Source: Clostridia bacterium
GTDB taxonomy: Bacteria; Bacillota; Clostridia; Christensenellales; CAG-138
DNA length: 64,000 nt
Assembly (NCBI GenBank): GCA_017538255.1
Contig: JAFYJD010000025.1
Location: forward strand, 131,573 to 195,572
Direction: 5' to 3'
The position numbers and the translations under genes were made by a program. Below are positions 1 through 64,000 of this stretch, in pieces. The notes under the pieces were generated by a model. It was not told where the DNA came from. It made no database searches and was given only the letters and a program-made list of their open reading frames with translations. Within the stretch, counting starts at the first letter, position 1. Each line of letters begins with the position of its first letter.

Positions 1-1128
1 ATAGGTATACGGAACGCGCTTGCGATTCATCCAATAGGCGAAGGCGTGCCCCGCTTCATGGGTAACGACCTCTATGTCGCCCTGCGTGCCGTTGAAGTTC
101 GCAAAGATGAACGGGCGCTCATACAAGGGCAGATCGCTCTGATAACCGCCGCCCTCCTTGCCCTCGGTCGAAAGCACGTCCATAAGTTCCTCATCGAGCA
201 TCGTGCGGAAATACTCGCTCGTTTCGGGGGAGAGTTCATCATAGAACTTTTTGGCTTCGTTAAGGATATCGTCCGCACTTCCTGCGGGGCGGGGATTTCC
301 GCTTCGATAGAAGAGCAGGTCGTCCGCATAGGAGAGCGGATAGGGCTTACCGATTCGCTTTGCCTGATCGCGTTTTATGCGCTCCGCTATCGGAACGACG
401 TATTTCACCACGGCGGCGCGGAACGCCTCCACATCCTTTTCGGTGTAGCAGTTGCGCTCCATACGGTAGTAGCCTAGGCGTGTATAGCCGCCGTAGCCGA
501 GGAGTTTGCCCATTTCGTCCCGCAGTTTGGTGAGTTCGTCATAGATGCCGTCGAGCCTTGCACGGTTATCCTTAAACCATTGACCCTGAACTTTCCACGC
601 CGACAGACGGCGTTCATCGTTTAGATCCTCTTTGAACGGCGCCATCTGTGAAAGCGTGTACTCGCCGCCCTCAAACGGTATTCTTGCCGAAGCGAGCAGC
701 TCGTCGTATTCACTGACGAGCGCGTTTTCGCGCTGAAGCTCCTCGATAAGTTCGGGCGAGAAGGTCTTTTTCGCCATCTCGGTCTTCATAAACAGCAGCT
801 CGCCGAATTCCTTTTCAAAATCCCTGCGGAATGGCGAAGCGATCAGCGCCTCGTTCCACTCCTGCTCAAACTCCTCGCACTCGGGCAGAAACTCGTCCCA
901 AAAATCCTTTTCCGCATCATAGAACTCATCGCGTGTGTCGATCGAATGGCGAATGTACGCAAGCGTGATAGGCGTATCAACGCGCTTGTACTCGGTATCG
1001 TATTCAATAAAGACCTGGCGGGCTTCATCATAGTTTTCGGCATTTTTCAGCTTTTCGGTCAGCGCCTTGATATTGCGCTTGATCTGCTCGCCGTCGGGGC
1101 GGGCGTAGGGCATCTCTTTAAAATTCAT
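1..1128 (-). CDS. M3-family oligoendopeptidase F-like zinc metallopeptidase, N-terminal 376 codons (C-terminus lies beyond the window start)
   Basis: Absent from the ORF track because it has no stop in the window. My translation of the minus strand from ATG 1128 (RBS AAGGAG in caaaggagataacacaATG) stays open to nt 1. HEAGH (HEXXH zinc motif) is encoded at 46-60. Confidence 0.8.
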   Translation of the reverse strand, partial: MNFKEMPYARPDGEQIKRNIKALTEKLKNAENYDEARQVFIEYDTEYKRVDTPITLAYIRHSIDTRDEFYDAEKDFWDEFLPECEEFEQEWNEALIASPFRRDFEKEFGELLFMKTEMAKKTFSPELIEELQRENALVSEYDELLASARIPFEGGEYTLSQMAPFKEDLNDERRLSAWKVQGQWFKDNRARLDGIYDELTKLRDEMGKLLGYGGYTRLGYYRMERNCYTEKDVEAFRAAVVKYVVPIAERIKRDQAKRIGKPYPLSYADDLLFYRSGNPRPAGSADDILNEAKKFYDELSPETSEYFRTMLDEELMDVLSTEGKEGGGYQSDLPLYERPFIFANFNGTQGDIEVVTHEAGHAFAYWMNRKRVPYTY

Positions 1129-1231
1129 TGTGTTATCTCCTTTGTATTTTATTGCTTATTATACCTTTTTGCATACCGTACCGTCAACGGTATAGCAGTC
1201 TTCGCCGAAGATGATCTTAACGAGGCCGCCC

Positions 1232-1741
1232 TTACAATTTCAAAACCGAGGGTATCTCGTCCCAGCCCTCGGGCAGTTTCTTTTCCTCAAAGCCGGACGA
1301 TGCGTAGAGTTTGCGTGCGACCTCGTTTTTGGGATCGTATGAGAGCCAGCAATAAGCGGCTTCGCCCGCAGGGAAGGTTCGGATGAAGTCCAGCGCGAGC
1401 GCAAGCGCGGTTCTGCCGTAGCCCTTGCCCTGATGCGCCGCATCTACCATAAAGCGCCAGAAAAGATAGCTTTTTTCAGCGTAATACGGCCTTTCATCCT
1501 CCTCGCCGTCGTAATCGTTCCTGTAATCATAGCCGATCATCATAAAGCCGACTGCCTCATCATCCGCATAGATCGCGAGGGGCTTGGCGTACCTGCCCGA
1601 AGCGTTGACCGCATACGCCTCGGCAAGACTGAACATATTGGACGCCACAAAGTTCTTCTGCTCCTCTGTGGGCTTGAGGTCGAGAACGGCCTCAATGTTT
1701 TTCGTGTTTATCTCCCTAAGGGTTATCTCCCTGTTTTCCAT
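1232..1741 (-). CDS. GNAT-family N-acetyltransferase
   Basis: ORF 1232..1828 trimmed to the internal ATG at 1741, which follows AAAGGAGAAAC. The acetyl-CoA-site-like motif QGKGYGRTALALAL is present. Confidence 0.75.
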   Translation of the reverse strand: MENREITLREINTKNIEAVLDLKPTEEQKNFVASNMFSLAEAYAVNASGRYAKPLAIYADDEAVGFMMIGYDYRNDYDGEEDERPYYAEKSYLFWRFMVDAAHQGKGYGRTALALALDFIRTFPAGEAAYCWLSYDPKNEVARKLYASSGFEEKKLPEGWDEIPSVLKL

Positions 1742-1850
1742 TTTTGTTTCTCCTTTGATAGTTTGCTTTGCAAAGCTCCATATAGATATTTTCATTCGGG
1801 TCCTCGCCCATTTCGATAACGAAATCATATTTTTTGTTTTTTTCTTTTGC

Positions 1851-2339
1851 CTATTGTAGCAAACATTCGTATATCAGAATGTCGGCTTCATCTTTTAATA
1901 ATACTGCATTGGGCAATTGATCGATAAGCGCGATGCTGTGATCGTTTCCTCGTTTCAGATCAAAAAGAACGCTTTTCAGCCCCAACGATTTAAGATAGTC
2001 CATAACTGCCAAGACGGAATCAACAGCTATGTGTTTTCTTCGGAATGGAGATGCCACCCAATAGTACAGATACAGTTCGCCTTTGCTCTGATCGTAATCA
2101 TACAAGCCTACTCTGCCGCACGGCTTGCCGTTATAGCAGATCACAAAGGTCTCCTCAAAGGGTGGGTTCTTTTCATCAACATAAGCAATGTCATATTCAA
2201 GTTTATAATCCTCGCCAATGGAAAACCATTGACTGATTTCCTTCAAATCCGACTTGAGTAACGGAAAAAGCGAAGCAGCATTCGCACGATCTATCGGCTT
2301 TAATAGAATACTGTGATTGACAAGCAAAGTGGTTTCCAT
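1851..2339 (-). CDS. GNAT-family N-acetyltransferase (RimJ/RimL-like)
   Basis: 162-aa ORF with GNAT-like size and core (WVASPFRRKHIAVDSVLAVMDY). It is in tandem with the preceding GNAT gene. Confidence 0.6.
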   Translation of the reverse strand: METTLLVNHSILLKPIDRANAASLFPLLKSDLKEISQWFSIGEDYKLEYDIAYVDEKNPPFEETFVICYNGKPCGRVGLYDYDQSKGELYLYYWVASPFRRKHIAVDSVLAVMDYLKSLGLKSVLFDLKRGNDHSIALIDQLPNAVLLKDEADILIYECLLQ

Positions 2340-2369
2340 AGTTTTTCTCCTTAGTTCTGTTTAATTTAG

Positions 2370-3353
2370 TCAATCATCCAAATAACCTAAGTTCTTCTGT
2401 TTCTTATACGCCTTATGACGTTTGGAGATCTCCTTCGTTTTGGCATAGTTGTTCGACCTTTCCGAGCCGAGCTCGCGGTAGAGTTTGAGCCTGCCTTCGC
2501 TCAGTTTGCCGCTTGCTATCGCCGCTTTCACGGCACAGTCGGGCTCGCCTTCGTGCCTGCAATTTGCAAATCTGCACAATTTTTCAAGCTCAACTATGTC
2601 TGAAAAGGCATCGTCCACCCCGTCCTCCGCGCAGGCAACGCCGATCTCGCGCATACCAGGCGTGTCTATGATGAATGCGCCGCAGTCAAGGCGGATCATC
2701 CGGCGGTGCGTGGTGGTGTGCCTGCCCTTGTCGTCACGCTCCCTAATCGCGGCGGTTTTCATGATCTCTTCGCCTGCAAGCGCGTTGATGAGCGTGGATT
2801 TGCCCGCACCGGACGAGCCCATAAGGCAGATCGTTTTTCCCTCCGTGAAATACTCCCAGAGCGCTTCGAGCCCTTCCCCGCTGAGCGCGGAAACGGCGTG
2901 TACGCGAAGCTTATCCGAAACCGCGGCGACCTCGAAAGCGTACCTATCAACATCCGAGCAGAGATCGGCTTTGGTGAGTATCGCAATTGGAACGCAGCCG
3001 CCCGCAAGCGCAATGCTCGTGTATCTTGCAATTCGGCTAACGCTGTAATCCTCGTTCAGCGAAGTAACGATAAAGCAAAAATCCACGTTCGCTGCCATGT
3101 ACTGGACCTGTCCCTGCCGAAATACATCTGGGCGCGAAAGCAGACTTTTTCGTGCAAGAACATGCTGAATAACCGATTCGCCCGAGGGATTATATATGAA
3201 TGAAACATAATCCCCTACGATCGGAAGTTCGGCGGGCGACCCGTCGTAAAAACCACCCTTGAGTTTCGCGAAAACCTCGCTGTCCTCAAAGTCAATTATG
3301 AAACTGTTTTTTCTTATCTCGCAGATCCTGCCGAGTTCAAATTGATTTTCCAT
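2370..3353 (-). CDS. rsgA: ribosome small-subunit-dependent GTPase A
   Basis: P-loop GSSGAGKSTLINAL, a circularly permuted GTPase layout, and a C-terminal Cys/His cluster CRFANCRHEGEPDCAV. GGAGA RBS before the ATG. Confidence 0.9.
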   Translation of the reverse strand: MENQFELGRICEIRKNSFIIDFEDSEVFAKLKGGFYDGSPAELPIVGDYVSFIYNPSGESVIQHVLARKSLLSRPDVFRQGQVQYMAANVDFCFIVTSLNEDYSVSRIARYTSIALAGGCVPIAILTKADLCSDVDRYAFEVAAVSDKLRVHAVSALSGEGLEALWEYFTEGKTICLMGSSGAGKSTLINALAGEEIMKTAAIRERDDKGRHTTTHRRMIRLDCGAFIIDTPGMREIGVACAEDGVDDAFSDIVELEKLCRFANCRHEGEPDCAVKAAIASGKLSEGRLKLYRELGSERSNNYAKTKEISKRHKAYKKQKNLGYLDD

Positions 3354-3734
3354 TTAAGTAATCTCCATCGGTATTTTGTGCGTTACAGTATGGAGACCTC
3401 GGCTTGGCCCGAAAAGTGTAAAATAAAACCGTGACAGGAGCCACGGCCAAAAAACTGATTTAATTCTTCAGGAATTAAAATACACAAACCGAGGTCAACA
3501 TACGATATTCAACTGCCTTGTAGTTATTTTGAATGTTCATTTTAGTTTACCTCGCTTTCTTTATTATTTGGCAATATCAGTATAACAGATGCACACTCAA
3601 AAGTCAACACGGTTTTTTATAAAACGGGCATTGTATGGCAAGCCTCCGAAAACGCATATCCGGCCTTATATGCCCCCATTGAAGTTCGGTTTTGCCGATT
3701 TTCTATAAAAGTATGGCGCAAACCGCAGTTTTGA

Positions 3735-3743
3735 TGGTATAAT
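3735..3743 (+). promoter_or_regulatory. extended -10 element (TGgTATAAT) upstream of the MBL-fold gene
   Basis: TG at 3735-3736 and TATAAT at 3738-3743, about 55 nt before ATG 3798. No good -35 was seen. Confidence 0.3.
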
Positions 3744-3797
3744 ATGATCGTAACTTGCGATATGCATTTAATGAACATAGTTTAGGAGACTGATGTA

Positions 3798-4652
3798 ATG
3801 CTGAAAAGATTTATAAAAATCGTTCATACGATAATTGCGTTTAGTGCGGCTCTTTGCCTGCTTATTTCCTGCGCCTGCGTCGGAAAGCACAATAACGATC
3901 TTCAAGTGTGTTTTTTAAAGGTCGGCAAAGCGGATGCGATCGTGCTTGTTGAGGACGGGAAATGTCTTGTGATCGACACCGGCGAGGATGACGACGGCGC
4001 GGACGTGGCGCAATACATCAAGTCGCACGAAATAGCCGCAATAGACGTTCTAATCATCACACATTACGATAAGGATCATATCGGGGGCGCTGAAAGGCTT
4101 ATAAACGAATTCAAGATAGAGCGAGCGATATTGCCTGACTATGCTCCGGAAAACCCGATGTACGACGCACTTATCAGCGCGCTTGGCGACGCTAATATTT
4201 CGGTTGAACGGCTCGATAAGCCTACGGAGTTTGCGTTTGCTTCATCAACTGTCAAAGTGGAGCCGCCGAGCGAATATCCAAAAGCCGATGGCGGCAAGGA
4301 AACGGATAACGATTCCTCGCTTATCACGACGGTCATCCACGGCAAAAACAGATTTGTATTTATGGGCGATGCAGAGAAAAAGCGCATACGCGATTATCTC
4401 GACAATGGCGACGCACAGGCGTGCGATCTTATCAAAATGCCGCATCACGGCGACTATAACAAGGCGCTGAAAGAACTCATCGAGCGGCTTTCCCCAAAGT
4501 ATGCCGTCATATGTTCATCGGATAAGAATCCCGCAGAGTCGCGCACTCTCGATTTGCTCAATGACAGCGGATGCAGCGCTTACGAAACTCGCGCCGGCAA
4601 TGTGATCGTTATAAGCAGCGGCACTAAACTTACGATAAGGCAATCGCGCTGA
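3798..4652 (+). CDS. MBL-fold metallo-hydrolase (ComEC C-terminal-domain-like), probable lipoprotein
   Basis: Signal peptide with a lipobox-like LISCAC, an ITHYDKDHIGG metal motif, and a later MPHHGD. AGGAGA RBS. Confidence 0.75.
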   Translation: MLKRFIKIVHTIIAFSAALCLLISCACVGKHNNDLQVCFLKVGKADAIVLVEDGKCLVIDTGEDDDGADVAQYIKSHEIAAIDVLIITHYDKDHIGGAERLINEFKIERAILPDYAPENPMYDALISALGDANISVERLDKPTEFAFASSTVKVEPPSEYPKADGGKETDNDSSLITTVIHGKNRFVFMGDAEKKRIRDYLDNGDAQACDLIKMPHHGDYNKALKELIERLSPKYAVICSSDKNPAESRTLDLLNDSGCSAYETRAGNVIVISSGTKLTIRQSR

Positions 4653-4783
4653 AAAGGTCGTTGAAGCGCCTCAAAGCTATGCTTCCTGCTCATTATCCGT
4701 TGTTCCTGCATAGAGTTTTTTAAAATGCCCCGAAAAGCATACGCCGGTTTCATTTTTCAGGCAAATATGCATAACAGAAAATA

Positions 4784-4830
4784 AAGATCTCTCCTGCCTT
4801 GCACGGCACGAGAGATCTTGTTCTTTGAAT
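4784..4830. terminator. bidirectional intrinsic terminator between convergent genes
   Basis: 10-bp stem aagatctctc/gagagatctt (4784-4793 / 4810-4819), flanked by an A-run on the left and a T-rich run on the right. Confidence 0.6.
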
Positions 4831-4892
4831 TGTTTACAAGCCGAACGCGTTACCCGAGAAAGCAATCGGCTTCGGCGTTTTAAGCGCGAACT

Positions 4893-5573
4893 TTACGCCA
4901 CGATATCGCCCTTATGAGTGATCAGCGTTACATCGCCTACGCCATCATACTTTGAGAGTTTCTCGATAAATCTTGTATTCCTGTTCTTTAAGCGAACCTC
5001 CGCCGTGAGTTCAACTACGCCTTCGCGCGCGACCTTGCTCTTGACCTTATAATTGCCTATATGGCCAAGCAGCGAATCGACAGCCTCACGTCCGCGTTCG
5101 TCATAGTGAACGATAAGCAAGTAGGATTCATTGCCATTGCGGCGAACAAGGTTCAGAATGACCATAGCCGCACCGATGATCACAGCGGCAATTATGGCCT
5201 CAAGATAGTACGCAGTTCCGACGGCTATACCCTCGCCGACGGCCCAGAACATATACACGGTATCAAGAGGATCCTTGACCGCAGTTCTGAAACGGATTAT
5301 CGACAGCGCGCCGACCATACCGAGGCTCAAGGTAAGGTTATTGTTAATAAGCATCAACATAAGCGCTGTAACGACGCAGAGTATTACATAACTGATATTG
5401 AGGTTCCTCGAATACAGCACGCCCGAAAACGTCAGCCTGTATATGAAGAATACGAAGAGACCTACCGCCAGCCCGAGAGCAAGCGTTACCAGGAGTTTTG
5501 AAAACTCGATCTGCATAGAGAAAACATCTCCGAAGCTTGTAGCAGCACCTAAAACATTGTTCATTTGATTCAC
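4893..5573 (-). CDS. DUF4956-like integral membrane protein
   Basis: 226 aa with several TM helices and the segment GALSIIRFRTAVKDPLDTVYMFWAV that I associate with DUF4956. GAGGTG RBS. Last gene of the CotH/VTC cassette. Confidence 0.7.
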   Translation of the reverse strand: MNQMNNVLGAATSFGDVFSMQIEFSKLLVTLALGLAVGLFVFFIYRLTFSGVLYSRNLNISYVILCVVTALMLMLINNNLTLSLGMVGALSIIRFRTAVKDPLDTVYMFWAVGEGIAVGTAYYLEAIIAAVIIGAAMVILNLVRRNGNESYLLIVHYDERGREAVDSLLGHIGNYKVKSKVAREGVVELTAEVRLKNRNTRFIEKLSKYDGVGDVTLITHKGDIVA

Positions 5574-5625
5574 CTCATAATAATATTCTTATTTTTTGGC
5601 GCAAGCGCCGTATTTGATTCGTTGA

Positions 5626-6327
5626 TCACATTTCAAATTGGCGGCAAAGCACATACTTGCTGACCGCCGAACGAACGGGAGCGTCCGCCTGAACTATCGA
5701 CGCGATAAAGTCCGGAAGCACTTCGTCGAACTTAACCTCAAGTACTACGATGCCCGACGGAAGCACCGGGTATGTCGGAAGATCGGGGTCAAAAATATCC
5801 GTCATCCTGTATGCGGATCGAATATCCTTGTCGAACGTTACGCGGACGTTGCCGTACGGGAATACATACGGTTCACGCATATAATCCACCAGTACGCGAG
5901 GACGCATAGGCTCGAGTTTGAACTTAAGTTGCAGCTGCCGCGCGAACGCCTCGTCCCTTTCCGCCAAGAAGCCATAATCGCCTTTAATCATACGGCGGCA
6001 CTCGTCCGGCGAAATAGATATGCTGTCCTTCTTGATGTAGCTGCCTTCCTTGTGCTTACACTCAAGTTTTATCACACCGTCGTCAAGGTTATAGATCCTT
6101 ATCCTGTGTTTATCCCTAAAATCCACACCGCTCATCTTATCTCGGAACGCGGAATCCTCCAAGTCGTCAAAGTAAAGACTTCGTATAAAATACTCACCTT
6201 TTGGACCGGCGTTCTTATCCCTCGACATCAACGCTCCGATGCGCTTTGATATTACCCGATAATCCGCATAGTTCAGATAGTATTTAAGCTCGTGCCTATA
6301 TCCCAGAGGCTGGTTTTTAATCTGCAC
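5626..6327 (-). CDS. VTC-domain (polyphosphate-polymerase-like triphosphate-tunnel) protein
   Basis: YRHELKYYL near the N-terminus, then IRSLYFDD, RIRIY and LEVKF beta-strand motifs typical of VTC/CYTH tunnel folds. I prefer GTG 6327 (GGAGG 9 nt upstream) to the track start at 6333. It overlaps the CotH stop by 11 nt. Confidence 0.7.
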   Translation of the reverse strand: MQIKNQPLGYRHELKYYLNYADYRVISKRIGALMSRDKNAGPKGEYFIRSLYFDDLEDSAFRDKMSGVDFRDKHRIRIYNLDDGVIKLECKHKEGSYIKKDSISISPDECRRMIKGDYGFLAERDEAFARQLQLKFKLEPMRPRVLVDYMREPYVFPYGNVRVTFDKDIRSAYRMTDIFDPDLPTYPVLPSGIVVLEVKFDEVLPDFIASIVQADAPVRSAVSKYVLCRQFEM

Positions 6328-9300
6328 CGCCAAAAACCTCCTTCATATATTCATTGCTCAAACCGAACATTGTCTTGATGCTCTTGCGCATCTCTGCCGG
6401 ACGCATCTCGGCATATGTGCGGATCTTTTTGATATTGCGCTCAAATCTGTCATACGTTGCATAGTTTATCGGATCAACGTAATTGAAATACGGTGAGTCC
6501 TCCGAATTGAACAGACTTCGTTCACGGGCTATCTCCGGACTGACTTGTTCGTAGAGTTCGTCTATGCATTTCAGAACGTGCTGCGTTTCAAAAACAGTAT
6601 TCATCAGATAACCGAATCGCCTAAGAAACGCATCACGCCAATCGCTTCTTTTAAGAAGTTTATTGAAAAGCGTCGACATCGGTCGTTCATTCTCGCGGCG
6701 GGCCGAGAGCGTACTATGCTCGTAACTGTTCCAGCCCCAACAGAAATCGTAATAAATGAAGCGCCATTTGCCGTTATCGCCGCATCTGTACATCTGGATA
6801 TTCCAATAATCCGTATTGCCTACGTATATCTCGCAGATCATATAATCCATAAAGGAATCGAGGTCGATGCGGTCGGCTACGTATTTATAATTCTCCTCTT
6901 TTGTAAGATCAATGGTTTCGATATAATCAAGGAGCGTAGTCCACTCCTTTGGCGAGCCGTAACTGGCTCGCGATCTGCCCTTAACAAGGATCATATCCGA
7001 CGGATCGTCCCAGTCCTCATGGAATGCAACGAAGAAACGGTTGCGTTTTTCCCTCATAAAATAGACGCCCCAATACTTTCCGTTAAGGTAAAGCACGTAG
7101 GTCTTGTAATCCTGATAGAGAAATCTGACGTCGGAGTCCTTAAGTACGGCAACGGAGAGTTCGTCCCTTATCTTGCCGTTGGCTTGATCCTGCGCGCCGC
7201 ACCTTAAAACTAGGGACTTATAACTGTCGGTGTCCTGATCCTCAAAGAAAGCGTAGTTCATACGATCCTTGCCGTATTCGTCCCGCGCCATCACGGCAAA
7301 CCCCTTTTGTTCCCTTCCCCTGCCGTATGAGCCGGATATGCTGATGCCTATATTCTGCTCGAATACGCACTGACCGTCATCATTGAAAACTTCAAACGAT
7401 GCAGGCCTTTCCCAATCCTGCCAAAACTGAGCGGTTTTCCAGTACGGCCACGAATCCTCTTCCGAACTCCATTGGTCGCCGTAGGCATATATGCCTGTTT
7501 TGCTGCTCCAAAGATTGTCCGGCGCCGTTACAAGAGATATCACAGGCAGCGTGTGGTCTACTTGATCCGCAGAAAGCAGATAAGTTCCTGTTTTTGACGA
7601 AAAACCGTTGAAGTAGCCTTCGCGGTATGTAACGGCACGGATGACTGTATTCTTGTTGACCTCAATGGGGCCCGAATACTGCGCGGAACCTCTGCCTGGC
7701 TCGGTGCAATCCGTTGTATAATAGATGACTTCGCCGGGCTCGCACGAAAGTTCTACGGTCATAGGCGCATCATAAATACCCGGATTCACGCTGAATACAG
7801 GTACCGAAGTGCTTCCGCGGAAAGCGGCTTCCGTATCGTTCGCTTCATTGGGTGTTGCCTTTGTGTAGAGCATTACCTCGCCCGAACTTGAACGACCGAG
7901 GGTCATCCCCGGAAAAAAAGCGGGGCTTTTGATCTTATCTATGCAGCTGCCGTTTGAATTAAAGAGATAAACCGTTTCACCCGAAGAGGATATGTTGAAT
8001 CCTGTTATCAGTTGAGGGTCTGTTATCCCCATAGATTTTTCGCTGTCAAGCGCAAGCACACAGAGATACTGACCCGCATCGATAACGGTTCCTTCGGGAA
8101 ACGTGAATTCGCCCGGATTTCCCGGTGATAAACTCAAGCCGCATCCCGAAAGATCGAACGGCTCGTTATTTGCATTATAAAGTTCGATATAATCCGGATA
8201 GAATGCTTTTTGATTATCCGGCGTAAGTTGTATCCCGCAATCGCCTGTACCGGCGATCTCGGATATGAATATTCCCTCCGGCGGCACATATGCGGTAACG
8301 AACGCTTCATAACCGTCCTGTGTATTGGGATAACCCGGCGTCGGCTTGTCTGTCTTTTCAAACTCGCCCGTACCGTCGGGTACTCTTTGGAACGACTCGT
8401 CATGTCCGGCACGGCTGTATTCCATACTGTCTATCAGATTTCCGTCCCGATCAGAGATCAATATGCTCTCGCCATATGCCGCAAGTCCAAACGCAGCGTG
8501 GAAAACGGTTTTTCCGGAGTTTGGATCGATCGTACTCTCCTGTGGTACGGGAACATAACCTCCGTCCTCCCCTTCCGTACCGGCCGATACGCAGAATACT
8601 ATAACATAATCGTGCGCCCCGATCTTAGCTCCTTCCGGGAAGGCGTATTTTTGCGGTTTTGATGGATTGTCGGACAGGGTTATGCCGGACAGATCCACCT
8701 CGGCGTCGCTCAAATTATAGATTTCGACCCAATCCGGGAAACTGCCCGATCCGTCGTCAAGAACGGTTCTGTTGGATGGCATAACTTCGTTTATCGCAAG
8801 CACGCCTTTAAACTTTGAAACCGCATTCGGCTGACCCGGGGCATTCTGCGCCGCGGCCTTGTATGCCGCGATACCGGCTTCATTATTCGGAAAGCCAGGC
8901 GATGGCTCAAGTTCGTCCCAAGAATCGTTGATGAGGGCAAGCGATCTGCCCGGGATCGTTTCGCGCAGTTCTATGCTGTCTTTAACATCACCCGAAGGCT
9001 TATAGAGTATTACCTCGTCGAATGCGGAGAGGCGGAATCCTGTATGCATATTGCCGATGCTTGTATCGCCCGAGCACCAAATCACAAGGTATCCGTCTGG
9101 CTCGAGTTCAACACCTGCCGGTATCGCATATTTTACACCTTTTTGCAGGCTGTCGCTCAACCCCCAGCCGGTTAAATTGACCCTGCTGTTTCCCGCGTTA
9201 TGAAGTTCGATAAAGTCATATGTTCCGCCGTCCGGCGCGACGACCTCACCGCTGTTTTTGAGAAGCACTTCGCTGATGACTATATCCATAGTCGACGCGC

Positions 9301-9388
9301 CGCCGCCCTTTGAGGCAATGACCGCCACTATAATAATTATTAAAATAACAAGTATTGCCGCCACGGCGATCGTTACTGCTCTCTTCAT
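6317..9388 (-). CDS. membrane-anchored CotH-family kinase-like protein with three lamin-tail-domain repeats
   Basis: N-terminal TM helix. Three LTD-like modules (ISEV..FIELHN, INEV..WVEIYN, ISEI..YIELYN). A chitobiase/FN3-associated-like segment (IYYTTDCTEP). C-terminal CotH-like region (YVLYLNGKYWGVYFMREK ... YWNIQMYRC). Confidence 0.8.
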   Translation of the reverse strand: MKRAVTIAVAAILVILIIIIVAVIASKGGGASTMDIVISEVLLKNSGEVVAPDGGTYDFIELHNAGNSRVNLTGWGLSDSLQKGVKYAIPAGVELEPDGYLVIWCSGDTSIGNMHTGFRLSAFDEVILYKPSGDVKDSIELRETIPGRSLALINDSWDELEPSPGFPNNEAGIAAYKAAAQNAPGQPNAVSKFKGVLAINEVMPSNRTVLDDGSGSFPDWVEIYNLSDAEVDLSGITLSDNPSKPQKYAFPEGAKIGAHDYVIVFCVSAGTEGEDGGYVPVPQESTIDPNSGKTVFHAAFGLAAYGESILISDRDGNLIDSMEYSRAGHDESFQRVPDGTGEFEKTDKPTPGYPNTQDGYEAFVTAYVPPEGIFISEIAGTGDCGIQLTPDNQKAFYPDYIELYNANNEPFDLSGCGLSLSPGNPGEFTFPEGTVIDAGQYLCVLALDSEKSMGITDPQLITGFNISSSGETVYLFNSNGSCIDKIKSPAFFPGMTLGRSSSGEVMLYTKATPNEANDTEAAFRGSTSVPVFSVNPGIYDAPMTVELSCEPGEVIYYTTDCTEPGRGSAQYSGPIEVNKNTVIRAVTYREGYFNGFSSKTGTYLLSADQVDHTLPVISLVTAPDNLWSSKTGIYAYGDQWSSEEDSWPYWKTAQFWQDWERPASFEVFNDDGQCVFEQNIGISISGSYGRGREQKGFAVMARDEYGKDRMNYAFFEDQDTDSYKSLVLRCGAQDQANGKIRDELSVAVLKDSDVRFLYQDYKTYVLYLNGKYWGVYFMREKRNRFFVAFHEDWDDPSDMILVKGRSRASYGSPKEWTTLLDYIETIDLTKEENYKYVADRIDLDSFMDYMICEIYVGNTDYWNIQMYRCGDNGKWRFIYYDFCWGWNSYEHSTLSARRENERPMSTLFNKLLKRSDWRDAFLRRFGYLMNTVFETQHVLKCIDELYEQVSPEIARERSLFNSEDSPYFNYVDPINYATYDRFERNIKKIRTYAEMRPAEMRKSIKTMFGLSNEYMKEVFGGAD

Positions 9389-9435
9389 AATTAAAACCTC
9401 CGCGTATTACAACCATATTCAAATACACTTAGACT

Positions 9436-9464
9436 ATTTTATCATATTCGTCATAATTATGCAA
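9436..9464 (-). promoter_or_regulatory. sigma-A-type promoter for the CotH cassette
   Basis: The minus strand reads TTGCAT-17 nt-TAAAAT, about 45 nt upstream of ATG 9388. Confidence 0.5.
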
Positions 9465-9582
9465 TATCTATTTTAAAGCCGTTTCAAGCGCGTCGTCTGC
9501 GCTGTTTCACGGCTTTACTGCGGTTTGAATGTTCAACCTTATGCAACCAAGTCGCGCTCCACTGTATTATGCGAGGCTTGAG

Positions 9583-9627
9583 CAAAAACGAAAACGCCGT
9601 TGCGAACGACATAAGTCCGCAACGGCG
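9583..9627 (-). terminator. intrinsic terminator after tRNA-Ala
   Basis: 11-bp stem acgccgttgcg/cgcaacggcgt followed by TTTTCGTTTTT on the minus strand. Confidence 0.7.
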
Positions 9628-9703
9628 TGGTGGAGCATAGCGGACTCGAACCGCTGACATCCACACTGCCAGTGTGGCACTCTACCAGCTGAGCTAATGC
9701 CCC
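9628..9703 (-). tRNA. tRNA-Ala (anticodon GGC), CCA encoded
   Basis: 76-nt cloverleaf folded by hand. The acceptor stem GGGGCAT/ATGCTCC has the G3:U70 Ala identity pair. The anticodon loop is CTGGCAG and the T-loop is TTCGAGT. Confidence 0.9.
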
Positions 9704-9715
9704 GAAACGCATTGT

Positions 9716-9743
9716 ATTATACAACATCGTTTCGAATTTGTAA
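9716..9743 (-). promoter_or_regulatory. sigma-A-type promoter for tRNA-Ala
   Basis: The minus strand reads TTACAA-16 nt-TATAAT. The -10 ends about 12 nt before the tRNA 5' end. Confidence 0.55.
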
Positions 9744-9771
9744 AGTGCTAATTTAATATATTGATCAAAAA

Positions 9772-10809
9772 TCAAGCATCGCGCGCTTTTGAAAAAACGC
9801 TCTTGGCCCTGACGTCGCCGTTTATGTCGCCGCATTTAACATCACAGCCCGCATTTACGTCGCCGCCTATGTCTGCGCAGCATATATCACGACCCGCACG
9901 TGCATCGCCACCTATGTCCTCACAGTTGATATTGCCGCCTGCCTGCACATCCCCCTCGACACCGGCGCAAGAAACATTGCCGCCCGCTCTGACATCGCCG
10001 CATATACCTTTACCATTGACATTGCCTCCCGCATTCACATCGCCCTCTATGCCGCCGTTTGCGCTGACGGACGCGCCTGATTTGACAGCGCCGGTGATTG
10101 CGCCGCAGTTAACCCCGGCATGAGCAACTACATCGCCCGATACATCGCCCTCGATCGCTGCGCTTCCGAACACCTCAACCTTTTTGATCTTGGAAGCGGG
10201 ATCGACCGCTATTTTAAGGGGCTCGCCGATCTCTTGCGCTTCGACGATCTGGTTTCCAATGCACCAAAACGCCCGTATCACGCCGTCGTTTGGAAGTTCG
10301 TTGAAGGTTATGCCGGCATAGGGGTTATGGACGCATTCATCATTTGAAGCGTCTGTTCTTTCGGAATGCGTATCGCTGCCGTTCCCTGATGCCGTGCTCC
10401 AAATGCCGCTATACGCTCTTTGCATATTCTCACTAATTGACGATGCGATTTGCTGCTCGATCTGTTTTTCTATCTCTCTTTCGATCTCTCTTTCGATCAT
10501 ATTATCAATATCTGTTTCGCAGTTGTGATCGACACCGCCATCTTCCATACCCGCTTCAGGCTCCGAACAGCGGTCGCGCATTTCTCCGAGCGCGGGTTCG
10601 GGATCCGTTTCCTTGTTCAGCAGATCGTCGAGCGTGATACCGAAAAAAGCAGCGATCTTCGGCAAAAGTTCGATATCCGGATAGGATGCCCCCGTTTCCC
10701 ATTTTGATACCGCCTGGGTTGTTACGCCAAAGGAATCCGCAAGTTGTTCCTGCGTGAAGCCGCATTGTTTGCGAAGCGATTTGAATCTTGATGCAAATCT
10801 TTCTTTCAT
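9772..10809 (-). CDS. XRE-family HTH protein with an acidic linker and a C-terminal bactofilin-like beta-helix repeat domain
   Basis: N-terminal HTH_3 signature (QEQLADSFGVTTQAVSKWETG). EREIEREIEKQIEQQI linker. C-terminal repeats GDVxAGGNVxCxxxx. Confidence 0.7.
   Translation of the reverse strand: MKERFASRFKSLRKQCGFTQEQLADSFGVTTQAVSKWETGASYPDIELLPKIAAFFGITLDDLLNKETDPEPALGEMRDRCSEPEAGMEDGGVDHNCETDIDNMIEREIEREIEKQIEQQIASSISENMQRAYSGIWSTASGNGSDTHSERTDASNDECVHNPYAGITFNELPNDGVIRAFWCIGNQIVEAQEIGEPLKIAVDPASKIKKVEVFGSAAIEGDVSGDVVAHAGVNCGAITGAVKSGASVSANGGIEGDVNAGGNVNGKGICGDVRAGGNVSCAGVEGDVQAGGNINCEDIGGDARAGRDICCADIGGDVNAGCDVKCGDINGDVRAKSVFSKARDA
9775..10044 (-). repeat. six tandem 45-nt (15-codon) coding repeats
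   Basis: Units: GDVNAGGNVNGKGIC / GDVRAGGNVSCAGVE / GDVQAGGNINCEDIG / GDARAGRDICCADIG / GDVNAGCDVKCGDIN / GDVRAKSVF... Confidence 0.8.
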
Positions 10810-10924
10810 GGTTTTGTCCTCCGTTCATCTTTGTTCGAGGCTCGTACGCCACCCCGTGTGGTTCAATTCTATACGCAAAAAACCGAATAAATCAATAAAA
10901 TGTTCGTTGAATCGTTAAACAGTC

Positions 10925-10953
10925 AGGCGATTCAACCAATGGTTGAATCGCCT
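10925..10953 (-). terminator. strong hairpin downstream of the glycerate kinase gene (weak U-tract)
   Basis: Perfect 13-bp stem aggcgattcaacc/ggttgaatcgcct with a 3-nt loop. The downstream run is only partly T-rich. Confidence 0.4.
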
Positions 10954-10963
10954 TAATGCAGAA

Positions 10964-12505
10964 TTAACATTGTATAGAGTCAAAAACCGAAAGCGCGGCG
11001 CAGAAGAGTCGGCTCTTTGCCTCATCCTTTGCGGTCTCGCCGCTGAGCGGCGCTTCCGACGCCGCTATGACTTCGACATCGCCTCCGTCGAAAGCCAAGC
11101 CGCAATCATCGCCCAAACAGCCCGCGATCACCTTTACGGCTTTTCCCTCGGCGACCGAGCGGGCTATGACCGCGCCTACCGCCTTTGCTCGGCTCGTGCC
11201 GTCAAACCTGCCCTCGCCCGTTATCACTATGTCGGAGCGCTTCAGTTTGGCATCGAAGCCGAGCGCATCGAGCACGAACTGTGCGCCGCCCGTCAGTTTC
11301 GCGCTGAACAGCGCGGCGAGCATCGCGCCGATGCCTCCCGCAGCGCCCATACCCGCGCCTTTGCAGAAGTCCCTTCCCATACGCGCATCGTAGAGGCGTT
11401 CAAGGTTTTTCATACCGTTTTCGAGTTCGATCAGTAAACCATCATCGATATGCTTCTGCGGACCGAATACCGCCGTCGCTCCGTTTTCTCCGGTCAACGG
11501 GTTGTCAACGTCGCACAGCACGGTGATCTCGATGCCTACGAGTTCGGGCACGGTCGAAGAAGTGTCTATCGACGCGATCCTTGCAAGGTTTTGGGGTATC
11601 GCCTCAAGTTCCATTCCGTTTTCGTCCAAAAACCGTACGCCGAGCGCTGAAGCCGCGCCGATGCCGCCGTCGTTCGTTGCCGATCCGCCAACGCCAAGAA
11701 GTATACGTTTTGCACCCGCCTTTGCCGCTGCGAGTATGAGTTCGCCCGTGCCCTTTGAAGTGATGCGCATCGGATCAAACGGCGGCTCAACGAGTGTCAA
11801 TCCCGAAACGCTCGCCATTTCGATCAGCGCGGTGTAATTATCAATAAAATAGTATTCGGCGTTTACTGTGCCTCCGAGCGGATCGCTTACATCACAAAAA
11901 CATTTGTACCCGTTCAGTCCCGAGGCAAGCGCACGGGCGGTGCCGTCGCCTCCGTCCGCCGTTGGCACGGAAAGCAGTTTATATCGGCCTTTAGAAACGC
12001 TTGCCGCCCGTTTTAACACCTCGATGACCTCGAACTGATCCAAGGTGCCCTTGAACTTATCGGGCGCGAGAAGCACGACGGGTTTCGGTGCGTAAGGCTC
12101 CGCGCCGTCGGTTTTTATTATGCACAACTTTTTTTCGCCGCCCGAAAGCATTCCCTTTTCATCGAACTCGCCGCAATCGTCAAGCCCTTCCAGTTTGGAA
12201 ACGGCGTTTGTTTGGATGATCGGACGATGCTCAGTCAGCATATCTGTGATATTCCTGCGGTTTTGAATCGCGTTATAAAACGCCCGAGTTTTCGAGAGTC
12301 CCTGACCCATAAATACGGCTGTTAGTATCTCTGCGGAATCGAATTCATCGATCTTGCAATGCCCGATATAGAGATGCATCCCTCCGAGCAGTTTTCCGTC
12401 TATATTTGAAAGGAGTTTAGATATGATTGCCGAAGCATCGTCGGCATAGTCGCGCACGTCTACGGGATCGAATCTCAAACCGAGCGCAAAACGGATCACT
12501 TCCAT
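10964..12505 (-). CDS. glycerate kinase with an N-terminal extension of about 140 aa
   Basis: The GlxK/GarK-type core starts at VVLLAPDKFKGTL, followed by ADGGDGT and LLGVGGSATNDGG. Start set at ATG 12505 (AGAGG RBS), 20 nt after the upstream stop. The track ORF extends to 12610. Confidence 0.8.
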   Translation of the reverse strand: MEVIRFALGLRFDPVDVRDYADDASAIISKLLSNIDGKLLGGMHLYIGHCKIDEFDSAEILTAVFMGQGLSKTRAFYNAIQNRRNITDMLTEHRPIIQTNAVSKLEGLDDCGEFDEKGMLSGGEKKLCIIKTDGAEPYAPKPVVLLAPDKFKGTLDQFEVIEVLKRAASVSKGRYKLLSVPTADGGDGTARALASGLNGYKCFCDVSDPLGGTVNAEYYFIDNYTALIEMASVSGLTLVEPPFDPMRITSKGTGELILAAAKAGAKRILLGVGGSATNDGGIGAASALGVRFLDENGMELEAIPQNLARIASIDTSSTVPELVGIEITVLCDVDNPLTGENGATAVFGPQKHIDDGLLIELENGMKNLERLYDARMGRDFCKGAGMGAAGGIGAMLAALFSAKLTGGAQFVLDALGFDAKLKRSDIVITGEGRFDGTSRAKAVGAVIARSVAEGKAVKVIAGCLGDDCGLAFDGGDVEVIAASEAPLSGETAKDEAKSRLFCAALSVFDSIQC

Positions 12506-12524
12506 GGTTTTACCTCTTGTTCGC

Positions 12525-13739
12525 TTATCGGCGCGCTTCGAGCGCTTCGCCGTCCGCAAGCCCCGATTGATAGCGTTTTTTCTTTTTGGCACCGCTTCGC
12601 ATATAAACATTCAGCACAAGCCCGACGGCGATCAGGTTTGTGAGCATATTCGAGCCGCCGTAACTGATGAACGGAAGCGGTATGCCCGTAACGGGCATCG
12701 CGCCCATCGTCATACCGATGTTTTCAAATATATGCGCCGCGAACATACCGACAACGCCGACTACGATGCATTTGCCGTAGTTGTCGCGTGCGCGCGAGGC
12801 GATATAGAGCCACCTGAAAAGCAGTATGAAGAAAACGAGTATCAGTACAGTTGCGCCTATAAATCCGACAGCCTCGGTTATTCCGCTGAATATGAAGTCC
12901 GTATGCCTTGCCGGAACATAACGAAGCTGCGCAAGCGTCGGTTCACCGAAGAAGCCCTTGCCGAAGAGTCTTCCCGAGCCAATGACCATTTTGGATTGAT
13001 TTACCTGATAACTCGCATTGCTGTCGACGTTTGCCGGATTTATGAATACATCGATCCTCTTGCGCTGTTCCTTGGTCAGGATGTACTGATACACGAGCGG
13101 GAGCCCGATCATGCAGAGCCCCGAAGCCGGGAGCACATAGTACCATTTAATGCCGGCGACGAAGAAGATCGAGACCATTATGACGATAAGAACTATGGCG
13201 GTGCCGTAATCGGGCTGAAGCACGATCAAAAGGAACGGCAGAGCGGTTATCGCAAGCGCGATGCCCACATCGGAAAAGCGTTTAAGGCACCCCTGCTCGT
13301 CCATCGCCTTTGATACATATTTGGAGAGCATCAGTATGAGCGCGATCTTGCAGAGTTCGCCCGGCTGGATCGCCCTTTCGATCGAATCGAATACGAACCA
13401 GCCCTGCGCGCCGCCGCGCACCTTGCCGAATACAAAAAGCATAAGCAAAAGCCCGATCACCGCACCGTAGCCCCATATGGTTATTGGCTTAAATATGCTG
13501 TAATCGAGGATCAGCACTATTACGAGCGCGGCAAAGCCCACAATGAAGTTGACCATATGCTTTTGCAAATATTCCATATTGAACTTTGACATATAGTCCG
13601 CAAGCCCCTTCTCCGAGCCGTCGAAAGGTTTTGCCATAACCGAAGCGAGCGCGACCGTGCCGAAAGCGATAAGCCCCAGCACGATCAGCACCGTCATCCA
13701 GTCTATCTTTTTAAAGTTGAAGCGTTCAAGAAAGTTCAT
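12525..13739 (-). CDS. FtsW/RodA/SpoVE-family (SEDS) peptidoglycan glycosyltransferase
   Basis: 404 aa, polytopic, with SEDS-like motifs LQPDYGTA, RHTDFIFS and PLPFISYGGS. Confidence 0.85.
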   Translation of the reverse strand: MNFLERFNFKKIDWMTVLIVLGLIAFGTVALASVMAKPFDGSEKGLADYMSKFNMEYLQKHMVNFIVGFAALVIVLILDYSIFKPITIWGYGAVIGLLLMLFVFGKVRGGAQGWFVFDSIERAIQPGELCKIALILMLSKYVSKAMDEQGCLKRFSDVGIALAITALPFLLIVLQPDYGTAIVLIVIMVSIFFVAGIKWYYVLPASGLCMIGLPLVYQYILTKEQRKRIDVFINPANVDSNASYQVNQSKMVIGSGRLFGKGFFGEPTLAQLRYVPARHTDFIFSGITEAVGFIGATVLILVFFILLFRWLYIASRARDNYGKCIVVGVVGMFAAHIFENIGMTMGAMPVTGIPLPFISYGGSNMLTNLIAVGLVLNVYMRSGAKKKKRYQSGLADGEALEARR

Positions 13740-13760
13740 CCGTTAAGCAGTTCTCCGCCG

Positions 13761-15194
13761 TCAGATAATGTATTTTGGATCCTTTTGAGATGCGCTGTTG
13801 AGTTCGGCAAGTTTTTCGTCATAGCCGGGTTTCCCGAGCAGGGCGTATGTCGCGTTCTTGCCCTCTTCGACTCCCGGCTGATCGAAAGCGTCGATGCTGA
13901 GCAATTCGCCCGCAAAGGCCGTCTGGAGTTCAAACAGCATCAACACCTGTCCGATCGTGAACTCGTTGACCTCGGGAAGAATAATGGTTTTATTCATATG
14001 CCCACTGACCGTAACAGCGTGCTCGGTCGCGACGCGCTCCGCGTTGATGAGTTCGTTCAGCGTGTGCCCCGAAAGGAAGGCTACATTTGGGATATCGTCG
14101 AACGCATGCGGTATCCCGACAGTCCGCCTGAATGACTCGACGCCGATGAACGTTATGGTCTTGTCAAACGGGCCGTCGGTATACAGTTGCACCTGCGAGT
14201 GCTGATCCGTAACGCCGAGCGCCTTGACCGGCGTTTGCCCAAAGCGCAGCGTCCTGCCGTTCTCCGTTCTTTTTTTTCCGAGTGATTCCGCCCAAAGCTG
14301 CGCATACCAGTCCGCGAAGTATTTAAGCGAATCGGCATAGGGCATCAGAACGCCGATGTTCGCGCCGTGCTTTTCCATCGCGAGCACCTCAAGCCCCGCG
14401 AGCATAAGCGCGGGATTTTTTTCGATCTCGTCCGTTGAACAGAGTTCGTCCATGAACTGTGCGCCGTCAAGCAGTTTTTCGATGTCGATACCCGCGACTG
14501 CGGCAGGAAGAAGCCCGACTGGGCATAATTCCGAGAATCGGCCTCCTACGCCGTCGGGAACGACGAAAGCAGTAAGGCCGTATTTTTTCGCAATGCCGAT
14601 CAGGCTGCCCTTTTCGCTGTCGGTCGTGGCGATCAAACGGTCTTTGAGCGCATCCTCACCGAAGCGGTCTATGAGCAAGCGCACGACGATCAGCAGTTGG
14701 GACATGGTTTCCGAAGTGCTGCCCGATTTGGTGATGACGTTGAAAACGGTCTTTTCAAGGTCGATCACATCAATAAGCGCCGCCATACGTTCGGGATCGA
14801 TATTATCCTCTATGAAGATGCGGGGCGCTCCTGCGGCGGCTTTTTTGAGGTCGTTATGCCTAAGATGCGCGAGCGCCTGCTGAACGGCAATCGGACCGAG
14901 CGCGCTGCCGCCGATGCCAAGTAGCACGAAATTATCGGCGGTTTGACGGATGTTTGCGGCAACAGCCTTGATTCGTTCTATATTGGGGCGTTCCGATCTG
15001 TACAGATCGCGCCAGCGCATAGAATCGCGCTTTGCTTCGGCGCTGTTCAGCGCGGCTTTGAGGCGCGGCTTTATCTCATCCAGTTCTTCCATGGTAATGC
15101 CGTGTTCACCCACCGCTGAAGTGAGCATATTGTTGTAATCCACGCGGATGCGCATAGACCCGCTGTCAAAATGATCGCAGTTATAGGAACGCAT
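13761..15194 (-). CDS. pgi: glucose-6-phosphate isomerase
   Basis: LLGIGGSALGP and ITKSGSTSET motifs. Start trimmed to ATG 15194, which follows GGAGG. Confidence 0.85.
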   Translation of the reverse strand: MRSYNCDHFDSGSMRIRVDYNNMLTSAVGEHGITMEELDEIKPRLKAALNSAEAKRDSMRWRDLYRSERPNIERIKAVAANIRQTADNFVLLGIGGSALGPIAVQQALAHLRHNDLKKAAAGAPRIFIEDNIDPERMAALIDVIDLEKTVFNVITKSGSTSETMSQLLIVVRLLIDRFGEDALKDRLIATTDSEKGSLIGIAKKYGLTAFVVPDGVGGRFSELCPVGLLPAAVAGIDIEKLLDGAQFMDELCSTDEIEKNPALMLAGLEVLAMEKHGANIGVLMPYADSLKYFADWYAQLWAESLGKKRTENGRTLRFGQTPVKALGVTDQHSQVQLYTDGPFDKTITFIGVESFRRTVGIPHAFDDIPNVAFLSGHTLNELINAERVATEHAVTVSGHMNKTIILPEVNEFTIGQVLMLFELQTAFAGELLSIDAFDQPGVEEGKNATYALLGKPGYDEKLAELNSASQKDPKYII

Positions 15195-15265
15195 TGGTCG
15201 CACCTCCAAAATTACTCAATTTATATTATAGCATAAATCCAAGCAAAAATGAATATGTCGATCAT

Positions 15266-15293
15266 AAAAAAGAAACGCCGCAGGCGGCGTTTC
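15266..15293 (-). terminator. intrinsic terminator after proS
   Basis: Stem aaacgccgc/gcggcgttt followed by CTTTTTTAT on the minus strand. Confidence 0.65.
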
Positions 15294-15307
15294 GGAAGAA
15301 GTTCAAA

Positions 15308-17047
15308 TCAGATGCTCTCGGGGACTTTGGCGTTGACCTTTGCCACGAGTTCCGCGATCATATTTCTGATCGTTTCCGCTGCGGTTTCGGGAGCGATATC
15401 GTCCCTAAAGGACTTATCGCGCGCGGAGAACTCAAAGCAATTCCTCGAAAGCGTTTTGGGGCTTATGACCACGCGAAGCGGCGCGCCGAGAAGGTCGGCA
15501 TCCGAGAACATAACGCCCGCGGATACCTGTCTGTCGTCAAACAGCACTTCCACGCCCGACGCAACAAGTTCTGCATACAGTTTTTCCGCGGCGCTTTTTA
15601 CGCCCTCATCATCGATGCGAAGCGCACATATCTGCACCTGCCACGGCGCGATGGTAATAGGCCAGATCGGACCGTAATCGTCGTGATGCGCCTCACACAC
15701 GGATGCGATGAGCCTGCCGACGCCGATGCCGTAGCAACCCATTATGGGGTGCTTTCTTTCGCCGTTTTCGTTATCGTAGGTCATACCCATCGCCTCGGTA
15801 TAGCGTTTACCAAGCTGGAAGATATTGCCGACCTCGATGCCGCGATTGATGCTGAGCGAATGCTTACCGCAGTTCGGGCAAACGCCGCCCTCGACCGCTT
15901 TTGCGATATCCGCGAACTCGGTGCCGACGGGCAAATCCCTTTCGGGGTTAAAGCCCGACATATGGTACTCTTCCCTGTTCGCGCCGCAGACAAGGTTTGT
16001 TGCGCCGACGAGCGAACGGTCGAAGAGCACGGTCGCCTTGGTCTTGAGCCCAACGGGACCGATATTGCCTGCGGTGAGATCCGCGTTTTCAATCTCGACC
16101 GCCGGATGCACCTCCGCCTTGATGAGGTTGGTCAGTTTGGTTTCGTTTATCTCAAGATCGCCGCGAATGAATACAAGCACGTATGAATCGTCCTCGTTGC
16201 GCTGATAAACGACCGCTTTACAGGTCTTGTCCGCCGTAACGTTAAGCATCGCAGCGACCTCCTCGATCGTCTTTGCTTCGCCTGTAAAGACGTCGCCAAG
16301 CGGCAGAAGTTCGCTGTCCGCGGTGTTTTCTATCAGGGCTTCGCAGGCTTCCATATTGGCTCGGAAGCCGCACTCGGGGCAGAACACTATCGAATCCTCG
16401 CCGATGCCTGTAAGGAGCATAAACTCATGGCTGACCTTGCCTCCCATCATACCGCTGTCGGATTTGACAGCGATGACCTCGGGAAGTCCGACGCGCGCAT
16501 AGATGCGCTCGTAGGCGCGGTAGGCGCGCTCATAATAGGCTTCGAGATCCTCCTGCGAAGTATGGAACGAATACGCGTCCTTCATCGTAAACTCGCGCAC
16601 GCGGATCAGACCGCCTCTGGCGCGGGGCTCGTCCCTGAACTTGGTCTGGATCTGGTAGATCATAAAGGGGTACTTTTGGTAAGTTCCCGCAACATTCATC
16701 GCAAGATGTACCGCAGCCTCCTCATGGGTCATACCGAGCACCATATCGGCGCCGCTCCTGTCCTTGAAGCGAAGGAGTTCCTTTCCGATGGAATCAAAAC
16801 GACCCGACGATTGCCAGAGCGTTGCGGGCATCACAACGGGGAAAAGCACCTCTTGCCCGTCGATACGATCCATCTCCTCACGAATAACAGCCTCTATCTT
16901 GTTGGCAATGCGTTTTGCCGGCGTAAAAAGCGAATAGATGCCATTTCCGACCTGCTTCATATAGCCGCCGCGTGTCATAAGGTTTTGGCTTTCGATATCG
17001 TAGGCACGTTCCTTAAAGCGTTCGCCGAGTATGTTTCGGACTTTCAT
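15308..17047 (-). CDS. proS: proline--tRNA ligase (bacterial type with an inserted editing domain)
   Basis: 579 aa with class II motifs (FRDEPRARGGLIRVREF, GCYGIGVGR) and a central insertion domain. Confidence 0.9.
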   Translation of the reverse strand: MKVRNILGERFKERAYDIESQNLMTRGGYMKQVGNGIYSLFTPAKRIANKIEAVIREEMDRIDGQEVLFPVVMPATLWQSSGRFDSIGKELLRFKDRSGADMVLGMTHEEAAVHLAMNVAGTYQKYPFMIYQIQTKFRDEPRARGGLIRVREFTMKDAYSFHTSQEDLEAYYERAYRAYERIYARVGLPEVIAVKSDSGMMGGKVSHEFMLLTGIGEDSIVFCPECGFRANMEACEALIENTADSELLPLGDVFTGEAKTIEEVAAMLNVTADKTCKAVVYQRNEDDSYVLVFIRGDLEINETKLTNLIKAEVHPAVEIENADLTAGNIGPVGLKTKATVLFDRSLVGATNLVCGANREEYHMSGFNPERDLPVGTEFADIAKAVEGGVCPNCGKHSLSINRGIEVGNIFQLGKRYTEAMGMTYDNENGERKHPIMGCYGIGVGRLIASVCEAHHDDYGPIWPITIAPWQVQICALRIDDEGVKSAAEKLYAELVASGVEVLFDDRQVSAGVMFSDADLLGAPLRVVISPKTLSRNCFEFSARDKSFRDDIAPETAAETIRNMIAELVAKVNAKVPESI

Positions 17048-17081
17048 ATTTGTTCTCCCTAAATCAATACATAATGAGTTT

Positions 17082-17108
17082 GGAGCCGCCCGTTATCCGG
17101 GCGGCTCC
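17082..17108 (-). terminator. GC-rich hairpin after groEL (no clear U-tract)
   Basis: Perfect 11-bp stem ggagccgcccg/cgggcggctcc with a 5-nt loop, 34 nt downstream of the groEL stop. Confidence 0.35.
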
Positions 17109-17141
17109 CACGATCCGTCCCGCTGAGCGGGGGGAAGTTCA

Positions 17142-18803
<1,662 letters not shown>

Positions 18804-19088
18804 TTATTCAACGACCGCGAGTATGTCGCTCTGGCGAACGATGATGTACTCCGTACCGTCGAGTTTGACTTCGTTGCCCGCGTACTTGGAATAGATGACC
18901 TTATCGCCGCGTTTGACGGTCATTTTTACCTCTTTGCCGTCAACAAGACCGCCGGGGCCGACTTCGACGACTTCCGCCATCTGCGGCTTTTCCTTGGCGT
19001 TGCCGGTAAGAATGAGGCCGCTCTTTGTGGTCTCTTCGACCTCGCAGGTCTTGATAACAACTCTGTCGAATAAAGGCCTGATTTTCAT
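18804..19088 (-). CDS. groES: co-chaperonin GroES
   Basis: Track ORF trimmed to MKIRPLFDRVVIK at 19088 (RBS AAGGAGG). 94 aa. Confidence 0.95.
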   Translation of the reverse strand: MKIRPLFDRVVIKTCEVEETTKSGLILTGNAKEKPQMAEVVEVGPGGLVDGKEVKMTVKRGDKVIYSKYAGNEVKLDGTEYIIVRQSDILAVVE

Positions 19089-19169
19089 ATTGGTGTTTCC
19101 TCCTTGAGTTTGACTTTGCGAAGCGCAGGGGCATCCCCGCCGCACGCAATATTATTACCGATAATTGGT

Positions 19170-19197
19170 ATTATATCCCGAGCGAAGAATATGTCAA
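19170..19197 (-). promoter_or_regulatory. sigma-A promoter for groES-groEL
   Basis: The minus strand reads TTGACA-16 nt-TATAAT, about 80 nt upstream of the groES ATG. Confidence 0.6.
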
Positions 19198-19248
19198 GCA
19201 ATGTGCCGAAGTGTTAAAAAATATATCTCGGTTTTTTGCACTTTTTTG

Positions 19249-19277
19249 TTGCAATCCGCTTTCCGATGCTATATAAT
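19249..19277 (+). promoter_or_regulatory. sigma-A promoter for the leader peptide and ABC exporter operon
   Basis: TTGCAA-17 nt-TATAAT on the plus strand. Confidence 0.6.
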
Positions 19278-19314
19278 GCTACCGATAAAACTATAAGGAA
19301 GGAGGTCCGCACAA

Positions 19315-19410
19315 ATGAACAATACTTTTTCTCTTGAATTCGCACCCTGTGCATTCGTATGCCCGTTTTCCCTGCGCGCGACCTCTTTCGGAGCCGTCCT
19401 CATCTTCTGA
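19315..19410 (+). CDS. putative 31-aa leader peptide (MNNTFSLEFAPCAFVCPFSLRATSFGAVLIF)
   Basis: Too short for the ORF track. Very strong RBS AAGGAAGGAGG 9 nt before the ATG. It lies between a consensus promoter and a terminator hairpin, upstream of the ABC exporter genes. Confidence 0.5.
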   Translation: MNNTFSLEFAPCAFVCPFSLRATSFGAVLIF

Positions 19411-19436
19411 TGCGCTCCCCTTCCGTCCGAACCGAT

Positions 19437-19470
19437 GAGCCGCAGGCGTCGCCGCGGCTCTTAATTTTTT
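19437..19470 (+). terminator. intrinsic terminator / attenuator in the ABC exporter leader
   Basis: Stem gagccgc/gcggctc (19437-19443 / 19454-19460) followed by TTAATTTTTT, 36 nt before ATG 19507. Confidence 0.6.
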
Positions 19471-19506
19471 GCTGAAAAAAGTCCCCCCCTCGGGGCAAGA
19501 GGTAAT

Positions 19507-21387
19507 ATGGAAACCACAATTAAAACGGTCAACAAATCCACGAAGGCCGAAAAGAAACTTATACGAAAACAGAAGTGGAAACTCGTGCGCGAGTTCAGCC
19601 GCGGTACCAAACTGCATTTTTTGCTTGGTATAGTCGGTATCATCGCCGCCATCATATCGCAGTACCTTATCCCTCTCATCACGAGTTTTACGATAGACTA
19701 TGTATTAAAGGATTTTGCCGACGTCAACTACTCCGGCAGCATAGTTCTTGCGCCATGGATCGAAAACCTGATCTCACTGCTCGGCGGCAAAGAGTTTTTG
19801 ATCCGGCATTTTTACATTATGGCGCTTGCGCTGATACTGATGAATGCATTGAACGCATTTGCTGTCTACATAAGGCGCAGCCGCGTTGCAATGGGCTCCG
19901 AAACGCTTGCGTACAATATGCGCACGCGCCTTTACGCGCATCTTGCAAATCTGCCATACGATTATCACAAGCATATCTCAACCGGCGACATAATCCAGCG
20001 CTGCACATCTGATGTCGATACGATCAGGCGCTTTGTGCAGAATCAACTTCTTGAGATGTCCCGCACGATAATGATGATAATCATTGCATCGTACATAATG
20101 TTTTCGATGAATACGACGCTCGCGCTCGCTTCGATCGTTATGATGCCGTTTCTCGCACTCGCGTCCTTCCTGTACTGCCGCGGCGTAAAGAAGCATTTTG
20201 CCCTGTCAGACGAGGCCGAGGGCGCGCTGAGCGCGGTAATTCAAGAGAACGTCACCGGCGTTCGCGTTGTACGGGCGTTCGGTCAGCAGCGTTCGGAACT
20301 CGATACATTCAACGAAAAGAACGACGATTATATTAAAAAATCCATTAAACTGAGCGACATTATGGCGCTGTTTTGGGGGTTTTCGGATATGTTTGGCTAT
20401 ATCCAGATCGCCATAAGCCTCTGCGTCGGCGTTTACTTCGTGCTAAATGGACGTATATCCGTCGGAGAGATGCTCGTCTTTTCATCCTACACCTCGATGC
20501 TCGTATGGCCCGTACGTCAGCTCGGACGCATACTTGCCGACCTTGAAAAGGCGGGCGTTTCGCTCGGCAGGCTCAATGAGATACTTGTTGAGCCCGTTGA
20601 AAAGGAACCCGGAAAAGCGCTCAAGCCCGAGATCCTCGGCAGCGTTGAGTTCCGCGGCGTTGGCTTTGGATACGAGGACGGACAGGACGTATTGAAAGAT
20701 ATCTCGTTTACCGCAAACAGCGGTGAAACGGTCGCTATACTCGGCTCCACCGGCTCCGGCAAGTCAAGTCTTGTTCAACTCTTACAGGGACTCTATACCC
20801 CGCGCGAGGGTGAAATACTTATCGATGGCGTGAACATAAACGATATCGAGCGCCATCATCTCAGGCGCAATATCGGCATCGTGCTTCAAGAGCCGTTCCT
20901 GTATTCAAGGTCGATAATGGAGAACATCCGCATCGCAAAACCCGATGCGTCCGAAGACGAAGTATACGACGCCGCTGCCGTCGCCTCGATACACGAAGTT
21001 GTTAAGGGCTTTGAAAAGGGCTACGATACCGTCGTCGGAGAAAAGGGCGTGACGCTCTCGGGCGGTCAGAAACAGCGCGTTGCGATCGCCCGTATGCTTA
21101 TGCAGAAAGCGCCGATAATCATACTCGACGACTCGATGAGCGCCGTCGATACCGAAACCGACGCCGCCATCCGCGACGCGCTTTCCGCAAGGCGCGACGG
21201 CTGTACGACGTTCATCATATCGCACAGGATAACTACGCTTTGCCGCGCCGACAAGATAATAGTACTCGAGGGCGGCAGGCTGATACAGATGGGTACGCAC
21301 GACGAACTCATCAACAAAGACGGTCTTTACAAGCGCATCGCCGATATACAGACGCGCAATGAAGACGATACCGAGGAGGTGTCTTAA
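19507..21387 (+). CDS. ABC exporter permease/ATPase fusion, half-transporter carrying the degenerate ATP site
   Basis: Six-TM domain plus NBD. Walker A GSTGSGKSS and signature LSGGQKQR. Walker B is IIILDDSMSAVD, with Asp where the catalytic Glu is expected. Confidence 0.9.
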   Translation: METTIKTVNKSTKAEKKLIRKQKWKLVREFSRGTKLHFLLGIVGIIAAIISQYLIPLITSFTIDYVLKDFADVNYSGSIVLAPWIENLISLLGGKEFLIRHFYIMALALILMNALNAFAVYIRRSRVAMGSETLAYNMRTRLYAHLANLPYDYHKHISTGDIIQRCTSDVDTIRRFVQNQLLEMSRTIMMIIIASYIMFSMNTTLALASIVMMPFLALASFLYCRGVKKHFALSDEAEGALSAVIQENVTGVRVVRAFGQQRSELDTFNEKNDDYIKKSIKLSDIMALFWGFSDMFGYIQIAISLCVGVYFVLNGRISVGEMLVFSSYTSMLVWPVRQLGRILADLEKAGVSLGRLNEILVEPVEKEPGKALKPEILGSVEFRGVGFGYEDGQDVLKDISFTANSGETVAILGSTGSGKSSLVQLLQGLYTPREGEILIDGVNINDIERHHLRRNIGIVLQEPFLYSRSIMENIRIAKPDASEDEVYDAAAVASIHEVVKGFEKGYDTVVGEKGVTLSGGQKQRVAIARMLMQKAPIIILDDSMSAVDTETDAAIRDALSARRDGCTTFIISHRITTLCRADKIIVLEGGRLIQMGTHDELINKDGLYKRIADIQTRNEDDTEEVS

Positions 21388-21389
21388 TA

Positions 21390-23252
21390 ATGGAAGAATT
21401 CGATTCCGATATCCTTTTGGAAGAGGAAAAAAGCAAAAAAATAGATTGGAAACTTTGGAAAACGCTGTTTAAATACGCGTGGCGGCATAAGTTTATGTTC
21501 GTGCTGATCTGTGTATTCAACGTATTCGTCGCACTCGGCGATATTATCTATCCCCAGCTTACGCGCTACGCGATCGACAATATCATCGCAAATGGCGCGG
21601 CGGAAGGCACGGGCAAGATAATACCGTTTGCGTTTATGTACTTTGCGGTCATCGTGTTTCAGTTCTTATGCGTCATCGGGTTCATACTGTTTTGCGGCAG
21701 GCTCGAGTTCCGAATGAGTTATGATCTGCGGCAGGATTCGTTCAAAAAACTTCAGCAGCTGTCGTTCTCATACTACGACAAGACCGCCGCGGGTCATATA
21801 ATGGCCAATATGGTCAGCGATATCCCCCGCCTTTCCGAAATGGTCGCGTGGAGCGCCACGGGCATATTTTGGATCGTCGGTATGATCGTATTCAGCGTCG
21901 TTATGCTTATCGCAATGAACTGGAAACTCGGGCTCATCGTACTTATGATAATGCCCGTATTGACCGCCGTCAGCGTATACTTCCAAAGGCGCATCCTTGC
22001 TCAGCAGAGGATCGTGCGCAAGCAGAACTCAAAGATCACCGGCGCGTTCAACGAGGGCATAATGGGCGCGGTTACCACAAAAACGCTCGTTCGCGAGGAG
22101 CGCAATTTTGAAGAGTTCAAGCACGAGGCGACGACGATGAAGCGCGCTTCGATCAAATCGGCGGCACTTTCCGCTATGTTTACGCCGATAGTTATGACGC
22201 TCGGCTCCCTTGCGACCGCAATTGCGCTCTATGCCGGCGGAAGAACGGTAATAGCGCCGACGATACTCGGAACGACGATGACGATAGGCGTGCTTTCATC
22301 GTTCCTGTCGTACACTACCTCGCTGTTCGATCCCCTTATGGACCTTGCGGGCATACTTGCGGAGATGCAGAGCGCGCAGGCCTGCGCGGAGCGCGTCATA
22401 TCCCTGCTCAATGCAAAGAGCGATATCGTCGATACCCACGATGTCATCGAAAAATACGGCGACTGCTTCGCCCCGAAGCGCGAAAACTGGGAAGAACTGC
22501 TCGGCGACGTCGATTTTTGCGATGTGTCGTTTGCTTACAAAGAGGGTGAAAAAGTGCTTAAGGATTTCAACCTTTCCGTAAAGCGCGGCGAGAAGATCGC
22601 CCTCGTCGGCGAAACCGGCGCAGGCAAGAGTACGATAGTCAACCTTGTATGCAGGTTCTATGAGCCCACCGCCGGCCGGATACTTATAGACGGCACCGAC
22701 TACCGCGAGCGCAGTCAGTTGTGGCTTCAGGATCGGCTTGGGTATGTGCTTCAATCGCCGCATCTATTCTCCGGCAGCATAAGGGACAATATCCGCTACG
22801 GACGCAAGGACGCGACCGACGATGAAGTAGTTGCCGCCGCCAAACTCGTACACGCGGACGAGTTCATATCGGGGCTTGAAAAGGGCTACGATACCGAGGT
22901 CGGCGAAGGCGGCGCAAGACTTTCGACAGGGCAGAAGCAGCTTATCAGTTTTGCCCGCGTCATCCTTGCCGACCCGCGCATATTCGTGCTTGACGAAGCC
23001 ACAAGTTCGATAGATACCGAAACCGAGGCGCTTATTCAGAGCGCTATCGGCGAGGTATTGAAGAACAGAACGAGTTTTATCGTCGCGCACCGCCTTTCCA
23101 CGATACGCTCCGCCGACAGGATACTCGTTATCCGCGGCGGCAGGATAACCGAGATGGGCACTCACCGCGAACTTATGAAACTCGGCGGGTATTATCACGA
23201 CCTGTACACCACGCAGTTTGCCAATAACAGCACGGAAAAACTGCTTGCATAA
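21390..23252 (+). CDS. ABC exporter permease/ATPase fusion, half-transporter carrying the consensus ATP site
   Basis: Walker A GETGAGKST and Walker B IFVLDEATSSID (Glu present). The signature is the non-canonical LSTGQKQL. It starts 2 nt after the upstream stop. Confidence 0.9.
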   Translation: MEEFDSDILLEEEKSKKIDWKLWKTLFKYAWRHKFMFVLICVFNVFVALGDIIYPQLTRYAIDNIIANGAAEGTGKIIPFAFMYFAVIVFQFLCVIGFILFCGRLEFRMSYDLRQDSFKKLQQLSFSYYDKTAAGHIMANMVSDIPRLSEMVAWSATGIFWIVGMIVFSVVMLIAMNWKLGLIVLMIMPVLTAVSVYFQRRILAQQRIVRKQNSKITGAFNEGIMGAVTTKTLVREERNFEEFKHEATTMKRASIKSAALSAMFTPIVMTLGSLATAIALYAGGRTVIAPTILGTTMTIGVLSSFLSYTTSLFDPLMDLAGILAEMQSAQACAERVISLLNAKSDIVDTHDVIEKYGDCFAPKRENWEELLGDVDFCDVSFAYKEGEKVLKDFNLSVKRGEKIALVGETGAGKSTIVNLVCRFYEPTAGRILIDGTDYRERSQLWLQDRLGYVLQSPHLFSGSIRDNIRYGRKDATDDEVVAAAKLVHADEFISGLEKGYDTEVGEGGARLSTGQKQLISFARVILADPRIFVLDEATSSIDTETEALIQSAIGEVLKNRTSFIVAHRLSTIRSADRILVIRGGRITEMGTHRELMKLGGYYHDLYTTQFANNSTEKLLA

Positions 23253-23276
23253 CCATAGATCAAGGAGCCAAAGCCA

Positions 23277-24623
23277 ATGCGCGATCTGCCCGCACCGTTT
23301 TCAGAACGAATGAAGCGCCTGCTCGGGAACGAGTTTGACGCGTTTATCGACAGTTTTTCGGAGCCACCCGTTCGCGGCATACGGATCAACACGCTTAAGA
23401 TAACAAAAGAGCGTTTTACCGCGCTCTGTCCTTGGCGTACCGAGCAGGCGGAAACGCTTGAAGAGGGGCTCGTGCTTTTGGACGAAGCGGAGCATATCGG
23501 CCTCCACCCCTACCACGCAGCGGGACTTTTCTATGTTCAGGAACCGTCCGCGATGAGCGTTATCGCCGCCGCGGACGTCGCCCCCGGAATGCGCGTTCTT
23601 GACCTCTGCGCGGCGCCCGGCGGCAAATCGGGCGGGCTCGCAGCAAGGCTCAACGGCGAAGGGCTGCTTGTTTCCAATGAGATCGTCAAAAAGCGCGCCG
23701 TACAACTTGCGCGCAATCTCGAACGCCTCGGCGTTGTTAACTCGATCGTATCCTGCGCACATCCCGACGCGATCGCGGGCGCGCTCGGCGGGTATTTTGA
23801 CAGGGTCATCGTGGATGCGCCCTGTTCGGGTGAAGGTATGTTCCGCAAGGACGAAACGGCGATCGACGAATGGTCGCCTGAACATATTGCCGCCTGCGCC
23901 GTGCGCCAGAGCGCAATCCTCGACAGCGCCGCGAACTGCGTTATTCAAGGCGGCAAACTTATTTATTCGACCTGCACCTTTTCCGAGGAGGAAAACGAGC
24001 GCACGGTCGAAGCGTTTATCAAGCGGCATCCCGAGTTTGAACTCGAGTTCGCGCACAGGCTCTATCCGCACCGGCTGAAGGGCGAAGGGCATTTTGTTGC
24101 GCGGCTCGTTAAACGCGGTGATCCCGCCTCCCCCGCTATCGCGCCCGCCAAATCAAAACCCTGTGCAAAACGCTGCACGAAGTCCGAGGAGGTGTTGGCG
24201 CTCGAGTTTTTGGAGCCTGTCTTTGGTTTTCAAGCGGTCGAGGCCGTGCGCGGCAAGCTGATGACAATGAACGGCCGCGCGTATTATCTGCCGTTTGCCG
24301 CGCCCGACGCCGCGCTGTCCCTGCCGATCGTATCCTTAGGCGTTGAGGTCGGCGAATTTGCGGGAAATAGATTCAAGCCTTCGCATTCGCTGTTTATGGC
24401 CGCGCATTCGTTTAAGAGTAAATTTGCGCTTGAACTGGGGCTGAACAGCCCCGAACTTGCCGCATATCTGCGCGGCGAAACTGTCATTTGCCCGGATATT
24501 GCACAAATGAAGGGGTATTGCCCCGTAACCATCGACGGCTTCCCCATAGGTTTTGCGAAGATCGTCGACGGCGTTGCGAAGAATCATCTTCCAAAGGGGC
24601 TTACCGTGAACAGGATCTGTTAA
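23277..24623 (+). CDS. RsmF/RsmB-like rRNA cytosine-C5 methyltransferase (NOL1/NOP2/Sun family)
   Basis: SAM motif DLCAAPGGKS and catalytic Cys motifs DAPCSGEGMFRKD and YSTCT. C-terminal extension. Confidence 0.85.
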   Translation: MRDLPAPFSERMKRLLGNEFDAFIDSFSEPPVRGIRINTLKITKERFTALCPWRTEQAETLEEGLVLLDEAEHIGLHPYHAAGLFYVQEPSAMSVIAAADVAPGMRVLDLCAAPGGKSGGLAARLNGEGLLVSNEIVKKRAVQLARNLERLGVVNSIVSCAHPDAIAGALGGYFDRVIVDAPCSGEGMFRKDETAIDEWSPEHIAACAVRQSAILDSAANCVIQGGKLIYSTCTFSEEENERTVEAFIKRHPEFELEFAHRLYPHRLKGEGHFVARLVKRGDPASPAIAPAKSKPCAKRCTKSEEVLALEFLEPVFGFQAVEAVRGKLMTMNGRAYYLPFAAPDAALSLPIVSLGVEVGEFAGNRFKPSHSLFMAAHSFKSKFALELGLNSPELAAYLRGETVICPDIAQMKGYCPVTIDGFPIGFAKIVDGVAKNHLPKGLTVNRIC

Positions 24624-24667
24624 GGCACTTGCAAAAAAGCAATACTTGTAGTATCATATTAACACTT

Positions 24668-25020
24668 GGGGGCGTACATGGTTTCGACGGGGATCGTGGA
24701 TGCCGGATAAGCGAGCCGAAGCCCCGTGCTTCGTTAAAAACGGGAAACTCTTAAAAATAACCGACGAATATAACTTCGTACCCGTCGCCGCTTAATCGGC
24801 GACCGTCCGCCCGCAGTTGCCCACGACTGCGGATACGGGCGTCATTAAAGTGGGGAACCAGCCGCGGCCTGTTCCGACCGCGGTGGGATCAAGGGACTAC
24901 CGAAAGCGCGATCCTGTCGGCAGGAGCGTGAAATAGGGAATGCTAAAATACCGACTACGCTCGTAGAAAGTCTTGTAGACAGTTTTTCGGACAGGGGTTC
25001 GATTCCCCTCGCCTCCACCA
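24668..25020 (+). ncRNA. ssrA: tmRNA (SsrA), 353 nt including CCA
   Basis: The 5' end GGGGGCGTACATGGTTTCGACGGGG pairs with the 3' end ...GGGGTTCGATTCCCCTCGCCTCCACCA (G3:U wobble). The in-frame tag ends ...DEYNFVPVAA-TAA (stop at 24793-24795). The resume codon is not certain. Confidence 0.95.
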
Positions 25021-25024
25021 ATGC

Positions 25025-25050
25025 AAAAAGGAGCATCTGTGCTCTTTTTT
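25025..25050 (+). terminator. intrinsic terminator after ssrA
   Basis: Stem gagca/tgctc, extended by A/T pairs (aaaaaggagca tctg tgctcttttt), ending in T6. Confidence 0.6.
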
Positions 25051-25193
25051 GTAATTGATCCTATGGAGGAATCGAACGCCCGAAGCGTCCGTCCGGTGGA
25101 CGAAACAGACGCTGAGGGTCGGAATTATCGGCATAGGCGATTTGCAAAGTTATTTGATTGTTTTGTGCAACAAATCCAAAGGACAGTTATCAT

Positions 25194-26576
25194 ATGAGCA
25201 GACTAATTGTATCTTTTACGTCATTTCCCGCCAGAATTGATTCGGTAAAGACGGTTCTCGACAGTTTATATCAGCAGACGCTGCAGGCCGATGAGATCAT
25301 CCTGTGGCTTGCGGAAGAACAGTTTCCAAACGGAGAAGCCGATCTGCCGCTCCCGTTGCGTGAGGATTTGGAGGCAAAAAGATTCACTCTCCGTTGGTGT
25401 GATGATCTCGGATCTCACAAGAAGTATTTCTATGCCATGCAGGAATATCCCGAGGATATTATTGTAACTGTTGATGATGATACTTATTATCATCCCGATA
25501 CGCTGCAAACGCTTATGGAAACGCATACCCGTTTCCCTCGCGCCGTTGTGGCAAAGACCGCTTCGCTTGTTCTTTTTGATCCCGCACTTTGTCCCCTTCC
25601 TATAAGCGAGTGGCTCTTTGATTTCCAACTCCTTACAGAACCGTCAATGCTCTTAATGTCAATAGGTGCCGGGGGCGTTCTTTATCCGCCTCATTCTGTC
25701 AGCAAAAAGATCTTTGACAAGTCATTTATACTTGAAATGTGTACTGCAAACGGAATGATATGCGGCGACGATCTGCTGCTTAAAGCGGGCGAGATGCTTA
25801 ATAGAACGCCGGTAGCAACAGCGAAAAGCAAACCATATTATAACTTGCCAAACACGTCTGGAACTGCTCTTGCTAAGTTAATGCCAAAAGAGATTCACAA
25901 GGACCTGCTTATTCTGATGTATCAAGAAAAATTTCAGGATGCTTTTGATAATGAATCCGCACAGCGTCTGAAAACCGCAGTATCAGATTTTGACAAAATG
26001 GACAACAAGTATGGGCTGCGAAAAAAATATTGGCTATCAAGACCTTTGCGGGACTTTGAAAGGCAGTTTGCGTATCTTATACGGCACGATGCGCCAACCA
26101 AACCCGATACATTTGATTATAAACGAATCCAAAACGTCGCATCGTTTGCGGCAAAAGTCTTTACCGCTTATCCGCCCGCCTGTGATGATCTTGATGACGA
26201 GGCCGCAAAGGCGCTTAGTGCTTTTCGGAAGAAACTGCTCGATATTCCGGGTATCGCGGAGTTTGCCAAGACGGACGCTGTTATAAAAGGATTTGTTGAT
26301 TACGGTGTGGCGCTAAACAAGGTGTGCATAATCAGTTTTCATAGCATCAATATCTATATGCAGAGTTTGAAAAACTGGCAATCATTTATGTCGGCCAATC
26401 CGGAGTGCGATCCGATTCTCCGCAAAGGATATGAGGACTTCCTTGCCGACACCAAGTTCCAAATAGGCAGAGCCAACTCCATTTTATCAAAAGCCGAAAT
26501 ATATGAATGGATGCTGGCATACGCAGATGCCTTGAATGATTATAAGAAATTGCAGATGAAGATCAGCCGTGAATAG
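25194..26576 (+). CDS. putative GT-A-fold glycosyltransferase with a helical C-terminal domain
   Basis: Track ORF trimmed to MSRLIVSFTSFPARI at 25194. DXD-like TVDDDTYYHPD. The region looks more AT-rich than its neighbours by eye. Confidence 0.55.
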   Translation: MSRLIVSFTSFPARIDSVKTVLDSLYQQTLQADEIILWLAEEQFPNGEADLPLPLREDLEAKRFTLRWCDDLGSHKKYFYAMQEYPEDIIVTVDDDTYYHPDTLQTLMETHTRFPRAVVAKTASLVLFDPALCPLPISEWLFDFQLLTEPSMLLMSIGAGGVLYPPHSVSKKIFDKSFILEMCTANGMICGDDLLLKAGEMLNRTPVATAKSKPYYNLPNTSGTALAKLMPKEIHKDLLILMYQEKFQDAFDNESAQRLKTAVSDFDKMDNKYGLRKKYWLSRPLRDFERQFAYLIRHDAPTKPDTFDYKRIQNVASFAAKVFTAYPPACDDLDDEAAKALSAFRKKLLDIPGIAEFAKTDAVIKGFVDYGVALNKVCIISFHSINIYMQSLKNWQSFMSANPECDPILRKGYEDFLADTKFQIGRANSILSKAEIYEWMLAYADALNDYKKLQMKISRE

Positions 26577-26637
26577 GCATATCAAAAGAATATGCTCATT
26601 GGTAAAAAGGTTTTGCGCGTGTCATCGGCAGTCGCAC

Positions 26638-26666
26638 TTGACAGGCGCAGCGCGGATGTGTATAAT
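26638..26666 (+). promoter_or_regulatory. consensus sigma-A promoter
   Basis: TTGACA-17 nt-TATAAT, 48 nt upstream of ATG 26714. Confidence 0.6.
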
Positions 26667-26713
26667 CAGAGCGTGCAAAGTTTTGTTCAACTAATAAAAA
26701 AACGAGGTTAAAT

Positions 26714-27289
26714 ATGCTGCTGACAGGACATACTTTTGATAAAAACGGCGCCCCTCTCGGCGGCGTTGACGTAGAGATCAAGGACGAAAGCTTTCAAACC
26801 GTTTATAAAACGCAAAGCGACGGATCGGGTTTTTATTCGCTGGAAGTGCCCGACGGTCGCTATCCGTTTTTGATGGCAGTGCGCGATTACGGCACCCGTT
26901 ATCTTGAATACTGGTGCAACGATATCGATCTGACGCAGGACAGGGAACTTGATATTCGCATAGATTCGCTCGAGGTTTACGGGCTGAATGTTTTCCGCGT
27001 CAAAGGCGCCTACCCCGCTCTCACCGTCTATTTCCGCCCTATGAGCCTCATCAAGTTCCACCGCGGCGAAACGGATATCTGCCCGGACATCAAGCGCATC
27101 CGTGTTTGTGTCAACGGCGAGGAAGTGCCCGTGCTGATTGAAAACAAGGTGTCCGAGTTCATCGGCGAAGGTAGTCTTTACGCATATCTCATCCAGGTCG
27201 GTCTGCCGTCCACCGGCAAATGGGAGCGGCTTGATGTTGAGATCTTTGATTCCGAGGACGCATACGGCGCGGCGAGCATCTTTTATTGA
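26714..27289 (+). CDS. hypothetical protein with an N-terminal carboxypeptidase-regulatory-like (beta-sandwich) domain
   Basis: LTGHTFDKNGAPLGGVDVEIKDESFQTVYKTQSDGSGFYSLEVPDGRY matches the CarboxypepD_reg pattern. GAGG RBS. Confidence 0.6.
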   Translation: MLLTGHTFDKNGAPLGGVDVEIKDESFQTVYKTQSDGSGFYSLEVPDGRYPFLMAVRDYGTRYLEYWCNDIDLTQDRELDIRIDSLEVYGLNVFRVKGAYPALTVYFRPMSLIKFHRGETDICPDIKRIRVCVNGEEVPVLIENKVSEFIGEGSLYAYLIQVGLPSTGKWERLDVEIFDSEDAYGAASIFY

Positions 27290-27300
27290 TATAAAACCGA

Positions 27301-27343
27301 AAGCGCGGTGAAAGCAAAAACTTTCTCCGCGCTTATTTTTTAT
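27301..27343 (+). terminator. intrinsic terminator
   Basis: Stem aagcgcgg/ccgcgctt with inner gaaag/ctttc pairing, followed by ATTTTTTAT. Confidence 0.7.
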
Positions 27344-27391
27344 ATCGCTCTTTATATGCCGCGCCTTTATATCCGGATGCCCAATACCGTT

Positions 27392-28774
27392 TTACGTATC
27401 CACATGGATATGCACGCGCCGCAGCGGAACATCGAGTATGTGCAGCACGAGTTCATTTGAATAAACGTCGACACGCTTTATAATGATATCGAGGAAATAC
27501 TGTTTTTCGAGCCGTGTCAGATCATTGAAGTCCTTGAGATGATCGAAGAGCGCCGCGACCGAGTCTGCACTTTGCGAATAGAGTTCACATAGATACTCGA
27601 TGTATTCCTTTTCGATCCAACGCAGCATCAAACCGCCCTTCAATTTTTCCATACGCTCCATAGAGCGCATATTCGGCGTTTCCGTCGAAGTCAAAAATGC
27701 CTCGTGGACTTCGTTTTCTTGTATCCTCAGTTCTTCCTTTAGTACATCGAGCGCGGATCTCACTCTTGATGCTTCTGTTTTTGCGCGGATAAGGCAGGCT
27801 CGTTTCAGTTCATCAATGCCGCCAAGATAGTTTTTGACTATGAACTCCGTCGCCGCGCGTTCGACAGAAAGCGCAAATAGGCGCTTGCCGCTCGAAGTAT
27901 AATACGGCAGTCTATTTCCATGCTCCTCATACGCTCTTTGCATTCTTTTGCCGTCGCAATAGACCCTCGTTATAAGAAAGTGCGGCTCTAAGTCCTCTTC
28001 ACCGCTCCGTTTTTTAAGAAGCGCGGACGCCTTCAGCCAAGTGCCGAGCCCGACGAGCGCGGGTTCTTCGCCGCCGTCCTCACCGAATACGCCGATATAG
28101 CGCGGGCTCTTTATCATTGAATAGAGTTGATTTCGCGATATCCTTTTGGCTTTCGGATACAGTTGTTCAAGCCGTTCCGCGATCTTTGCCGGCATAAGAC
28201 CCTGTGCAAAGAGTTCGAATGCGCTGCCGACAAGCGCGCCGTCCGCTGGATCGCGCGCTATTATCCCGCACTCGCGCTTATAACCCGTCGGCAGTTTGCC
28301 GCCGCTTTTTATGCCCAAACCGTTTTTGTTGATGATGCGCGCAAATCTTGGCGGATGCTTTCCGACTGAGTTGTATTCAAGCACGGCTTTCATAATTTCG
28401 TCCTCGGGAGCACGCTTTATACAGCCCGCTATGAAAACTGGTCTTATTCCCATCGCTTTGAGATAGTGCTTCATTGCCTCCGGAGTCGCTTCTTCAAAGC
28501 GCAGACAGTCGGGATTCGGCATAACAAGCGTTATCGCCCGCCCGCGCAGAAGCTTAAAAAGCGCAAACAACGTGAGCGGCGCTCCGTCGTCGCGGTCGTA
28601 AAGCACGCTCGAAATATTGAAACCGAGCCTGTTTGCATATAAGATCAGTTCCTTTTCGAGTGCGTCCGCCTGCGTTTTGTTCGCTGCGCGAAAATAGGCA
28701 ATTGCGTCTTTAAGCAAATGCTTTTCTTCGCCAGAGGAGCGCTCCTGCTCGGTTTTGTCCGGATTGACTTGCAT
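27392..28774 (-). CDS. large-serine-recombinase homologue lacking the catalytic serine and the zinc-ribbon cysteines
   Basis: Resolvase-like N-terminus AIAYFRAANKTQ, where YxRVSTxxQ is expected. Recombinase-domain pattern PTGYKRECG..LVGSAFELFAQG..KIAERL..LYSMIKSPRYIG. Coiled coil, then a C-terminal LEKQYFLDIIIKRVDVY. Confidence 0.65.
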   Translation of the reverse strand: MQVNPDKTEQERSSGEEKHLLKDAIAYFRAANKTQADALEKELILYANRLGFNISSVLYDRDDGAPLTLFALFKLLRGRAITLVMPNPDCLRFEEATPEAMKHYLKAMGIRPVFIAGCIKRAPEDEIMKAVLEYNSVGKHPPRFARIINKNGLGIKSGGKLPTGYKRECGIIARDPADGALVGSAFELFAQGLMPAKIAERLEQLYPKAKRISRNQLYSMIKSPRYIGVFGEDGGEEPALVGLGTWLKASALLKKRSGEEDLEPHFLITRVYCDGKRMQRAYEEHGNRLPYYTSSGKRLFALSVERAATEFIVKNYLGGIDELKRACLIRAKTEASRVRSALDVLKEELRIQENEVHEAFLTSTETPNMRSMERMEKLKGGLMLRWIEKEYIEYLCELYSQSADSVAALFDHLKDFNDLTRLEKQYFLDIIIKRVDVYSNELVLHILDVPLRRVHIHVDT

Positions 28775-28897
28775 AATCTGCCCCTATCCCATACTCTATC
28801 ACTTTTTTATTCTATCGCATTATTCAAAAAAATCAAGTTATGTTTTGCTGTATTTGGCACGTTTTTGGCAATAAAGCGTAAAGTTTGTTGGCATTTG

Positions 28898-28926
28898 TCA
28901 TATTTTGTGATGCTCCGAAATAAACT
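28898..28926 (+). promoter_or_regulatory. possible sigma-E-type sporulation promoter upstream of sigK
   Basis: TCATATT-14 nt-AATAAACT, compared with the Bacillus sigma-E consensus as I recall it (-35 ATA-containing heptamer, 14-nt spacer, -10 CATACAHT). The -10 matches at 6 of 8 positions. Confidence 0.3.
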
Positions 28927-28959
28927 CAGATAAACAAAAACAGTATTCAAGGGGGTTTT

Positions 28960-29652
28960 ATGTTCGGCGCCGTATTTGAGTTTTTTAGGAGCATATTCCT
29001 ATTCGTCGGAATGGTTTCGCACAAGAACAGTTTTCCGCCAACGCTTTCCGCCGACGAAGAGCGCGCGCTCGTTAATCGGCATATTGACGGCGACAGGCAG
29101 GCGCGGGATCTGTTGATCGAGCACAATCTGCGGCTGGTTGCGCATATCGCGAAAAAGTACGCAACGCCCACAAGGAGCATCGACGACCTTATCTCCATTG
29201 GCACGATCGGGCTCATTAAGGCCGTTGAAACGCTTGATCCCGACAAATGCCGCTCCGTCGCCGGCTATGCTTCACGGTGCATCGAAAATGAGATACTTAT
29301 GTATATACGCTCGGACAAAAAGCACGCGCGCGAGGTGTCGCTTGAAGAATCGGTCGGCATAGACCGCGACGGTAACGAGATCACGCTCTCCGACATACTG
29401 CCGAGCGAAGACGGCTCCGTGCTTGACAAAGCGATCGTCAACTCAAACAGCAGGCTTATACGCGAAACGATCAGCAAAAAACTGACCGAGCGCGAGCGCA
29501 GGGTCGTCATCCTTCGCTACGGGCTTATCGACGGCAGATGCTATCCCCAACGCGAAGTCGGCAAGATGCTCGGCATATCACGATCATATGTGTCAAGGAT
29601 CGAGAAAAAGGCGCTTGATAAACTAAACTCCTGTATGACTGGCAGGATATAA
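28960..29652 (+). CDS. sigK: sporulation sigma factor SigK (pro-sigma-K, uninterrupted)
   Basis: Hydrophobic pro-sequence ending ...SHKNSFPPTLSADEE, then IEHNLRLVAHIAKKY, DLISIGTIGLIKAV, CIENEILMYIR and ISRSYVSRIEKKAL. It stands alone, not in a spoIIGA-sigE-sigG context. Confidence 0.85.
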   Translation: MFGAVFEFFRSIFLFVGMVSHKNSFPPTLSADEERALVNRHIDGDRQARDLLIEHNLRLVAHIAKKYATPTRSIDDLISIGTIGLIKAVETLDPDKCRSVAGYASRCIENEILMYIRSDKKHAREVSLEESVGIDRDGNEITLSDILPSEDGSVLDKAIVNSNSRLIRETISKKLTERERRVVILRYGLIDGRCYPQREVGKMLGISRSYVSRIEKKALDKLNSCMTGRI

Positions 29653-29693
29653 AAACATCCCGCGATAAGTATCGCGGGATATCTTTATCTGAT

Positions 29694-31679
29694 TCAATAT
29701 CTTTCGTGCTGATTGCGGCCGCCGGGGACGAATCCGTCCTTTTCGTATTTATCGGTCATATCCTTGACCTTTTGGATGAACTCCTCGTTGGTCTTGGTGC
29801 GGTAGAACATATTGAGCACCTGCTCCGTCGCGTCGGTCGTATTGCCGCCCGAGAGCATTCGCCTTATAGTATCCACACATTCACGCTCATCCTCCGTCAG
29901 GAGAAGTTCGTCGCGGCGCGTGCCGGATTTGTAGATATCCACCGCCGGGAATATGCGCTTTTCGGAGAGTTTGCGGTCGAGGTGTATCTCCATATTGCCC
30001 GTGCCCTTGAACTCTTCGTAGACCATATCGTCCATCCTGGAGCCCGTTTCCACAAGTGCGGTCGCAATAACGGTCAGGCTGCCGCCGTTTTCTATGTTTC
30101 TTGCCGCGCCGAAGAAGCGTTTGGGCTTATGGAGCGCACCCGGGTCCATACCTCCCGAGAGCGTTTTGCCGGTTGAGTTTATCGTGAGGTTGTAGGCGCG
30201 CGCGAGCCTTGTTATCGAGTCCATAAGCACTACAACATCCTTGCCGAGTTCAACAAGGCGCATCGCCCTTTCAAGTACCATCTCGGCAACGCGGGTATGG
30301 TGGTCGGGCAATTCGTCGAAGGTCGAATACACGACTTCGCCCTTTATTGAGCGCTGCATATCGGTAACTTCCTCGGGTCTTTCGTCAATAAGGAGCACGA
30401 TAAGATGCACGTCGGGATGGTTTTCGCTGATGCCGTTTGCTATCGACTTGAGCAGAGTGGTCTTGCCCGCCTTTGGCTGGGAAACGATCATACCGCGCTG
30501 ACCTTTGCCGATCGGCGCGATAAGGTCTATAAGCCTGATCGCAAGATTGCTCTTTGCGTCCGCACCGGCGGTCTCGAGCGTCAGCCGCTCGTTCGGGAAG
30601 ATGGGAACAAGATCCTCAAACGATTTGCGCTGAACGGTCTCATCCGGCGGCATACCGTTGATCGCGGTGATGTACATCAGGGCGACATAGCGTTTGTTTT
30701 CAAGCGTTTGCCTTGTTTTTCCTGCGACCAGGTCGCCGTTGCGAAGACTGAAGCGGCGTATCTGCGAATTGGATATGTAAACATCGTTTGCGCCTTGGAT
30801 ATAGTTTTCTCTGCGAAGAAAACCGTAGCCGTCCGGCATTATCTCGAGCACGCCCTCCGCGTCCTCGCATTCGCCCGATTCGAGTATCTCGGGAACGGCG
30901 GGGTTGCTCGTTCCGTACTCGGCGTTATAATACTGCTCCCTGTACACGCCTTGATTATAGCCGTTTTGCGGCGGCATCTGATTCGTATTGTGATAGGGCT
31001 GATACCCTTGCTGTATGGGCATCTGGCGATAATCCTGCTGCTGATACGTGTCCTGCTGATAGGCGGCGTACGGTTCGCTCTGACGCTGTCTGTACGCGTC
31101 CTGGCGGTATTCCTGATACTGGTATTGGTTTTGGCGGGGCTGAGTTCTGCCGTTTCTGATCTGCTTATTATAAGCGTTCTGCTGTTTGTAGGCGTTTTGA
31201 CCTTGGCTCTGGCCTTGGCGCTGTTGATACTGCTGCTGATACGCGGGCCTTTCCTGTTGATACTGGCGGGATTTTTGCTGATAATCGCCCACAGCGGGCT
31301 GGGAATAGCCGAATCGTCTGCCCGAGTAGTTCATACCCATCTGCTCCATGCCGATATCCGGCTCATCTATTTCATCCATCGGCGGGAACATATCCTCGTC
31401 GTCATAATCGGGCATACCGGTCTGCGGCGCGTCCATAACTTTTGACGGCCCGCCGTCCACAGCCGAACCGGGCTCCGCATTGACGGGGCTTTTCTTTTCG
31501 GGTTTTGCGGGCGCGTCTGAAGCAGGCTCCAAACCGCGTTTTGCCGCGTTTTGACCGCCGTTCATAATGATGTCAACGAGTTCGCTCTTTCTGTACTTTG
31601 TGATCGATTTTACGCCCTGCGCCTTTGCTATCGTCCTTAAACTTTCAAGACTTTTGCCGAGCATTTCTTCACGCGTCAT
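29694..31679 (-). CDS. rho: transcription termination factor Rho with a long N-terminal low-complexity insertion
   Basis: Rho_N-like [31 protein letters not shown]-binding GYGFLR, Walker [10 protein letters not shown], and a C-terminal [11 protein letters not shown]. Start set at ATG 31679 (GGAG 6 nt upstream). The track start at 31691 is an alternative. Confidence 0.92.
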
Positions 31680-32036
31680 AAAAAACTCCATTCATATAGA
31701 TGTCAATGACAGAATAATACCAATGCTATGCGGGACTAAATAATACTATGCATTGTTGAAAAATTAATGATTCCCTAATATTTTAGTGGATGATCCGAAT
31801 CAATTTCGATAGTATTATACCTTGTCTTCTCGCTTTTGTCAACTTCGATTTTTCTGTATTTATACGCTTTTTTGTTGGTTTTCCAAAATATTTCCCGGGA
31901 ATAAGGCGCGTCTGCTCTTTGGTCGTACAAAATCGTTCGTTTACAAATCTGGCGCTGCGCGATCAACTTCTGTGATATGTCGAAACTGCAATTTGGGCAA
32001 TCGCGAATATTTATATGCTTTATCTGCGGAACCGGG

Positions 32037-32068
32037 AAACGGAGAGGGCACCTCTGCCCTCTCCGTTT
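32037..32068. terminator. GC-rich hairpin downstream of the S24 repressor gene
   Basis: 13-bp stem aaacggagagggc/gccctctccgttt. The T-rich run lies on the plus-strand side only. Confidence 0.45.
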
Positions 32069-32079
32069 ATGTTTCTGTT

Positions 32080-32862
32080 TTATTCGACTACCCTGCCGAC
32101 TACTCGGAACTCAGCGTTTTCGCCGATCTTTATCGGCGGGTATTTTTTGTTGAGCGATATAAGTTTTATGCCGTGCTCGGTGTCGAGTTTTTTGCAGTAT
32201 GCCTCGCCGTTGAGAAGGAATATCCCGATCTCTCCCGATTGGAGTTCCTGCTGCTGGCGCACGTAGACGATCTGCCCGTCCGAAAATGCAGGCGTCATAG
32301 AATCGCCGCTGAGCCTGACCGCAAAGGTCGCCGTTTCGGGGACGGTAGCGTCCGCGTCTATCATGGTATATGCATCGCCGTCAAGAAAAACGCCCGTGCC
32401 TGCGGATGCCGGCAGGTCGTAAAGCGGTATCTGCCGAATGCGCTTTACCTCACGCACTCGATGGGAGAAATATGCGTTTTCGTTAAGCATAGCGATGTAT
32501 TCGTTCGCCCTTTCCCTGCCGAGTTTGTTGAGTCCCGCAAACGGATCGGAACCGCTCTCGATACCGCGGAAAGTTTTGAGTACGTCGGTTATGCCGAGTA
32601 TGCGGCAGAGGCTGATGAACTGGATCGCGTCCGGCAGGCTGTCGCCGTTCTCCCATTTGCTGACGGCGCGGTCGGTTATCGTGCTTTTGCCCCAGCGTTC
32701 GCAATCGCGGCTGATCGCCTCGGCTATCTGTTTTTGTTTCAGTTTTTTTTCGGCGCGAAGCACCGCAAGTTTTTCTCCGAACGAAAGTTCGTTGAAATCG
32801 CGTTCCGCGCGGTCGCTCTTTTTGGTTTTGGAAGTTTTGACCTTATCCGTATCAATTATCAC
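32080..32862 (-). CDS. XRE-family HTH repressor fused to an S24 LexA/cI-like autopeptidase domain
   Basis: HTH (KQKQIAEAISRD...AVSKWENG). The C-terminal SGDSMTP serine motif and a later Lys (CKKL) are typical of S24 peptidases. GTG start preceded by GGGGAGGG. Confidence 0.8.
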   Translation of the reverse strand: MIIDTDKVKTSKTKKSDRAERDFNELSFGEKLAVLRAEKKLKQKQIAEAISRDCERWGKSTITDRAVSKWENGDSLPDAIQFISLCRILGITDVLKTFRGIESGSDPFAGLNKLGRERANEYIAMLNENAYFSHRVREVKRIRQIPLYDLPASAGTGVFLDGDAYTMIDADATVPETATFAVRLSGDSMTPAFSDGQIVYVRQQQELQSGEIGIFLLNGEAYCKKLDTEHGIKLISLNKKYPPIKIGENAEFRVVGRVVE

Positions 32863-32970
32863 GCTATGCCCTCCCCTATGTGTTTTATTGTTGCTTCCAT
32901 TATACCGCCCCTTGCCCGTGATTGCAAGAGTTTTTTGAAAATATTTTCTCTTTATCAGAGAAAATTGTTG

Positions 32971-32999
32971 TTTACAACTCCTGTTTGGAGTGTTATACT
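32971..32999 (+). promoter_or_regulatory. dinB promoter with an inverted repeat in the spacer (candidate operator)
   Basis: TTTACA-17 nt-TATACT. The spacer contains actcc-tgttt-ggagt. An imperfect palindrome GGAGTGTTATAC..TATACTCC spans the -10. Confidence 0.5.
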
Positions 33000-33047
33000 T
33001 ATATTATACTCCTATAAAGAGAATATTTTGGTATTTTGAGGTGTGTT

Positions 33048-34310
33048 ATGGAAAGTTTGATCGACACGAACGCTGTGCGTATGGGCAGAAGCATCCTGCA
33101 TATCGATATAAACAATTTTTACGCGAGCGTCGAGATACGCGACGACCCTTCACTTCGCGACCTTCCCGTTGCGGTATGCGGCGATCGGGAAGCGCGGCAC
33201 GGGATAATACTTGCCAAAAACTACAAGGCAAAGGCGTACGGCGTAAAGACCGCCGAAACGATATTCGAAGCAAAACGCAAATGCCCCGATATAGTGCTCG
33301 TGCCGTCGCATTTTGAAAAATACGAGCAGATAACCATAGAAACGCGCAAACTGCTTTCAACATACAGCGACCGCGTTGAGCCCTTCGGTATGGATGAGGC
33401 GTGGATAGATATAAGCCCCTATGCGCCAACGTCTGTCGACACACGCGCCATCGCCGACGAGATACGCCGAAAATACGTGTCCGAGTTCGGGCTGACCGCG
33501 TCCGTCGGCGCGAGTTTCAACAAGGTGTTCGCCAAACTCGGCTCCGATATGAAAAAGCCCGACGCGACCACCGTCATAACACCCGCTGATTTTCGCGCCG
33601 TCGTTTGGCCGCTTCCCGTTGATGACCTGCTGTTTGTTGGGAGCAGTACCAAATCAACGCTCAATGCGCGCGGGGTGAAAACTATCGGCGACCTTGCAAA
33701 CACCGATGAGGCTCTCGTTAGATCGTGGCTCGGTAAAAACGGCGTGGCGCTGAGGCGCGCGGCAAACGGGCTCGATACTTCAAGCGTTGTGCCGACGGGC
33801 GGCGAAGGCGCTATGAAGAGCATCGGCAACAGTTTCACTCCGCCGAGCGATATCAACGATCTTGACGAGGCGCTCGCGCTGCTGCAGTCGATAAGCGAGA
33901 GCGTATCCTATCGAATGCGCAAGCACGGCGTACTTGCGGGCACGGTGGTATTGAGCGTGCGCGACAATTCGCTTATAACCTTTGAGCGTCAGGCAAAACT
34001 CCCCTGTCCGAGCGCGATCGCGATAGAACTTCGCAACGCGGCTTTTGAACTTTTGAAAGCAAACTATCAATGGCATCGCCCGATACGCAGTCTCGGCATC
34101 CGCGCGACGGCGCTGACGGATGCAGCTTCGCCGCTTCAAACGAGCCTGTTTTTGGATCATGAGGCGCGGAACAGACGTTTTTCCTTTGAAAACGCGGTCG
34201 ATGAGATCCGCAATGCCCATGGCAAGACCAGTATCCTCGCAGGACGGGTGTTTGCCCAAAAAAAGGTCGAGGGCGCGATACATTTGGACGGACTTTATGC
34301 TTTGAGATAG
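33048..34310 (+). CDS. dinB: DNA polymerase IV (Y-family)
   Basis: ILHIDINNFYASVE, FGMDEAWIDIS and SVGASFNKVFAKLGSDMKKPD motifs. Start trimmed to ATG 33048 after GAGGTG. Confidence 0.9.
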   Translation: MESLIDTNAVRMGRSILHIDINNFYASVEIRDDPSLRDLPVAVCGDREARHGIILAKNYKAKAYGVKTAETIFEAKRKCPDIVLVPSHFEKYEQITIETRKLLSTYSDRVEPFGMDEAWIDISPYAPTSVDTRAIADEIRRKYVSEFGLTASVGASFNKVFAKLGSDMKKPDATTVITPADFRAVVWPLPVDDLLFVGSSTKSTLNARGVKTIGDLANTDEALVRSWLGKNGVALRRAANGLDTSSVVPTGGEGAMKSIGNSFTPPSDINDLDEALALLQSISESVSYRMRKHGVLAGTVVLSVRDNSLITFERQAKLPCPSAIAIELRNAAFELLKANYQWHRPIRSLGIRATALTDAASPLQTSLFLDHEARNRRFSFENAVDEIRNAHGKTSILAGRVFAQKKVEGAIHLDGLYALR

Positions 34311-34366
34311 GGCGAATAAAAGCGCTTTATTCGAATAAAGTTATAAAAAACGAAAGCGGTGAAAGA

Positions 34367-35440
34367 ATGATAAAACTGCATATAAGCGCGCAGATGCCCT
34401 GCGCCGTCGGCATATTTTCGGATGCTTCGTGCCTGTTCGGCACCGATAAAAGTGTGTTTGAACTTGATGCGGACGGAAGCATTCTTGTAAAAATATCGCC
34501 TATCGTATGCGCCGGCGAGTATGTGCCTGCCGAAACGGGTGTTCGTTTGGATATCAAAATTGAAAACGGCATAAAAACGCTTTTACTCGATAGTACGTAT
34601 CGGGACAACGCCGAACTGATCGACTGGGGTTTTGATCTTTATGAACTCGAGCCGCGGTTTTTGTTTTATCGGTCAAGGCCGCTCCCGCCGCAAACACTCG
34701 ACGAAGCGGAGTTTGTTTCAAACGGCAACCGCTGCGAACTGACGCTGTTTACTGATAACGGTCTGCTTTTGGAAACGCGCTCCTGCGGCGCCGAGCGCAC
34801 GTACTCGCTCGGTGCCGGTCAAGGCGGAACGCTGCGCACGCTCGACACCGGCAAAGCCGTTATACTCATCGTTGAATGCGAAACTGTATGTGAAGACAAG
34901 ACCATGCTCCCCCGACCCGAAAAGATGAAGAGGGTGCTTATCATAAACGAAAACTTCGAGACCGTTGGCGAGATCAGATCCTCAAACTGCCGCTTTGAGG
35001 ACGGTTATCTTATTTCGATCGAGCCGCTCGGCACCGTGCTTGGACATGAGGCGCGGCGAATGTACGAACTTACGGAGAACGGCGCGGCGGAACTGTCTGA
35101 TGAAGCGGAGGTCGGATTCTTTTCGCACGAGAAAACAACGCCGAAGGACGGTGTTGAAACGGCTGTGGCGTTTTTGGAATGCCTGCTTCTCGGCAGGGAG
35201 GATGAATGCCTTTCGCTCATCTCGCAAGGGTTGGCGAACCGCACGGACTACGATACGATATGCGAGTTCTTCGGCGACTTTGACAGATGCAAAAAAACTC
35301 CGTTTTGCAGTCAAAACGGAGCGGTAACAGTCGGTACCGTTTCCGATGAAACGGCAAGAGCGTATGTATTTGACGTTGAAAACGGGCTTATCCGCGACGT
35401 TTCCGAATACGCGCCCGAAGCACAGTTTCAAAGCGAATGA
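34367..35440 (+). CDS. hypothetical protein (no family recognised)
   Basis: 357-aa ORF immediately downstream of dinB with a GGTGA-type RBS. Its 3' end overlaps the convergent ABC-2 permease gene by 53 nt. Confidence 0.5.
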   Translation: MIKLHISAQMPCAVGIFSDASCLFGTDKSVFELDADGSILVKISPIVCAGEYVPAETGVRLDIKIENGIKTLLLDSTYRDNAELIDWGFDLYELEPRFLFYRSRPLPPQTLDEAEFVSNGNRCELTLFTDNGLLLETRSCGAERTYSLGAGQGGTLRTLDTGKAVILIVECETVCEDKTMLPRPEKMKRVLIINENFETVGEIRSSNCRFEDGYLISIEPLGTVLGHEARRMYELTENGAAELSDEAEVGFFSHEKTTPKDGVETAVAFLECLLLGREDECLSLISQGLANRTDYDTICEFFGDFDRCKKTPFCSQNGAVTVGTVSDETARAYVFDVENGLIRDVSEYAPEAQFQSE

Positions 35441-36545
35441 GGGCGGATAACGCAAGCATCAATAAAGCGAACACAGCGAGTATCGCCAACGATGCGGCGC
35501 TCCCGTTGAGCGCGTCAAGATACTGCCCCTGAGGTGTGAAGAGCGCAAGTCTTTTCATAGTTTCTATGGACGAAAGATCGGCAAAGCAGCCGCCCGCAAG
35601 GCTCGTGATAAACGCCGTCAGCGGCACCGCGATTTCCGTTCTTGCCGATGAGGAACAGGAGCCGATAAGAAGTGCGAGCGAACTTGCGGCAAGCAGATAG
35701 GTAAAGCCGCAGATCACAGAATACACCGTGATGCGCTCGCACTTTATTATCAGCGACAGCGCGAAGACCGCGCCGCCTAACAGCATCAGCGCGATCAGGT
35801 CTGCGGCAAGATCGACCGCCCTGCCCGCTTCGACTGAGCCCATACGCATCCTGACGGCGCGGGCGTCGTCCGAGCCCGTGAATACGCCGAGCATCAACAC
35901 GATCAACATCATCACGAACGCGCAGAAGCCCGCATAGCGCGGCGCAAACGCTCCGAGCACCGTGCTCGCCGCAACGCCCGATCCGATGCGGCTCACTTCG
36001 AGCGGCAGGTCTTCATCCGATATATGTTTTATGAATGCTTCATCGATGCGCGCTCTTTCATCCGCGTTCGACGCGGCTCCATTAAGACTTGAAAAATAAT
36101 CGGGCGCGTTTAAACGGGCTTTTAATACTACCGCCGTCCCTGCGATCAACTCACGCGCCGCTTCCGATGAAGAAACGCCCTTTGCGGGTGTGTAATTAAG
36201 CGCGCTCTCGCCTGATGTGAGTTTTTCGGCAAAATCATTGTCGATCATAAGCGTGCCCTCGGCAACGCCTGACTTTTCGAGTTTTTCGGCTGCCGTTTTA
36301 TCCGCACACAGAATGACCTCCGCGCCGCTGTTCATACCTTCGAGCATATCTATATACGCCTTTGATTCGGCGGATGCAGCATTGTCGATTACCGCGATAA
36401 CGAGTTTTTGATTGCCCTTTGTGCCGATCGCGTCCCGCGCGGCAAAAAACATCAGCGCGGCGCAAACGAACACTGCCGCCGCCATCACACAGCCGCCGCA
36501 CATCGCACGCAGTTTTTTAACGGAAATTGCCAACGCTTTCATCAT
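35388..36545 (-). CDS. ABC-2-type transporter permease
   Basis: TM1, then a large extracytoplasmic loop, then a C-terminal TM bundle. Its ATG overlaps the upstream stop (ATGA). Confidence 0.7.
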   Translation of the reverse strand: MMKALAISVKKLRAMCGGCVMAAAVFVCAALMFFAARDAIGTKGNQKLVIAVIDNAASAESKAYIDMLEGMNSGAEVILCADKTAAEKLEKSGVAEGTLMIDNDFAEKLTSGESALNYTPAKGVSSSEAARELIAGTAVVLKARLNAPDYFSSLNGAASNADERARIDEAFIKHISDEDLPLEVSRIGSGVAASTVLGAFAPRYAGFCAFVMMLIVLMLGVFTGSDDARAVRMRMGSVEAGRAVDLAADLIALMLLGGAVFALSLIIKCERITVYSVICGFTYLLAASSLALLIGSCSSSARTEIAVPLTAFITSLAGGCFADLSSIETMKRLALFTPQGQYLDALNGSAASLAILAVFALLMLALSALIRFETVLRARIRKRRG

Positions 36546-37825
36546 ACGCCGCTCCTTTTGACGAGCCGTTTGCCGCGTCTTTGTGTTCCAAGAAGAAATG
36601 CAATAAACGATACCGTAACGGCGATAGTTATTATGAGCGCAAGCGGGACGATGCTTGAGAGCATAATGCCGCTTTTATTTGAAAGCGCATTTATAAGATG
36701 CTTGGCGTTTGATACGGCACCGATTTTTTTGGCGTATTCGGGCAGGAGCGCGAACGGATAGATCGCGCCGCCAAAGAGCAGCGAAAGCGCCGTCGCCATG
36801 CCGCCCGCAAGCATAAATTGCTCCGTATTCCCTGTTATAAAACCAAAAGCAAGCACGACGAAGAAGCAGGAAAGGAACGCGAATATCAGCGCAAGAAGCG
36901 GCAGCATCCCCGCGCCGCCGAGTTCCGGACGGAGTATCAGTATCAGCGGCACTATGCCCGCGGAGCAGAATACCGCGCCTGATACGAGTTTTGAGAGTAT
37001 CAGTTCGATAACGTTTCCGCCTATTGAAACGAAACGGTCAAACAGGCCCATTCTTCGCTCGTCTGGCATAGTCTTGACAACGCCGAGTGAAACGAGGAAG
37101 AAGAGCATAATAGCAGCCGCCGCAAAGAACGTGTTTTTTACGTTCGATTCGATCTGCGCCATACTTTCACCGTCATATAAAACTGAACGGCGCCCCAAAG
37201 CGCCTTCGATTATCGATGCGGCGGCGGAGTCAAGATATGCATCAAGCAGTTCTCCGTCCTCGTGAAAGTTTTCGCCGTAGCGCTCCGTATAAGCGGCGCT
37301 CCAGGCGGCGCGTTCGCCCGCGATTATTCGTGCAACGCCCGATATGATATTCTCGGTTATGCGGCTTTCGACCGCCATTTTTTCGTTTGTATAGAGGCGT
37401 ACACGGGTTTCATCCTCGGTGTAGAGATCGTAAAAAAAGTCCGTCGGGATAGTGATTATCGCGGCGCAATCCTTGAACGCATCGACAGAAAAAAGAGCGT
37501 CCGATCGTTTGATATTTCCGTTTTCTTCCGTATCTATTGTGTCGAAAGCGCCCGAAGTGATATCTTCCGAGGTGTAGACCTTTACATTTGAAAACAGGTC
37601 GATCTCTTTGAACTGGGAAATGAGCGACCTTGACATCAATGTTTCGTCAAGGTCGTAAACCGCAACCGCAAACGGCTTCACGGAAAGGTCCGCCGCTGCG
37701 GTATCGTTCGATCCTGCAAGCATCAAAAGCGCCGCGAGCGCGGGAAGCAGCAAACTCAATATGCCCGATGCCGAAAGGAACAGGCAGATATCCTTGTATA
37801 TGCTTGCGAAAAACGACTTCATCAT
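36542..37825 (-). CDS. ABC-2-type transporter permease
   Basis: Track ORF trimmed to MMKSFFASIYKD at 37825, where the ATG overlaps the ATPase stop (ATGA). Same topology as the downstream paralogue. Confidence 0.7.
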   Translation of the reverse strand: MMKSFFASIYKDICLFLSASGILSLLLPALAALLMLAGSNDTAAADLSVKPFAVAVYDLDETLMSRSLISQFKEIDLFSNVKVYTSEDITSGAFDTIDTEENGNIKRSDALFSVDAFKDCAAIITIPTDFFYDLYTEDETRVRLYTNEKMAVESRITENIISGVARIIAGERAAWSAAYTERYGENFHEDGELLDAYLDSAAASIIEGALGRRSVLYDGESMAQIESNVKNTFFAAAAIMLFFLVSLGVVKTMPDERRMGLFDRFVSIGGNVIELILSKLVSGAVFCSAGIVPLILILRPELGGAGMLPLLALIFAFLSCFFVVLAFGFITGNTEQFMLAGGMATALSLLFGGAIYPFALLPEYAKKIGAVSNAKHLINALSNKSGIMLSSIVPLALIITIAVTVSFIAFLLGTQRRGKRLVKRSGV

Positions 37826-38445
37826 ACGATCCTGCCGCCGCTGAGTTCCACCGTGCGGTCGCAAACGCGCGCAATCTCGTCGCCATGGTGCGATACGAGC
37901 AATACCGCGCAGTCGATCCGCTTCAACCGCTCTATCGCCGAGAGTATGGATTCGACCGACGCGGTATCCGCGCCGACCGTCGGCTCGTCGAGCAGCAAGA
38001 GTTTTACGTCGCCAACGAGTGCGCACGCAAGGTTCAGGCGGCGCTTCATTCCTCCCGAATATGAGGATACACGCTTATCCGCCTTATCCGAAAGCCCGAC
38101 AAGTTTCAAAAGATATTTTATTCGGACGGCTCTGCGCTTGCCGTACAGACCGATCGCCGACGCCCAATAGCGCAGATTCTGCCGGCCCGTGAGCGAGGTG
38201 TAAACGGCGAGATCCTGCGGCACATAGCCGAGTTCTCCCGGGTCAAATTTCTGCGTTTCGACAGCGCCTGCGTCCTGTTTTTCCACGCCCGCGATTATGC
38301 GAAGCAATGTGCTTTTACCCGCGCCGTTCGCGCCGATGACGCCGACCACCTCGCCTTTTTTTACGGTAATGGAAATCGGCCCCAATACGCAATCGGGACC
38401 GTAGGATTTTGTGATATCGGTTATTCTTATAAGTTCATCGTCCAT
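37822..38445 (-). CDS. ABC transporter ATP-binding protein
   Basis: Walker A GANGAGKST, signature YSGGMKRRL, Walker B LLLLDEPT. Confidence 0.88.
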   Translation of the reverse strand: MDDELIRITDITKSYGPDCVLGPISITVKKGEVVGVIGANGAGKSTLLRIIAGVEKQDAGAVETQKFDPGELGYVPQDLAVYTSLTGRQNLRYWASAIGLYGKRRAVRIKYLLKLVGLSDKADKRVSSYSGGMKRRLNLACALVGDVKLLLLDEPTVGADTASVESILSAIERLKRIDCAVLLVSHHGDEIARVCDRTVELSGGRIV

Positions 38446-38454
38446 ATATCGATC

Positions 38455-40137
38455 TTACATAATGCTGAGTTTGAGCATAAAGCGCGACAGCACCTTCATA
38501 AGTTCAGACGAAAGCGTTTCGCCAATATTCCTTATCTGAGCTTTGCTGTTCACCACCGTTACTGTGGAATCTGGAGTTTTTATGTCTGAAGCCCTGTCCG
38601 TAGTATGATAGTTGTACGTTATGCTTTGCGGAAGTTCATAGCCGAACATCTCCGTCGATTGACCGAGGTCCAACGTAAAGATATGGTCGGTGCCGCCCTC
38701 CTCGCCCGCTTTTACCGAAAGCGCGAAGGATGTCTGTTCGCCAACATACGAATATGGATAGTCTGCTTTTATATCATATTCACCGTGATTGATGCCTAAC
38801 GCGGATTTTTTAGTTTTATCCATATCGGATACTGCAACGATCAGTTTTGCTTCCTCTACGGGCATATCTACGATTATGGTGCCGTATAGCAGCCCTGCCT
38901 TTTCTTCAAGATCGACAAGCACCGATGCTATGAGTCCATCTTCGTTCTTTACGGCAAGATAGAGTTTGTTGTCGTAGCGTTCAAACTCGATGCCGCCTTT
39001 GTCGGTCGAGATATACTGCGCGATCGCTTTGCCCTTTTTCGTTACGACCGTCCAAGTGAAGTTCGCTTCCTTGATGGCGCGCGCCGTCTTGTCGGCGTTT
39101 GCACAGAGTTCATCGCCCGCTTTCTCAAACAGCGGCAAGAGGCCCTCGCTCCTGTTCAGCCCCTCATAGGAATAGTAGCGGGCAAGCAGGGATAAAAGCA
39201 CATTCGCATAGTCTTCGCCGACGTACTCGATCGCGAGCGAAAGCACGTGATCCGAGAGTTTTTTATCACCCGCGAACTCTTTTCCGAACGCCCGTATCGT
39301 ATCGGCAACGCGCTCCTCATCGGGCGTGAATGTGATGCGCTTGCAACCCTTGACCTTGGCAGAGATACCATTGAGTTCAACGCTGCCGCCCGTCATTTCG
39401 AAGTCTTCCGAGTCGAATGCCTTTATAAGTATCTTTTTGTAGCGGTTCTTGATACGGTCAAAACTCTTTTCAAGGTTGGCGACCGATTTGTATTCGAGTT
39501 TTTCGCCGTCTGTGATCCCAGCGACAAATTGAGCAAATCTGCCGTTATTTATAAGGTAGTACTCTTTTGAGAGTTCCGGCAGGTAAAAGCCCACATTCTC
39601 CTTATCGGCCGTAAATGTGCCAGAGATCACCGATGAGCCCTTATAATCTATGGAAGCGCCTATGATATGCGAGCCGTCTGCGTTATCGGTATTGAAATTT
39701 AAGGTGATGTTTTTAAGGAGTTTTTCAACGTCCGGATCCGCGCCCGCGACCGAAACGACGGAAAGCGAGCCGTCCGTCGAAATATTGGCAAAATCCGGCG
39801 CGTAACTGCCGTTCAACATCGCTTCCACGTTGCTGTTTCGATCGTTTGAAACAAAGAAAGCTTTTTGCGCGCGCGCAAAGCGGAGCATCGGGCTGTAGTA
39901 GAACTTTAGAGCGAATACCGCGCCGACGATCAGCAAAAGAGCAAGCGCCGAAAGCAGCACAGCCGTTATGACCTTTTTCTTGTTGGACTTTTGTTTTTTC
40001 GGCACCGGGGGGATATGGAACTGTTCGTTTGTTTCCTCCGTTTCGCCTGCGGCGAACTCCACGGTCTTCATCCCGCAATCCGGACAGAACTTATCGCTGT
40101 CCGAAAGCGTCGTATTGCAGTTATTGCATTTGCGCAT
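38455..40137 (-). CDS. zinc-ribbon membrane protein with a large extracytoplasmic domain
   Basis: N-terminal CNNC...CPDC zinc ribbon, a lysine-rich stretch, one TM helix, and about 470 aa outside the membrane. GGAGG RBS. First gene of the ABC-2 operon. Confidence 0.65.
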   Translation of the reverse strand: MRKCNNCNTTLSDSDKFCPDCGMKTVEFAAGETEETNEQFHIPPVPKKQKSNKKKVITAVLLSALALLLIVGAVFALKFYYSPMLRFARAQKAFFVSNDRNSNVEAMLNGSYAPDFANISTDGSLSVVSVAGADPDVEKLLKNITLNFNTDNADGSHIIGASIDYKGSSVISGTFTADKENVGFYLPELSKEYYLINNGRFAQFVAGITDGEKLEYKSVANLEKSFDRIKNRYKKILIKAFDSEDFEMTGGSVELNGISAKVKGCKRITFTPDEERVADTIRAFGKEFAGDKKLSDHVLSLAIEYVGEDYANVLLSLLARYYSYEGLNRSEGLLPLFEKAGDELCANADKTARAIKEANFTWTVVTKKGKAIAQYISTDKGGIEFERYDNKLYLAVKNEDGLIASVLVDLEEKAGLLYGTIIVDMPVEEAKLIVAVSDMDKTKKSALGINHGEYDIKADYPYSYVGEQTSFALSVKAGEEGGTDHIFTLDLGQSTEMFGYELPQSITYNYHTTDRASDIKTPDSTVTVVNSKAQIRNIGETLSSELMKVLSRFMLKLSIM

Positions 40138-40235
40138 TATTTTCCTCCTCGGTCGATCTTATATTGGGTATAACTCTAAATTATATTTTACAGTATCATA
40201 ATAGCGATGTCAATATAAAGAAGTTTTTTACGGCG

Positions 40236-40718
40236 CTATTGTGCACGCGCGATCCTCTCCCACGCCAATATCAGCGCTTCAAGCGAAACCGCCGCGTTTG
40301 CGGGGCTTGTGGAAGGGAGCGGAACGGCTTTTATTCCCGTTTTAGGCTCGATATGCTTTTCATATAGTTTTGCCGCAGTTTTGCCGTTTACGTAGACCGT
40401 TTCGATCTTCGCTGAAGCGAGAATCGAGGAAATGTCGTTCACGGCGGCGTTTTTTATCTTGGCGTCCGATGAGTTGACTATATCGCAGCTCGCGATAACA
40501 TCCCAAAGCGCGATGCGATGACGCAAGAGAAACGCTCGCTTTTCGCCAACTGTTTCGGGTAGTTCGTCAGAAAAGACCGCAGCGAGAACGCACCAGAAAC
40601 GATTGCGCGGATGTCCGTAAAAGAACATCGTTTCCCTGGATTTTACCGAAGGAAAACTGCCGAGGATCAGTATTTTTGAATCGGCTGCGAAAAGCGGCGG
40701 TATCGGGTGTACCGTCAT
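40236..40718 (-). CDS. DNA-deoxyinosine glycosylase (UDG superfamily)
   Basis: LILGSFPS and PSTSPAN motifs. Start trimmed to ATG 40718 after GGAGGG. Confidence 0.75.
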   Translation of the reverse strand: MTVHPIPPLFAADSKILILGSFPSVKSRETMFFYGHPRNRFWCVLAAVFSDELPETVGEKRAFLLRHRIALWDVIASCDIVNSSDAKIKNAAVNDISSILASAKIETVYVNGKTAAKLYEKHIEPKTGIKAVPLPSTSPANAAVSLEALILAWERIARAQ

Positions 40719-40816
40719 ATGCGTTCCCTCCAAACATATTGTTTACATAACGATTTTACCACCTTGAGCGAAAACAGTCAAACCTGCGATACGAGGCAAT
40801 ATATTTAACAGCTCTA

Positions 40817-40858
40817 TTGACTTTGAGCGCCTCTGGCGTTAAACTGTTAAGTGCTTAA
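40817..40858 (+). promoter_or_regulatory. marR-operon promoter plus a near-palindromic candidate operator
   Basis: TTGACT-17 nt-TAAACT (40817-40845), immediately followed by TTAAGTGCTTAA (40847-40858). Confidence 0.4.
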
Positions 40859-40909
40859 TTGTAAAACGCTTAATGGTTTTATAAAAACTCTTATCGAAAG
40901 GAACTGTGT

Positions 40910-41401
40910 ATGCTAAAAAAACAACCTCGGCTCGGTTGGAAACTGCATAGACTGGATCTGCTTATGCAGTTGTATCTGCGTTCAAACGGCGACGATGTGA
41001 TACCGCCCGCGCAGATGCGTATGCTTGAGTTCATCGCCTCGCACCCCGGCTGTACGCAGGCGGATGTCGCGGAAGAGATGCAGGTTTCGCCCGCATCCGT
41101 CGCGCAGAGCATAAAGCGTATCGAAGCGTCGGGCTATGTCAGCCGAGCGGCGTGCAAGGGCAATCTCCGTGCCAACAGCCTCGAGATAACCCCGAGCGGC
41201 ATCGACGCCGCAGCGCTCTGCCGCAAGGTATTCGACGGGCTCCAGGATCGGATGCTTCTCGGTTTTTCCGCCGACGAGCGCGAGGCGCTCGATTCTATGA
41301 TAACGCGGCTTATGTCCAACCTCGAATCCGGCGATACGGGCTCGATGAACAATATGGAACTGTCCCTGCTTGTAAAGGCTGACGGCGAAAAGCGCAAATA
41401 A
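40910..41401 (+). CDS. MarR-family transcriptional regulator
   Basis: 163 aa with a winged-helix pattern (QMRMLEFIASHPGCTQADVAEEMQVSPASVAQSIKRIEASGYV). Confidence 0.85.
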   Translation: MLKKQPRLGWKLHRLDLLMQLYLRSNGDDVIPPAQMRMLEFIASHPGCTQADVAEEMQVSPASVAQSIKRIEASGYVSRAACKGNLRANSLEITPSGIDAAALCRKVFDGLQDRMLLGFSADEREALDSMITRLMSNLESGDTGSMNNMELSLLVKADGEKRK

Positions 41402-41431
41402 TACCGCATATATAACAAGGAGTTTATTTAT

Positions 41432-43168
41432 ATGATAAAAAAACTGTTCCCCGCCGTGCGCGGATATGAACTGCATTCTTTGGGTGCGTCGTTTATGATT
41501 ATACTCGAAGGCGTTCTTGAGATCATGATACCGTTCTTTATGACAAAACTCATAAACGACGGAATCGATGTTCCGAATCCCAGTATGCGCGTCATTTTGA
41601 CCTATGGCTCGCTGATGCTGCTTATGGCGGTGTTTGCACTCATCACGGGCGCGCTCTGCGCGAGGTTTGCCGCCGTCGCCGGCACGGGCTTTGCCGCAAA
41701 TCTTCGCAATATGCTCTTCCGCAAAGTGCAGGATTTTTCGTTTGCGAACGTTGACAAGTTTTCAAGTGCAAGCATCGTAACAAGGCTCACGACCGACGTT
41801 ACGAACATCCAAAATCTTTTTACTATGCTGATAAGGATGACCGTTCGCAACTTCATAATTATGATAACGGCGTTCTGCTTTGCCGTTGCCGTAAACCCGA
41901 AACTCTCGCTTGTTTTCGCCGTTACGATACCTCTGCTTGCCGGCATCATGCTGTTCATTATGATAATGGCGCATCCGTTCTTTGAAAAGATGCTCACAAG
42001 GCTCGATCTTATGAACGCGAAGGTACAGGAAAACCTTATCGCAATGCGCGTTGTAAAGGCGTTTGTTAAAGGTGAAGACGAAAAGGTCTCCTTCAACGAT
42101 TCCGCGCTCGCGCTCAAAAAGGCGCAGCTTGCCGCGGAGCGCATCGTCATTTGGAACAACCCGGTGTCGCAGCTTATCTTCTACGCCGCTATGATCGCCG
42201 TTTGCTATTTCGGCGGCCGGCTGATAATCGACGGCAATATGAAGATCGGCGACCTTTCGGGCTTCCTTGCCTATATCGGGCAGATCCTCTCAAGCGTAAT
42301 GATGCTATCGATGCTGTTCGTCAGTTTCATCATCACCCGCGCCTCACAAAAGCGCATCGCCGAGATACTTGACGAGAAGATCGACATAAGCGATGATGAC
42401 GCGGATGCTTCCCTCGAGGTGCCGGACGGCAGCGTTGAGTTTTCGGACGTAAACTTCTCCTACGCCAAGAACCCCGAAAACCTTACCTTGACCGGCGTCA
42501 ATTTCTCCGTGCGCTCCGGTGAAACGATAGGCATAATCGGCGGCACGGGCTCCGCAAAGACCACGCTTGTTCAACTGATCCCGCGCCTTTACGAAGTGCT
42601 TTCCGGCAGCGTTAGCGTCGGCGGACACGATGTGCGCGAATACAAACTGCACACCCTGCGCGACAAAGTTGCGATGGTGCTTCAAACCAATCTGCTCTTC
42701 AGCGGCACGATAAGGGAAAATCTCAAATGGGGCAACGAAGACGCCACCGATGCCGAGATAGAGGCCGCCTGCCGCGCCGCCTGCGCGCACGACTTCATTA
42801 TGAGTTTCCCGCACGGCTACGACACAGACCTTGGTCAAGGCGGCGTCAATGTTTCCGGCGGTCAGAAACAGAGGCTGTGTATAGCGAGGGCACTGCTTAA
42901 AAACCCGAAGGTCGTTATACTCGACGACTCCACGAGCGCCTGCGACACCGCGACCGACGCTTCGATCAGAAAGGCGCTGAAAACGGAACTTGCCGGTACG
43001 ACCACCTTTATCATCGCCCAGCGCATCGCTTCCGTTATGGACGCGGACAGGGTAATGGTGCTTGACGACGGCAAACTCGTCGCTTTCGACACGCCGGAAA
43101 GGCTGCTTGAGACCAATGACATCTACAAAGAGGTCTACGAATCCCAGATGAAAGGAGCTGAAGCGTAA
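41432..43168 (+). CDS. ABC exporter permease/ATPase fusion, half-transporter carrying the degenerate ATP site
   Basis: Walker A GGTGSAKTT and signature VSGGQKQR. Walker B is VVILDDSTSACD, with Asp in place of the catalytic Glu. Confidence 0.9.
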   Translation: MIKKLFPAVRGYELHSLGASFMIILEGVLEIMIPFFMTKLINDGIDVPNPSMRVILTYGSLMLLMAVFALITGALCARFAAVAGTGFAANLRNMLFRKVQDFSFANVDKFSSASIVTRLTTDVTNIQNLFTMLIRMTVRNFIIMITAFCFAVAVNPKLSLVFAVTIPLLAGIMLFIMIMAHPFFEKMLTRLDLMNAKVQENLIAMRVVKAFVKGEDEKVSFNDSALALKKAQLAAERIVIWNNPVSQLIFYAAMIAVCYFGGRLIIDGNMKIGDLSGFLAYIGQILSSVMMLSMLFVSFIITRASQKRIAEILDEKIDISDDDADASLEVPDGSVEFSDVNFSYAKNPENLTLTGVNFSVRSGETIGIIGGTGSAKTTLVQLIPRLYEVLSGSVSVGGHDVREYKLHTLRDKVAMVLQTNLLFSGTIRENLKWGNEDATDAEIEAACRAACAHDFIMSFPHGYDTDLGQGGVNVSGGQKQRLCIARALLKNPKVVILDDSTSACDTATDASIRKALKTELAGTTTFIIAQRIASVMDADRVMVLDDGKLVAFDTPERLLETNDIYKEVYESQMKGAEA

Positions 43169-45114
43169 TGAGTCCCGCTCCCAAAAGTTCCGAAAGAATA
43201 GTACGCGGTCCCGGCGCGCGCGGCGGCCCGAAGTTCGCAAAGCCGAAAAACACAAAGGGCACCTTCATGCGCCTTTTACGTTACTTCAAAAAATACGCGG
43301 CAACGCTCATCATCGTTACCGTATGCATCATAATTGCCGCCGAAGCGAATGTTTTCGGCACGGCGCAGCTCAAAACGCTCATCGACGACCATCTTGCACA
43401 GATGGTTGCCAACGGCCGTACGAGCGAACGCTGGGCGGCGTTTACTTGGGCGATAACGCGCATGGGACTTGTGTACCTGATCGGCGCAATATGCATCTAC
43501 ATACACTCGCGGCTTATGCTTCGGGTATCCACGGGCATACTCTACGATATCCGCACCGAGATGTTCTCCAAGATGCAGAAATTGCCGATCAAGTATTTTG
43601 ACTCCCATACCCACGGCGAGATTATGAGCCGCTATACCAACGATACCGACAGTATGCGCGAGATGCTCGGGCAGAGCATTCCCAATCTAATCAACAGCAT
43701 TTTCCGCGTCGTCAGCGTATTCGTTATGATGGTGATATTGAGCCCCCTGCTTACTGTAATCACCGTTGTTATGCTCGTGCTTATGATAACCGTCGTCAAG
43801 GCGCTTGGCAAACGCAGCGGCGCGTTCTATAAAAAGCGTCAGGCGGCGCTTGGCGTTGCGAACGGCTATATTGAGGAGATGACCGAAGGACAGAAGGTCG
43901 TCAAAGTATTCTGCCGCGAGCAGATGACCAACGAGCGTTTTGCTCAGCTCAACGACGAACTTCGCAAAGCTGAAGCGGGTGCCAACACCTGGGCAAGCAT
44001 ACTGATGCCGATAATGGGCAACCTCAGTTATATCCAGTACGCGATAACCGCCGTCATCGGTACTCTGATGGTGCTCGCGGGCATCAAGGGCAACTATCCT
44101 GTGCTCCTGACGCTCAGCGTCGGCAGTCTTATCACCTTCCTGCAGTACACAAGGAACTTTGCTCAACCCATCACAATGATGAGCCAGCAGTTCAACTCCA
44201 TTCTCTCCGCGCTCGCGGGCGCAGAACGGATATTCGCGCTGATCGACGAAGCGCCCGAAGAGGACGAAGGCCGCGTTACGCTTGTGAACGCGCGTATCGA
44301 CGAAAACAGCGAGCTGCGAGAGTGCACCGAGCGCACGGATATCTGGGCGTGGAAAACCCCTGACGGCGAACTCAGGCGAGTTCGAGGCCATGTTGAGTTC
44401 AACGACGTTACGTTCAGTTATGACGGCGAAAAGATCGTGCTTGACGATATCAGCCTGTACGCAAAGCCCGGTCAAAAGATCGCTTTTGTAGGCTCGACCG
44501 GCGCCGGCAAAACGACGATCACCAACCTGATAAACCGCTTCTACGATATCCAGCAGGGCGAGATCACCTACGACGGGTTCAATATCCGCGATATCGAAAA
44601 GGACGCGCTCAGACGCAGTCTTGCGATGGTGCTTCAGGACACGCATCTGTTCACGGGGACTGTGCGCGAGAATATCCGTTTCGGACGCAAGGACGCGACC
44701 GACGATGAGATCGAGCGTGCCGCAAAACTCGCAAACGCGCATTCATTCATAATGCATCTTCCCGAGCGCTATGACACTATGATCGTTGACGACGGCGAAA
44801 ACCTCTCTCAGGGGCAGCGCCAGCTTATCGCCATCGCGCGCGCGGCGATCGCGGATCCGCCCGTGTTGATCCTTGATGAAGCGACCAGTTCCATCGATAC
44901 ACGCACCGAGGCGCTCATCGAAAAGGGTATGGACGAACTTATGAACGGCCGCACGGTATTTGTCATCGCACACCGTCTGTCGACCGTTCGCAACTCCAAC
45001 GCTATTATGGTGCTTGAACAGGGCAAGATCATCGAGCGCGGCGATCATCACGAGTTAATCGAGCAAAAAGGCAGGTATTATAAACTCTATACGGGCGCGT
45101 TTGAATTGAGTTGA
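43168..45114 (+). CDS. ABC exporter permease/ATPase fusion, half-transporter carrying the consensus ATP site
   Basis: Walker A GSTGAGKTT and Walker B VLILDEATSSID. The signature is the non-canonical LSQGQRQL. Its ATG overlaps the upstream stop (TAATG). Confidence 0.9.
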   Translation: MSPAPKSSERIVRGPGARGGPKFAKPKNTKGTFMRLLRYFKKYAATLIIVTVCIIIAAEANVFGTAQLKTLIDDHLAQMVANGRTSERWAAFTWAITRMGLVYLIGAICIYIHSRLMLRVSTGILYDIRTEMFSKMQKLPIKYFDSHTHGEIMSRYTNDTDSMREMLGQSIPNLINSIFRVVSVFVMMVILSPLLTVITVVMLVLMITVVKALGKRSGAFYKKRQAALGVANGYIEEMTEGQKVVKVFCREQMTNERFAQLNDELRKAEAGANTWASILMPIMGNLSYIQYAITAVIGTLMVLAGIKGNYPVLLTLSVGSLITFLQYTRNFAQPITMMSQQFNSILSALAGAERIFALIDEAPEEDEGRVTLVNARIDENSELRECTERTDIWAWKTPDGELRRVRGHVEFNDVTFSYDGEKIVLDDISLYAKPGQKIAFVGSTGAGKTTITNLINRFYDIQQGEITYDGFNIRDIEKDALRRSLAMVLQDTHLFTGTVRENIRFGRKDATDDEIERAAKLANAHSFIMHLPERYDTMIVDDGENLSQGQRQLIAIARAAIADPPVLILDEATSSIDTRTEALIEKGMDELMNGRTVFVIAHRLSTVRNSNAIMVLEQGKIIERGDHHELIEQKGRYYKLYTGAFELS

Positions 45115-45126
45115 GCGCGGTATCGT

Positions 45127-45158
45127 CGGGGCCGGCAAATACGCCGGCCCCGTTTTTG
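45127..45158 (+). terminator. intrinsic terminator after the ABC exporter pair
   Basis: 10-bp GC stem cggggccggc/gccggccccg followed by TTTTTG. Confidence 0.8.
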
Positions 45159-45245
45159 TATCAAGCGGCGCGAAAACGGGATAAGCGCATACGAGTTTTA
45201 CCGACCCCCATTCTGTTTCCTATACGAAGCGGGCGCACGGATGTA

Positions 45246-45274
45246 TTGCATTTGTAAAAAAACTATGTTATACT
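45246..45274 (+). promoter_or_regulatory. sigma-A-type promoter for the HprK-like / rSAM / PqqD cassette
   Basis: TTGCAT-17 nt-TATACT. Confidence 0.5.
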
Positions 45275-45346
45275 TATTTACTGTGATTGAAGCGGCAGTA
45301 TTATGCCATTTCGGCGCAGAATAATGATTTGGGGCAATATTCTTCA

Positions 45347-46207
45347 ATGATCGCCAAATACCGTTTTGCGGACGTCAACGTGCTTATAAAGACCGATTTC
45401 GAGTTTGAACTCATCAACAAATTTGATGAGTTCCGCTATGAGTTCGGCAAGCCCGATCTGACATACGAGTACTATATGCAGAACGGATTTGAGACCCCCG
45501 ATTATCCACCGATCTATACCGATTCTTTTTGTCGTGTCTATCGCAAGGACGGCATAACCTATCGTTATTTTACAGCGATGCCCGATAATCAGTACAATGC
45601 GCTGATAACCGACGAAGCCGCCTCCGATGGCGTGTTCAAGGTGTATCTGCAAGGCTTGCAGGAGCCTGTATACTTCACCGAACTTCGTCTATTCAACTAT
45701 TTTGCCGTCGAACACGCTATGGCGCTTTTCGGCGGAGTGCTGCTCCACTCGTCCTACATAATCCACAACGGCGAGGCGATACTCTTTTCCGCACCGTCCG
45801 GAACGGGCAAATCCACACAAGCTGACCTTTGGCACAAGCATATGGGCTCGCTCATAGTAAACGGCGATAGATCTTTGCTTAAGATCGAGAACGGAGCGAT
45901 AAAGGTTCATTGCCTTCCATACTGCGGATCGTCCAATATCAGCAACAACATAACTGCGCCGCTCAAGACCATAGTTATTCTGAGGCAGGCGCCGTACAAC
46001 AAGATCACTCGACTCCGTCCCGCCGAAGCGTTCAAGCACATCTACTCCGAATGCTCCGCAGATATATGGTACGAAAATGATGTGCGCGTTATCGGCGATA
46101 TAATCGAGACCGCAATCAATACCGTTCCCGTTTACAAACTCGAATGTCTGCCTGACAAAGACGCCGTTCATACTCTCGCCGGCGCGCTCGGGATAGAGTG
46201 CAAATAA
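45347..46207 (+). CDS. HPr-kinase-related P-loop protein (HprK C-terminal-domain-like)
   Basis: LLHSSYIIHNGEAILFSAPSGTGKSTQADLW...NGDRSLL resembles the HprK/P C-terminal catalytic domain. I chose ATG 45347. The track start TTG 45287 lies only about 13 nt after the predicted -10. Confidence 0.6.
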   Translation: MIAKYRFADVNVLIKTDFEFELINKFDEFRYEFGKPDLTYEYYMQNGFETPDYPPIYTDSFCRVYRKDGITYRYFTAMPDNQYNALITDEAASDGVFKVYLQGLQEPVYFTELRLFNYFAVEHAMALFGGVLLHSSYIIHNGEAILFSAPSGTGKSTQADLWHKHMGSLIVNGDRSLLKIENGAIKVHCLPYCGSSNISNNITAPLKTIVILRQAPYNKITRLRPAEAFKHIYSECSADIWYENDVRVIGDIIETAINTVPVYKLECLPDKDAVHTLAGALGIECK

Positions 46208-46239
46208 CGCTCAAGACTATTTTATAGGTGGTACACCAA

Positions 46240-47529
46240 ATGAGAAACGATCCCGTACAGGCACAGATCGCCCGTCAATTATCGGCAGAACCTAAACTTG
46301 TTACCTACCTTTTTACAAAGGCAGGTGTTAGAAAGGTTCCGCTTTCGGGCACATTTGAGTTGACTCCGCGCTGCAATTTCAACTGCAAGATGTGCTACGT
46401 TCACCTCTCCAAAGAGGAACAGGAAGCTCGCGGTCGAGAACTAACTGCCGCCGAATGGATAGCGCTCGGCGAAGAATGCAGCAAACAGGGTATGCTCTTT
46501 TTGCTTCTCACCGGAGGCGAGCCCCTTATCCGTCCCGATTTTCGCGAGATCTATCTCGGGCTCAAAAAACTCGGTCTTATACTGTCGATCAACACCAACG
46601 GATCGCTGATAGACGACGAGATGATCGAGTTTCTCAAAGCCAACCCGCCGTATAAGCTCAACATCACTCTCTACGGCTCGAGTCCCGAGGTCTACAACGA
46701 AGTAAACGGCAACCCGGCCGCGTTTGAAAAGACATACCGTGCTATCAAGGCGCTTAAGGAAGCGGGTCTTGCTGTTAAACTGAACTGCAGCACCACCCAG
46801 TACAACAGGGATGATGTTGGCAATATCTATAATCTTGCGGCCGATCTGAATATCCATACCCAGATTGCCGAGTATATGTTCCCGCCGATGCGCATCTCCG
46901 CCGAATCCGCGGGCAAAGCCGTAAGGCTCAGCGCAAAGGAAGCGGGTCGGGAGATGTTCCTAAACATCAAGCGCCGTTCCTACGACGAAAAACTCTATCT
47001 TATGAGGCTTAGGAAGGTCGCCAGCGGCATAAAGGTCATCGACGAAGACGCCGAATGCCTTGATGTTCCTACCGCGGAAACGCTCACAGCGACCGAGCAC
47101 ATCCGCTGCCGCGCCGGCTCCTGCGCATTCTGGGTATCCTGGGACGGCAAACTCTCCCCCTGCGGTATGATGGTCGAGCCTTCGTGCAGCATAACCGAAC
47201 TCGGCTTTGCCGAAGCGTGGGAGCGCGTTTGCGAGGCTACCCGCGCCATTATGATGCCGCCCAAGTGCACAAACTGCGACAAGCGCTTTGCCTGCGTCGT
47301 ATGCGCGGCGTCCACCTATTGCGAAACGGGCTGTTTTGGCAAGGATGAGCCCACCTACATATGCGAGATGATCGAAGAGTATCTGCGCATTGTTCATGAA
47401 GAATACGAACGCCTGTTAAAAGAGGGCGCATACGAAGATATTCTGAAAGAAGAGGCGGAAGCCCGCGAAAAGGCTCTCGCCGCCGCAGAGGCACAGGCAA
47501 AACCCGAGGCCGAAGGCAAAAAAGAATAA
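46240..47529 (+). CDS. radical SAM enzyme with a C-terminal SPASM-type auxiliary cluster domain
   Basis: CNFNCKMC (CX3CX2C, 46372-46395). C-terminal CRAGSCAFWVSWDGKLSPC (CX12GX4C) and CTNCDKRFACVVC (CX2CX5CX2C). Start at ATG 46240 after AGGTGG. Confidence 0.85.
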   Translation: MRNDPVQAQIARQLSAEPKLVTYLFTKAGVRKVPLSGTFELTPRCNFNCKMCYVHLSKEEQEARGRELTAAEWIALGEECSKQGMLFLLLTGGEPLIRPDFREIYLGLKKLGLILSINTNGSLIDDEMIEFLKANPPYKLNITLYGSSPEVYNEVNGNPAAFEKTYRAIKALKEAGLAVKLNCSTTQYNRDDVGNIYNLAADLNIHTQIAEYMFPPMRISAESAGKAVRLSAKEAGREMFLNIKRRSYDEKLYLMRLRKVASGIKVIDEDAECLDVPTAETLTATEHIRCRAGSCAFWVSWDGKLSPCGMMVEPSCSITELGFAEAWERVCEATRAIMMPPKCTNCDKRFACVVCAASTYCETGCFGKDEPTYICEMIEEYLRIVHEEYERLLKEGAYEDILKEEAEAREKALAAAEAQAKPEAEGKKE

Positions 47530-47552
47530 TTTATCGAAAAAGGAGACTGGAT

Positions 47553-47813
47553 ATGCAACTGAAGAACAACTACATCATCCGCGAGATAATGGGCGACACC
47601 CTGCTTATTCCCGACGGCGAGCACCTTTTTGAGTTCAACGGGATTATCACGCTGAACGAACTCGGCGTATTCATACTCAAATTGCTTCCGGATGTGGAGA
47701 GCGAAGATGAGATCGTCAAAAATATACTCGAAGAATACGAAGTTGACGAGGCGACAGCCAAAAAGGATGTTTGCGATTTTATGGAACAGCTCCGCGCGAT
47801 CAAGATAATCTGA
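47553..47813 (+). CDS. PqqD-family protein (RRE-type peptide chaperone)
   Basis: 86 aa. The size and pattern (ITLNELGVFILKLL...EDEIVKNILEEYEVDEATAKKDVCDFMEQL) are typical of PqqD-like proteins. AAGGAG RBS. Confidence 0.75.
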   Translation: MQLKNNYIIREIMGDTLLIPDGEHLFEFNGIITLNELGVFILKLLPDVESEDEIVKNILEEYEVDEATAKKDVCDFMEQLRAIKII

Positions 47814-47840
47814 TACTCTTTATTTGCAAAATGCCCATAT

Positions 47841-47874
47841 AAAAAACGACCGTTTTTACGGTCGTTTTTATTTG
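47841..47874. terminator. bidirectional intrinsic terminator (PqqD gene / rpoD)
   Basis: Stem aaaacgaccg/cggtcgtttt flanked by A- and T-runs. Confidence 0.75.
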
Positions 47875-47880
47875 CATTCA

Positions 47881-48969
47881 TCACTCGATATAGTCCTTGA
47901 GGCGTTTGCTTCTCGACGGATGTTTGAGTTTTCTGAGCGCCTTTGCTTCGATCTGACGGATGCGCTCGCGGGTAACGTTGAACTCCTTGCCCACGTCTTC
48001 GAGAGTTCTGTTCTTGCCGTCAACAAGACCGTAGCGGAGTTTGAGCACGCGCGCTTCACGGGGAGTCAGCGTGTTGAGCACCTCGGTAAGCTGCTTTTTG
48101 AGCATCGCGTAGGTCGCCATACTGTCGGGTGCTGGCGCTTCGTCGTCGGGGATGAAGTCGCCGAGGTGGCTGTCCTCCTCCTCGCCGATAGGCGTTTCGA
48201 GCGATACGGGCTCCTGCGCGATCTTGATGATCTCGCGCACCTTTTCCTCGCTGTAGCCGAGTTTCTGGGCGATCTCATCGGGACGGGGCTCGCGGCCGAG
48301 TTCCTGAAGCAGTTCGCGGTTTACGCGGACAAGTTTGTTTATCGTTTCGACCATATGCACGGGAATGCGGATGGTCCTTGCCTGATCTGCGATCGCACGG
48401 GTTATTGCCTGACGGATCCACCAGGTCGCATAGGTCGAGAACTTATAGCCTTTGCGGTAATCGAACTTATCGACCGCCTTGATGAGACCGAGGTTGCCTT
48501 CCTGGATCAGATCGAGGAACTGCATTCCCCTGCCCACATAGCGTTTTGCGACGCTGACTACAAGGCGAAGGTTGGCTTCTGTCAACTGCTGCTTTGCCTC
48601 TTCGTCGCCGTCCGCCATACGCTGGGCGATCTCCTTTTCCTCTGGTTCTGACAGAAGCGGTACCTTGCCGATATCCTTGAGATACATACGCACCGGATCG
48701 TCTATGGAGATGCCCTCTGCAGCGGCGAACTTTGCGCTGATCTCGACGACCTCGTCTGAAGCGAGTTCGTTCTGATCCACTTCCTCAACAACGTCGATGT
48801 TCGCGTCCTCAAAGCGGTCGTAGACAACTTCCATCTGGTCGACATCGAGCAGGTCTCCGCCGAGCGTGTCTATGACCTCTTTATATGTCAATTCGCCCTT
48901 GTCCTTGCCCCTCTCGATCAACTCGTCCACCTTGCGCATTGACGACATTCTCTCTTGTGTTTCCAACAT
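47881..48969 (-). CDS. rpoD: RNA polymerase primary sigma factor
   Basis: 362 aa with conserved regions 2 to 4 ([36 protein letters not shown]; [20 protein letters not shown]). GGAGG RBS. Located downstream of dnaG. Confidence 0.95.
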
Positions 48970-49021
48970 ATTTTATACCTCCAAAGGTTTTTTCTTTTGT
49001 TAATTGAAGCGCCATGGCGCC

Positions 49022-50806
49022 TTAATCCGTATCGGAGCGGTTTTTCTTTATAAGTTCCATCTGCATCCTCAAAAGTTCTGCGCGCTTTTGAGGATCGGTT
49101 TCCGCCGTCATCCTGTCGGACAGGGCGCGGATCTCATCCTCCCTCTCGCCGCGCAGTATCGCCGAGATGCAGTCCGCCGCAGTATCTATAGGATTCAGGA
49201 TATCCTCGGACTGCGCCGCCGCGTCGGCGGCCGCGTCCGCGACCTCGCCCTCAAATCCCGCAAGCAGGCTTCGCATATCGACCTTGCTGTTTCTTTCATA
49301 GGCGGTCTTAATCGCTTGTGAAAAGCGTTTGAGCGCCGGCTCTGTAAAGAGGTCATACGAAAAACCGTTCAGTTGCTCTATTGAAGCCGCAACGCCTCTG
49401 TCCGAAAGCATACAGGCCAGCAGCATTATCTCGATCTTTACGCGCTTATCAAAGCCCGTCGGCCGCTTATAGGCGCCGGGGATGCTCTCCCCCGCTTTGG
49501 TTCCCGTTTCCGTGGGTTTACTTAGGCCGCATTGCTGTTCTATAACGCTTACTGCGATGCCGCTCTTTTCCGATACGGTTTTGATGTATCTTGCGCGTTC
49601 GACCGGAGAAAGCGAAGCAAGCAGCGAGCAGGCGTTTTCGGCAAAGGTCTGCCTTCCGTCCGGCGTGTCCATATTTACTGATGCGGCAAGATGCTCTATC
49701 TTGAATTGGACCGCCGTAAGCGCGGAATCGCGAAGGCTCAAAAACGCGCCGCGCCCGTATTTTCGGATGTATTCGTCGGGATCGTCGCCGCCCGGGAGCA
49801 TTATCACACGCGGCTCAACGCCGCCCCGGGTGAGAATGTCCACACCTCGGAGCATCGCCTTTTGACCCGCGGCGTCGCCGTCGTAGGCGTACACCGCCCG
49901 CTTTGCAAAGCGACTCATTAGGCGCACCTGCTGGCTCGTCAGCGCCGTGCCGAGCGACGCGACAGCGTTGTCTATACCGTTTTGATGCAGGCTGATAACA
50001 TCCATATAGCCCTCGGCGATGATGAGTTCGTCGAGTTTTTTGCCCTTCATCATATTGATGGCGTATACATTGTGTTTTTTGTCATAAACAGGCGTGGTGC
50101 CCGTGTTCATATACTTGCGTTCGCTCTCGTCGCCTTCGATTATCCTGCCGCCGAACGCGAGCACGGTCCCACTTGCCGATATTACGGGGAACATCAGCCT
50201 GCCTCGGAAAAAGTCGAATGTACGTTCCCCGTCCTTGCGGCCTTTGACGCAAAGTCCCGCCGAAACGAGTTCGTCGCGCGTGTAGCCGAGTTTTTGCATA
50301 TGCACATACAGGGCGTCCCAATCGTTCGGGGAATAGCCGAGCCCGAAGCGCTTTGCGGTATTCGGATCGATGCCGCGGCGTTCGAGATATTGCCTTGCCT
50401 TCGCGCCCTCCGCGGAGCGCAGCACACCGTAATAGAATCTTGCCGCCTCACGGTTTGCATCGTAGAGCCGGTCCCTAAGCGCCTTTTCTGCGATGAGTTT
50501 GGCGTCGTCTATCTCATCGGGCATATTCATACCCGCGCGCTGAGCGAGAAAACGCACGGCTTCGGAATAGGACAGGCTCTCCGCCTGCATAATGAACTGG
50601 ATCACGCTTCCGCCCGCCTTGCAGCTGAAACAATGAAAAAGCTGCTTGTCTGGAGAAACAGAGAACGACGGGTTTCGTTCGGGGTGGAACGGACAATGGC
50701 CCCACATTCTGCCGCCCTTTGATTCAAGGCGCGTATACTCCGAAATAACGGAAACGATCTCGTTTTTGTTCATCAGTTCGTTCATCCACGATTCCGGAAA
50801 TGCCAT
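49022..50806 (-). CDS. dnaG: DNA primase
   Basis: CHC2 zinc finger (HCPFHPERNPSFSV...FHCFSCKAGG) and a TOPRIM region (IIAEGYMDVISL). Start trimmed to ATG 50806 after AGGTGG. Confidence 0.92.
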   Translation of the reverse strand: MAFPESWMNELMNKNEIVSVISEYTRLESKGGRMWGHCPFHPERNPSFSVSPDKQLFHCFSCKAGGSVIQFIMQAESLSYSEAVRFLAQRAGMNMPDEIDDAKLIAEKALRDRLYDANREAARFYYGVLRSAEGAKARQYLERRGIDPNTAKRFGLGYSPNDWDALYVHMQKLGYTRDELVSAGLCVKGRKDGERTFDFFRGRLMFPVISASGTVLAFGGRIIEGDESERKYMNTGTTPVYDKKHNVYAINMMKGKKLDELIIAEGYMDVISLHQNGIDNAVASLGTALTSQQVRLMSRFAKRAVYAYDGDAAGQKAMLRGVDILTRGGVEPRVIMLPGGDDPDEYIRKYGRGAFLSLRDSALTAVQFKIEHLAASVNMDTPDGRQTFAENACSLLASLSPVERARYIKTVSEKSGIAVSVIEQQCGLSKPTETGTKAGESIPGAYKRPTGFDKRVKIEIMLLACMLSDRGVAASIEQLNGFSYDLFTEPALKRFSQAIKTAYERNSKVDMRSLLAGFEGEVADAAADAAAQSEDILNPIDTAADCISAILRGEREDEIRALSDRMTAETDPQKRAELLRMQMELIKKNRSDTD

Positions 50807-50961
50807 CGTTTCACCACCTGTCCGAATAGAATTGAAGCGACCTAAAAATACATTATTATTCAAATCCCAACAACTCTCTATTACTTCGAAAAAGCGCCAA
50901 TCCCTGCACGCTGATACTCAAATTCCCGTAAAAGTCCCAATATATTATCAGTAATGTGCAT

Positions 50962-51393
50962 TTATAGGATATTCCCTATCGAAAGGCGGTTGTATTCCGC
51001 GAAAAGTTCTATGTACGCGAGTATGCCGGAAAGCGCCTGCGTGTATTCGTTAACGTCGCCGTTTGTACCGAGTTCCACCATTTCGCCGGAGAATCGTTTC
51101 AGTTCGTGGATGTCCCTATGGCTCGCAAACAGCATAAGCCGAGTTTCGTTTTCTTCGATTATCGCGTCGATCTCTTTTGCTATCGAAAAAACTCGCGCGT
51201 TATCCCCCGCTTGCGCCGCATCGAACGCCTCGTAGACAAGCGGTTCGATCCTGTTGTGCAGCGAATCCGTAAACATAACCGATACTGCAAAGATCGCGGC
51301 AAGGAACACGATCGAAGCGACGAGCGCGATATTTGCGGCAAGCGAACGGTTTTTCAGATGTTTTATGAGCCTTTTGTCGATACTCGTGTTCAT
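50962..51393 (-). CDS. DUF4363-like small membrane-anchored protein
   Basis: 143 aa with one N-terminal TM helix. Its ATG overlaps the stop of the upstream DUF421-like gene. DUF421/DUF4363 is a recurrent Firmicute gene pair. Confidence 0.6.
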   Translation of the reverse strand: MNTSIDKRLIKHLKNRSLAANIALVASIVFLAAIFAVSVMFTDSLHNRIEPLVYEAFDAAQAGDNARVFSIAKEIDAIIEENETRLMLFASHRDIHELKRFSGEMVELGTNGDVNEYTQALSGILAYIELFAEYNRLSIGNIL

Positions 51394-52121
51394 TTTTGTT
51401 TACCTTTTTTGAAGTTGCTTAGTGTGAGAACTCTTGCCTCCTCAACAAACTTTTCTTTTTGCTGAGCGTGAAGCGTTCCGTCTGCGTCGAGTGCGGCGTA
51501 GAAGCATTTTTCCGCGCTGCCCGCGCCCATTCGCCTCAATGCTTCGCAGAGGGTCTTTTCTTCGATGCCGGAAGCGCGAACGGCGTGCTTATGCAGCTTC
51601 CCGTCCATAACGAGTATGACGGACGGCGCGGACGATTCGGCGCTTAGACCGAGATCCTCACGCGACGGCTGCTGCTTTTCGCTTTTGAGCATCACACTCA
51701 AACTGCCGTTTGTTTCAAGTATCGCATACTCCACATCCGAAAGCGAGAATACGTCCTTTAAGCGCAGCTGCTCATATAGATCGGACAGGCTGTAATTTGC
51801 TGACTTCATCGCGCTCTCGCAAACCACCCCGTGCGAAACGATCACGACGGGGCTGCCGCATACGAGTTTGCGCAGTTTTTCGCTTTTAAGCGACGCAAAC
51901 GAAACTAAGCGCTGAACTATGAACAACGCAACGATCGGTATGATGCCGTATAACAGCGGTATCGCGGTATCGCCCATTGGAAGCGAGGCAAGATTGGCGA
52001 TCAGCAGCGTAACAGCAAGATCGAACGGCTGCATCTCGTTGATCTGCCTTTTACCCATCAGCCGAAGCACGACGAACATCAAAAAATACACCAAAAGCGT
52101 TCTGACGAACAATGTTGACAT
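51390..52121 (-). CDS. DUF421 (YetF-like) membrane protein
   Basis: N-terminal TM region with RLMGKRQINEMQPFDLAVTLLIA, followed by a soluble C-terminal domain. Confidence 0.7.
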   Translation of the reverse strand: MSTLFVRTLLVYFLMFVVLRLMGKRQINEMQPFDLAVTLLIANLASLPMGDTAIPLLYGIIPIVALFIVQRLVSFASLKSEKLRKLVCGSPVVIVSHGVVCESAMKSANYSLSDLYEQLRLKDVFSLSDVEYAILETNGSLSVMLKSEKQQPSREDLGLSAESSAPSVILVMDGKLHKHAVRASGIEEKTLCEALRRMGAGSAEKCFYAALDADGTLHAQQKEKFVEEARVLTLSNFKKGKQK

Positions 52122-52837
52122 AATAATTCTCCTTTATTGTTGAGTTTTTCCTTAAAGTGATTATTTGATACAAAACAAAGGAAAATTGTAAAGCGCTGTA
52201 TGCGATAAAACCTAAAATTGCGAGTTGATGAGATTGTTAAAAAGAAATAGTGTTGGCATAACGAGCAAATCGGACTGCGCTTTTATGCGTAGTCCGAAAC
52301 TTTACGCCGATACCCATCCATAGCCTTGCACGGCCATATCGATAAAGTTAGACAGCAGTACCAATGACAGAAAAACTGAATAACAAGCCATATTACAAGG
52401 ATGGCAAACAAGATCCATTTGCCTGCAGGCTGAAACAAGTAATAGGTGATCAGACCTATGCTTGTATAGACAGATCATGCCAAACTACGCGCTCTTGATC
52501 CCTATTCCTTCAACCAGAAGCAGTTTACCGAAACGCCACGTTATCGTGCATCCCGGAAACCATATCTAAAGAAATAATTGCGCAATTAACGCAAATACCA
52601 TTTACCCTCCTTCGATTTCCCAATTCACGATTTCTCGCCGTCTATTATACCGACGATTTATGAACATTTCTACCGATAAAAACAGCCGGGACACCCCGAC
52701 TTCCACAACTTACCCCTCAAGCGGCGAAACTGCTGTAGGAATAATTAAATTGTATCAATCTCGGTGTTTTTATATCGAGGAACTTTTTATCGCCCGGCTG
52801 GGGATCGAGAACCTCCACCATAAGCGGACGCATAGAG

Positions 52838-53042
52838 TCAGGCGCTTGCGCATCGTTTCGATCTCTCAAGCAATCCGGCGCGCGACTTTCGGCCCTCGAG
52901 CGGCTTCGCTGCGTTTTCGGGTATCATAAAAGGGTGCCCTTGCGGATAACGCCGGGTATCTTGCCCTCAGCGCATAGCACACGCACGCGCCGCACAGTAA
53001 GCCCCCATTTTCAGCCGCTTTTGATACTTTGATATAGTCCAT
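52838..53042 (-). pseudogene. frameshifted small HTH (MerR/excisionase-like) DNA-binding protein gene
   Basis: GGAGG RBS plus ATG 53042 gives MDYIKVSKAAEN. The expected continuation KWGLTVRRVRVLCAEGKIPGVIRKGTLL and then MIPENAAKPLEGRKSRAGLLER appear only in the two other frames, so there are at least two frameshifts. Confidence 0.65.
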
Positions 53043-53371
53043 TGGAGTTCCTCCGTATCGTTTAGAAGAATACACAGCATATTATACTTAAAATTAGGAA
53101 TAAAATCAATGACGGGATTAGAAATGACGAGGATAAATGTTCCCTTTTATTCAATATAAACATAGCATGAAACCCCTTTTGCGGTATATGGCAAATGTCT
53201 GCATCTTGATATTGTGTTGCAGTTGTAAATGTGTCCCTCTATCCGGTACGGATCACTTCGAGAAGAACATCAAACAGGATACGCGCCAAGGCGTTGCGGT
53301 GGAGTATGTGCCGCAGGCGATAAGCGAATAAACATTATCAAGTATTTAACACAACATTCGTACCGAAAAGA

Positions 53372-53416
53372 GTAAAACAAAACGAGCATTGATCCCAAAT
53401 CCGTTATCAATGCTCG
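53372..53416 (-). terminator. intrinsic terminator after the tRNA-Ser pair
   Basis: 11-bp stem cgagcattgat/atcaatgctcg followed by TTTTGTTTT on the minus strand. Confidence 0.75.
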
Positions 53417-53419
53417 CTA

Positions 53420-53512
53420 TGGCGGAGAAGGAGGGATTTGAACCCTCGCGCCCCTTCGCAGAGCCTACTCCCTTAGCAGGGGAGCCCCTTACAGCCACTT
53501 GGGTACTTCTCC
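53420..53512 (-). tRNA. tRNA-Ser (anticodon GCT), long variable arm, CCA encoded
   Basis: Hand fold: acceptor GGAGAAG/CTTCTCC, anticodon stem-loop ctccc-CTGCTAA-gggag, long extra arm, T-loop TTCAAAT. Confidence 0.88.
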
Positions 53513-53517
53513 GTATA

Positions 53518-53606
53518 TGGCGGAGAGAGAGGGATTCGAACCCCCGGTGCCTTGCGGCATCACCGGTTTTCAAGACCGGCTCCATAAACCACTCGGACAT
53601 CTCTCC
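53518..53606 (-). tRNA. tRNA-Ser (anticodon TGA), long variable arm, CCA encoded
   Basis: Hand fold: acceptor GGAGAGA/TCTCTCC, anticodon stem-loop ccggt-CTTGAAA-accgg, long extra arm, T-loop TTCGAAT. Confidence 0.88.
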
Positions 53607-53623
53607 CTATTCACAACAAGGGC

Positions 53624-53652
53624 ATTATAACAAAGCGAGTGCCCGTTGTCAA
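53624..53652 (-). promoter_or_regulatory. consensus sigma-A promoter for the tRNA-Ser pair
   Basis: The minus strand reads TTGACA-17 nt-TATAAT. The -10 ends 17 nt before the first tRNA. Confidence 0.65.
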
Positions 53653-53784
53653 GCACAATCGACACGGTTTTTGTATACAATGCTGTTCGCCGCATAAAAA
53701 AGCAATGCGTTTTCGGCTTATGTATGCTATAATAGTATGTGCAGGTACTCAAGTGTATCATACGGCAGGAAAGGAGCAATCATT

Positions 53785-54453
53785 ATGAAAAGAACGATCA
53801 TCGTAAAGGGCGTCGGAACGCTCAAAACCAAACCCGACCGCGTTAAACTGACCCTTACTCTCGAGGCGCGGAACAAGGACTACGAGACCGCGATGCGGCT
53901 GTCCGACAAGCAGATCGCCGACCTCGGCGCGGCGCTTGTCGAGGCGGGCTTTGACAAGAACGAACTCAAGACCACCAACTTCAACGTTCATACCAATTAC
54001 GAGGGCGTTCACGACGAGCGCGGCAACTACCGCACGGTGTTTGACTGCTATATCTGCATGCACGATCTGACGCTCACCTTTGATTATGACAACGCGCTCA
54101 TTTCGAAGGCGCTTTCCGCGATCGCCAAATGCGAGGCCGATCCCCAACTTAACATCGCATTTACGGTTAAGGATCCCGCAGCGATAAAGGATAAACTGCT
54201 TGCTTCTGCCGCAGAAAACGCGCACAAAAAGGCCGAGATCCTCTGCGCGGCTTCGGGAGTTCAGCTCGGGCAGCTCATCAATATCAACTACAACTGGGGC
54301 GATGTAAACGTGTATTCCAACACACGCTTTATGAACGCCAAGAATTCTGTTGCTAATGAGGGCTATGGCGCGGCGCTCGCCTTTGACTCATCGATGCTTC
54401 CGGAGGATATAGTTTCTCAGGATTCGGTCAACTTTACCTGGGAAATCATCTGA
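53785..54453 (+). CDS. SIMPL (DUF541) domain protein
   Basis: Track ORF trimmed to MKRTIIVKGVG at 53785 (AAAGGAG RBS). The pattern fits SIMPL/26-kDa periplasmic-antigen-like proteins. Confidence 0.7.
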   Translation: MKRTIIVKGVGTLKTKPDRVKLTLTLEARNKDYETAMRLSDKQIADLGAALVEAGFDKNELKTTNFNVHTNYEGVHDERGNYRTVFDCYICMHDLTLTFDYDNALISKALSAIAKCEADPQLNIAFTVKDPAAIKDKLLASAAENAHKKAEILCAASGVQLGQLININYNWGDVNVYSNTRFMNAKNSVANEGYGAALAFDSSMLPEDIVSQDSVNFTWEII

Positions 54454-54463
54454 TAAATCGACA

Positions 54464-54495
54464 AAAAAACGCCGTATCGACCGATACGGCGTTTT
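54464..54495. terminator. bidirectional intrinsic terminator
   Basis: Stem aacgccgtatcg/cgatacggcgtt flanked by A7 and T4. Confidence 0.75.
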
Positions 54496-54503
54496 GATCG
54501 CGG

Positions 54504-55100
54504 TCATTCCGCATCCGACCGTGCCTGAACATCCGGCACGGTTTTTATTATGCGCCGAAAACTGCCGTTTTCAAACTCCAGCATAAAGCCACAGCCGGGC
54601 TCGGCCTTATAGTCGTACCTTGTGCCGGCACCGACGAGCCTTGAAAGAACGCCGCCGATCACTCCGCTGTGGGTGATCACGACCGCGTCCTCCCCCGCCT
54701 CCGCTATCCTTTTGATCGCCGCGAGCGCACGCTCCGTTACGATGTTTCCGCTCTCGCCGTTTGGGCAGACGTTTGCTTCGTTATCGCCCGTTATCCATTC
54801 GATAAAGGCGGGATCGTCCTTGAGTTGTTCGTATGAGCGCATCTCAAAATCGCCCAAGTCTATCTCCCTTAAATCAGTCAGAGCCTCGTGCGGAACATCA
54901 CCGTAGAGTATTTTAAATGTTTGCTCCGTGCGTAGCATACCGCTTGTATAATACCTTTTTGCCTTGGGATAGCCGCCCTCATCCCTGAGCGTTTCCAATT
55001 GACGAACGCCTTCGCTTGTAAGCGGAATATCGGTACTTCCATAGTACAGTCCGTTAATATTGCCCTCGGTCAGCCCGTGGCGGATCAGCGTAAGGATCAT
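54504..55100 (-). CDS. cobC: histidine-phosphatase-family protein, probable alpha-ribazole phosphatase
   Basis: LIRHGLTEGN (RHG motif). Start trimmed to ATG 55100, which overlaps the upstream stop (ATGA). Last gene of the cob nucleotide-loop operon. Confidence 0.75.
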   Translation of the reverse strand: MILTLIRHGLTEGNINGLYYGSTDIPLTSEGVRQLETLRDEGGYPKAKRYYTSGMLRTEQTFKILYGDVPHEALTDLREIDLGDFEMRSYEQLKDDPAFIEWITGDNEANVCPNGESGNIVTERALAAIKRIAEAGEDAVVITHSGVIGGVLSRLVGAGTRYDYKAEPGCGFMLEFENGSFRRIIKTVPDVQARSDAE

Positions 55101-55477
55101 TTGAGTACCTCCGCTATACCGTAGAATACGCGAATAACGCTTTCGGCGCGCCTCGCAAGCGCGCGCAGCACTTCGCCGTGCAGTTCGCGCCACGCACGCT
55201 CGATTTTATCAATCGGCACCACCCCGCTGCCGATCTCGCGCGAGATGATTACGGCGTGCGGGCCGAGCGTTGCGAGCACGGCGAGCACTTCTTCCGTGGT
55301 TTTGCCGTTTTCCGCCGCGCAACGGGTCAGCGCTTCGAGATGATATGCGCACATAAACTCCGAGGCTTGATCCTGCTCCTCTGCGGCAAGGTCGATGCAG
55401 TCGCTTTTTGATAAGCCGAAGTTTTCAAGCGCATAGGTCAGTTTTCCGTTATATGCGCCGCCGATTATGAGTACCAT
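55097..55477 (-). CDS. short CobU-like protein with a degenerate P-loop
   Basis: 126 aa. It has IIGGAYNGKL where CobU has GGxxSGKS. The C-terminal ISREIGSGVVPIDKIERAWRELHGEVLRALA resembles the CobU C-terminus. Confidence 0.5.
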   Translation of the reverse strand: MVLIIGGAYNGKLTYALENFGLSKSDCIDLAAEEQDQASEFMCAYHLEALTRCAAENGKTTEEVLAVLATLGPHAVIISREIGSGVVPIDKIERAWRELHGEVLRALARRAESVIRVFYGIAEVLK

Positions 55478-55486
55478 AGTTATCTC

Positions 55487-56233
55487 CTATCCGATTATCG
55501 CAAGTATCAGCGTTCCCGCAAGTTCGGCGGCGGTCAGCGCAAAACCCGAGATATCGCCGTTCATTCCGCCGAGCCCCTTAACGCCGCGAAGCGTGCAGAG
55601 CCAGAACACCGCCGCTGCGGCAAGCGGCGCGATGCCTTTGACGCCGAAAAGCACTATCGGCAAGACAAAGCACGCAGTCATTACGAGCGCGAGGAACACC
55701 CTGTACGCGGGCTTTGCCTCGGTTTTTGAGTATTGGCTCGAGTCCATAGCGCGAACGGAGAGCACCGCAAGCCCCGCGCAGGCGCGAGTCGTTATCGGTA
55801 TCACCGCAAGCACGATGTGTAGCGCGCGGTCGAACTCCGCCGTAAGAAATACGCAGAACTGGGCAAGGATCACGAGTATCAGCGCGATAACACCAAACGC
55901 GCCTATATGCGGATCCTTGAGTATTCTGCGCTTGGTTTCAAGATCCCTGCGCGAGAGTAGCGCATCCGCAACGTCGGAGAAGCCGTCGAGATGGATAAAG
56001 CCGGTTATCAGCCACGGGAACGCCGCCAAAACAAGCGCGGCAAGCGGCTTTGGGCAACTTATCAGCGGCATAAGGTATGCGATAAGCGCCCATAAAACGC
56101 CGATTATGAGCCCGATGAACGGAAAGACGGCGAGCATACGGGCTCCGGCGTTCTCGTTCCATTTGGTGAACGGACAGGGTATCGCGAGGAACATTCCCCA
56201 CGCCATAAAGATCGCGTAAAACCAAAGTTTCAT
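55487..56233 (-). CDS. cobS: adenosylcobinamide-GDP ribazoletransferase (cobalamin synthase)
   Basis: 248-aa polytopic membrane protein with GFIHLDGFSDVADAL and GGMNGD motifs. Confidence 0.85.
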   Translation of the reverse strand: MKLWFYAIFMAWGMFLAIPCPFTKWNENAGARMLAVFPFIGLIIGVLWALIAYLMPLISCPKPLAALVLAAFPWLITGFIHLDGFSDVADALLSRRDLETKRRILKDPHIGAFGVIALILVILAQFCVFLTAEFDRALHIVLAVIPITTRACAGLAVLSVRAMDSSQYSKTEAKPAYRVFLALVMTACFVLPIVLFGVKGIAPLAAAAVFWLCTLRGVKGLGGMNGDISGFALTAAELAGTLILAIIG

Positions 56234-56799
56234 TCTATGCCCCCCTTATTGATAAAGATCGCCTCGCCCTTATGCGCGATGACGCTGCCGGCACAGGCTT
56301 CATAGACGGCGTTCGCTTCCTTTGCGATCCCGCGCAAGATATACGCAAGACCTTTTAGATACGCGTTCGTGTATTCGTCGAATATGCCGCCGTCCCTTAA
56401 AATATCGTCCGCAACGAAAACGATGTTTTTGACGCGCTTTGCAAGTTCCATCGTGTCCGCGAGCACCCTTTCGGGAGAAGACGCATCGAACGCGAACTCG
56501 CCGTTCGCCGTTTTGAACATCTCATTTGCAAGAAGCGCGGTAAAACTGTCGAAAAGCACGGTCGCGCCCTCGCCCATCGCTTCGCCCTCGAGTATGTTCT
56601 CGGAGCGTTCTACCGTTGTAAAACCGAGCCCGTCGCGCTCTGTCAAATGTCTTTTGATGCGCGCAAGATCCTCGCCGTCGGTCGGCTTCATCGTGGCGAA
56701 ATAGCAAAGCCCCCCGCCCGTATCCAGTTGTTTGGCGATTTCCTGCGCGATACGGCTTTTGCCGCTCTTGCTGCCGCCGACGATGAGTACGATCATCAA
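56230..56799 (-). CDS. cobU: bifunctional adenosylcobinamide kinase / adenosylcobinamide-phosphate guanylyltransferase
   Basis: P-loop VGGSKSGKS. 189 aa. Overlaps cobS and cobT by 4 nt each. Confidence 0.85.
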   Translation of the reverse strand: MMIVLIVGGSKSGKSRIAQEIAKQLDTGGGLCYFATMKPTDGEDLARIKRHLTERDGLGFTTVERSENILEGEAMGEGATVLFDSFTALLANEMFKTANGEFAFDASSPERVLADTMELAKRVKNIVFVADDILRDGGIFDEYTNAYLKGLAYILRGIAKEANAVYEACAGSVIAHKGEAIFINKGGIE

Positions 56800-57899
56800 G
56801 TTAAGTCCCCGTTTTTTCTTCGCAGTTCGTCAAGATAGCCATCGTCTATGTGCGCCTGTTCAAAGGTCGCCATACCGTTCATCGCGGCGCAGGCGGCCTG
56901 TATCACGCGAAATGCGATCGGACAGCCGCTCCCCTCGCCAAGTCGCATATCAAGCAGCAGATACGGCTCCTCGCCGAACGCTTCCGCGGCAAGGCGATAG
57001 CCCTTTTCGGCGGAGTAATGCGACAGGAATATGTACTCGCGCACAGACGGCGCGAGGTGCAGCGCGATCAGTGCGGCGACGATCGAGATAAAGCCGTCCA
57101 CAACGGCGGGTATGCGGTATTTGGCGCACGCGAGGAACGCGCCTGCCATTGCCGCGATATCGAGCCCTCCGACCTTTGAAACGACGTCTATCGCATCCTC
57201 GGGATCGGGGCTGTTCAATTTCAGTGCGTCGTCGATGACGCGAATCTTGTTTTCAAACGCGGCGTCCGTTAGTCCGCCCCCCCTGCCGGCAACTGCCGAA
57301 GCGGGCGCTCCGAGCAGGCACGCAAGCACCGCCGCCGAAGTGGTGGTATTGCCGATTCCCATCTCGCCTACGCCTACGATGTCAACGCCGTCCGCTTTGG
57401 CCTGTTCGACCGCCTCGATGCCCACGAAGATCGCGCGCAACGCTTCTTCTCGAGTCATGGCGGGACCCCGTCTTATGTTGGCGGTGCCGCGGCGGATGCG
57501 CCTTGCGACCACGCCCTCAAACTCACCTTCCGTGTCTATCCCCACGTCGAAAACGCGCACCGAATCGCCGAAATAGGCGGCGATCGATGACATACCCGTT
57601 ATGTGGCGCGTCATATTGATGCTTTGTGCGAGGGTTACCGATCTTGGCGTTATCGCGACGCCCTCATCCACAACGCCGTTATCCGCTGAGAAAACGAGCA
57701 CGCGGCAGACGCTTATTGTGTTGTCGATCCTGCCCGTTATCCCGGCGAGTTTTACGGCTATCGATTCGAGTTTTCCGAGGCTTCCTATCGGTTTTGCGAG
57801 CGCCGCCTGTCTGCGTTTTGCCTGTTCAACCGCGGCTTTATCCGCAGGCTCGATCGAGCATATGAACGCTTTTAATTCCTGTTCGGCGCGTGAGTTCAT
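56796..57899 (-). CDS. cobT: nicotinate-nucleotide--dimethylbenzimidazole phosphoribosyltransferase
   Basis: GEMGIGNTT motif. Start trimmed to MNSRAEQ at 57899, which overlaps the upstream stop (TAATG). Confidence 0.88.
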   Translation of the reverse strand: MNSRAEQELKAFICSIEPADKAAVEQAKRRQAALAKPIGSLGKLESIAVKLAGITGRIDNTISVCRVLVFSADNGVVDEGVAITPRSVTLAQSINMTRHITGMSSIAAYFGDSVRVFDVGIDTEGEFEGVVARRIRRGTANIRRGPAMTREEALRAIFVGIEAVEQAKADGVDIVGVGEMGIGNTTTSAAVLACLLGAPASAVAGRGGGLTDAAFENKIRVIDDALKLNSPDPEDAIDVVSKVGGLDIAAMAGAFLACAKYRIPAVVDGFISIVAALIALHLAPSVREYIFLSHYSAEKGYRLAAEAFGEEPYLLLDMRLGEGSGCPIAFRVIQAACAAMNGMATFEQAHIDDGYLDELRRKNGDLT

Positions 57900-58672
57900 T
57901 ATATGTACCCCTTTTGTGCAAGCCATTCGACGCTTGAAGCGCAATGCTGGTTTTCGACGGTAAAACTCGCCGTCGGGCAGAGAGAAAGCACTGTGTCGAT
58001 GAACTCTACCATAGGCACGGTGCCCTCTCCGAGCGGGCTGTGGAGGTCTTTGTCGCCGAGATTGTTGTGGATGTGGATGTGTTTAAGATACGGACTCATC
58101 GGCTCGATCCACCCCATCGGCGGCAGGGACGAAACATTGCAGTTGGCGTGCCCCGCGTCGAGACAAAGCCCAAGGCGCGCGTCGCCCACGCCTTTTACGA
58201 TTTCAACGAGCATATCGGGCGAAGGCTCCATCACATTTTCGAGCGCGATATTCACCGGCGCGTCGACCGTTTTTAAAAACGCTTTATAGAAATCGATCGC
58301 ACTTTCGACATAGTATTCGGGATAGTAGACCTGCGGGATATAGCCGCCGTGGAAAACGAGATCGGATATGCCGAGTTTTAGGGCGGTATCTATCGCCTGA
58401 CGGTAGCGAAACGCGGCGAGTTCCCTCGCGCGCGGATCGATGGCACAGGGCGAGAGTTCCGCAAACGGCGCATGGAGCCAAAACGAGCCTATGCCGCGCA
58501 TATCCGCCTTGATACGCTCCAATCTTTCTTCGTATCCGTTATCGAGATGATACGCCCAGCAAAAATCGGCGATCTCGAGCCCGACGCCGTGCTGTTTCGC
58601 AAGCGAAACGCTGTCGTCGCCGATCGTTGACAGATGAAGTTTGTGTGTTATAGTTTCAGGCAAACGCCTCAC
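57899..58672 (-). CDS. xylose-isomerase-like TIM-barrel protein (sugar phosphate isomerase/epimerase family)
   Basis: 257 aa with HAPF, VFHGG, ALEN, LDAGH and HIHN metal-ligand-type strand ends typical of this fold. First gene of the cob operon. The GTG start is uncertain. Confidence 0.6.
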   Translation of the reverse strand: MRRLPETITHKLHLSTIGDDSVSLAKQHGVGLEIADFCWAYHLDNGYEERLERIKADMRGIGSFWLHAPFAELSPCAIDPRARELAAFRYRQAIDTALKLGISDLVFHGGYIPQVYYPEYYVESAIDFYKAFLKTVDAPVNIALENVMEPSPDMLVEIVKGVGDARLGLCLDAGHANCNVSSLPPMGWIEPMSPYLKHIHIHNNLGDKDLHSPLGEGTVPMVEFIDTVLSLCPTASFTVENQHCASSVEWLAQKGYI

Positions 58673-58836
58673 CCCCGCAAGCGCGATTATTCTATTATAT
58701 TATCACATCGGCCCGTTTTTCTCAATAGCGAGCGAAGCGACTTCGTTTGTCGACAGAAAAAACAGTTGCAAATATTCCTTAAATGCGGTAAAATGCAAGT
58801 GGTAGCGATTACCGATCAACTTAAAGGAGTACCACT

Positions 58837-59175
58837 ATGGAAGAAGAAAGAGATTTTGTTGTATTTACCGATGACGACGGCAATGATTTTGAGCTTGATA
58901 TCCTGTTCTACTTTGAACACGAGAACAAGGAATACGCCGTGCTTATCGACGCAGAGGGCGAAGAATGCGACTGCGAAGACGAGGACTGCTGCCACGACAC
59001 CGACGTGTACATTATGCAGGTAGTCGTCAATGAAGCCGACGATACCGAGGAGTTCATCTCCCCCGCCGATGAGGATATGGAAAAACTCATCGAGATCGTT
59101 CAAGCCAAGTTCGACGAGGACGATGAATGCGGCTGCGGCTGCGGTGAATGCGGCTCCGAATGCGAGCATAAATAA
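58837..59175 (+). CDS. DUF1292-family acidic protein with Cys-rich insertions
   Basis: VVFTDDDGNDFELDILFYFEHENKEYAVL is the DUF1292 core. Extra CDCEDEDCCH and C-terminal ECGCGCGECGSECEHK. AAAGGAG RBS. Confidence 0.7.
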   Translation: MEEERDFVVFTDDDGNDFELDILFYFEHENKEYAVLIDAEGEECDCEDEDCCHDTDVYIMQVVVNEADDTEEFISPADEDMEKLIEIVQAKFDEDDECGCGCGECGSECEHK

Positions 59176-59237
59176 CCCCCCAACAACCGCCCGCCCCCAA
59201 ATGGGAGCGGGCGGCAAATATCTATACGGAGGCAAGT

Positions 59238-60353
59238 ATGGAAAATGTAAAGCGAATTAAATGGCTTGACGTTGCGCGTTCTTTGGCGATCATATCGATC
59301 ACCTGCAATCACGCGGTCAACCGCAGTTTCAGCACCGAGGTGGGACAGTACGCCGAATTTTTAAAACTGCCGTTTGCATACACCGTGCTCAAGGCGGTCA
59401 TCTATGCGTTCAGCCGCATCGGCGTTCCTCTTTTTTTGATGATAACCGGCGCGCTTATGCTTAACAAGGATTACGAAAAAGAGGGCACGATCGGCCGCTT
59501 CGTCAAGCATAACTGGCTTCAGCTTTTCATCACCACCGAGATCTGGCATATTATACTCTTTATCTATATGCAGATATCGCCCGATTCCGCACTTCGTACC
59601 GATGGCGTCATCGCCTGCCTTATAAGTTTTGTTAAGACCCTGCTGTTCATTGACCCCACGACGTTCGGCAGTATGTGGTATATGCATATGATCCTTTGCG
59701 CGTACCTTTTGGTGCCGGTCTTTGCGATCGCTTTGAAGCGCATCAAGGCGAGTTATTTTATCATCCCCATCGCCATTGTCGCGATATCAGGGTTGATCCT
59801 TCCCGACGTCAACGGCACGCTGCACGTTCTCGGCAGCGGCAAAACGGTCTCGTTCGCGCTGTCCGCCGCCAATGTATTTTCGATATTTGCCGCGTTTATG
59901 CTGTTTGGCTATTTTGTTACGCAAAAGGATCTTCTTAAAAAGTTTAAAACGCCCATAATCGTGCTTTTGATGCTGCTGTCCTTCGCGGCGTTCTGCGCGT
60001 TCCAGATCTGGTGCTACTCAAAAGAGCCCGACTTCGTGGTCGCTGAGGGCTACAGAAGCATATTCTGCTTTGTGCCCGCGTTGTTCTTGTTTGAACTATT
60101 GCGCCGGCTGAATTATGGCGAGCGATTTGCAAGCGCGGCGACTTTTCTTTCGCGCATCGCGTTCGGAATCTACTTTGTGCATATCTGCATTATGCAGGGA
60201 CTTACAGAGATTTGGGGGCGCATATTTCCAAGCGTCAACTACCTGCCCAAATTCCTGCTGCTTGAAGTCGTTTCGTTCATAGGCTCGATAGTCGTCATAC
60301 TCGTTCTCGGCAAGATAAAATGGTGCAGAAAGAATCTGTTCGTTATAAAATGA
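59238..60353 (+). CDS. acyltransferase-3-family membrane protein
   Basis: Ten or so TM helices. The N-terminal IKWLDVARSLAIISITCNH is typical of acyltransferase 3 / OatA-like proteins. Confidence 0.75.
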   Translation: MENVKRIKWLDVARSLAIISITCNHAVNRSFSTEVGQYAEFLKLPFAYTVLKAVIYAFSRIGVPLFLMITGALMLNKDYEKEGTIGRFVKHNWLQLFITTEIWHIILFIYMQISPDSALRTDGVIACLISFVKTLLFIDPTTFGSMWYMHMILCAYLLVPVFAIALKRIKASYFIIPIAIVAISGLILPDVNGTLHVLGSGKTVSFALSAANVFSIFAAFMLFGYFVTQKDLLKKFKTPIIVLLMLLSFAAFCAFQIWCYSKEPDFVVAEGYRSIFCFVPALFLFELLRRLNYGERFASAATFLSRIAFGIYFVHICIMQGLTEIWGRIFPSVNYLPKFLLLEVVSFIGSIVVILVLGKIKWCRKNLFVIK

Positions 60354-60613
60354 TCCCTAAATAAATACCGAAAGTATGCCGAGTTTTTCGGAATGTAAAA
60401 GCGCTCGATGTTCGGGCGCTTTAGTTTGCCGTTAGCCGAATTCGTTGGTTGCCTGTTTTCATTATATGTGATATAATCAGACAAATATCGCATCGTTTCG
60501 TGGCTGCATCAGGCTCTTGAGCGTAAGGTGCCGATATTTTCGATGGTGATCGGCGCGGCGCTGATGGCGCTAACGTTTATACTGTAAAACAATCCTGCCG
60601 GAGGAACGTACAA

Positions 60614-61309
60614 ATGACAAAAAAAGCCGCCGCAAAACAAAAAAAGACAAGCCTGAAAAAGGTACTGCTCATATTGTTCCTGCTCTCTGCTTTCGCTGCC
60701 GCAGCGGTGTTCGTGCCAAACGCGATAGTGAAGGCAAGTCAGGAAAAACGAATAATCTCGCTCGAAGAGGCGGCGGAGTTTGAAAAAGCCGACTGCATCC
60801 TTGCGCTCGGCTGCCGCGTGTACTCAAACGGCAGTATGAGCCCGATGCTTCAAGACCGCGTTCAACTCGCGCTTGACGTTTACAACGCTGGCGTGAGCGA
60901 TAAACTGCTAATGAGCGGCGATCACGGGCAGGCGGACTACAACGAGGTACAGGCTATGAAGGACTACCTGATCGAAAACGGCGTCTCTTCCTCTGACGTG
61001 TTTATGGATCACGCGGGCTTCTCCACCTACGACAGCCTCTATCGTGCGAAAGCGGTCTTCAACGCAAATAGGATCATCATCGTGACGCACCGATTCCATC
61101 TTTACAGGGCACTCTATATCGCCGAAAAACTCGGGATCGAGGCGTACGGCGTTGCGGTCGAGGATCTTTATGGAGGGAGCACTCGCCGCGAGATCCGGGA
61201 GATACTCGCACGGGACAAGGACATTGTAAAGTGTATTTTCAAACCGAAGCCGACCTACCTCGGTGACGTCATCGATGTGCGCGGCGACGGAGACAGGACG
61301 AACGACTGA
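60614..61309 (+). CDS. SanA/YdcF (DUF218) family protein
   Basis: N-terminal TM helix, then DCILALGC...SPMLQDRV...MSGDHG...YNEV pattern. Confidence 0.75.
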   Translation: MTKKAAAKQKKTSLKKVLLILFLLSAFAAAAVFVPNAIVKASQEKRIISLEEAAEFEKADCILALGCRVYSNGSMSPMLQDRVQLALDVYNAGVSDKLLMSGDHGQADYNEVQAMKDYLIENGVSSSDVFMDHAGFSTYDSLYRAKAVFNANRIIIVTHRFHLYRALYIAEKLGIEAYGVAVEDLYGGSTRREIREILARDKDIVKCIFKPKPTYLGDVIDVRGDGDRTND

Positions 61310-61341
61310 CAGGTGGCATACATAATCGTTGATCGTTCGTT

Positions 61342-61370
61342 AAAGAAGGATAAAAATCCTTCTTTTTTAA
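61342..61370 (+). terminator. intrinsic terminator
   Basis: Stem aaagaagga/tccttcttt followed by a T-run. Confidence 0.65.
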
Positions 61371-61547
61371 TTTTCTGCCGCTATCGCATTCCCTTTTCTT
61401 CCGCGCATTAGTTGGCTTCTTCGGAAGACGAGCACTTTATTCTCCCCGCGACGTTTGCGGCATACCAATGCCCTGCCTGATATGAAGCTATTCAATGCCG
61501 CAGTTTATGCGCGGGGCTGTTTTTATGCTTTTATGCTTCGTATTCTG

Positions 61548-61576
61548 TTGACACCGCAGAGTGATGATGGTAAAAT
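61548..61576 (+). promoter_or_regulatory. sigma-A-type promoter for the helicase-loader operon
   Basis: TTGACA-17 nt-TAAAAT, 35 nt upstream of ATG 61611. Confidence 0.5.
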
Positions 61577-61610
61577 CAAACTGAACAATACGATGATATC
61601 GAGGCTCCCG

Positions 61611-62825
61611 ATGAACACGCTTCTTGTTAAAAACAGCGGGCTTTTTGCCTTTACACCCGTTGACAACCGTTTTATATCGAATCTGATGCGCGAGGCAGGC
61701 GAAACCGAACTCAAGGTCTACCTGTACGCGCTTATGCTTGTTCACAGCGGCGGCGACGCTTCGGAGATCGCGCCCGCGCTCGGACTGACCGAGGATGAGG
61801 TGCAAAACGCTTTCCGCTACTGGGAAAAACAGGGGCTTGTGCGGCTGATCTCGGGCGAGGGCGAAAACCTTGCCGTTGAGTTCCTCCCCACCGCCGTCGA
61901 CGAAAACGTCGTCAGCGCGCGCAATCTTCGCTATTCATCGCTTATCAAAAAACTTCAATCCTCGCTCGGAACGCGCAATCTGACCGGCTCCGAACTGCAG
62001 CGCATCTACGATTGGGTGGAGATATTCCGTTTTGAGGAGGACGCCGCCGTCAAGATCGTGGAGCATTGCCTTGCCGTCAAGGGCGCACGGGTGCATATCA
62101 ACTATATGGACAGCGTTGCAAAGCGCCTTGCCGCCGACGATATGCTCTCTGCCACGGCTGTGAGCGCGAGTTTTGAACGCGAAAAGGAACTTTCAAGCGG
62201 TGCCGCCGTCATACTCAAACGCTGGCGGCTTTCACGAAGGCCGACGGAGGACGAACTTGCTCTCTACGAAAAATGGACGGGCGAATGGGGCTTTTCCGCC
62301 GAAGCAATCGATATTGCGCTCGGCGAGATGACCGCCGTGGAACGCCCCAACTTCAAATACCTCGACGCCGTACTCGCGTCCTACCGCGAGAGCGGAAGCA
62401 TAACAACGGACGCGCTCCGCGAGATGCAGCGCAGGCAGGACATAATCGCGGAACTCGCGCATCAGGCGTTCGTTCGCGCCGGACTGAAGCGCAAGGCGAG
62501 CGCGTCGGACAGGCATCAGTTCGACCTTTGGGCGAACGAATACGGAATGAGCGCGGAGATGATACTGTTTGCCGCGGACACCGCCGCTTCGAGCGCGAGC
62601 CCTTTTGCCGATATGCGAAGGCGCATCGAGGACTGGCACAAGCGCGGGATCGCAAGTTATCAGGCTGCTAAAAACGATCACGACGCTTCGGGCGATACCG
62701 GCAAAACAAGCAGGAGTTCCAAGGTTTCCCGCTCGCTCAATTACCGCCAACAAAAATATACAGCCGAGCAGTTGAAGGCGCTCGGCGTTGATCTTGGAGA
62801 GGATGTATACAGCGATGAAGATTAA
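61611..62825 (+). CDS. DnaD-domain replication initiation / membrane attachment protein (DnaB-like in the Bacillus sense)
   Basis: Track ORF trimmed to MNTLLVKNSG (GAGG RBS). Two DnaD-like repeats (YWEKQGLVRL; FKYLDAVLASYRESG...). Followed by a DnaI-like gene. Confidence 0.7.
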   Translation: MNTLLVKNSGLFAFTPVDNRFISNLMREAGETELKVYLYALMLVHSGGDASEIAPALGLTEDEVQNAFRYWEKQGLVRLISGEGENLAVEFLPTAVDENVVSARNLRYSSLIKKLQSSLGTRNLTGSELQRIYDWVEIFRFEEDAAVKIVEHCLAVKGARVHINYMDSVAKRLAADDMLSATAVSASFEREKELSSGAAVILKRWRLSRRPTEDELALYEKWTGEWGFSAEAIDIALGEMTAVERPNFKYLDAVLASYRESGSITTDALREMQRRQDIIAELAHQAFVRAGLKRKASASDRHQFDLWANEYGMSAEMILFAADTAASSASPFADMRRRIEDWHKRGIASYQAAKNDHDASGDTGKTSRSSKVSRSLNYRQQKYTAEQLKALGVDLGEDVYSDED

Positions 62826-63783
62826 GTCTTATGAGGTCAGACGCGCGATCGAGGACGAACTCGCCTCACGCCGCCTTGAGGTAAAGCGCATCAGACAGGC
62901 CCGTGAAGACGAGGCGTATTCCGCCGTGCCCGAACTGAAGGAACTCGACGCTCGGATGCGCAGCGAGGCGATAAGGCTCGGCCGTACAATTATGAACAGC
63001 AAGAGTGAGAATGCGTCCGTTGAGGCTGAGCTCGCGATCCGTCTTTTGCAAAAAAAGCGGGCGGAACTGCTCAAGTCCAACGGTTTCAGCGAGGATCATC
63101 TCGATTTTGAATACATCTGCCCCGATTGCCGCGACACAGGACGCGTAAACGGCGAACTCTGCCGCTGCGTGCTCCAACTCGCCGTAAACACCGCGTTTGA
63201 GGATTCCGGCATCGACCGCGAGCAGAACTTTGAGGCGTTTGATCTGACGCTTCAGAAGGAGGCTAAGAACCGCTCCGCTATGAAGAAGATACTCGACGCG
63301 GCGACCACCTACGCGGATTCCTTCCCCGATAACGAAAAAAAGGACATCCTGTATTTCGGGATGCCCGGCGTAGGCAAGACATATCTGCTAAACTGTATTG
63401 GCGCACACGTGCTTGAAAGAGGTTATTCGGTATTGAAGATCAACGCGCATCGGCTTATCCGCCTGACAATCGACGGTTTCAGGAGCACGCCCGACGACAG
63501 ACCCGATTTTTCGCTGCCGGATCTGTTAATCATCGACGATCTCGGCACGGAGCCGATGATACCCAACATCACCGTTGAAACGCTGCTCTCGCTCGTGTGC
63601 GAACGGCAGTCGCTGAACAAGGCGACGCTGTTTGCGACGAATCTTGACATCGCATCGGACGGAAGCGGCGTTGAAACGCTTCAAACGCGCTACGGCGAGC
63701 GCTTTGCTTCGAGGCTCATCGCGCCCGCACGCGTTAAGATACAGGGCGTATTGACCGAAAACCTGCGCCTCAGCGTACGCTGA
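62815..63783 (+). CDS. DnaC/DnaI-family helicase loader ATPase
   Basis: Zinc motif CPDCRDTGRVNGELCRC, Walker A GMPGVGKTYL, Walker B LLIIDDLGTE. Start ATG 62815 overlaps the upstream gene's end. Confidence 0.8.
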   Translation: MKIKSYEVRRAIEDELASRRLEVKRIRQAREDEAYSAVPELKELDARMRSEAIRLGRTIMNSKSENASVEAELAIRLLQKKRAELLKSNGFSEDHLDFEYICPDCRDTGRVNGELCRCVLQLAVNTAFEDSGIDREQNFEAFDLTLQKEAKNRSAMKKILDAATTYADSFPDNEKKDILYFGMPGVGKTYLLNCIGAHVLERGYSVLKINAHRLIRLTIDGFRSTPDDRPDFSLPDLLIIDDLGTEPMIPNITVETLLSLVCERQSLNKATLFATNLDIASDGSGVETLQTRYGERFASRLIAPARVKIQGVLTENLRLSVR

Positions 63784-63799
63784 AAACTTATTTGACCTT

Positions 63800-64000
63800 T
63801 TACCGCTCGGGTGCATCCTCTTCGCGCTCGGCGGTTTTTCTTTTGTTTTTGATGCGGTCCACAATCTTTTCGTAGCAGGAAGTTATCTGTTTTTGGAACA
63901 GGAACATAATAAGGAATATCGCGATCAGCGGCAGGGTGAACAGCGCCGCGGAGAGTATGTCGCCGTTTATGAGTTGCTTGCCGACGGCGCAAAGCGTGAA
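63800..64000 (-). CDS. C-terminal 66 codons of an unidentified membrane protein (gene enters from beyond the window end)
   Basis: Not in the ORF track. The minus-strand frame is open from nt 64000 to TAA at 63800-63802 and encodes ...LFTLPLIAIFLIMFLFQKQI... followed by a basic tail. Confidence 0.4.
   Translation of the reverse strand, partial: FTLCAVGKQLINGDILSAALFTLPLIAIFLIMFLFQKQITSCYEKIVDRIKNKRKTAEREEDAPER

What the first reader, a model, noticed from the sequence alone, without database searches (positions are those of the whole stretch)
4893..9388. Translationally coupled CotH kinase-like / VTC tunnel-domain / DUF4956 membrane cassette
Three co-directional genes share one promoter-like element (9436-9464) and one terminator (4784-4830).
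- A 1023-aa membrane-anchored, apparently extracytoplasmic protein with three lamin-tail domains and a C-terminal CotH domain.
- A VTC-like triphosphate-tunnel protein whose GTG overlaps the CotH stop by 11 nt.
- A polytopic DUF4956-like protein.

CotH proteins are atypical protein kinases. The VTC domain is the catalytic polyphosphate-polymerase tunnel of eukaryotic Vtc4, which works with a membrane channel.

Hypothesis (inference only): the VTC and DUF4956 pair makes and exports a polyphosphate-type phosphodonor or polymer used by the surface-exposed CotH/LTD protein. I know of no experimentally defined function for this trio.
Basis: partly seen in the sequence, partly recalled or inferred. 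Interest (0 to 1): 0.6.

Follow-up and report, generated by a model that had tools for sequence, protein, structure and literature searches.

The report
Exported CotH kinase with VTC-DUF4956 pair
A small gut-type Clostridia genome carries a self-contained three-gene operon, already noticed in other bacteria but never explained, that joins an outward-facing kinase-like surface protein to a yeast-type polyphosphate-polymerase-like enzyme and its membrane partner.

Summary
Three minus-strand genes lie between a sigma-70-like promoter and a strong terminator. They encode a 1023-aa membrane-anchored LTDx3/CotH protein, a 233-aa VTC protein whose GTG overlaps the CotH stop by 11 nt, and a 223-aa DUF4956 protein.

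CotH keeps both catalytic aspartates. VTC keeps the Vtc4 tunnel residues, and its model is closest to Vtc4. DUF4956 has an MgtC-like build.

In 301 genomes of the phylum, VTC and DUF4956 co-occur strictly and lie adjacent. CotH lies within 5 kb at 32 of 53 loci. Every linked CotH is exported, and leaderless spore-type CotH genomes lack the pair. A Cthe_2159 beta-helix protein is an alternative partner.

The trio is already in print (PMC7112168, PMC12345266), and this scan has noted it in at least 692 genomes. Print says it is not found outside pel loci. Here it stands alone in a genome where no PelG, PPK1 or PPK2 was found.

Polyphosphate supply to the outside kinase remains inference. The published VTC knockout gave no phenotype.

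The parts
9436..9464 (-). Promoter-like element: TTGCAT (-35), 17-nt spacer, TG-n-TAAAAT (extended -10)
   Evidence: Read. One search lists an overlapping 9/12 site at 9470-9441. This is a consensus match only; such sites are not enriched over shuffles.
6317..9388 (-). Gene for a 1023-aa membrane-anchored LTDx3 / CHB_HEX_C / CotH protein. GGAGG at 9401-9397 lies 8 nt before the ATG.
9314..9370 (-). N-terminal hydrophobic anchor or signal segment (aa 7-25), preceded by K2 and R3. It places the rest of the protein outside the membrane.
   Evidence: 19-residue Kyte-Doolittle mean 3.65; the only such segment in the protein
7844..9289 (-). Three lamin-tail-domain repeats, about aa 34-166, 197-354 and 372-515. 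Each starts with an (I/L)x(I/V)(S/N)E(V/I) motif; the first two end in a P(S/T)PG(F/Y)PN motif.
   Evidence: LTD, 3 stretches, best stretch aa 32-140. Repeat borders were read from the sequence and the paralogue alignment.
7616..7786 (-). CHB_HEX_C_1 / Fn3_assoc beta-sandwich module (aa 535-591)
6395..7345 (-). CotH kinase-fold domain (aa 682-998). Catalytic Asp D860 (nt 6809-6811) corresponds to B. subtilis D228. Metal-binding Asp D881 (nt 6746-6748) corresponds to D251.
   Evidence: Mutant data for D228/D251 come from PMC7821199.
5626..6327 (-). Gene for a 233-aa soluble VTC (Vtc4-like triphosphate-tunnel) protein. The GTG start overlaps the CotH stop by 11 nt; GGAGG at 6341-6337.
4893..5564 (-). 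Gene for a 223-aa DUF4956 protein: five predicted membrane helices plus an MgtC-like (ACT-like) C-terminal domain. GAGG at 5576-5573.
4776..4819 (-). Intrinsic terminator: interrupted 14-bp hairpin (4784-4819) followed by UAUUUUCU
   Evidence: -25.8 kcal/mol, z = -5.9, 0 of 200 shuffles fold as well

Best explanation
This is a self-contained operon for an envelope phosphoryl-transfer module built around an obligate VTC-DUF4956 pair.

Shown here:
- The three genes form one transcription unit.
- The CotH protein is anchored by one N-terminal helix, its LTD, beta-sandwich and kinase-fold domains lie outside the membrane, and both catalytic aspartates are intact.
- The VTC protein is a soluble Vtc4-like tunnel enzyme with the Vtc4 tunnel residues in place.
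- DUF4956 is an MgtC-like membrane protein whose invariant RFRTAVKD turn and ACT-like domain are predicted to face the cytoplasm.
- VTC and DUF4956 always occur together, in equal copy number and side by side.
- Exported CotH proteins (or, alternatively, exported Cthe_2159 beta-helix proteins) accompany them.

Inferred:
- VTC docks on DUF4956 at the inner face of the membrane and polymerises phosphate from ATP.
- The chain, or its phosphoryl groups, reaches the outer face through or alongside DUF4956.
- The exported CotH proteins use it as a phosphodonor or ligand to modify a surface protein or glycan where ATP is scarce. These are the operon's own protein and the orphan paralogue on contig 15.
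For: Pairing of VTC and DUF4956:
- All 45 VTC genomes in a 301-genome phylum sample (30 families) have DUF4956, and copy numbers match.
- 49 of 53 VTC loci have DUF4956 within 353 nt on the same strand.

Linkage to CotH:
- CotH lies within 5 kb at 32 of 53 loci, in at least five gene orders, always co-directional. Linkage survives reshuffling.
- Three relatives with 52-57% identical VTC keep the order LTD-CotH, VTC (4-nt overlap), DUF4956 while the flanking genes differ.

Export correlates with the pair:
- All 38 VTC-linked CotH ORFs have an N-terminal hydrophobic segment (scores 2.0-3.8).
- Six short spore-type CotH have none (0.2-1.0).
- 34 of 36 genomes with a verified exported CotH hold VTC and DUF4956. 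The four genomes whose only CotH is leaderless hold neither. A donor-supply model predicts this pattern.

Catalytic residues and fold:
- VTC: R13/K17, R77/R79 and E91/K93 align with Vtc4 R196/K200, R264/R266 and E279/K281 (numbering checked against PMC9911596).
- VTC fold: the 13 best PDB matches are all Vtc4/Vtc2/Vtc3 tunnels (E = 3e-11), ahead of other tunnel enzymes at about 1e-6.
- CotH: D860 and D881 match the residues whose mutation inactivates B. subtilis CotH.

Genome context:
- No PPK1 or PPK2 was found in this 96%-complete genome. VTC is therefore its only recognisable candidate polyphosphate synthase.
Against: - No bacterial VTC-family protein has been assayed.
- No pore has been shown for DUF4956. 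Its only structural relative, MgtC, is a regulator, not a channel (PMC12345266).
- No CotH-fold or Fam20-fold kinase is known to use polyphosphate.
- In S. intermedius, deleting DUF4956 or CotH halved aggregation in sputum medium and shifted Pel levels in opposite directions, while deleting VTC had no reported effect. A linear VTC to DUF4956 to CotH chain does not predict this.
- The bacterial VTC keeps a Glu (E15) in the first strand where Vtc4 has Thr. That is closer to hydrolytic CYTH enzymes.
- Correspondence of E199/K201 and S225/K226 to Vtc4 E426 and K458 could not be shown by sequence.
- The co-occurrence counts come from related genomes and overstate independence.
Confidence: 0.3

Rival explanations
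1. Polyphosphate is made but stays inside the cell. DUF4956 only tethers or regulates VTC at the membrane, in MgtC style, sensing a ligand through its ACT-like domain. The pair tunes phosphate or energy status, or envelope synthesis. The exported CotH protein is merely co-expressed and uses scarce extracellular ATP, or acts as a binding protein.
For: - The DUF4956 C-terminal domain is most similar to the MgtC C-terminal domain.
- MgtC acts by protein-protein regulation of ATP synthase and PhoR (cited in PMC12345266).
- The VTC knockout has no phenotype where the CotH knockout has one.
- OmpR/histidine-kinase pairs sit beside many VTC-DUF4956 loci.
Against: - It does not explain why exported CotH genomes nearly always carry the pair (34 of 36) while leaderless CotH genomes do not.
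- It does not explain why linkage to an exported partner survives five gene orders.
- VTC also occurs together with PPK1 (16 of 45 genomes), so it is not simply the cell's bulk polyphosphate synthase.
Confidence: 0.25
2. The VTC protein is not a polymerase. It is a tunnel-family hydrolase or cyclase acting on triphosphate or a nucleotide. Together with DUF4956 it forms a signalling or regulatory unit that controls the activity or secretion of the surface proteins.
For: - The tunnel fold is shared with triphosphatases and class IV cyclases (ranks 14-50).
- The invariant first-strand motif RHELK keeps one Glu of the CYTH ExExK signature.
- Some homologues also score for Pfam CYTH.
Against: - Sequence and fold are clearly closer to Vtc4/Vtc2/Vtc3 than to any hydrolytic tunnel enzyme (E = 3e-11 against 1e-6). 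Only Vtc proteins are found by profile.
- The Vtc4 residues whose mutation inactivates the enzyme (R264, R266) are invariant here.
Confidence: 0.15
3. The three genes are neighbours by descent or chance and have no functional coupling.
For: Flanking genes are unrelated housekeeping genes. No direct interaction data exist.
Against: - VTC and DUF4956 co-occur strictly, at 45 of 45 genomes.
- Adjacency is kept through five gene orders across 30 families.
- The CotH-VTC overlap is conserved in relatives.
- All three families ring in the same three distant control genomes, one of them an archaeon.
Confidence: 0.03

Closest known systems
cotH / polyphosphate-polymerase (VTC) / DUF4956 accessory genes of Gram-positive pel loci (Whitfield et al. 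2020, PMC7112168; S. intermedius SIR_1594/1593/1592, mBio 2025, PMC12345266)
   Same: The same three families are contiguous and co-directional. CotH is secreted or anchored, VTC is cytoplasmic, and DUF4956 is MgtC-like with an ACT-like C-terminus.
   Different: - There is no pel operon. No PelG was found in this 96%-complete genome, and 38 of 45 VTC genomes in the phylum sample have none. The mBio paper reports failing to find the trio outside pel loci.
- The CotH protein here is about 1000 aa with three lamin-tail domains and a CHB_HEX_C module, rather than CotH plus FN3.
- No DUF4832 hydrolase gene was seen among the ORFs flanking the operon.
Eukaryotic VTC complex (yeast Vtc4/Vtc3 or Vtc2/Vtc1; PDB 3G3Q, 7YTJ, 8I6V)
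   Same: The tunnel domain is closest in sequence and fold to Vtc4, with K200, R264, R266 and K281 equivalents conserved. A membrane partner is always encoded next to it. That fits synthesis coupled to a membrane step.
   Different: - There is no SPX sensor domain.
- The tunnel protein has no membrane segment of its own.
- The partner is an MgtC-like five-helix protein, not a Vtc1/DUF202 three-helix subunit. No DUF202 was found in the genome.
- The target compartment would be the cell exterior, not a vacuole.
- Polymerase activity is untested.
Bacillus spore-coat kinase CotH (PDB 5JD9/5JDA)
   Same: The CotH fold and both catalytic aspartates are shared.
   Different: Bacillus CotH is about 360 aa and leaderless. 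By established knowledge it acts in the mother cell, where ATP is available. In the sample, genomes whose only CotH is of this type lack VTC and DUF4956. The window's protein is exported and multidomain.
MgtC/SapB family (Salmonella and Mycobacterium MgtC; PDB 2LQJ, 7QA5)
   Same: An N-terminal block of five helices precedes an ACT-like C-terminal domain. The best fold match of the C-domain is MgtC.
   Different: The Pfam MgtC score is below cut-off (19.1 against 31.4). The invariant GALSIIRFRTAVKDPxDT...FWAVGEGIAxG motif is specific to DUF4956. DUF4956 is strictly paired with VTC.

Membership tests
[quoted passage not shown] | Profile match over the curated cut-off | tested here: met
   123.3 bits against 23.8, covering 320 of 322 profile positions. 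A profile that includes this domain finds 5JD9 at E = 3e-110.
[quoted passage not shown] | Catalytic Asp (B. subtilis D228) and metal-binding Asp (D251), 23 residues apart in Bacillus | tested here: met
   D860 (GNTDY) and D881 (YYDF) fall in the two invariant Asp columns of 22 aligned CotH domains. These columns match B. cereus chain residues D224 and D247. Mutant data are in PMC7821199.
[quoted passage not shown] | ATP-dependent protein kinase activity | not testable with these tools
   Needs an enzyme assay. Adenine-pocket residues could not be checked because Nguyen et al. 2016 is not held.
Vtc4-type polyphosphate polymerase / eukaryotic VTC complex | Triphosphate-tunnel fold closest to Vtc4 | tested here: met
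   The model has pLDDT 87. The top 13 PDB matches are Vtc4/Vtc2/Vtc3, with E down to 3e-11 and TM up to 0.68.
Vtc4-type polyphosphate polymerase / eukaryotic VTC complex | Tunnel residues K200, R264, R266, K281 | tested here: met
   K17, R77, R79 and K93 are invariant in 19 homologues and align to these positions. The numbering offset was checked against PMC9911596.
Vtc4-type polyphosphate polymerase / eukaryotic VTC complex | Catalytic Glu E426 and the C-terminal Ser-Lys (K458) | tested here: inconclusive
   E199/K201 and S225/K226 are invariant, but neither HMM alignment reaches them. The correspondence rests on strand pattern and recall.
Vtc4-type polyphosphate polymerase / eukaryotic VTC complex | SPX domain and a Vtc1/DUF202-type membrane domain or subunit | tested here: not met
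   The protein is a single 233-aa VTC domain with no hydrophobic segment. No DUF202 was found in the genome.
Vtc4-type polyphosphate polymerase / eukaryotic VTC complex | Synthesis of polyphosphate from ATP coupled to membrane transit | not testable with these tools
   Needs biochemistry.
DUF4956 (PF16316) / MgtC-like membrane proteins | Profile match over the cut-off | tested here: met
   DUF4956 scores 37.6 bits against 30.6. MgtC itself scores only 19.1 against 31.4, so membership of PF02308 is not met.
DUF4956 (PF16316) / MgtC-like membrane proteins | Multi-helix membrane block plus ACT-like cytoplasmic C-domain | tested here: met
   The model shows helices at 21-45, 53-72, 77-97, 99-116 and 120-142, then a beta-alpha-beta-beta-alpha-beta domain at 145-216. 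Its best match is the MgtC C-domain 2LQJ, E = 1e-3, TMt = 0.61. The model is only moderate (pLDDT 72) and was built on a database protein that differs by one residue.
pel-associated cotH/VTC/DUF4956 accessory set | Three genes contiguous and co-directional | tested here: met
pel-associated cotH/VTC/DUF4956 accessory set | Contiguous with pelDEADAFG | tested here: not met
   No PelG was found in the genome. Flanking genes are tRNA-Ala, an HTH protein, glycerate kinase, a metallo-beta-lactamase-fold protein and RsgA.

The most novel reading that the evidence does not exclude
Bacteria and archaea have a VTC-type polyphosphate polymerase. Docked on an MgtC-like membrane protein, it passes polyphosphate or its phosphoryl groups across the cytoplasmic membrane. 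That would energise ATP-independent phosphorylation by exported CotH kinases, and would load exported Cthe_2159 beta-helix proteins. It would be a general way of doing phosphoryl chemistry outside the cell.
Probability: 0.15. Interest if true: 0.85.

Novelty: new member of a known kind. Interest (0 to 1): 0.45.

Why it matters
Exported kinases pose a problem in bacteria because there is little ATP outside the membrane. A cytoplasmic Vtc4-like enzyme strictly paired with a membrane protein, and nearly always present where CotH is exported, gives a concrete and testable answer.

It would also be the first bacterial use of the eukaryotic-type polyphosphate polymerase, which reviews still treat as eukaryotic (PMC10657179).

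This instance is a clean test case for four reasons:
- It is a minimal stand-alone operon.
- No pel genes were found in the genome.
- No PPK1 or PPK2 was found in the genome.
- The genome carries two exported CotH proteins and one Cthe_2159 protein.

The survey also corrects a published statement that the trio is confined to pel loci. It adds Cthe_2159 beta-helix proteins as a second class of partner.

Tried and rejected
- Single-sequence searches of the VTC and CotH proteins against PDB sequences found nothing. Profiles were needed.
- A profile of the VTC C-terminal third alone did not reach Vtc4. The E426 and K458 equivalents therefore stay unproven.
- NCBIfam gave no family for any of the three proteins.
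- Nguyen et al. 2016 (the CotH structure paper) is not held. ATP-pocket residues could not be compared between exported and spore-type CotH.
- Rfam found no riboswitch or leader element, only the tRNA.
- The 61-nt VTC/DUF4956 spacer shows no significant structure.
- No VTC-DUF4956 or VTC-CotH fusion appeared among the sampled loci. The largest open frames were 312 and 360 aa.
- I tested whether VTC replaces PPK1. PPK1 occurs in 16 of 45 VTC genomes against 36 of 256 others, so the two are neither exclusive nor dependent.
- Hitch-hiking and a pel-only role were both rejected on the synteny data.
Full report
**Anatomy**

The minus strand of 4776-9464 carries three ORFs.

- The first (6317-9388, 1023 aa) has one strongly hydrophobic segment at aa 7-25, preceded by K2 and R3, and no other. 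Everything after it should lie outside the membrane. Pfam finds three lamin-tail domains, a CHB_HEX_C_1/Fn3_assoc module (aa 535-591) and a full-length CotH domain (aa 682-998, 123 bits).
- The second ORF matches Pfam VTC (123.6 bits). Its likely GTG start at 6327 lies 9 nt after GGAGG and overlaps the CotH stop by 11 nt. A database gene call of 233 aa starts there.
- The third matches DUF4956 (37.6 bits against a cut-off of 30.6). It most likely starts at ATG 5564 (223 aa), 61 nt after the VTC stop, so that junction is not overlapped.

Signals and flanks:

- Upstream, a tRNA-Ala(GGC) at 9628-9703 has its own 11/12 promoter and a terminator.
- The operon's promoter-like element is TTGCAT-17-TGnTAAAAT at 9464-9436.
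- Downstream, a hairpin at 4784-4819 (-25.8 kcal/mol, z = -5.9) with a U-run ends the unit.
- The flanking genes are unrelated: a metallo-beta-lactamase-fold lipoprotein, RsgA, an HTH protein and glycerate kinase.

**The three proteins**

*CotH.* I aligned 22 CotH domains from this genome and the survey. The invariant columns include the two aspartates that correspond to B. cereus chain residues D224 and D247. These are B. subtilis D228 and D251, whose mutation inactivates the kinase (PMC7821199). In the window protein they are D860 and D881. E780, D734 and N858 are also in conserved columns. By these criteria the domain is catalytically competent.

*VTC.*

- A 19-sequence profile finds only yeast Vtc4 and Vtc2 in the PDB (E = 1e-6).
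- R13/K17, R77/R79, E91/K93, Y151/R153 and R164 align with Vtc4 R196/K200, R264/R266, E279/K281, Y359/R361 and R373. The chain numbering is offset by 3. I checked this against the R264A/R266A/E426N inactive mutant of PMC9911596.
- The AlphaFold model (pLDDT 87) matches Vtc4/Vtc2/Vtc3 tunnels first (13 top hits, E down to 3e-11). Other tunnel enzymes follow at about 1e-6.
- The E426 and K458 equivalents (E199/K201, S225/K226, all invariant) could not be confirmed by sequence.
- One difference: the first strand reads RHELK, keeping a Glu where Vtc4 has Thr.

*DUF4956.*

- The model (pLDDT 72) was built on a database protein that differs from the window's by one residue. It shows five helices and a beta-alpha-beta-beta-alpha-beta domain.
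- The best fold match of that domain is the MgtC C-terminal domain (2LQJ, 7QA5).
- Twenty homologues share an invariant GALSIIRFRTAVKDPxDT...FWAVGEGIAxG block spanning helices 3-4.
- If the basic C-terminal domain is inside, the RFRTAVKD turn falls on the cytoplasmic face. This placement is inference.

**Distribution**

I searched the same 301 genomes of the phylum with each family.

VTC and DUF4956:

- VTC is in 45 genomes from 30 families, and DUF4956 is in those same 45. One further sub-threshold DUF4956 hit lies outside them.
- Copy numbers are equal in each genome.
- 49 of 53 VTC loci have DUF4956 within 353 nt on the same strand. The remaining four loci include contig-end cases.

CotH:

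- It lies within 5 kb of VTC at 32 of 53 loci. This is a lower bound, because several loci are cut by contig ends.
- It appears in at least five gene orders, always co-directional and tightly packed.
- Three relatives with 52-57% identical VTC keep this window's order, with a 4-nt CotH/VTC overlap and a roughly 1000-aa LTD-CotH protein, while the flanks differ.
- All 38 VTC-linked CotH ORFs have an N-terminal hydrophobic segment (15-residue score 2.0-3.8). Six short, roughly 360-aa spore-type CotH have none (0.2-1.0).
- Of 36 genomes with a verified exported CotH, 34 hold VTC and DUF4956. The four genomes whose only CotH is leaderless hold neither.
- These genomes are related to one another, so the counts overstate independence.

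Other observations:

- All three families also ring in the same three distant control genomes: Bacteroides thetaiotaomicron, Corynebacterium glutamicum and Methanosarcina acetivorans.
- Of ten VTC-DUF4956 loci without CotH, six carry a Cthe_2159 (PF14262) beta-helix protein adjacent to the pair (downstream in five, upstream in one). OmpR-type regulator and histidine-kinase genes were confirmed or suggested beside several of these loci.
- Genome-wide, 18 of 19 genomes with a strong Cthe_2159 match are VTC-positive. Six of the nine VTC-positive, CotH-negative genomes have one.

**This genome**

The genome is 1.76 Mb and 96% complete. It holds the following:

- One VTC and one DUF4956.
- Two CotH genes. 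The second is on contig 15 beside trkA/trkH. It is 27% identical, with the same anchor-LTDx3-CHB_HEX_C-CotH build and intact aspartates.
- One exported Cthe_2159 homologue with a signal peptide and a C-terminal anchor.
- A Ppx/GppA gene.

No PelG, PPK1, PPK2 or DUF202 was found.

**What is already known**

- Whitfield et al. 2020 (PMC7112168) listed cotH, a polyphosphate polymerase and DUF4956 as accessory genes of Gram-positive pel loci.
- The C. perfringens NELoc-2 table shows two adjacent pairs of a VTC gene and a 222-226-aa membrane-protein gene, followed by cotH (PMC2879425).
- The S. intermedius study (preprint; mBio 2025, PMC12345266) modelled the three proteins much as above.
- That study found that deleting DUF4956 or CotH halved aggregation in sputum medium, with more and less Pel respectively. 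Deleting VTC had no reported effect.
- It also reported failing to find the trio outside pel loci.

My survey contradicts that last point:

- PelG is strong in only 11 of 301 genomes.
- Six trio loci are pel-adjacent.
- 38 of 45 VTC genomes, including this one, show no PelG.

This scan has also noted the trio about 895 times in at least 692 genomes.

**Mechanism**

Shown here:

- The operon structure.
- The topology of the CotH protein.
- Intact catalytic residues in CotH and VTC.
- The obligate VTC-DUF4956 pairing.
- The association of that pair with exported partner proteins.

Inferred:

- VTC makes polyphosphate at the membrane on DUF4956.
- The product reaches the outside.
- CotH uses it.

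The link between exported CotH and the pair is what a donor-supply model predicts. The knockout asymmetry, the regulator-like relatives of DUF4956 and the lack of any polyphosphate-using CotH-fold kinase weigh against it. I put the full chain at about 0.3 as the best single explanation, and the strongest form (a general extracytoplasmic phosphorylation system) at 0.15. The rivals are internal polyphosphate with MgtC-style regulation (0.25), a non-polymerase tunnel enzyme in signalling (0.15) and no coupling (0.03).

**Verdict**

- This is a real, well-delimited instance of a described but unexplained gene trio.
- It is a new member of a known kind. It has an unusual LTDx3 ectodomain and stands alone in a genome where no pel, PPK1 or PPK2 genes were found.
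- Interest is moderate (0.45). The open question is good and directly testable. This window adds context rather than a new principle.

Noticed in passing
G000 contig 15 (L005:7090-10119, + strand): A second, orphan CotH paralogue of 1009 aa, 27% identical, with the same build (anchor, LTDx3, CHB_HEX_C, CotH) and intact catalytic aspartates. It sits beside trkA/trkH, far from the only VTC-DUF4956 pair. Several other genomes also have more exported CotH genes than VTC pairs.
   Followed up: partly
G000 contig 24 (L093:147-1853, + strand); also L083-L085, L090-L092: Cthe_2159 (PF14262) beta-helix proteins look like an alternative exported partner of VTC-DUF4956. One lies next to the pair in 6 of 10 CotH-less loci. 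18 of 19 genomes with a strong match are VTC-positive. The window's own genome has one, with a signal peptide and a C-terminal membrane anchor, at a separate locus.
   Followed up: partly
L083:7484-9435, L086:4392-5963 and similar: An OmpR-type response regulator and a histidine kinase flank the VTC-DUF4956 pair at L083, and a histidine kinase lies upstream of the pair at L086. ORFs of similar size and position occur at other CotH-less loci but were not scanned. None is next to the window's operon.
   Followed up: no
whole genome G000: No PPK1 (PF02503) or PPK2 (PF03976) was found in a 96%-complete genome that does have a Ppx/GppA gene (contig 12). The VTC protein is the only recognisable candidate polyphosphate synthase.
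   Followed up: partly
window 9594-9744 (- strand): A stand-alone tRNA-Ala(GGC) gene at 9628-9703, with an 11/12 sigma-70-like promoter (9744-9716) and a 14-bp terminator hairpin (9628-9594), lies directly upstream of the operon.
   Followed up: yes
window 9772-10809 (- strand): A 345-aa protein with an N-terminal Cro/C1-type HTH domain. Its C-terminal half is made of degenerate G-D-V/A-x-A-G-G-N-V/I repeats (bactofilin-like in look) with no Pfam match.
   Followed up: no
window 10964-12610 (- strand): In the longest glycerate kinase ORF the Gly_kinase domain starts only at residue 179. Either there is a 178-aa N-terminal extension or the true start is internal.
   Followed up: no
L026:8477-10210, L029:8437-10179: In two of three relatives an ABC exporter-type gene (ABC_membrane + ABC_tran, about 580 aa) follows DUF4956 on the same strand. 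It is absent from the window, where the terminator follows directly.
   Followed up: no

Follow-up and report, generated by a model that had tools for sequence, protein, structure and literature searches.

Results

Organization of the exporter operon

The window, by which we mean the whole stretch of 64,000 nucleotides analyzed here, contains on its forward strand two adjacent genes for subunits of an ABC exporter, both with a combined transmembrane and nucleotide-binding domain (TMD-NBD) architecture. The first of them, ABC1 (positions 19507-21387), encodes a protein of 626 amino acids that matches the Pfam families ABC_membrane and ABC_tran, and the second, ABC2 (21390-23252), was assigned by its Pfam matches and motifs. 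ABC1 has the Walker B sequence IIILDD, indicative of a degenerate site, and ABC2 combines a canonical Walker B sequence (IFVLDE) with a deviant signature motif (LSTGQ). Judged by these motifs, the two proteins are predicted to form a heterodimer with one degenerate ATP site. Their nearest counterparts among the solved bacterial structures are TmrAB, BmrCD, TM287/288 and EfrCD, with ABC1 being nearest to TmrB and BmrC. BmrC and BmrD were matched at E-values of about 1e-94 and 1e-91, respectively, and neither subunit reached an NCBIfam equivalog cut-off. Since TmrAB scores slightly better than BmrCD, similarity scores would not establish orthology of the exporter with BmrCD.

A gene for an RsmF-like 16S rRNA m5C methyltransferase, whose Pfam and NCBIfam matches lie below the equivalog cut-off, follows on the same strand 24 nt past the end of ABC2 (23277-24623). 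It is located 3' of ABC2 in all six genomes of the same genus and in none of four other genera, and it probably closes the regulated operon of this genus, in which case it would be co-transcribed with the exporter genes. The groES-groEL genes are situated upstream of the exporter leader in divergent orientation.

Layout of the leader

Transcription of the operon is predicted to start from a sigma-70-type promoter on the forward strand (19249-19277; score 10/12) that consists of a TTGCAA element (19249-19254), a 17-nt spacer and a TATAAT element (19272-19277), placing the putative transcription start site near position 19284. A promoter scan of the forward strand upstream of ABC1 yielded no other promoter-like site, and none was found in the segment between the terminator and the ABC1 start codon (19461-19506). 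Most relatives have an equivalent promoter, in which the -10 element ends 19-23 nt before the GGAG sequence of the Shine-Dalgarno (SD) motif. About 22 nt upstream of the -35 element lies a palindromic AATATAT motif (19220-19226, forward strand), which was located between positions -68 and -105 relative to the leader SD in 27 of 34 dereplicated leaders, eight loci without a groES neighbor among them. It is possibly a UP element or an operator, and its membership of the unit is uncertain.

The promoter is followed, again on the forward strand, by an SD sequence (AAGGAAGGAGG, 19295-19305), with GGAGG at 19301-19305 and a 9-nt spacer to the ATG, and by a leader open reading frame (ORF) of 31 codons (19315-19410) that extends from the ATG at 19315 to a TGA codon at 19408-19410 and encodes the peptide MNNTFSLEFAPCAFVCPFSLRATSFGAVLIF. 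The stop codon precedes by 26 nt a GC-rich hairpin with a folding energy of -16.9 kcal/mol (GAGCCGCAGGCGTCGCCGCGGCTC, 19437-19460, forward strand), which is followed by a U-tract (TTAATTTTTT, also written UUAAUUUUUU; 19461-19470). Together, these elements have the makings of an intrinsic terminator, whose U-tract would mark the 3' end of the attenuated transcript. A simple terminator scan missed this hairpin due to its loop length and the interruption of the U-run. The ATG of ABC1 at position 19507 is located 36 nt past the U-run and 46 nt past the terminator hairpin. The order of elements proposed in a preliminary description of the locus, from the TTGCAA-17-TATAAT promoter through the 31-codon ORF and the terminator hairpin with its U-run to the first ABC gene 36 nt further downstream, was thus recovered in full, and the strong ribosome-binding site that it reported is also present, albeit at 19295-19305, two bases to the left of the order implied. 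A second, overlapping ORF that starts from an internal ATG at 19359 and runs through the terminator was rejected as a candidate element, because it lacks an SD sequence and, as judged by eye, is not conserved in relatives.

Conservation of the leader open reading frame

A search for ABC1 in 60 related genomes returned 30 loci. In about 20 of them, a leader with the same layout, including its ORF, is kept just upstream of the orthologous exporter, which answers the question of whether the ORF recurs at homologous loci; in four loci, the exporter lies directly behind another gene and has no leader. The unit shared by about 40 relatives, each with a single copy per genome, comprises a promoter, an SD sequence of the form AAAGGAGG, an ATG, an ORF of 20-39 codons and an intrinsic terminator. 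Among the leaders, the sequence AAAGGAGG(U/C)CGCA is nearly invariant, with the start codon positioned 7-12 nt downstream, and in the set of about 20 loci the terminator is located 16-59 nt past the stop codon. The reading of the locus as a short ORF with a ribosome-binding site behind a promoter is borne out by the presence of an SD sequence and a start codon at fixed spacing in all 35 leaders compared, with ATG being used in nearly all of them and GTG in one.

The ORFs of these 35 leaders have a median length of 30 codons. They always run through the segment complementary to the SD sequence (the anti-SD) and end 3-26 nt past the 3' strand of helix P1, the long-range helix described below, and the terminator begins 17-58 nt (median 26) after the stop codon. 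Frame 0 contains no stop codon between the ATG and the end of the P1 3' strand in any of the 34 dereplicated leaders, whereas the two alternative frames are open over this stretch in 8 of 34 and 12 of 34. The peptides encoded, by contrast, are short and rather hydrophobic or Cys-rich, unrelated outside close relatives and not conserved even within the genus; that of the window has no Pfam match. Neither a conserved arrest motif in the 35 peptides nor conserved regulatory codons in the leader ORF were found. The anti-SD nucleotides fall into frame 2 in 14 leaders, into frame 1 in 14 and into frame 0 in 7, giving rise to the sequences ...RATS..., ...RP... or ...CGL..., and on this frame evidence the peptide was rejected as the functional product. 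Since frame 0 is kept open while the anti-SD is read in three frames, selection appears to act on the passage of ribosomes and on the RNA sequence, not on the peptide. On this comparative evidence, the leader ORF is conserved as a presumably translated frame, with the sequence of its peptide being irrelevant.

Helix P1 and the terminator

In the minimum free-energy fold of the window RNA, the SD region (region 1; 19298-19313, forward strand) constitutes the 5' half of P1, the putative anti-antiterminator. Nucleotides 19298-19310 pair with 19376-19389, supplemented by pairing of 19312-19313 with 19373-19374, which results in a duplex with an energy of -22.7 to -24.2 kcal/mol. The 3' strand, which represents the anti-SD (GCGCGACCUCUUUC, 19376-19389, forward strand), lies within the last third of the leader ORF and is the segment read in all three frames in the relatives. 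Across the leaders, P1 encloses about 60-90 nt.

Plain MAFFT alignment superimposes the SD sequence and the terminator, not the anti-SD region, and yields a mean column identity of 33%. Covariation was scored in an alignment of 36 rows, in which 86.5% of the P1 cells are paired, compared with 33-49% in slid controls, and six of nine P1 pairs have changed on both sides; one of them, for instance, is C-G in 15, U-A in 8 and U-G in 8 sequences, and another C-G in 21 and U-A in 10. The terminator has undergone such two-sided changes in nine of its ten pairs. An alignment-free comparison of cognate with non-cognate strands gave a z-score of -9.9 for P1. Over the 34 leaders, the mean duplex energies amount to -19.2 kcal/mol for P1, -15.3 kcal/mol for the antiterminator and -17.5 kcal/mol for the terminator.

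The antiterminator pairing

The preliminary description had failed to make out a mutually exclusive pairing by eye and recommended that it be sought by folding. Such a pairing was found between CCUGCG.GC (region 2; 19371-19379), a segment that overlaps the 3' strand of P1, and GCCGCAGG (19439-19446), which is part of the 5' arm of the terminator (both forward strand), with a predicted energy of -14.2 kcal/mol. Taken alone, this duplex of 6 + 2 base pairs scores no better than GC-rich sequence that has been shuffled (z = -0.16). When the dereplicated leaders were searched for the upstream segment that pairs best with the terminator 5' arm, this partner was located at the 3' end of the ORF; it overlapped the P1 3' strand in 26 of 34 cases and was no more than 10 nt away from it in 30 of 34, whereas in 8 of 34 it did not overlap P1.

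Because the register of the antiterminator varies between lineages, its covariation could not be scored by columns, and we therefore used an alignment-free test that compares cognate with non-cognate duplexes. Region 2:region 3 duplexes had a mean energy of -14.9 kcal/mol in cognate and of -12.5 kcal/mol in non-cognate combinations (z = -5.4), with none of 10,000 permutations reaching a value as low, whereas the control pairings 1:3, 1:4 and 2:4 showed no significant cognate effect in the same permutation test. Compensated pairs found across species include AGUGCAGU/ACUGCACU, UUGUGCAGC/GCUGCACAA and CGUGCGGC/GCCGCACG as well as CUGUGAC/GUCACAG and GUGCGCC/GGCGCAC. Here, changes in the SD-side strand are accompanied by changes in the terminator 5' arm, since both have to pair with region 2. 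As far as sequence comparison can tell, the antiterminator thus co-evolves across species, with the support lying at the level of the family and being weak in the window alone.

Distribution of the leader

For all genome searches, we used a covariance model (R1) built on the two helices, P1 and the terminator. The model has exactly one match in the genome from which the window derives. In the family, 37 of 151 genomes, representing 15 of 50 genera, had exactly one match each, and across the order the model matched 6 of 151 genomes. Of the 19 matches that were new, 14 immediately precede an ABC1 orthologue and share its orientation, two more, situated at contig ends, are genuine leaders, and three weak ones are false or doubtful. 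These counts reflect a model that is biased toward the genus of the window and misses the divergent leaders L016, L020, L023 and L028, and its weak matches (E-value above about 1e-6) include the false positives L051, L056 and L059. A clear copy of the leader also precedes a 42%-identical exporter in a metagenome-assembled genome (MAG) labeled Anaerolineae. Otherwise, the lineage with the leader consists of MAGs of uncultured rumen and gut Clostridia, some of them labeled Christensenellaceae, that were obtained from ruminant and human guts. A cmscan search of positions 18500-20000 against Rfam at E<=10 returned nothing in the leader and two chance-level matches, both of which lie outside it, and a search of a plasmid collection gave no match. 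Judged by its recurrence, its single copy per genome and its open frame, the arrangement is more than the product of chance.

Modeling of the nascent leader RNA

The effect of a ribosome on the leader fold was modeled by placing a footprint of 27-28 nt at every codon. Equilibrium folding of the full leader gave no switch, with a terminator probability of >0.8 almost everywhere, whatever the position of the ribosome. As the terminator wins at equilibrium, a switch would have to be kinetic. The terminator prevails at equilibrium in other attenuators as well.

The nascent RNA was then represented by folding the leader up to the terminator loop, with the sequence cut before the 3' arm. A first measure, the pairing of the terminator arm with anything upstream, turned out to be noisy and was replaced by the pair probabilities specific for P1 and the antiterminator. 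For the window RNA free of ribosomes, the model assigns a probability of 0.98 to P1 and of 0.00 to the antiterminator, the mean antiterminator probability over the 34 leaders being 0.25. With a ribosome on the SD sequence and start codon, P1 drops to 0 and the antiterminator rises to 0.94 (mean 0.61). A ribosome at codon 9 restores the values of the free RNA in the window (P1 0.98, antiterminator 0.00; mean antiterminator 0.31), and one at the stop codon leaves P1 at 0.93 and the antiterminator at 0.04 (mean 0.17). In 13 of the 34 leaders, the modeled antiterminator was not raised by a ribosome at the start. The model thus predicts that the nascent window RNA forms the antiterminator when a ribosome occupies the SD sequence and start codon and not at the other positions modeled. 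Since the model ignores sterics and a ribosome stalled in mid-ORF might also prevent the formation of P1, the stalling position is the least certain step.

Discussion

In this study, we computed the elements of the leader and their conservation, the covariation of P1 and the terminator, the co-evolution of the antiterminator and a switch between these structures in silico. Taken together, these comparative and modeling results make it probable, in our estimate, that the leader is a ribosome-dependent transcription attenuator, governed by its leader ORF, of the operon formed by ABC1 and ABC2 and, in this genus, probably also the rsmF-like gene.

In the mechanism that we propose, RNA polymerase would start near position 19284 and first produce the strong SD sequence and the ATG. 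Four segments of the transcript would then compete for pairing, namely region 1 (19298-19313), region 2 (19371-19389), region 3 (19437-19447) and region 4, the 3' arm of the terminator, with 1:2 forming the anti-antiterminator P1, 2:3 the antiterminator and 3:4 the terminator. If no ribosome loads, P1 would form, sequestering region 2 and hiding the SD sequence. If the leader is translated, the ribosome would pass region 2 and proceed to the stop codon 3-26 nt past P1. In either case, region 3 would stay free to form the terminator, and we infer that RNA polymerase would stop near 19466-19470. If, on the other hand, a ribosome is held on the SD sequence and start codon, or on the first few codons, while the polymerase synthesizes regions 2 and 3, region 1 would be occupied, regions 2 and 3 would pair, the terminator would not form and the exporter genes would be transcribed. 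As P1 contains the leader SD, re-initiation would presumably be blocked once the leader RNA is complete, so that the read-out would depend on the first ribosome loaded co-transcriptionally.

The signal sensed by such a device would be impaired translation initiation or early elongation, with the position of the stall and the resulting read-through being predictions of the model. By analogy with vmlR, plausible inducers, whose identity we infer together with that of the pump substrate, are drugs that bind to the peptidyl transferase center and arrest ribosomes at the start codon, such as lincosamides, pleuromutilins and streptogramin A. Induction of the exporter by translation inhibitors, as anticipated in the preliminary description, is a prediction.

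A ribosome-dependent attenuator may conceivably also respond to a different trigger, such as a ribosome stall in the late part of the ORF or on its stop codon, uncoupling of transcription from translation, or effects of (p)ppGpp or NusG. The stop codon keeps a distance of 3-26 nt to P1 and of 17-58 nt to the terminator, a hint that it matters where the terminating ribosome sits, and the modeled antiterminator was high with a ribosome at the stop codon in leaders L015, L038, L047 and L023. Moreover, the vmlR leader integrates NusG pausing and (p)ppGpp (PMC9226507). However, a ribosome at the stop codon covers region 2 in most leaders, reflected in a mean antiterminator probability of 0.17 versus 0.61 for a ribosome at the start, and a ribosome terminating at this codon would be too far upstream to reach over the terminator stem. 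Consequently, we consider a trigger of this kind unlikely.

The fact that P1 is a long-range helix around about 60-90 nt, reminiscent of the closing stems of aptamers, and the recurrence of a TATGCC-like motif inside P1 in several leaders, as noticed by eye, could also point to a riboswitch-like or protein-bound RNA, with P1 enclosing a ligand- or protein-binding domain and the ORF being incidental or secondary. Yet, the interior of P1 is poorly conserved in both sequence and length, as mirrored by the mean column identity of 33% in the MAFFT alignment, and no Rfam family matches at E<=10. Furthermore, all leaders keep the SD sequence, the start codon, their fixed spacing and the open frame, none of which a ligand-binding RNA needs, making this explanation quite improbable. 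Least probable of all, and very unlikely in absolute terms, is the idea that the ORF, flanked by a promoter and a terminator of its own, is a stand-alone gene for a small protein, which could act as a membrane peptide or toxin or be transported by the pump, and that it is followed by an exporter that is expressed through unregulated, leaky read-through, because the short, rather hydrophobic or Cys-rich nature of the peptides and the strong terminator formed at equilibrium, which would suit such a gene, are set against a peptide of varying length (20-39 codons) that is not conserved even within the genus, has no Pfam match and is encoded by conserved nucleotides that are read in all three frames, an exporter that has no promoter of its own and follows the unit, and a co-evolution of P1 and the antiterminator that would be left without a role.

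Attenuation that depends on an upstream ORF (uORF) is known from the bmrCD, vmlR, tlrB and ytbDE genes of B. subtilis (PMC13689557). The vmlR leader may be the closest described design to the attenuator proposed here. It contains a uORF of three codons (MIN) within the anti-antiterminator hairpin, and the single-stranded SD sequence of this uORF is located upstream of SL-1 (Takada et al., 2022; PMC9226507). Arrest at initiation by lincomycin or retapamulin prevents formation of the base of the anti-antiterminator, and variants of the uORF are functional, such that no specific nascent peptide is needed (PMC9226507). Both leaders feature an anti-antiterminator that holds the start of the uORF, an antiterminator and an intrinsic terminator, and in both, a ribosome held at the start would block the base of the anti-antiterminator, leading to antiterminator formation and read-through, as predicted for the present leader by the folding model. 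In addition, both control an ABC protein of the resistance type and appear to manage without a specific nascent peptide. They differ in that the three-codon uORF of vmlR contrasts with ORFs of 20-39 codons that extend over the entire loop of the anti-antiterminator and also its 3' strand, and in that the SD sequence is single-stranded in vmlR, whereas here it provides the 5' strand of the helix. Moreover, vmlR encodes an ABCF ribosome-protection factor, as opposed to an ABCB-type heterodimeric membrane exporter. No sequence relationship between the vmlR leader and the present one was detected.

The preliminary description had likened the leader to that of bmrCD, in which bmrB, an ORF of 54 codons, contains the terminator, the antiterminator and the anti-antiterminator (Reilman et al., 2014; PMC4191407). 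Antibiotics that target the ribosome induce read-through of bmrB, for which the leader must be translated (PMC4191407). In the two systems, a heterodimeric ABC exporter with a single degenerate ATP site is preceded by an intrinsic terminator and by a leader ORF close to the promoter. However, while all three structures are situated inside the 54-codon ORF of bmrB, the ORF studied here has 31 codons and stops 26 nt before the terminator, and its SD sequence takes part in the anti-antiterminator. Because the terminator lies outside the ORF, the present leader is not a homologue of bmrB, and the tests applied here revealed no homology with either of the two B. subtilis leaders. The notion of a heterodimeric ABC exporter attenuated by a leader ORF and a terminator is therefore supported by conservation and a co-evolving pairing, whereas that of a bmrB-like anatomy is not upheld.

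In its overall logic, the leader also resembles the trp operon leader of E. coli, which likewise comprises four segments with the pairings 1:2, 2:3 and 3:4 and a leader stop codon before the terminator (PMC4191407 and textbook knowledge). In trp, and in the mechanism proposed here, absent or completed translation results in termination and a ribosome held on segment 1 in read-through. In contrast to trp, where the signal is the scarcity of charged tRNA at specific codons, the present leader has no conserved regulatory codons, and its segment 1 is the SD and start region itself.

Overall, the comparisons make a well-supported case for a known kind of switch that is uncatalogued for this lineage and whose behavior in cells is a prediction. 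It is tempting to go further and speculate, as a possibility that we would put below even chances, that the leader defines an uncatalogued, family-wide class of attenuators in uncultured rumen and gut Clostridia, with an Anaerolineae-labeled outlier, in which the SD sequence of the uORF itself serves as a strand of the anti-antiterminator. Such a leader might be a single-round sensor, reading out the first ribosome and then switching off its own translation, that is tuned to drugs or conditions causing arrest at initiation, and in this genus it would link the ABCB-type exporter with RsmF, a methyltransferase of the 16S rRNA decoding center, in a single operon for translation stress.

Using the leader's own SD sequence as a sensor of ribosome occupancy would represent one more solution to a known design problem and not a new principle. 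With the covariance model and about 40 natural variants at hand, the leader offers a compact, sequence-defined sensor, whose variants may help to annotate similar switches and to test which classes of inhibitors stall ribosomes at which positions. Hosts of the kind from whose guts these MAGs were obtained are treated with lincosamides, pleuromutilins and macrolides. If the proposed mechanism holds true, a widespread group of uncultured rumen and gut Clostridia would carry an efflux pump that remains silent until translation is disturbed, and resistome surveys based on gene catalogues would not flag such a pump as inducible.

Sequences upstream of the leader promoter

A palindromic AATATAT(T) motif lies at positions 19220-19226 of the window, about 22 nt 5' of the -35 element of the leader promoter (TTGCAA, 19249-19254). 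Of the 34 dereplicated leaders, 27 carry the motif about as far upstream, including those of the loci L018, L043, L047 and L057 from other genomes; some loci have it doubled, with the two copies spaced 19-21 nt apart. A divergent groES-groEL pair flanks 20 of the 34 leaders (window region 19089-19200), and eight loci that lack a groES neighbour are among the leaders carrying the motif. The motif may represent an UP element or an operator for a regulator, which would place promoter-level control on top of the leader. Ahead of groES, L018 contains a CIRCE-like repeat (TTAGCACTC-N9-GAGTGCTAA); no such repeat was found in the part of the window that was read (19089-19200).

Spacing between the leader and the exporter genes

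The interval between the terminator and the Shine-Dalgarno sequence of the first exporter gene, ABC1 (19465-19497), contains two small hairpins: UUUUUU-GCUG-AAAAAA, one part of which is formed by the U-tract of the terminator, and CCCC-UC-GGGG, located immediately 5' of AAGAGG. The latter was scored as terminator-like on the minus strand in the terminator scan. The length of the region preceding the ABC start codon differs between loci, with the leader lying about 470 nt upstream in two same-genus genomes (L011:844-1036 and L012:843-1037) and 22-110 nt upstream in most other loci.

Leaders of a different or similar kind were also observed elsewhere. At L059:1501-1672 (minus strand), a weak match to R1, the covariance model of the leader helices, a hydrophobic 33-codon ORF is followed by a terminator and then by an MFS-like transporter gene. 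In an Anaeroplasmataceae MAG (L075, about 780-990), an AT-rich leader ORF and a terminator precede an ABC exporter (42% identical). An Oscillospiraceae MAG (L074) has a different leader before a 43%-identical exporter, which features long inverted repeats (TTACTTTAATCCGTTACCGTGAAACGGTTAAAGTAA...) and in which no obvious leader ORF was found (about 790-900).

An rRNA methyltransferase gene downstream of the exporter

The second exporter gene, ABC2, is followed after 24 nt by a gene for an RsmF-like 16S rRNA m5C methyltransferase (23277-24623). This gene order is found in all six same-genus genomes and in none of four other genera. If the RsmF-like gene is co-transcribed with the exporter genes, an enzyme methylating rRNA of the decoding centre would share the predicted translation-stress switch of the exporter.

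What the first reader, a model, noticed from the sequence alone, without database searches (positions are those of the whole stretch)
27392..28774. Large serine recombinase homologue without its nucleophile, divergent from an intact sigK
The 460-aa protein has the full large-serine-recombinase architecture: a resolvase-like N-domain, a recombinase domain, a coiled coil and a C-terminal ...IIKRVDVY tail.

Two key features are altered.
- The catalytic motif reads AYFRAANKTQ instead of Y-x-R-V-S-T-x-x-Q. The predicted nucleophile is Ala31, encoded at 28682-28684.
- The zinc-ribbon region retains a single Cys (VYCDGKRMQ).

The ORF is nevertheless intact and sits 185 nt from sigK. In Bacillus subtilis and Clostridioides difficile, sigK is the gene split by a skin element that is excised by exactly this enzyme class (SpoIVCA). 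Here sigK is contiguous.

Possible explanations are a domesticated DNA-binding pseudo-recombinase, the relic of a former skin-like element, or a regulator of the adjacent genes.
Basis: partly seen in the sequence, partly recalled or inferred. Interest (0 to 1): 0.6.

Follow-up and report, generated by a model that had tools for sequence, protein, structure and literature searches.

The report
Dead serine integrase kept as host gene
The gene next to sigK encodes a protein built like a phage DNA-integrating enzyme that has lost everything needed to cut DNA; a small group of gut Clostridia keeps it under selection as an ordinary host gene, and its position beside sigK comes from genome rearrangement, not from a former sigK-splitting element.

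Summary
The ORF at 27392-28774 (-) encodes a 460-aa protein that is colinear with large serine recombinases (LSRs) from end to end (hhalign probability 100%, E 3.7e-43). Foldseek's best matches are LSR structures. Ala31 occupies the nucleophile position, both catalytic arginines of the D-R-x-x-R motif are gone, and only one of four zinc cysteines remains. sigK lies 185 nt away and is intact.

The gene is one member of an unannotated family found in three genera of one Clostridia family. Every member lacks a complete active site and the zinc site. There is one copy per genome, every copy examined here reads as an intact ORF, and dN/dS is 0.16-0.29 in close pairs. The central "recombinase" DNA-binding domain is as conserved as in active LSRs, while the catalytic and zinc domains have drifted.

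The ancestral location is downstream of a DUF885 lipoprotein gene. One clade moved the gene into a Spo0A_C-paralogue/amidohydrolase operon that sits beside sigK. In this genome those two genes left, which placed the gene directly against sigK. No relative carries a split sigK.

Verdict: a domesticated, non-catalytic LSR derivative that probably binds DNA. It is neither a skin relic nor a demonstrated sigK regulator.

The parts
27392..28774 (-). REC: 460-aa catalytically dead large-serine-recombinase homologue (P0001)
   Evidence: ORF. hhalign against LSRs gives probability 100%, E 3.7e-43. AF2 model with pLDDT 84. Foldseek hits to LSR structures.
28364..28714 (-). Degenerate resolvase-like N-domain plus shortened helix E (residues 21-137). 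Active-site residues are replaced: Ala31, Cys90, Phe93.
   Evidence: Alignments. Foldseek matches to small serine-recombinase catalytic domains 3lhk, 5cy2 and 3pkz. Domain identity within the family is 21%, against 53% among LSRs.
28682..28684 (-). Codon of Ala31 (GCG), at the position of the serine nucleophile
   Evidence: Sequence read directly. Three independent alignments agree.
28001..28297 (-). Recombinase domain (residues 160-258), the best conserved part. It keeps the LSR motifs P-x-G-Y, N-x-R-Y-x-G and the conserved Pro238.
   Evidence: PF07508 hit. Conserved columns and per-domain identity: family 29.7%, LSRs 30.2%. Net charge +3.2 in both groups.
27875..28000 (-). Remnant of the zinc-ribbon domain (residues 259-300). 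One of four Cys is left, and the domain is shortened and no longer basic.
   Evidence: Mean net charge is +1.2 in the family and +10.6 in LSRs.
27578..27874 (-). Coiled-coil hairpin (residues 301-399)
   Evidence: AF2 secondary structure shows helices 301-361 and 369-399. The segment is colinear with the LSR coiled coil.
27395..27577 (-). C-terminal domain (residues 400-460) with the ...YFLDIIIKRVDVY... tail shared with the nearest LSRs
   Evidence: Glu423 is nearly invariant in the family.
28775..28959 (.). 185-nt divergent intergenic region.
- A sigma-70-like promoter match for REC (TTGATT-16-TAGAAT, 28836-28809, minus strand).
- A CATATTTT element at 28899-28906, resembling the CATA-type element found upstream of sigK in congeners.
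   Evidence: Consensus scan and comparison of sigK upstream regions. These are motif matches only, not shown to function.
28960..29652 (+). Intact sigK (230 aa, with a pro-sequence-like N-terminus)
   Evidence: NF004471 277 bits against cutoff 252; TIGR02846 276.8 bits. Orthologues in congeners are 55-65% identical and contiguous.
27296..27345 (.). GC-rich hairpin plus T-run between the convergent 191-aa gene and REC; a likely bidirectional terminator
   Evidence: Read from the sequence. The consensus scan did not list it, so this is inferred.

Best explanation
REC is a member of an undescribed family of domesticated large-serine-recombinase derivatives in one family of gut Clostridia.

Shown:
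- The protein keeps the whole LSR chain architecture.
- The family as a whole has lost the active site. The Arg68-equivalent is missing in 25 of 25 members, the Arg71-equivalent in 24 of 25, and the Ser nucleophile in 19 of 25.
- All zinc ligands and the basic character of the zinc ribbon are gone.
- The gene is single-copy and chromosomal, every copy examined here reads as an intact ORF, and it is under purifying selection.
- The recombinase domain is conserved exactly as strongly as in active enzymes.

Inferred:
- The protein cannot cut or rejoin DNA.
- It still binds DNA through the recombinase domain.
- It probably acts as a dimer held by the old N-domain, with the coiled coil available for protein-protein or bridging contacts.
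- Its role would therefore be a sequence-specific DNA-binding or architectural factor. The target is unknown.

History of the location:
- The ancestral site is immediately downstream of a DUF885 lipoprotein gene.
- One clade of the genus moved it behind a Spo0A_C-paralogue - amidohydrolase pair that lies divergent from sigK.
- In this genome that pair now lies about 30 kb away, which leaves REC head to head with sigK.
For: Homology and fold.

Family-wide loss of catalytic and zinc residues.

Family size and annotation:
- 58 hits among 1.84 billion representatives; 27 full-length hits were aligned with the query as the family.
- The only name given by a source is 'hypothetical protein'.
- No NCBIfam model matches.

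Distribution:
- Family members score above 190 bits, canonical LSRs below 160.
- Members occur in 14 of 16 genomes of the own genus and in two further genera, one copy each.

Selection:
- The ORFs examined are intact.
- dN/dS is 0.157 for L003/L004 and 0.288 for L010/L011, against 0.066 for neighbouring miaB.

Domain-specific constraint:
- Recombinase domain: 29.7% identity within the family, 30.2% among LSRs.
- N-domain: 21% against 53%.
- Zinc domain: 15% against 37%.
- Recombinase-domain charge is kept at +3.2, while zinc-domain charge falls from +10.6 to +1.2.

Phylogeny and synteny:
- The family is monophyletic (100/100), and the window's protein sits inside the miaB-site clade (100/99).
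- Gene orders are documented.
Against: - No experiment or expression data exist; no RNA run holds the gene.
- DNA binding is inferred only from conservation and charge of one domain. The second LSR DNA-binding domain (zinc ribbon) is clearly degraded, so affinity or specificity may be low.
- No conserved candidate binding site was found.
- Members are only 15-32% identical within a single genus, which shows weak overall constraint.
- Six members still carry a Ser at the nucleophile position, and two of them also keep the first Arg. Residual chemistry in those cannot be excluded by sequence alone.
Confidence: 0.7

Rival explanations
1. REC is a dedicated local regulator of sigK. It would bind the shared 185-nt divergent promoter region and modulate the timing of sigma-K synthesis, functionally replacing the control that skin excision gives in Bacillus subtilis and Clostridioides difficile.
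For: - The head-to-head arrangement has only 185 nt between the start codons.
- REC and sigK lie within 3 kb in three other genomes of the same clade: G013, G009 and the host of P0004.
- REC and sigK stayed together in this genome although both outer neighbours changed.
Against: - The ancestral and most common site (DUF885-REC) is unlinked to sigK in 18 examined genomes from three genera.
- In G010 the REC cluster and sigK lie on different large contigs.
- None of 80 sigK loci from other Bacillota carries a family member within 5 kb.
- A CATA-type -10-like element is present upstream of sigK whether or not REC is adjacent.
- Two congeners lack REC, and one of them (G003) has a clear sigK.
Confidence: 0.08
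2. REC is a decaying relic of the integrase of a former skin-like element or an ssrA-targeting island: a pseudogene in progress with no function.
For: - The catalytic residues and zinc site are lost.
- REC lies in a somewhat AT-richer stretch (44-50% GC against 51-61% in flanks) that begins right after the tmRNA gene, a classic island target.
- The protein diverges very fast.
Against: - Every copy examined here is an intact ORF.
- dN/dS is 0.16-0.29.
- The recombinase domain is conserved at the level seen in active LSRs.
- Positions are syntenic, with translational coupling to neighbours.
- There is no direct repeat of the ssrA 3' end and no other att-like repeat.
- The window's copy nests inside a vertically inherited clade.
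- No split sigK was found in the 38 relatives that gave a sigK match.
Confidence: 0.03
3. REC is a non-catalytic partner or decoy for active serine integrases of prophages and transposons. Through its retained N-domain and coiled coil it would form dead heteromers or occupy att-like sites, controlling or blocking integration and excision.
For: - The dimerisation-type N-domain fold and a full-length coiled coil are kept.
- Fast sequence turnover would fit co-evolution with mobile elements.
- Genomes with REC also carry canonical LSRs, including this one at G000:C26:41912-43429 beside type III restriction-modification-like genes.
Against: - No linkage of REC to any LSR or mobile element was seen in any genome.
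- dN/dS stays below 1.
- REC is present in genomes where no other LSR match was found, such as G011, G015 and G001.
- REC is only 12-25% identical per domain to the nearest LSRs, so specific heteromerisation is doubtful.
Confidence: 0.1
4. REC is still an active recombinase that uses unconventional chemistry, with another nucleophile and other activating residues.
For: - Tyr27 and Arg29 of the Y-x-R-x-S motif and Asp60 are retained.
- Some family members keep Ser at the nucleophile position.
Against: - No candidate nucleophile is conserved across the family.
- The Arg68 and Arg71 equivalents are absent throughout.
- The C-terminal half of helix E and the linker that place the active site on DNA are broken by Gly/Pro and are disordered in the model.
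- There are no repeats, no att sites and no invertible or excisable segment around the gene.
Confidence: 0.03

Closest known systems
Large serine recombinases / serine integrases (Listeria A118/LI integrase 4KIS, PhiC31 Int 9RAH, and clostridial transposon and prophage LSRs such as TnpX)
   Same: Same domain order and fold over the whole chain: resolvase-type N-domain, helix E, recombinase domain, beta-ribbon with an inserted coiled coil, and a C-terminal tail. Support: hhalign probability 100% and Foldseek probability 1.0. The recombinase-domain motifs are identical.
   Different: - There is no Ser nucleophile and no catalytic Arg pair.
- There are no zinc ligands and no basic zinc ribbon, and helix E is shortened.
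- The gene is not on a mobile element and has no att sites; it is single-copy and vertically inherited.
- PF00239 and PF13408 are not detected, whereas a canonical LSR scores 107 and 56 bits.
SpoIVCA, the skin-element recombinase that rejoins split sigK in Bacillus subtilis and Clostridioides difficile (PMC5025042 for C. difficile)
   Same: It belongs to the same enzyme superfamily, and a sigK gene lies nearby.
   Different: - SpoIVCA is catalytically active, lies inside an element that interrupts sigK, and works with a directionality factor.
- Here sigK is intact in this genome and in every relative that gave a sigK match.
- REC lies outside sigK, is inactive, and originally sat at a locus unrelated to sigK.
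Tn3 / gamma-delta resolvase acting as a repressor at res (established knowledge: resolvase bound at accessory sites represses tnpA/tnpR without catalysis)
   Same: This is a precedent for a serine-recombinase scaffold working as a sequence-specific DNA-binding and architectural protein at a divergent promoter without cutting.
   Different: Resolvase remains an active enzyme with a C-terminal helix-turn-helix. REC is a large-type derivative with no active site, and no binding site is known for it.
Other 'serine-less' LSR-like host genes noted earlier in this scan (Chloroflexota family beside a COG1579/DUF164 zinc-ribbon gene and rnpB; a family beside rimP). These are AI notes, unpublished and unchecked here.
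   Same: The same evolutionary pattern: an LSR architecture without catalytic residues, kept as a vertically inherited chromosomal gene.
   Different: The phylum, the gene partners (here DUF885, or amidohydrolase/Spo0A_C paralogue) and presumably the origin are different. No sequence comparison with those families was made here.

Membership tests
Large serine recombinase (active enzyme) | Resolvase-type catalytic domain with a Ser nucleophile in the Y-x-R-x-S motif | tested here: not met
   Ala31 aligns with the invariant Ser in phmmer, MAFFT and hhalign alignments. PF00239 is not detected. Only 6 of 25 family members have Ser at this position.
Large serine recombinase (active enzyme) | Catalytic arginines of the D-R-x-x-R motif (gamma-delta resolvase R68 and R71) | tested here: not met
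   These positions are Cys90 and Phe93 in REC. The Arg68-equivalent is absent in 25 of 25 members and the Arg71-equivalent in 24 of 25.
Large serine recombinase (active enzyme) | Recombinase domain (PF07508) | tested here: met
   24.3 bits against a cutoff of 21.1, residues 179-249. Conservation equals that among LSRs.
Large serine recombinase (active enzyme) | Four-Cys zinc ribbon (PF13408) | tested here: not met
   Only Cys274 is left and PF13408 is not detected. Mean domain charge is +1.2 in the family against +10.6 in LSRs.
Large serine recombinase (active enzyme) | Coiled-coil motif inserted in the zinc-ribbon domain | tested here: met
   The AF2 model has helices 301-361 and 369-399, colinear with the LSR coiled coil.
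Large serine recombinase (active enzyme) | Association with a mobile element bounded by att sites | tested here: not met
   No significant repeats flank the gene. Chromosomal positions are conserved across three genera. One weak hit was found among 50,697 phage records.
SpoIVCA / skin-element system | The recombinase is encoded inside an element that interrupts sigK | tested here: not met
   sigK is contiguous here and in all 38 related genomes with a sigK match, each a single full-length hit with no stops. REC lies upstream of sigK, outside it.
New 'REC' family of nucleophile-less LSR derivatives (defined here) | Full-length match to the family profile above 190 bits, clearly separated from canonical LSRs below 160 bits, and monophyly | tested here: met
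   The window protein scores 443.7 bits and the score distribution is bimodal. The family clade has 100/100 support, and the window protein sits in a sub-clade with 100/99 support.
Sequence-specific DNA-binding protein | Demonstrated binding to a defined DNA site | not testable with these tools
   Support is indirect only: the recombinase domain keeps its motifs and positive charge. No conserved site was found.

The most novel reading that the evidence does not exclude
An integrase scaffold has been exapted in a lineage of spore-forming gut Clostridia as a new type of sequence-specific DNA-binding or DNA-bridging factor. It would use the recombinase domain for site recognition and the coiled coil for synapsis-like bridging without cutting. 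In one clade it would have been wired into the sporulation control region, as the third gene of an operon headed by a receiver-less Spo0A_C paralogue divergent from sigK. In this genome it would act directly on the sigK promoter region.
Probability: 0.12. Interest if true: 0.75.

Novelty: new variant of a known kind. Interest (0 to 1): 0.45.

Why it matters
Serine integrases are studied almost only as mobile-element enzymes and genome-engineering tools. This family is small, well delimited and selectively maintained. It keeps the integrase's DNA-recognition domain and coiled coil but has discarded catalysis and the zinc ribbon. That makes it a natural experiment on what the scaffold can do without chemistry, and on which parts suffice for a cellular function. 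It is also a further case of a mobile-element protein domesticated by its host.

The result also removes a tempting but wrong inference, that any recombinase-like gene next to sigK is a skin remnant. The family is currently annotated at best as 'hypothetical protein', and the results here give a basis for annotating it.

Tried and rejected
- The word-indexed homologue search found only a 99%-identical fragment of the same gene. The exhaustive HMMER search was needed.
- The search for related loci with the family alignment failed because no conserved 7-10-column stretch exists.
None of the 80 sigK loci from other Bacillota had a family member within 5 kb.
- Population data were underpowered for dN/dS on the window's own allele. 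Two samples are identical. One strain has a single change in 958 nt of the gene body. Another contig has 6 synonymous and 5 non-synonymous changes, 10 of the 11 within codons 103-127. Close orthologue pairs from congeners were used instead.
- No RNA run holds the gene, so expression is unknown.
- The search for att-like or ssrA-derived repeats around the gene gave only chance-level short repeats. A perfect 12-nt inverted pair (27496-27507 and 28936-28947) has a back-of-envelope chance expectation of about 0.8 pairs in the region.
- A sigma-54-like TGGCACG-N4-TGGCA and three TTGGCA copies lie upstream of sigK. This was rejected as a conserved element because it is absent upstream of sigK in five congeners and is hit by a strain polymorphism.
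- Functional coupling with DUF885 was considered and judged unlikely to be physical. The DUF885 protein of this genome has a lipoprotein signal peptide, while REC has no signal peptide or hydrophobic N-terminus (sequence).
- The 'spo0A' next to the clade-A REC genes turned out to be a paralogue carrying only the Spo0A_C domain. A canonical Spo0A is encoded elsewhere.
Full report
**1. The observation**

The window holds an uninterrupted 460-codon ORF at 27392-28774 on the minus strand. A 230-codon sigma-factor gene starts 185 nt upstream on the other strand, at 28960-29652. The sigma factor is SigK: NF004471 gives 277 bits against a cutoff of 252, and TIGR02846 gives 276.8 bits. The gene is contiguous.

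By sequence alone the 460-aa protein (P0001, here called REC) is barely recognisable.
- Pfam finds only the Recombinase domain PF07508 (residues 179-249, 24.3 bits, cutoff 21.1).
- NCBIfam finds nothing.
- The weak best PDB sequence hit is the catalytic domain of a serine recombinase, ISC1926 TnpA. It already aligns AYFRAANKTQ with IYARVSSSDQ.

**2. A full-length large-serine-recombinase (LSR) homologue without an active site**

An exhaustive HMMER search of 1.84 billion representative proteins gave only 58 hits. Hits of about 430-520 aa aligned over their full length at 18-25% identity, and 27 of them were aligned with the query as alignment A1. Most of the weaker hits examined were canonical LSRs.

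A profile of the full-length hits (A1), compared with a profile of 16 of the canonical LSRs (A2), gives hhalign probability 100%, E 3.7e-43, and 435 colinear columns from the N-domain to the C-terminal tail.

Residue correspondences (LSR numbering is that of P0030, the first sequence of A2):

| LSR invariant | REC residue |
|---|---|
| Y9 | Tyr27 |
| R11 | Arg29 |
| S13 (nucleophile) | Ala31 |
| Q17 | Gln35 |
| D46 | Asp60 |
| R81 | Cys90 |
| R84 | Phe93 |

Of the four zinc cysteines, only the first (Cys274) has a counterpart. The Ala31 codon is GCG at 28682-28684, read directly.

An AlphaFold2 model built on the family alignment is confident (mean pLDDT 84, pTM 0.81). It shows an alpha/beta N-domain, a short helix E followed by a disordered linker, the recombinase domain, beta-hairpins, a helical hairpin of about 100 residues, and a C-terminal beta tail.

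Foldseek against the PDB returns serine integrases first: 9y66, 4kis (the Listeria LI integrase-DNA complex) and 9rah (PhiC31 integrase), all with probability 1.0. Small serine-recombinase catalytic domains follow for the N-domain. A canonical LSR from the same search scores 107, 62 and 56 bits on PF00239, PF07508 and PF13408, whereas REC reaches only PF07508.

**3. The defect is a family trait, and the family is under selection**

Across 25 family members taken from genomes:
- the equivalent of gamma-delta resolvase Arg68 is absent in all 25;
- the Arg71-equivalent is absent in 24;
- the nucleophile position holds Ser in only 6, otherwise A, G, N, E, T, C, D or F;
- no member has the zinc ligands.

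A search of 201 genomes of the same taxonomic family with the family profile gives a clean bimodal result. Family members score above 190 bits and canonical LSRs below 160. Members occur in 14 of 16 genomes of the window's genus and in two other genera, always as a single copy. The copies whose ORFs were examined are intact.

Members of one genus are only 15-32% identical to each other, although their MiaB and MutS proteins are about 80% identical. The two available close pairs still show purifying selection:

| Gene, pair | dN/dS | Changes (synonymous / non-synonymous) |
|---|---|---|
| REC, L003/L004 | 0.157 | 21.5 / 12.5 |
| REC, L010/L011 | 0.288 | 66.8 / 76.2 |
| miaB (flanking), L003/L004 | 0.066 | 47.0 / 12.0 |
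| amidohydrolase (flanking), L003/L004 | 0.24 | 15.0 / 12.0 |

The constraint is domain-specific:

| Domain | Identity within family | Identity among LSRs |
|---|---|---|
| Recombinase domain | 29.7% | 30.2% |
| N-domain | 21% | 53% |
| Helix E | 21% | 62% |
| Zinc-ribbon region | 15% | 37% |

Nearly all residues conserved in at least 75% of the family lie in the recombinase domain and are the same residues as in LSRs: P162, G164, Y165, F186, G192, Y226, G228, P238 and W246.

The recombinase domain keeps a mean net charge of +3.2, as in LSRs. The zinc region has fallen from +10.6 to +1.2 and is shorter.

Sources name these proteins at best 'hypothetical protein'. Two full-text literature searches found no description of such a family.

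**4. Where the gene sits, and why it is next to sigK here**

Gene orders around 26 family members fall into three classes.
- **Site B** is DUF885 lipoprotein gene -> REC, often with overlapping stop and start codons. In the own genus it is followed by recX and a biotin/lipoate ligase gene. It occurs in all examined genomes of the two sister genera and in eight genomes of the own genus.
- **Site A** is Spo0A_C-domain paralogue -> amidohydrolase -> REC -> miaB-mutS-mutL (gaps of 19-26 nt before REC in G013). It occurs in seven genomes.
  - In three of them (G013, G009 and the host of P0004), sigK lies divergently just upstream of the Spo0A_C paralogue.
  - In G010, sigK is elsewhere.
- **Site C** is the window: tmRNA gene, a GT2-like gene, a 191-aa CarboxypepD_reg-like gene, then REC head to head with sigK, then rho.

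A maximum-likelihood tree rooted on canonical LSRs recovers the family as one clade (100/100). The window's REC sits inside the site-A clade (100/99). Site-B sequences are basal and span all three genera.

In the window's genome both older sites are empty.
- DUF885 and recX are 140 nt apart.
- miaB is preceded by the PHP-phosphatase gene that flanks sigK in relatives.
- The Spo0A_C paralogue and amidohydrolase lie together about 30 kb upstream of REC on the same contig.

The simplest history is B -> A once, followed in this lineage by removal of the two intervening genes and loss of the outer neighbours. That leaves sigK and REC as a two-gene remnant.

Direct adjacency to sigK is therefore derived and unique to this genome. 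Every sigK match at E <= 1e-40, found in 38 of the 41 related genomes searched, is a single full-length frame without stops. None of 80 sigK loci from other Bacillota has a family member within 5 kb. No att-like repeats and no copy of the tmRNA 3' end flank REC.

The 'skin relic' idea is thus not supported. The 'regulator of sigK' idea is left without comparative support, although it is not excluded for this particular genome.

**5. Most likely mechanism**

Shown: the LSR fold is kept, the active site and zinc site are absent, and selection is concentrated on the recombinase domain.

Inferred from established knowledge of LSR structure (the LI integrase-attP complex 4KIS, where the recombinase and zinc-ribbon domains each contact DNA and the coiled coil mediates subunit contacts):
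- REC no longer cleaves DNA.
- It still recognises DNA through the recombinase domain.
- The remnant N-domain serves as an oligomerisation module, and the coiled coil is available for protein-protein or bridging contacts.

The target is unknown. The changing neighbours (DUF885/recX, Spo0A_C paralogue/amidohydrolase, sigK) argue for a trans-acting factor and against a strictly local one. The DUF885 partner is a predicted extracytoplasmic lipoprotein, so co-transcription there probably does not mean physical interaction.

My probability that REC is a domesticated non-catalytic host protein is about 0.7. Within that, DNA binding is perhaps even odds. The rivals are a local sigK regulator, a decoy or partner of active LSRs, a decaying relic, and cryptic activity. 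They are listed with their evidence in the rival explanations.

**6. Comparison with what is known, and novelty**

REC works from the scaffold of serine integrases but fails the defining tests of an active member: nucleophile, catalytic arginines, zinc ribbon and mobile-element context. It is not SpoIVCA-like in any functional sense.

Resolvase acting as a repressor at res is a conceptual precedent for non-catalytic use of the fold.

Earlier AI notes of this scan describe other serine-less LSR-like host genes in Chloroflexota and next to rimP. They suggest that such domestications recur. They concern other lineages and partners and were not tested here.

I rate this a new variant of a known kind, of moderate interest. 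The family is real, undescribed and experimentally tractable. The eye-catching link to sigK and skin does not hold.

**7. Limits**

- The organism is an uncultured gut Clostridia species (gut metagenome runs), and its name is withheld by the tools.
- No expression data exist.
- Selection on the window's own allele could not be measured.
- Promoter assignments in the intergenic region are motif matches only.

Noticed in passing
window 28854-28893: There are three TTGGCA copies within 40 nt upstream of sigK. The stretch 28855-28870 (TGGCACGTTTTTGGCA) resembles a sigma-54 -24/-12 element. It is not present upstream of sigK in five congeners, and a strain variant (28856 G>T) hits the GG.
   Followed up: partly
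window 28720-29088: In one gut-metagenome strain (run X6) the sigK-REC intergenic region and both gene starts carry 23 differences in 369 nt, while 958 nt of the REC body carry one. A second sample's contig (L102) has 10 of its 11 changed codons between REC codons 103 and 127. This mosaic pattern suggests recombination between diverged alleles.
   Followed up: partly
window 29694-31691 (-): Rho is 665 aa long. It carries an insertion of roughly 225 residues, rich in Q, N and Y (runs such as [21 protein letters not shown]), between its N-terminal helix bundle and the RNA-binding domain. The insertion is compositionally prion-like.
   Followed up: no
window 25021-27289: A lower-GC stretch (44-46%) begins directly after the tmRNA gene (24668-25020). 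It holds a 472-aa GT2-like gene and a 191-aa CarboxypepD_reg-like gene. A 13-nt inverted copy of the tmRNA T-arm lies at 25068-25080. No flanking direct repeat of the ssrA end was found.
   Followed up: partly
G000:C27:126488-128661 (about 3-5 kb upstream of the window start): A 283-aa protein has a clear Spo0A_C DNA-binding domain but no detectable receiver domain (TIGR02875 44.6 bits against a cutoff of 200). An amidohydrolase gene follows it. In congeners this pair heads the operon that contains REC and lies divergent from sigK.
   Followed up: partly
G000:C28:52759-53568 (outside the window): The canonical Spo0A of this genome reads ...FDVLITELVMPKIDG... at the position where, from memory of Bacillus subtilis Spo0A, the phospho-acceptor Asp is expected. 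It may therefore carry Glu at the phosphorylation site. No alignment was made here.
   Followed up: no
G000:C26:36209-43429 (outside the window): The genome's one canonical LSR has a complete YARYSS motif, DRFAR and a four-Cys ribbon. It lies next to genes that look like type III restriction-modification mod and res genes (judged from their sequences; no family search was run) and a 397-aa gene of unassigned function. This is probably a small mobile defence island.
   Followed up: no
window 32080-32862 (-): A 260-aa protein combines an N-terminal XRE-type HTH with a C-terminal LexA/UmuD-type S24 peptidase domain, giving weak matches to LexA and UmuD models. It looks like a phage-repressor-type or atypical LexA-like regulator.
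   Followed up: no
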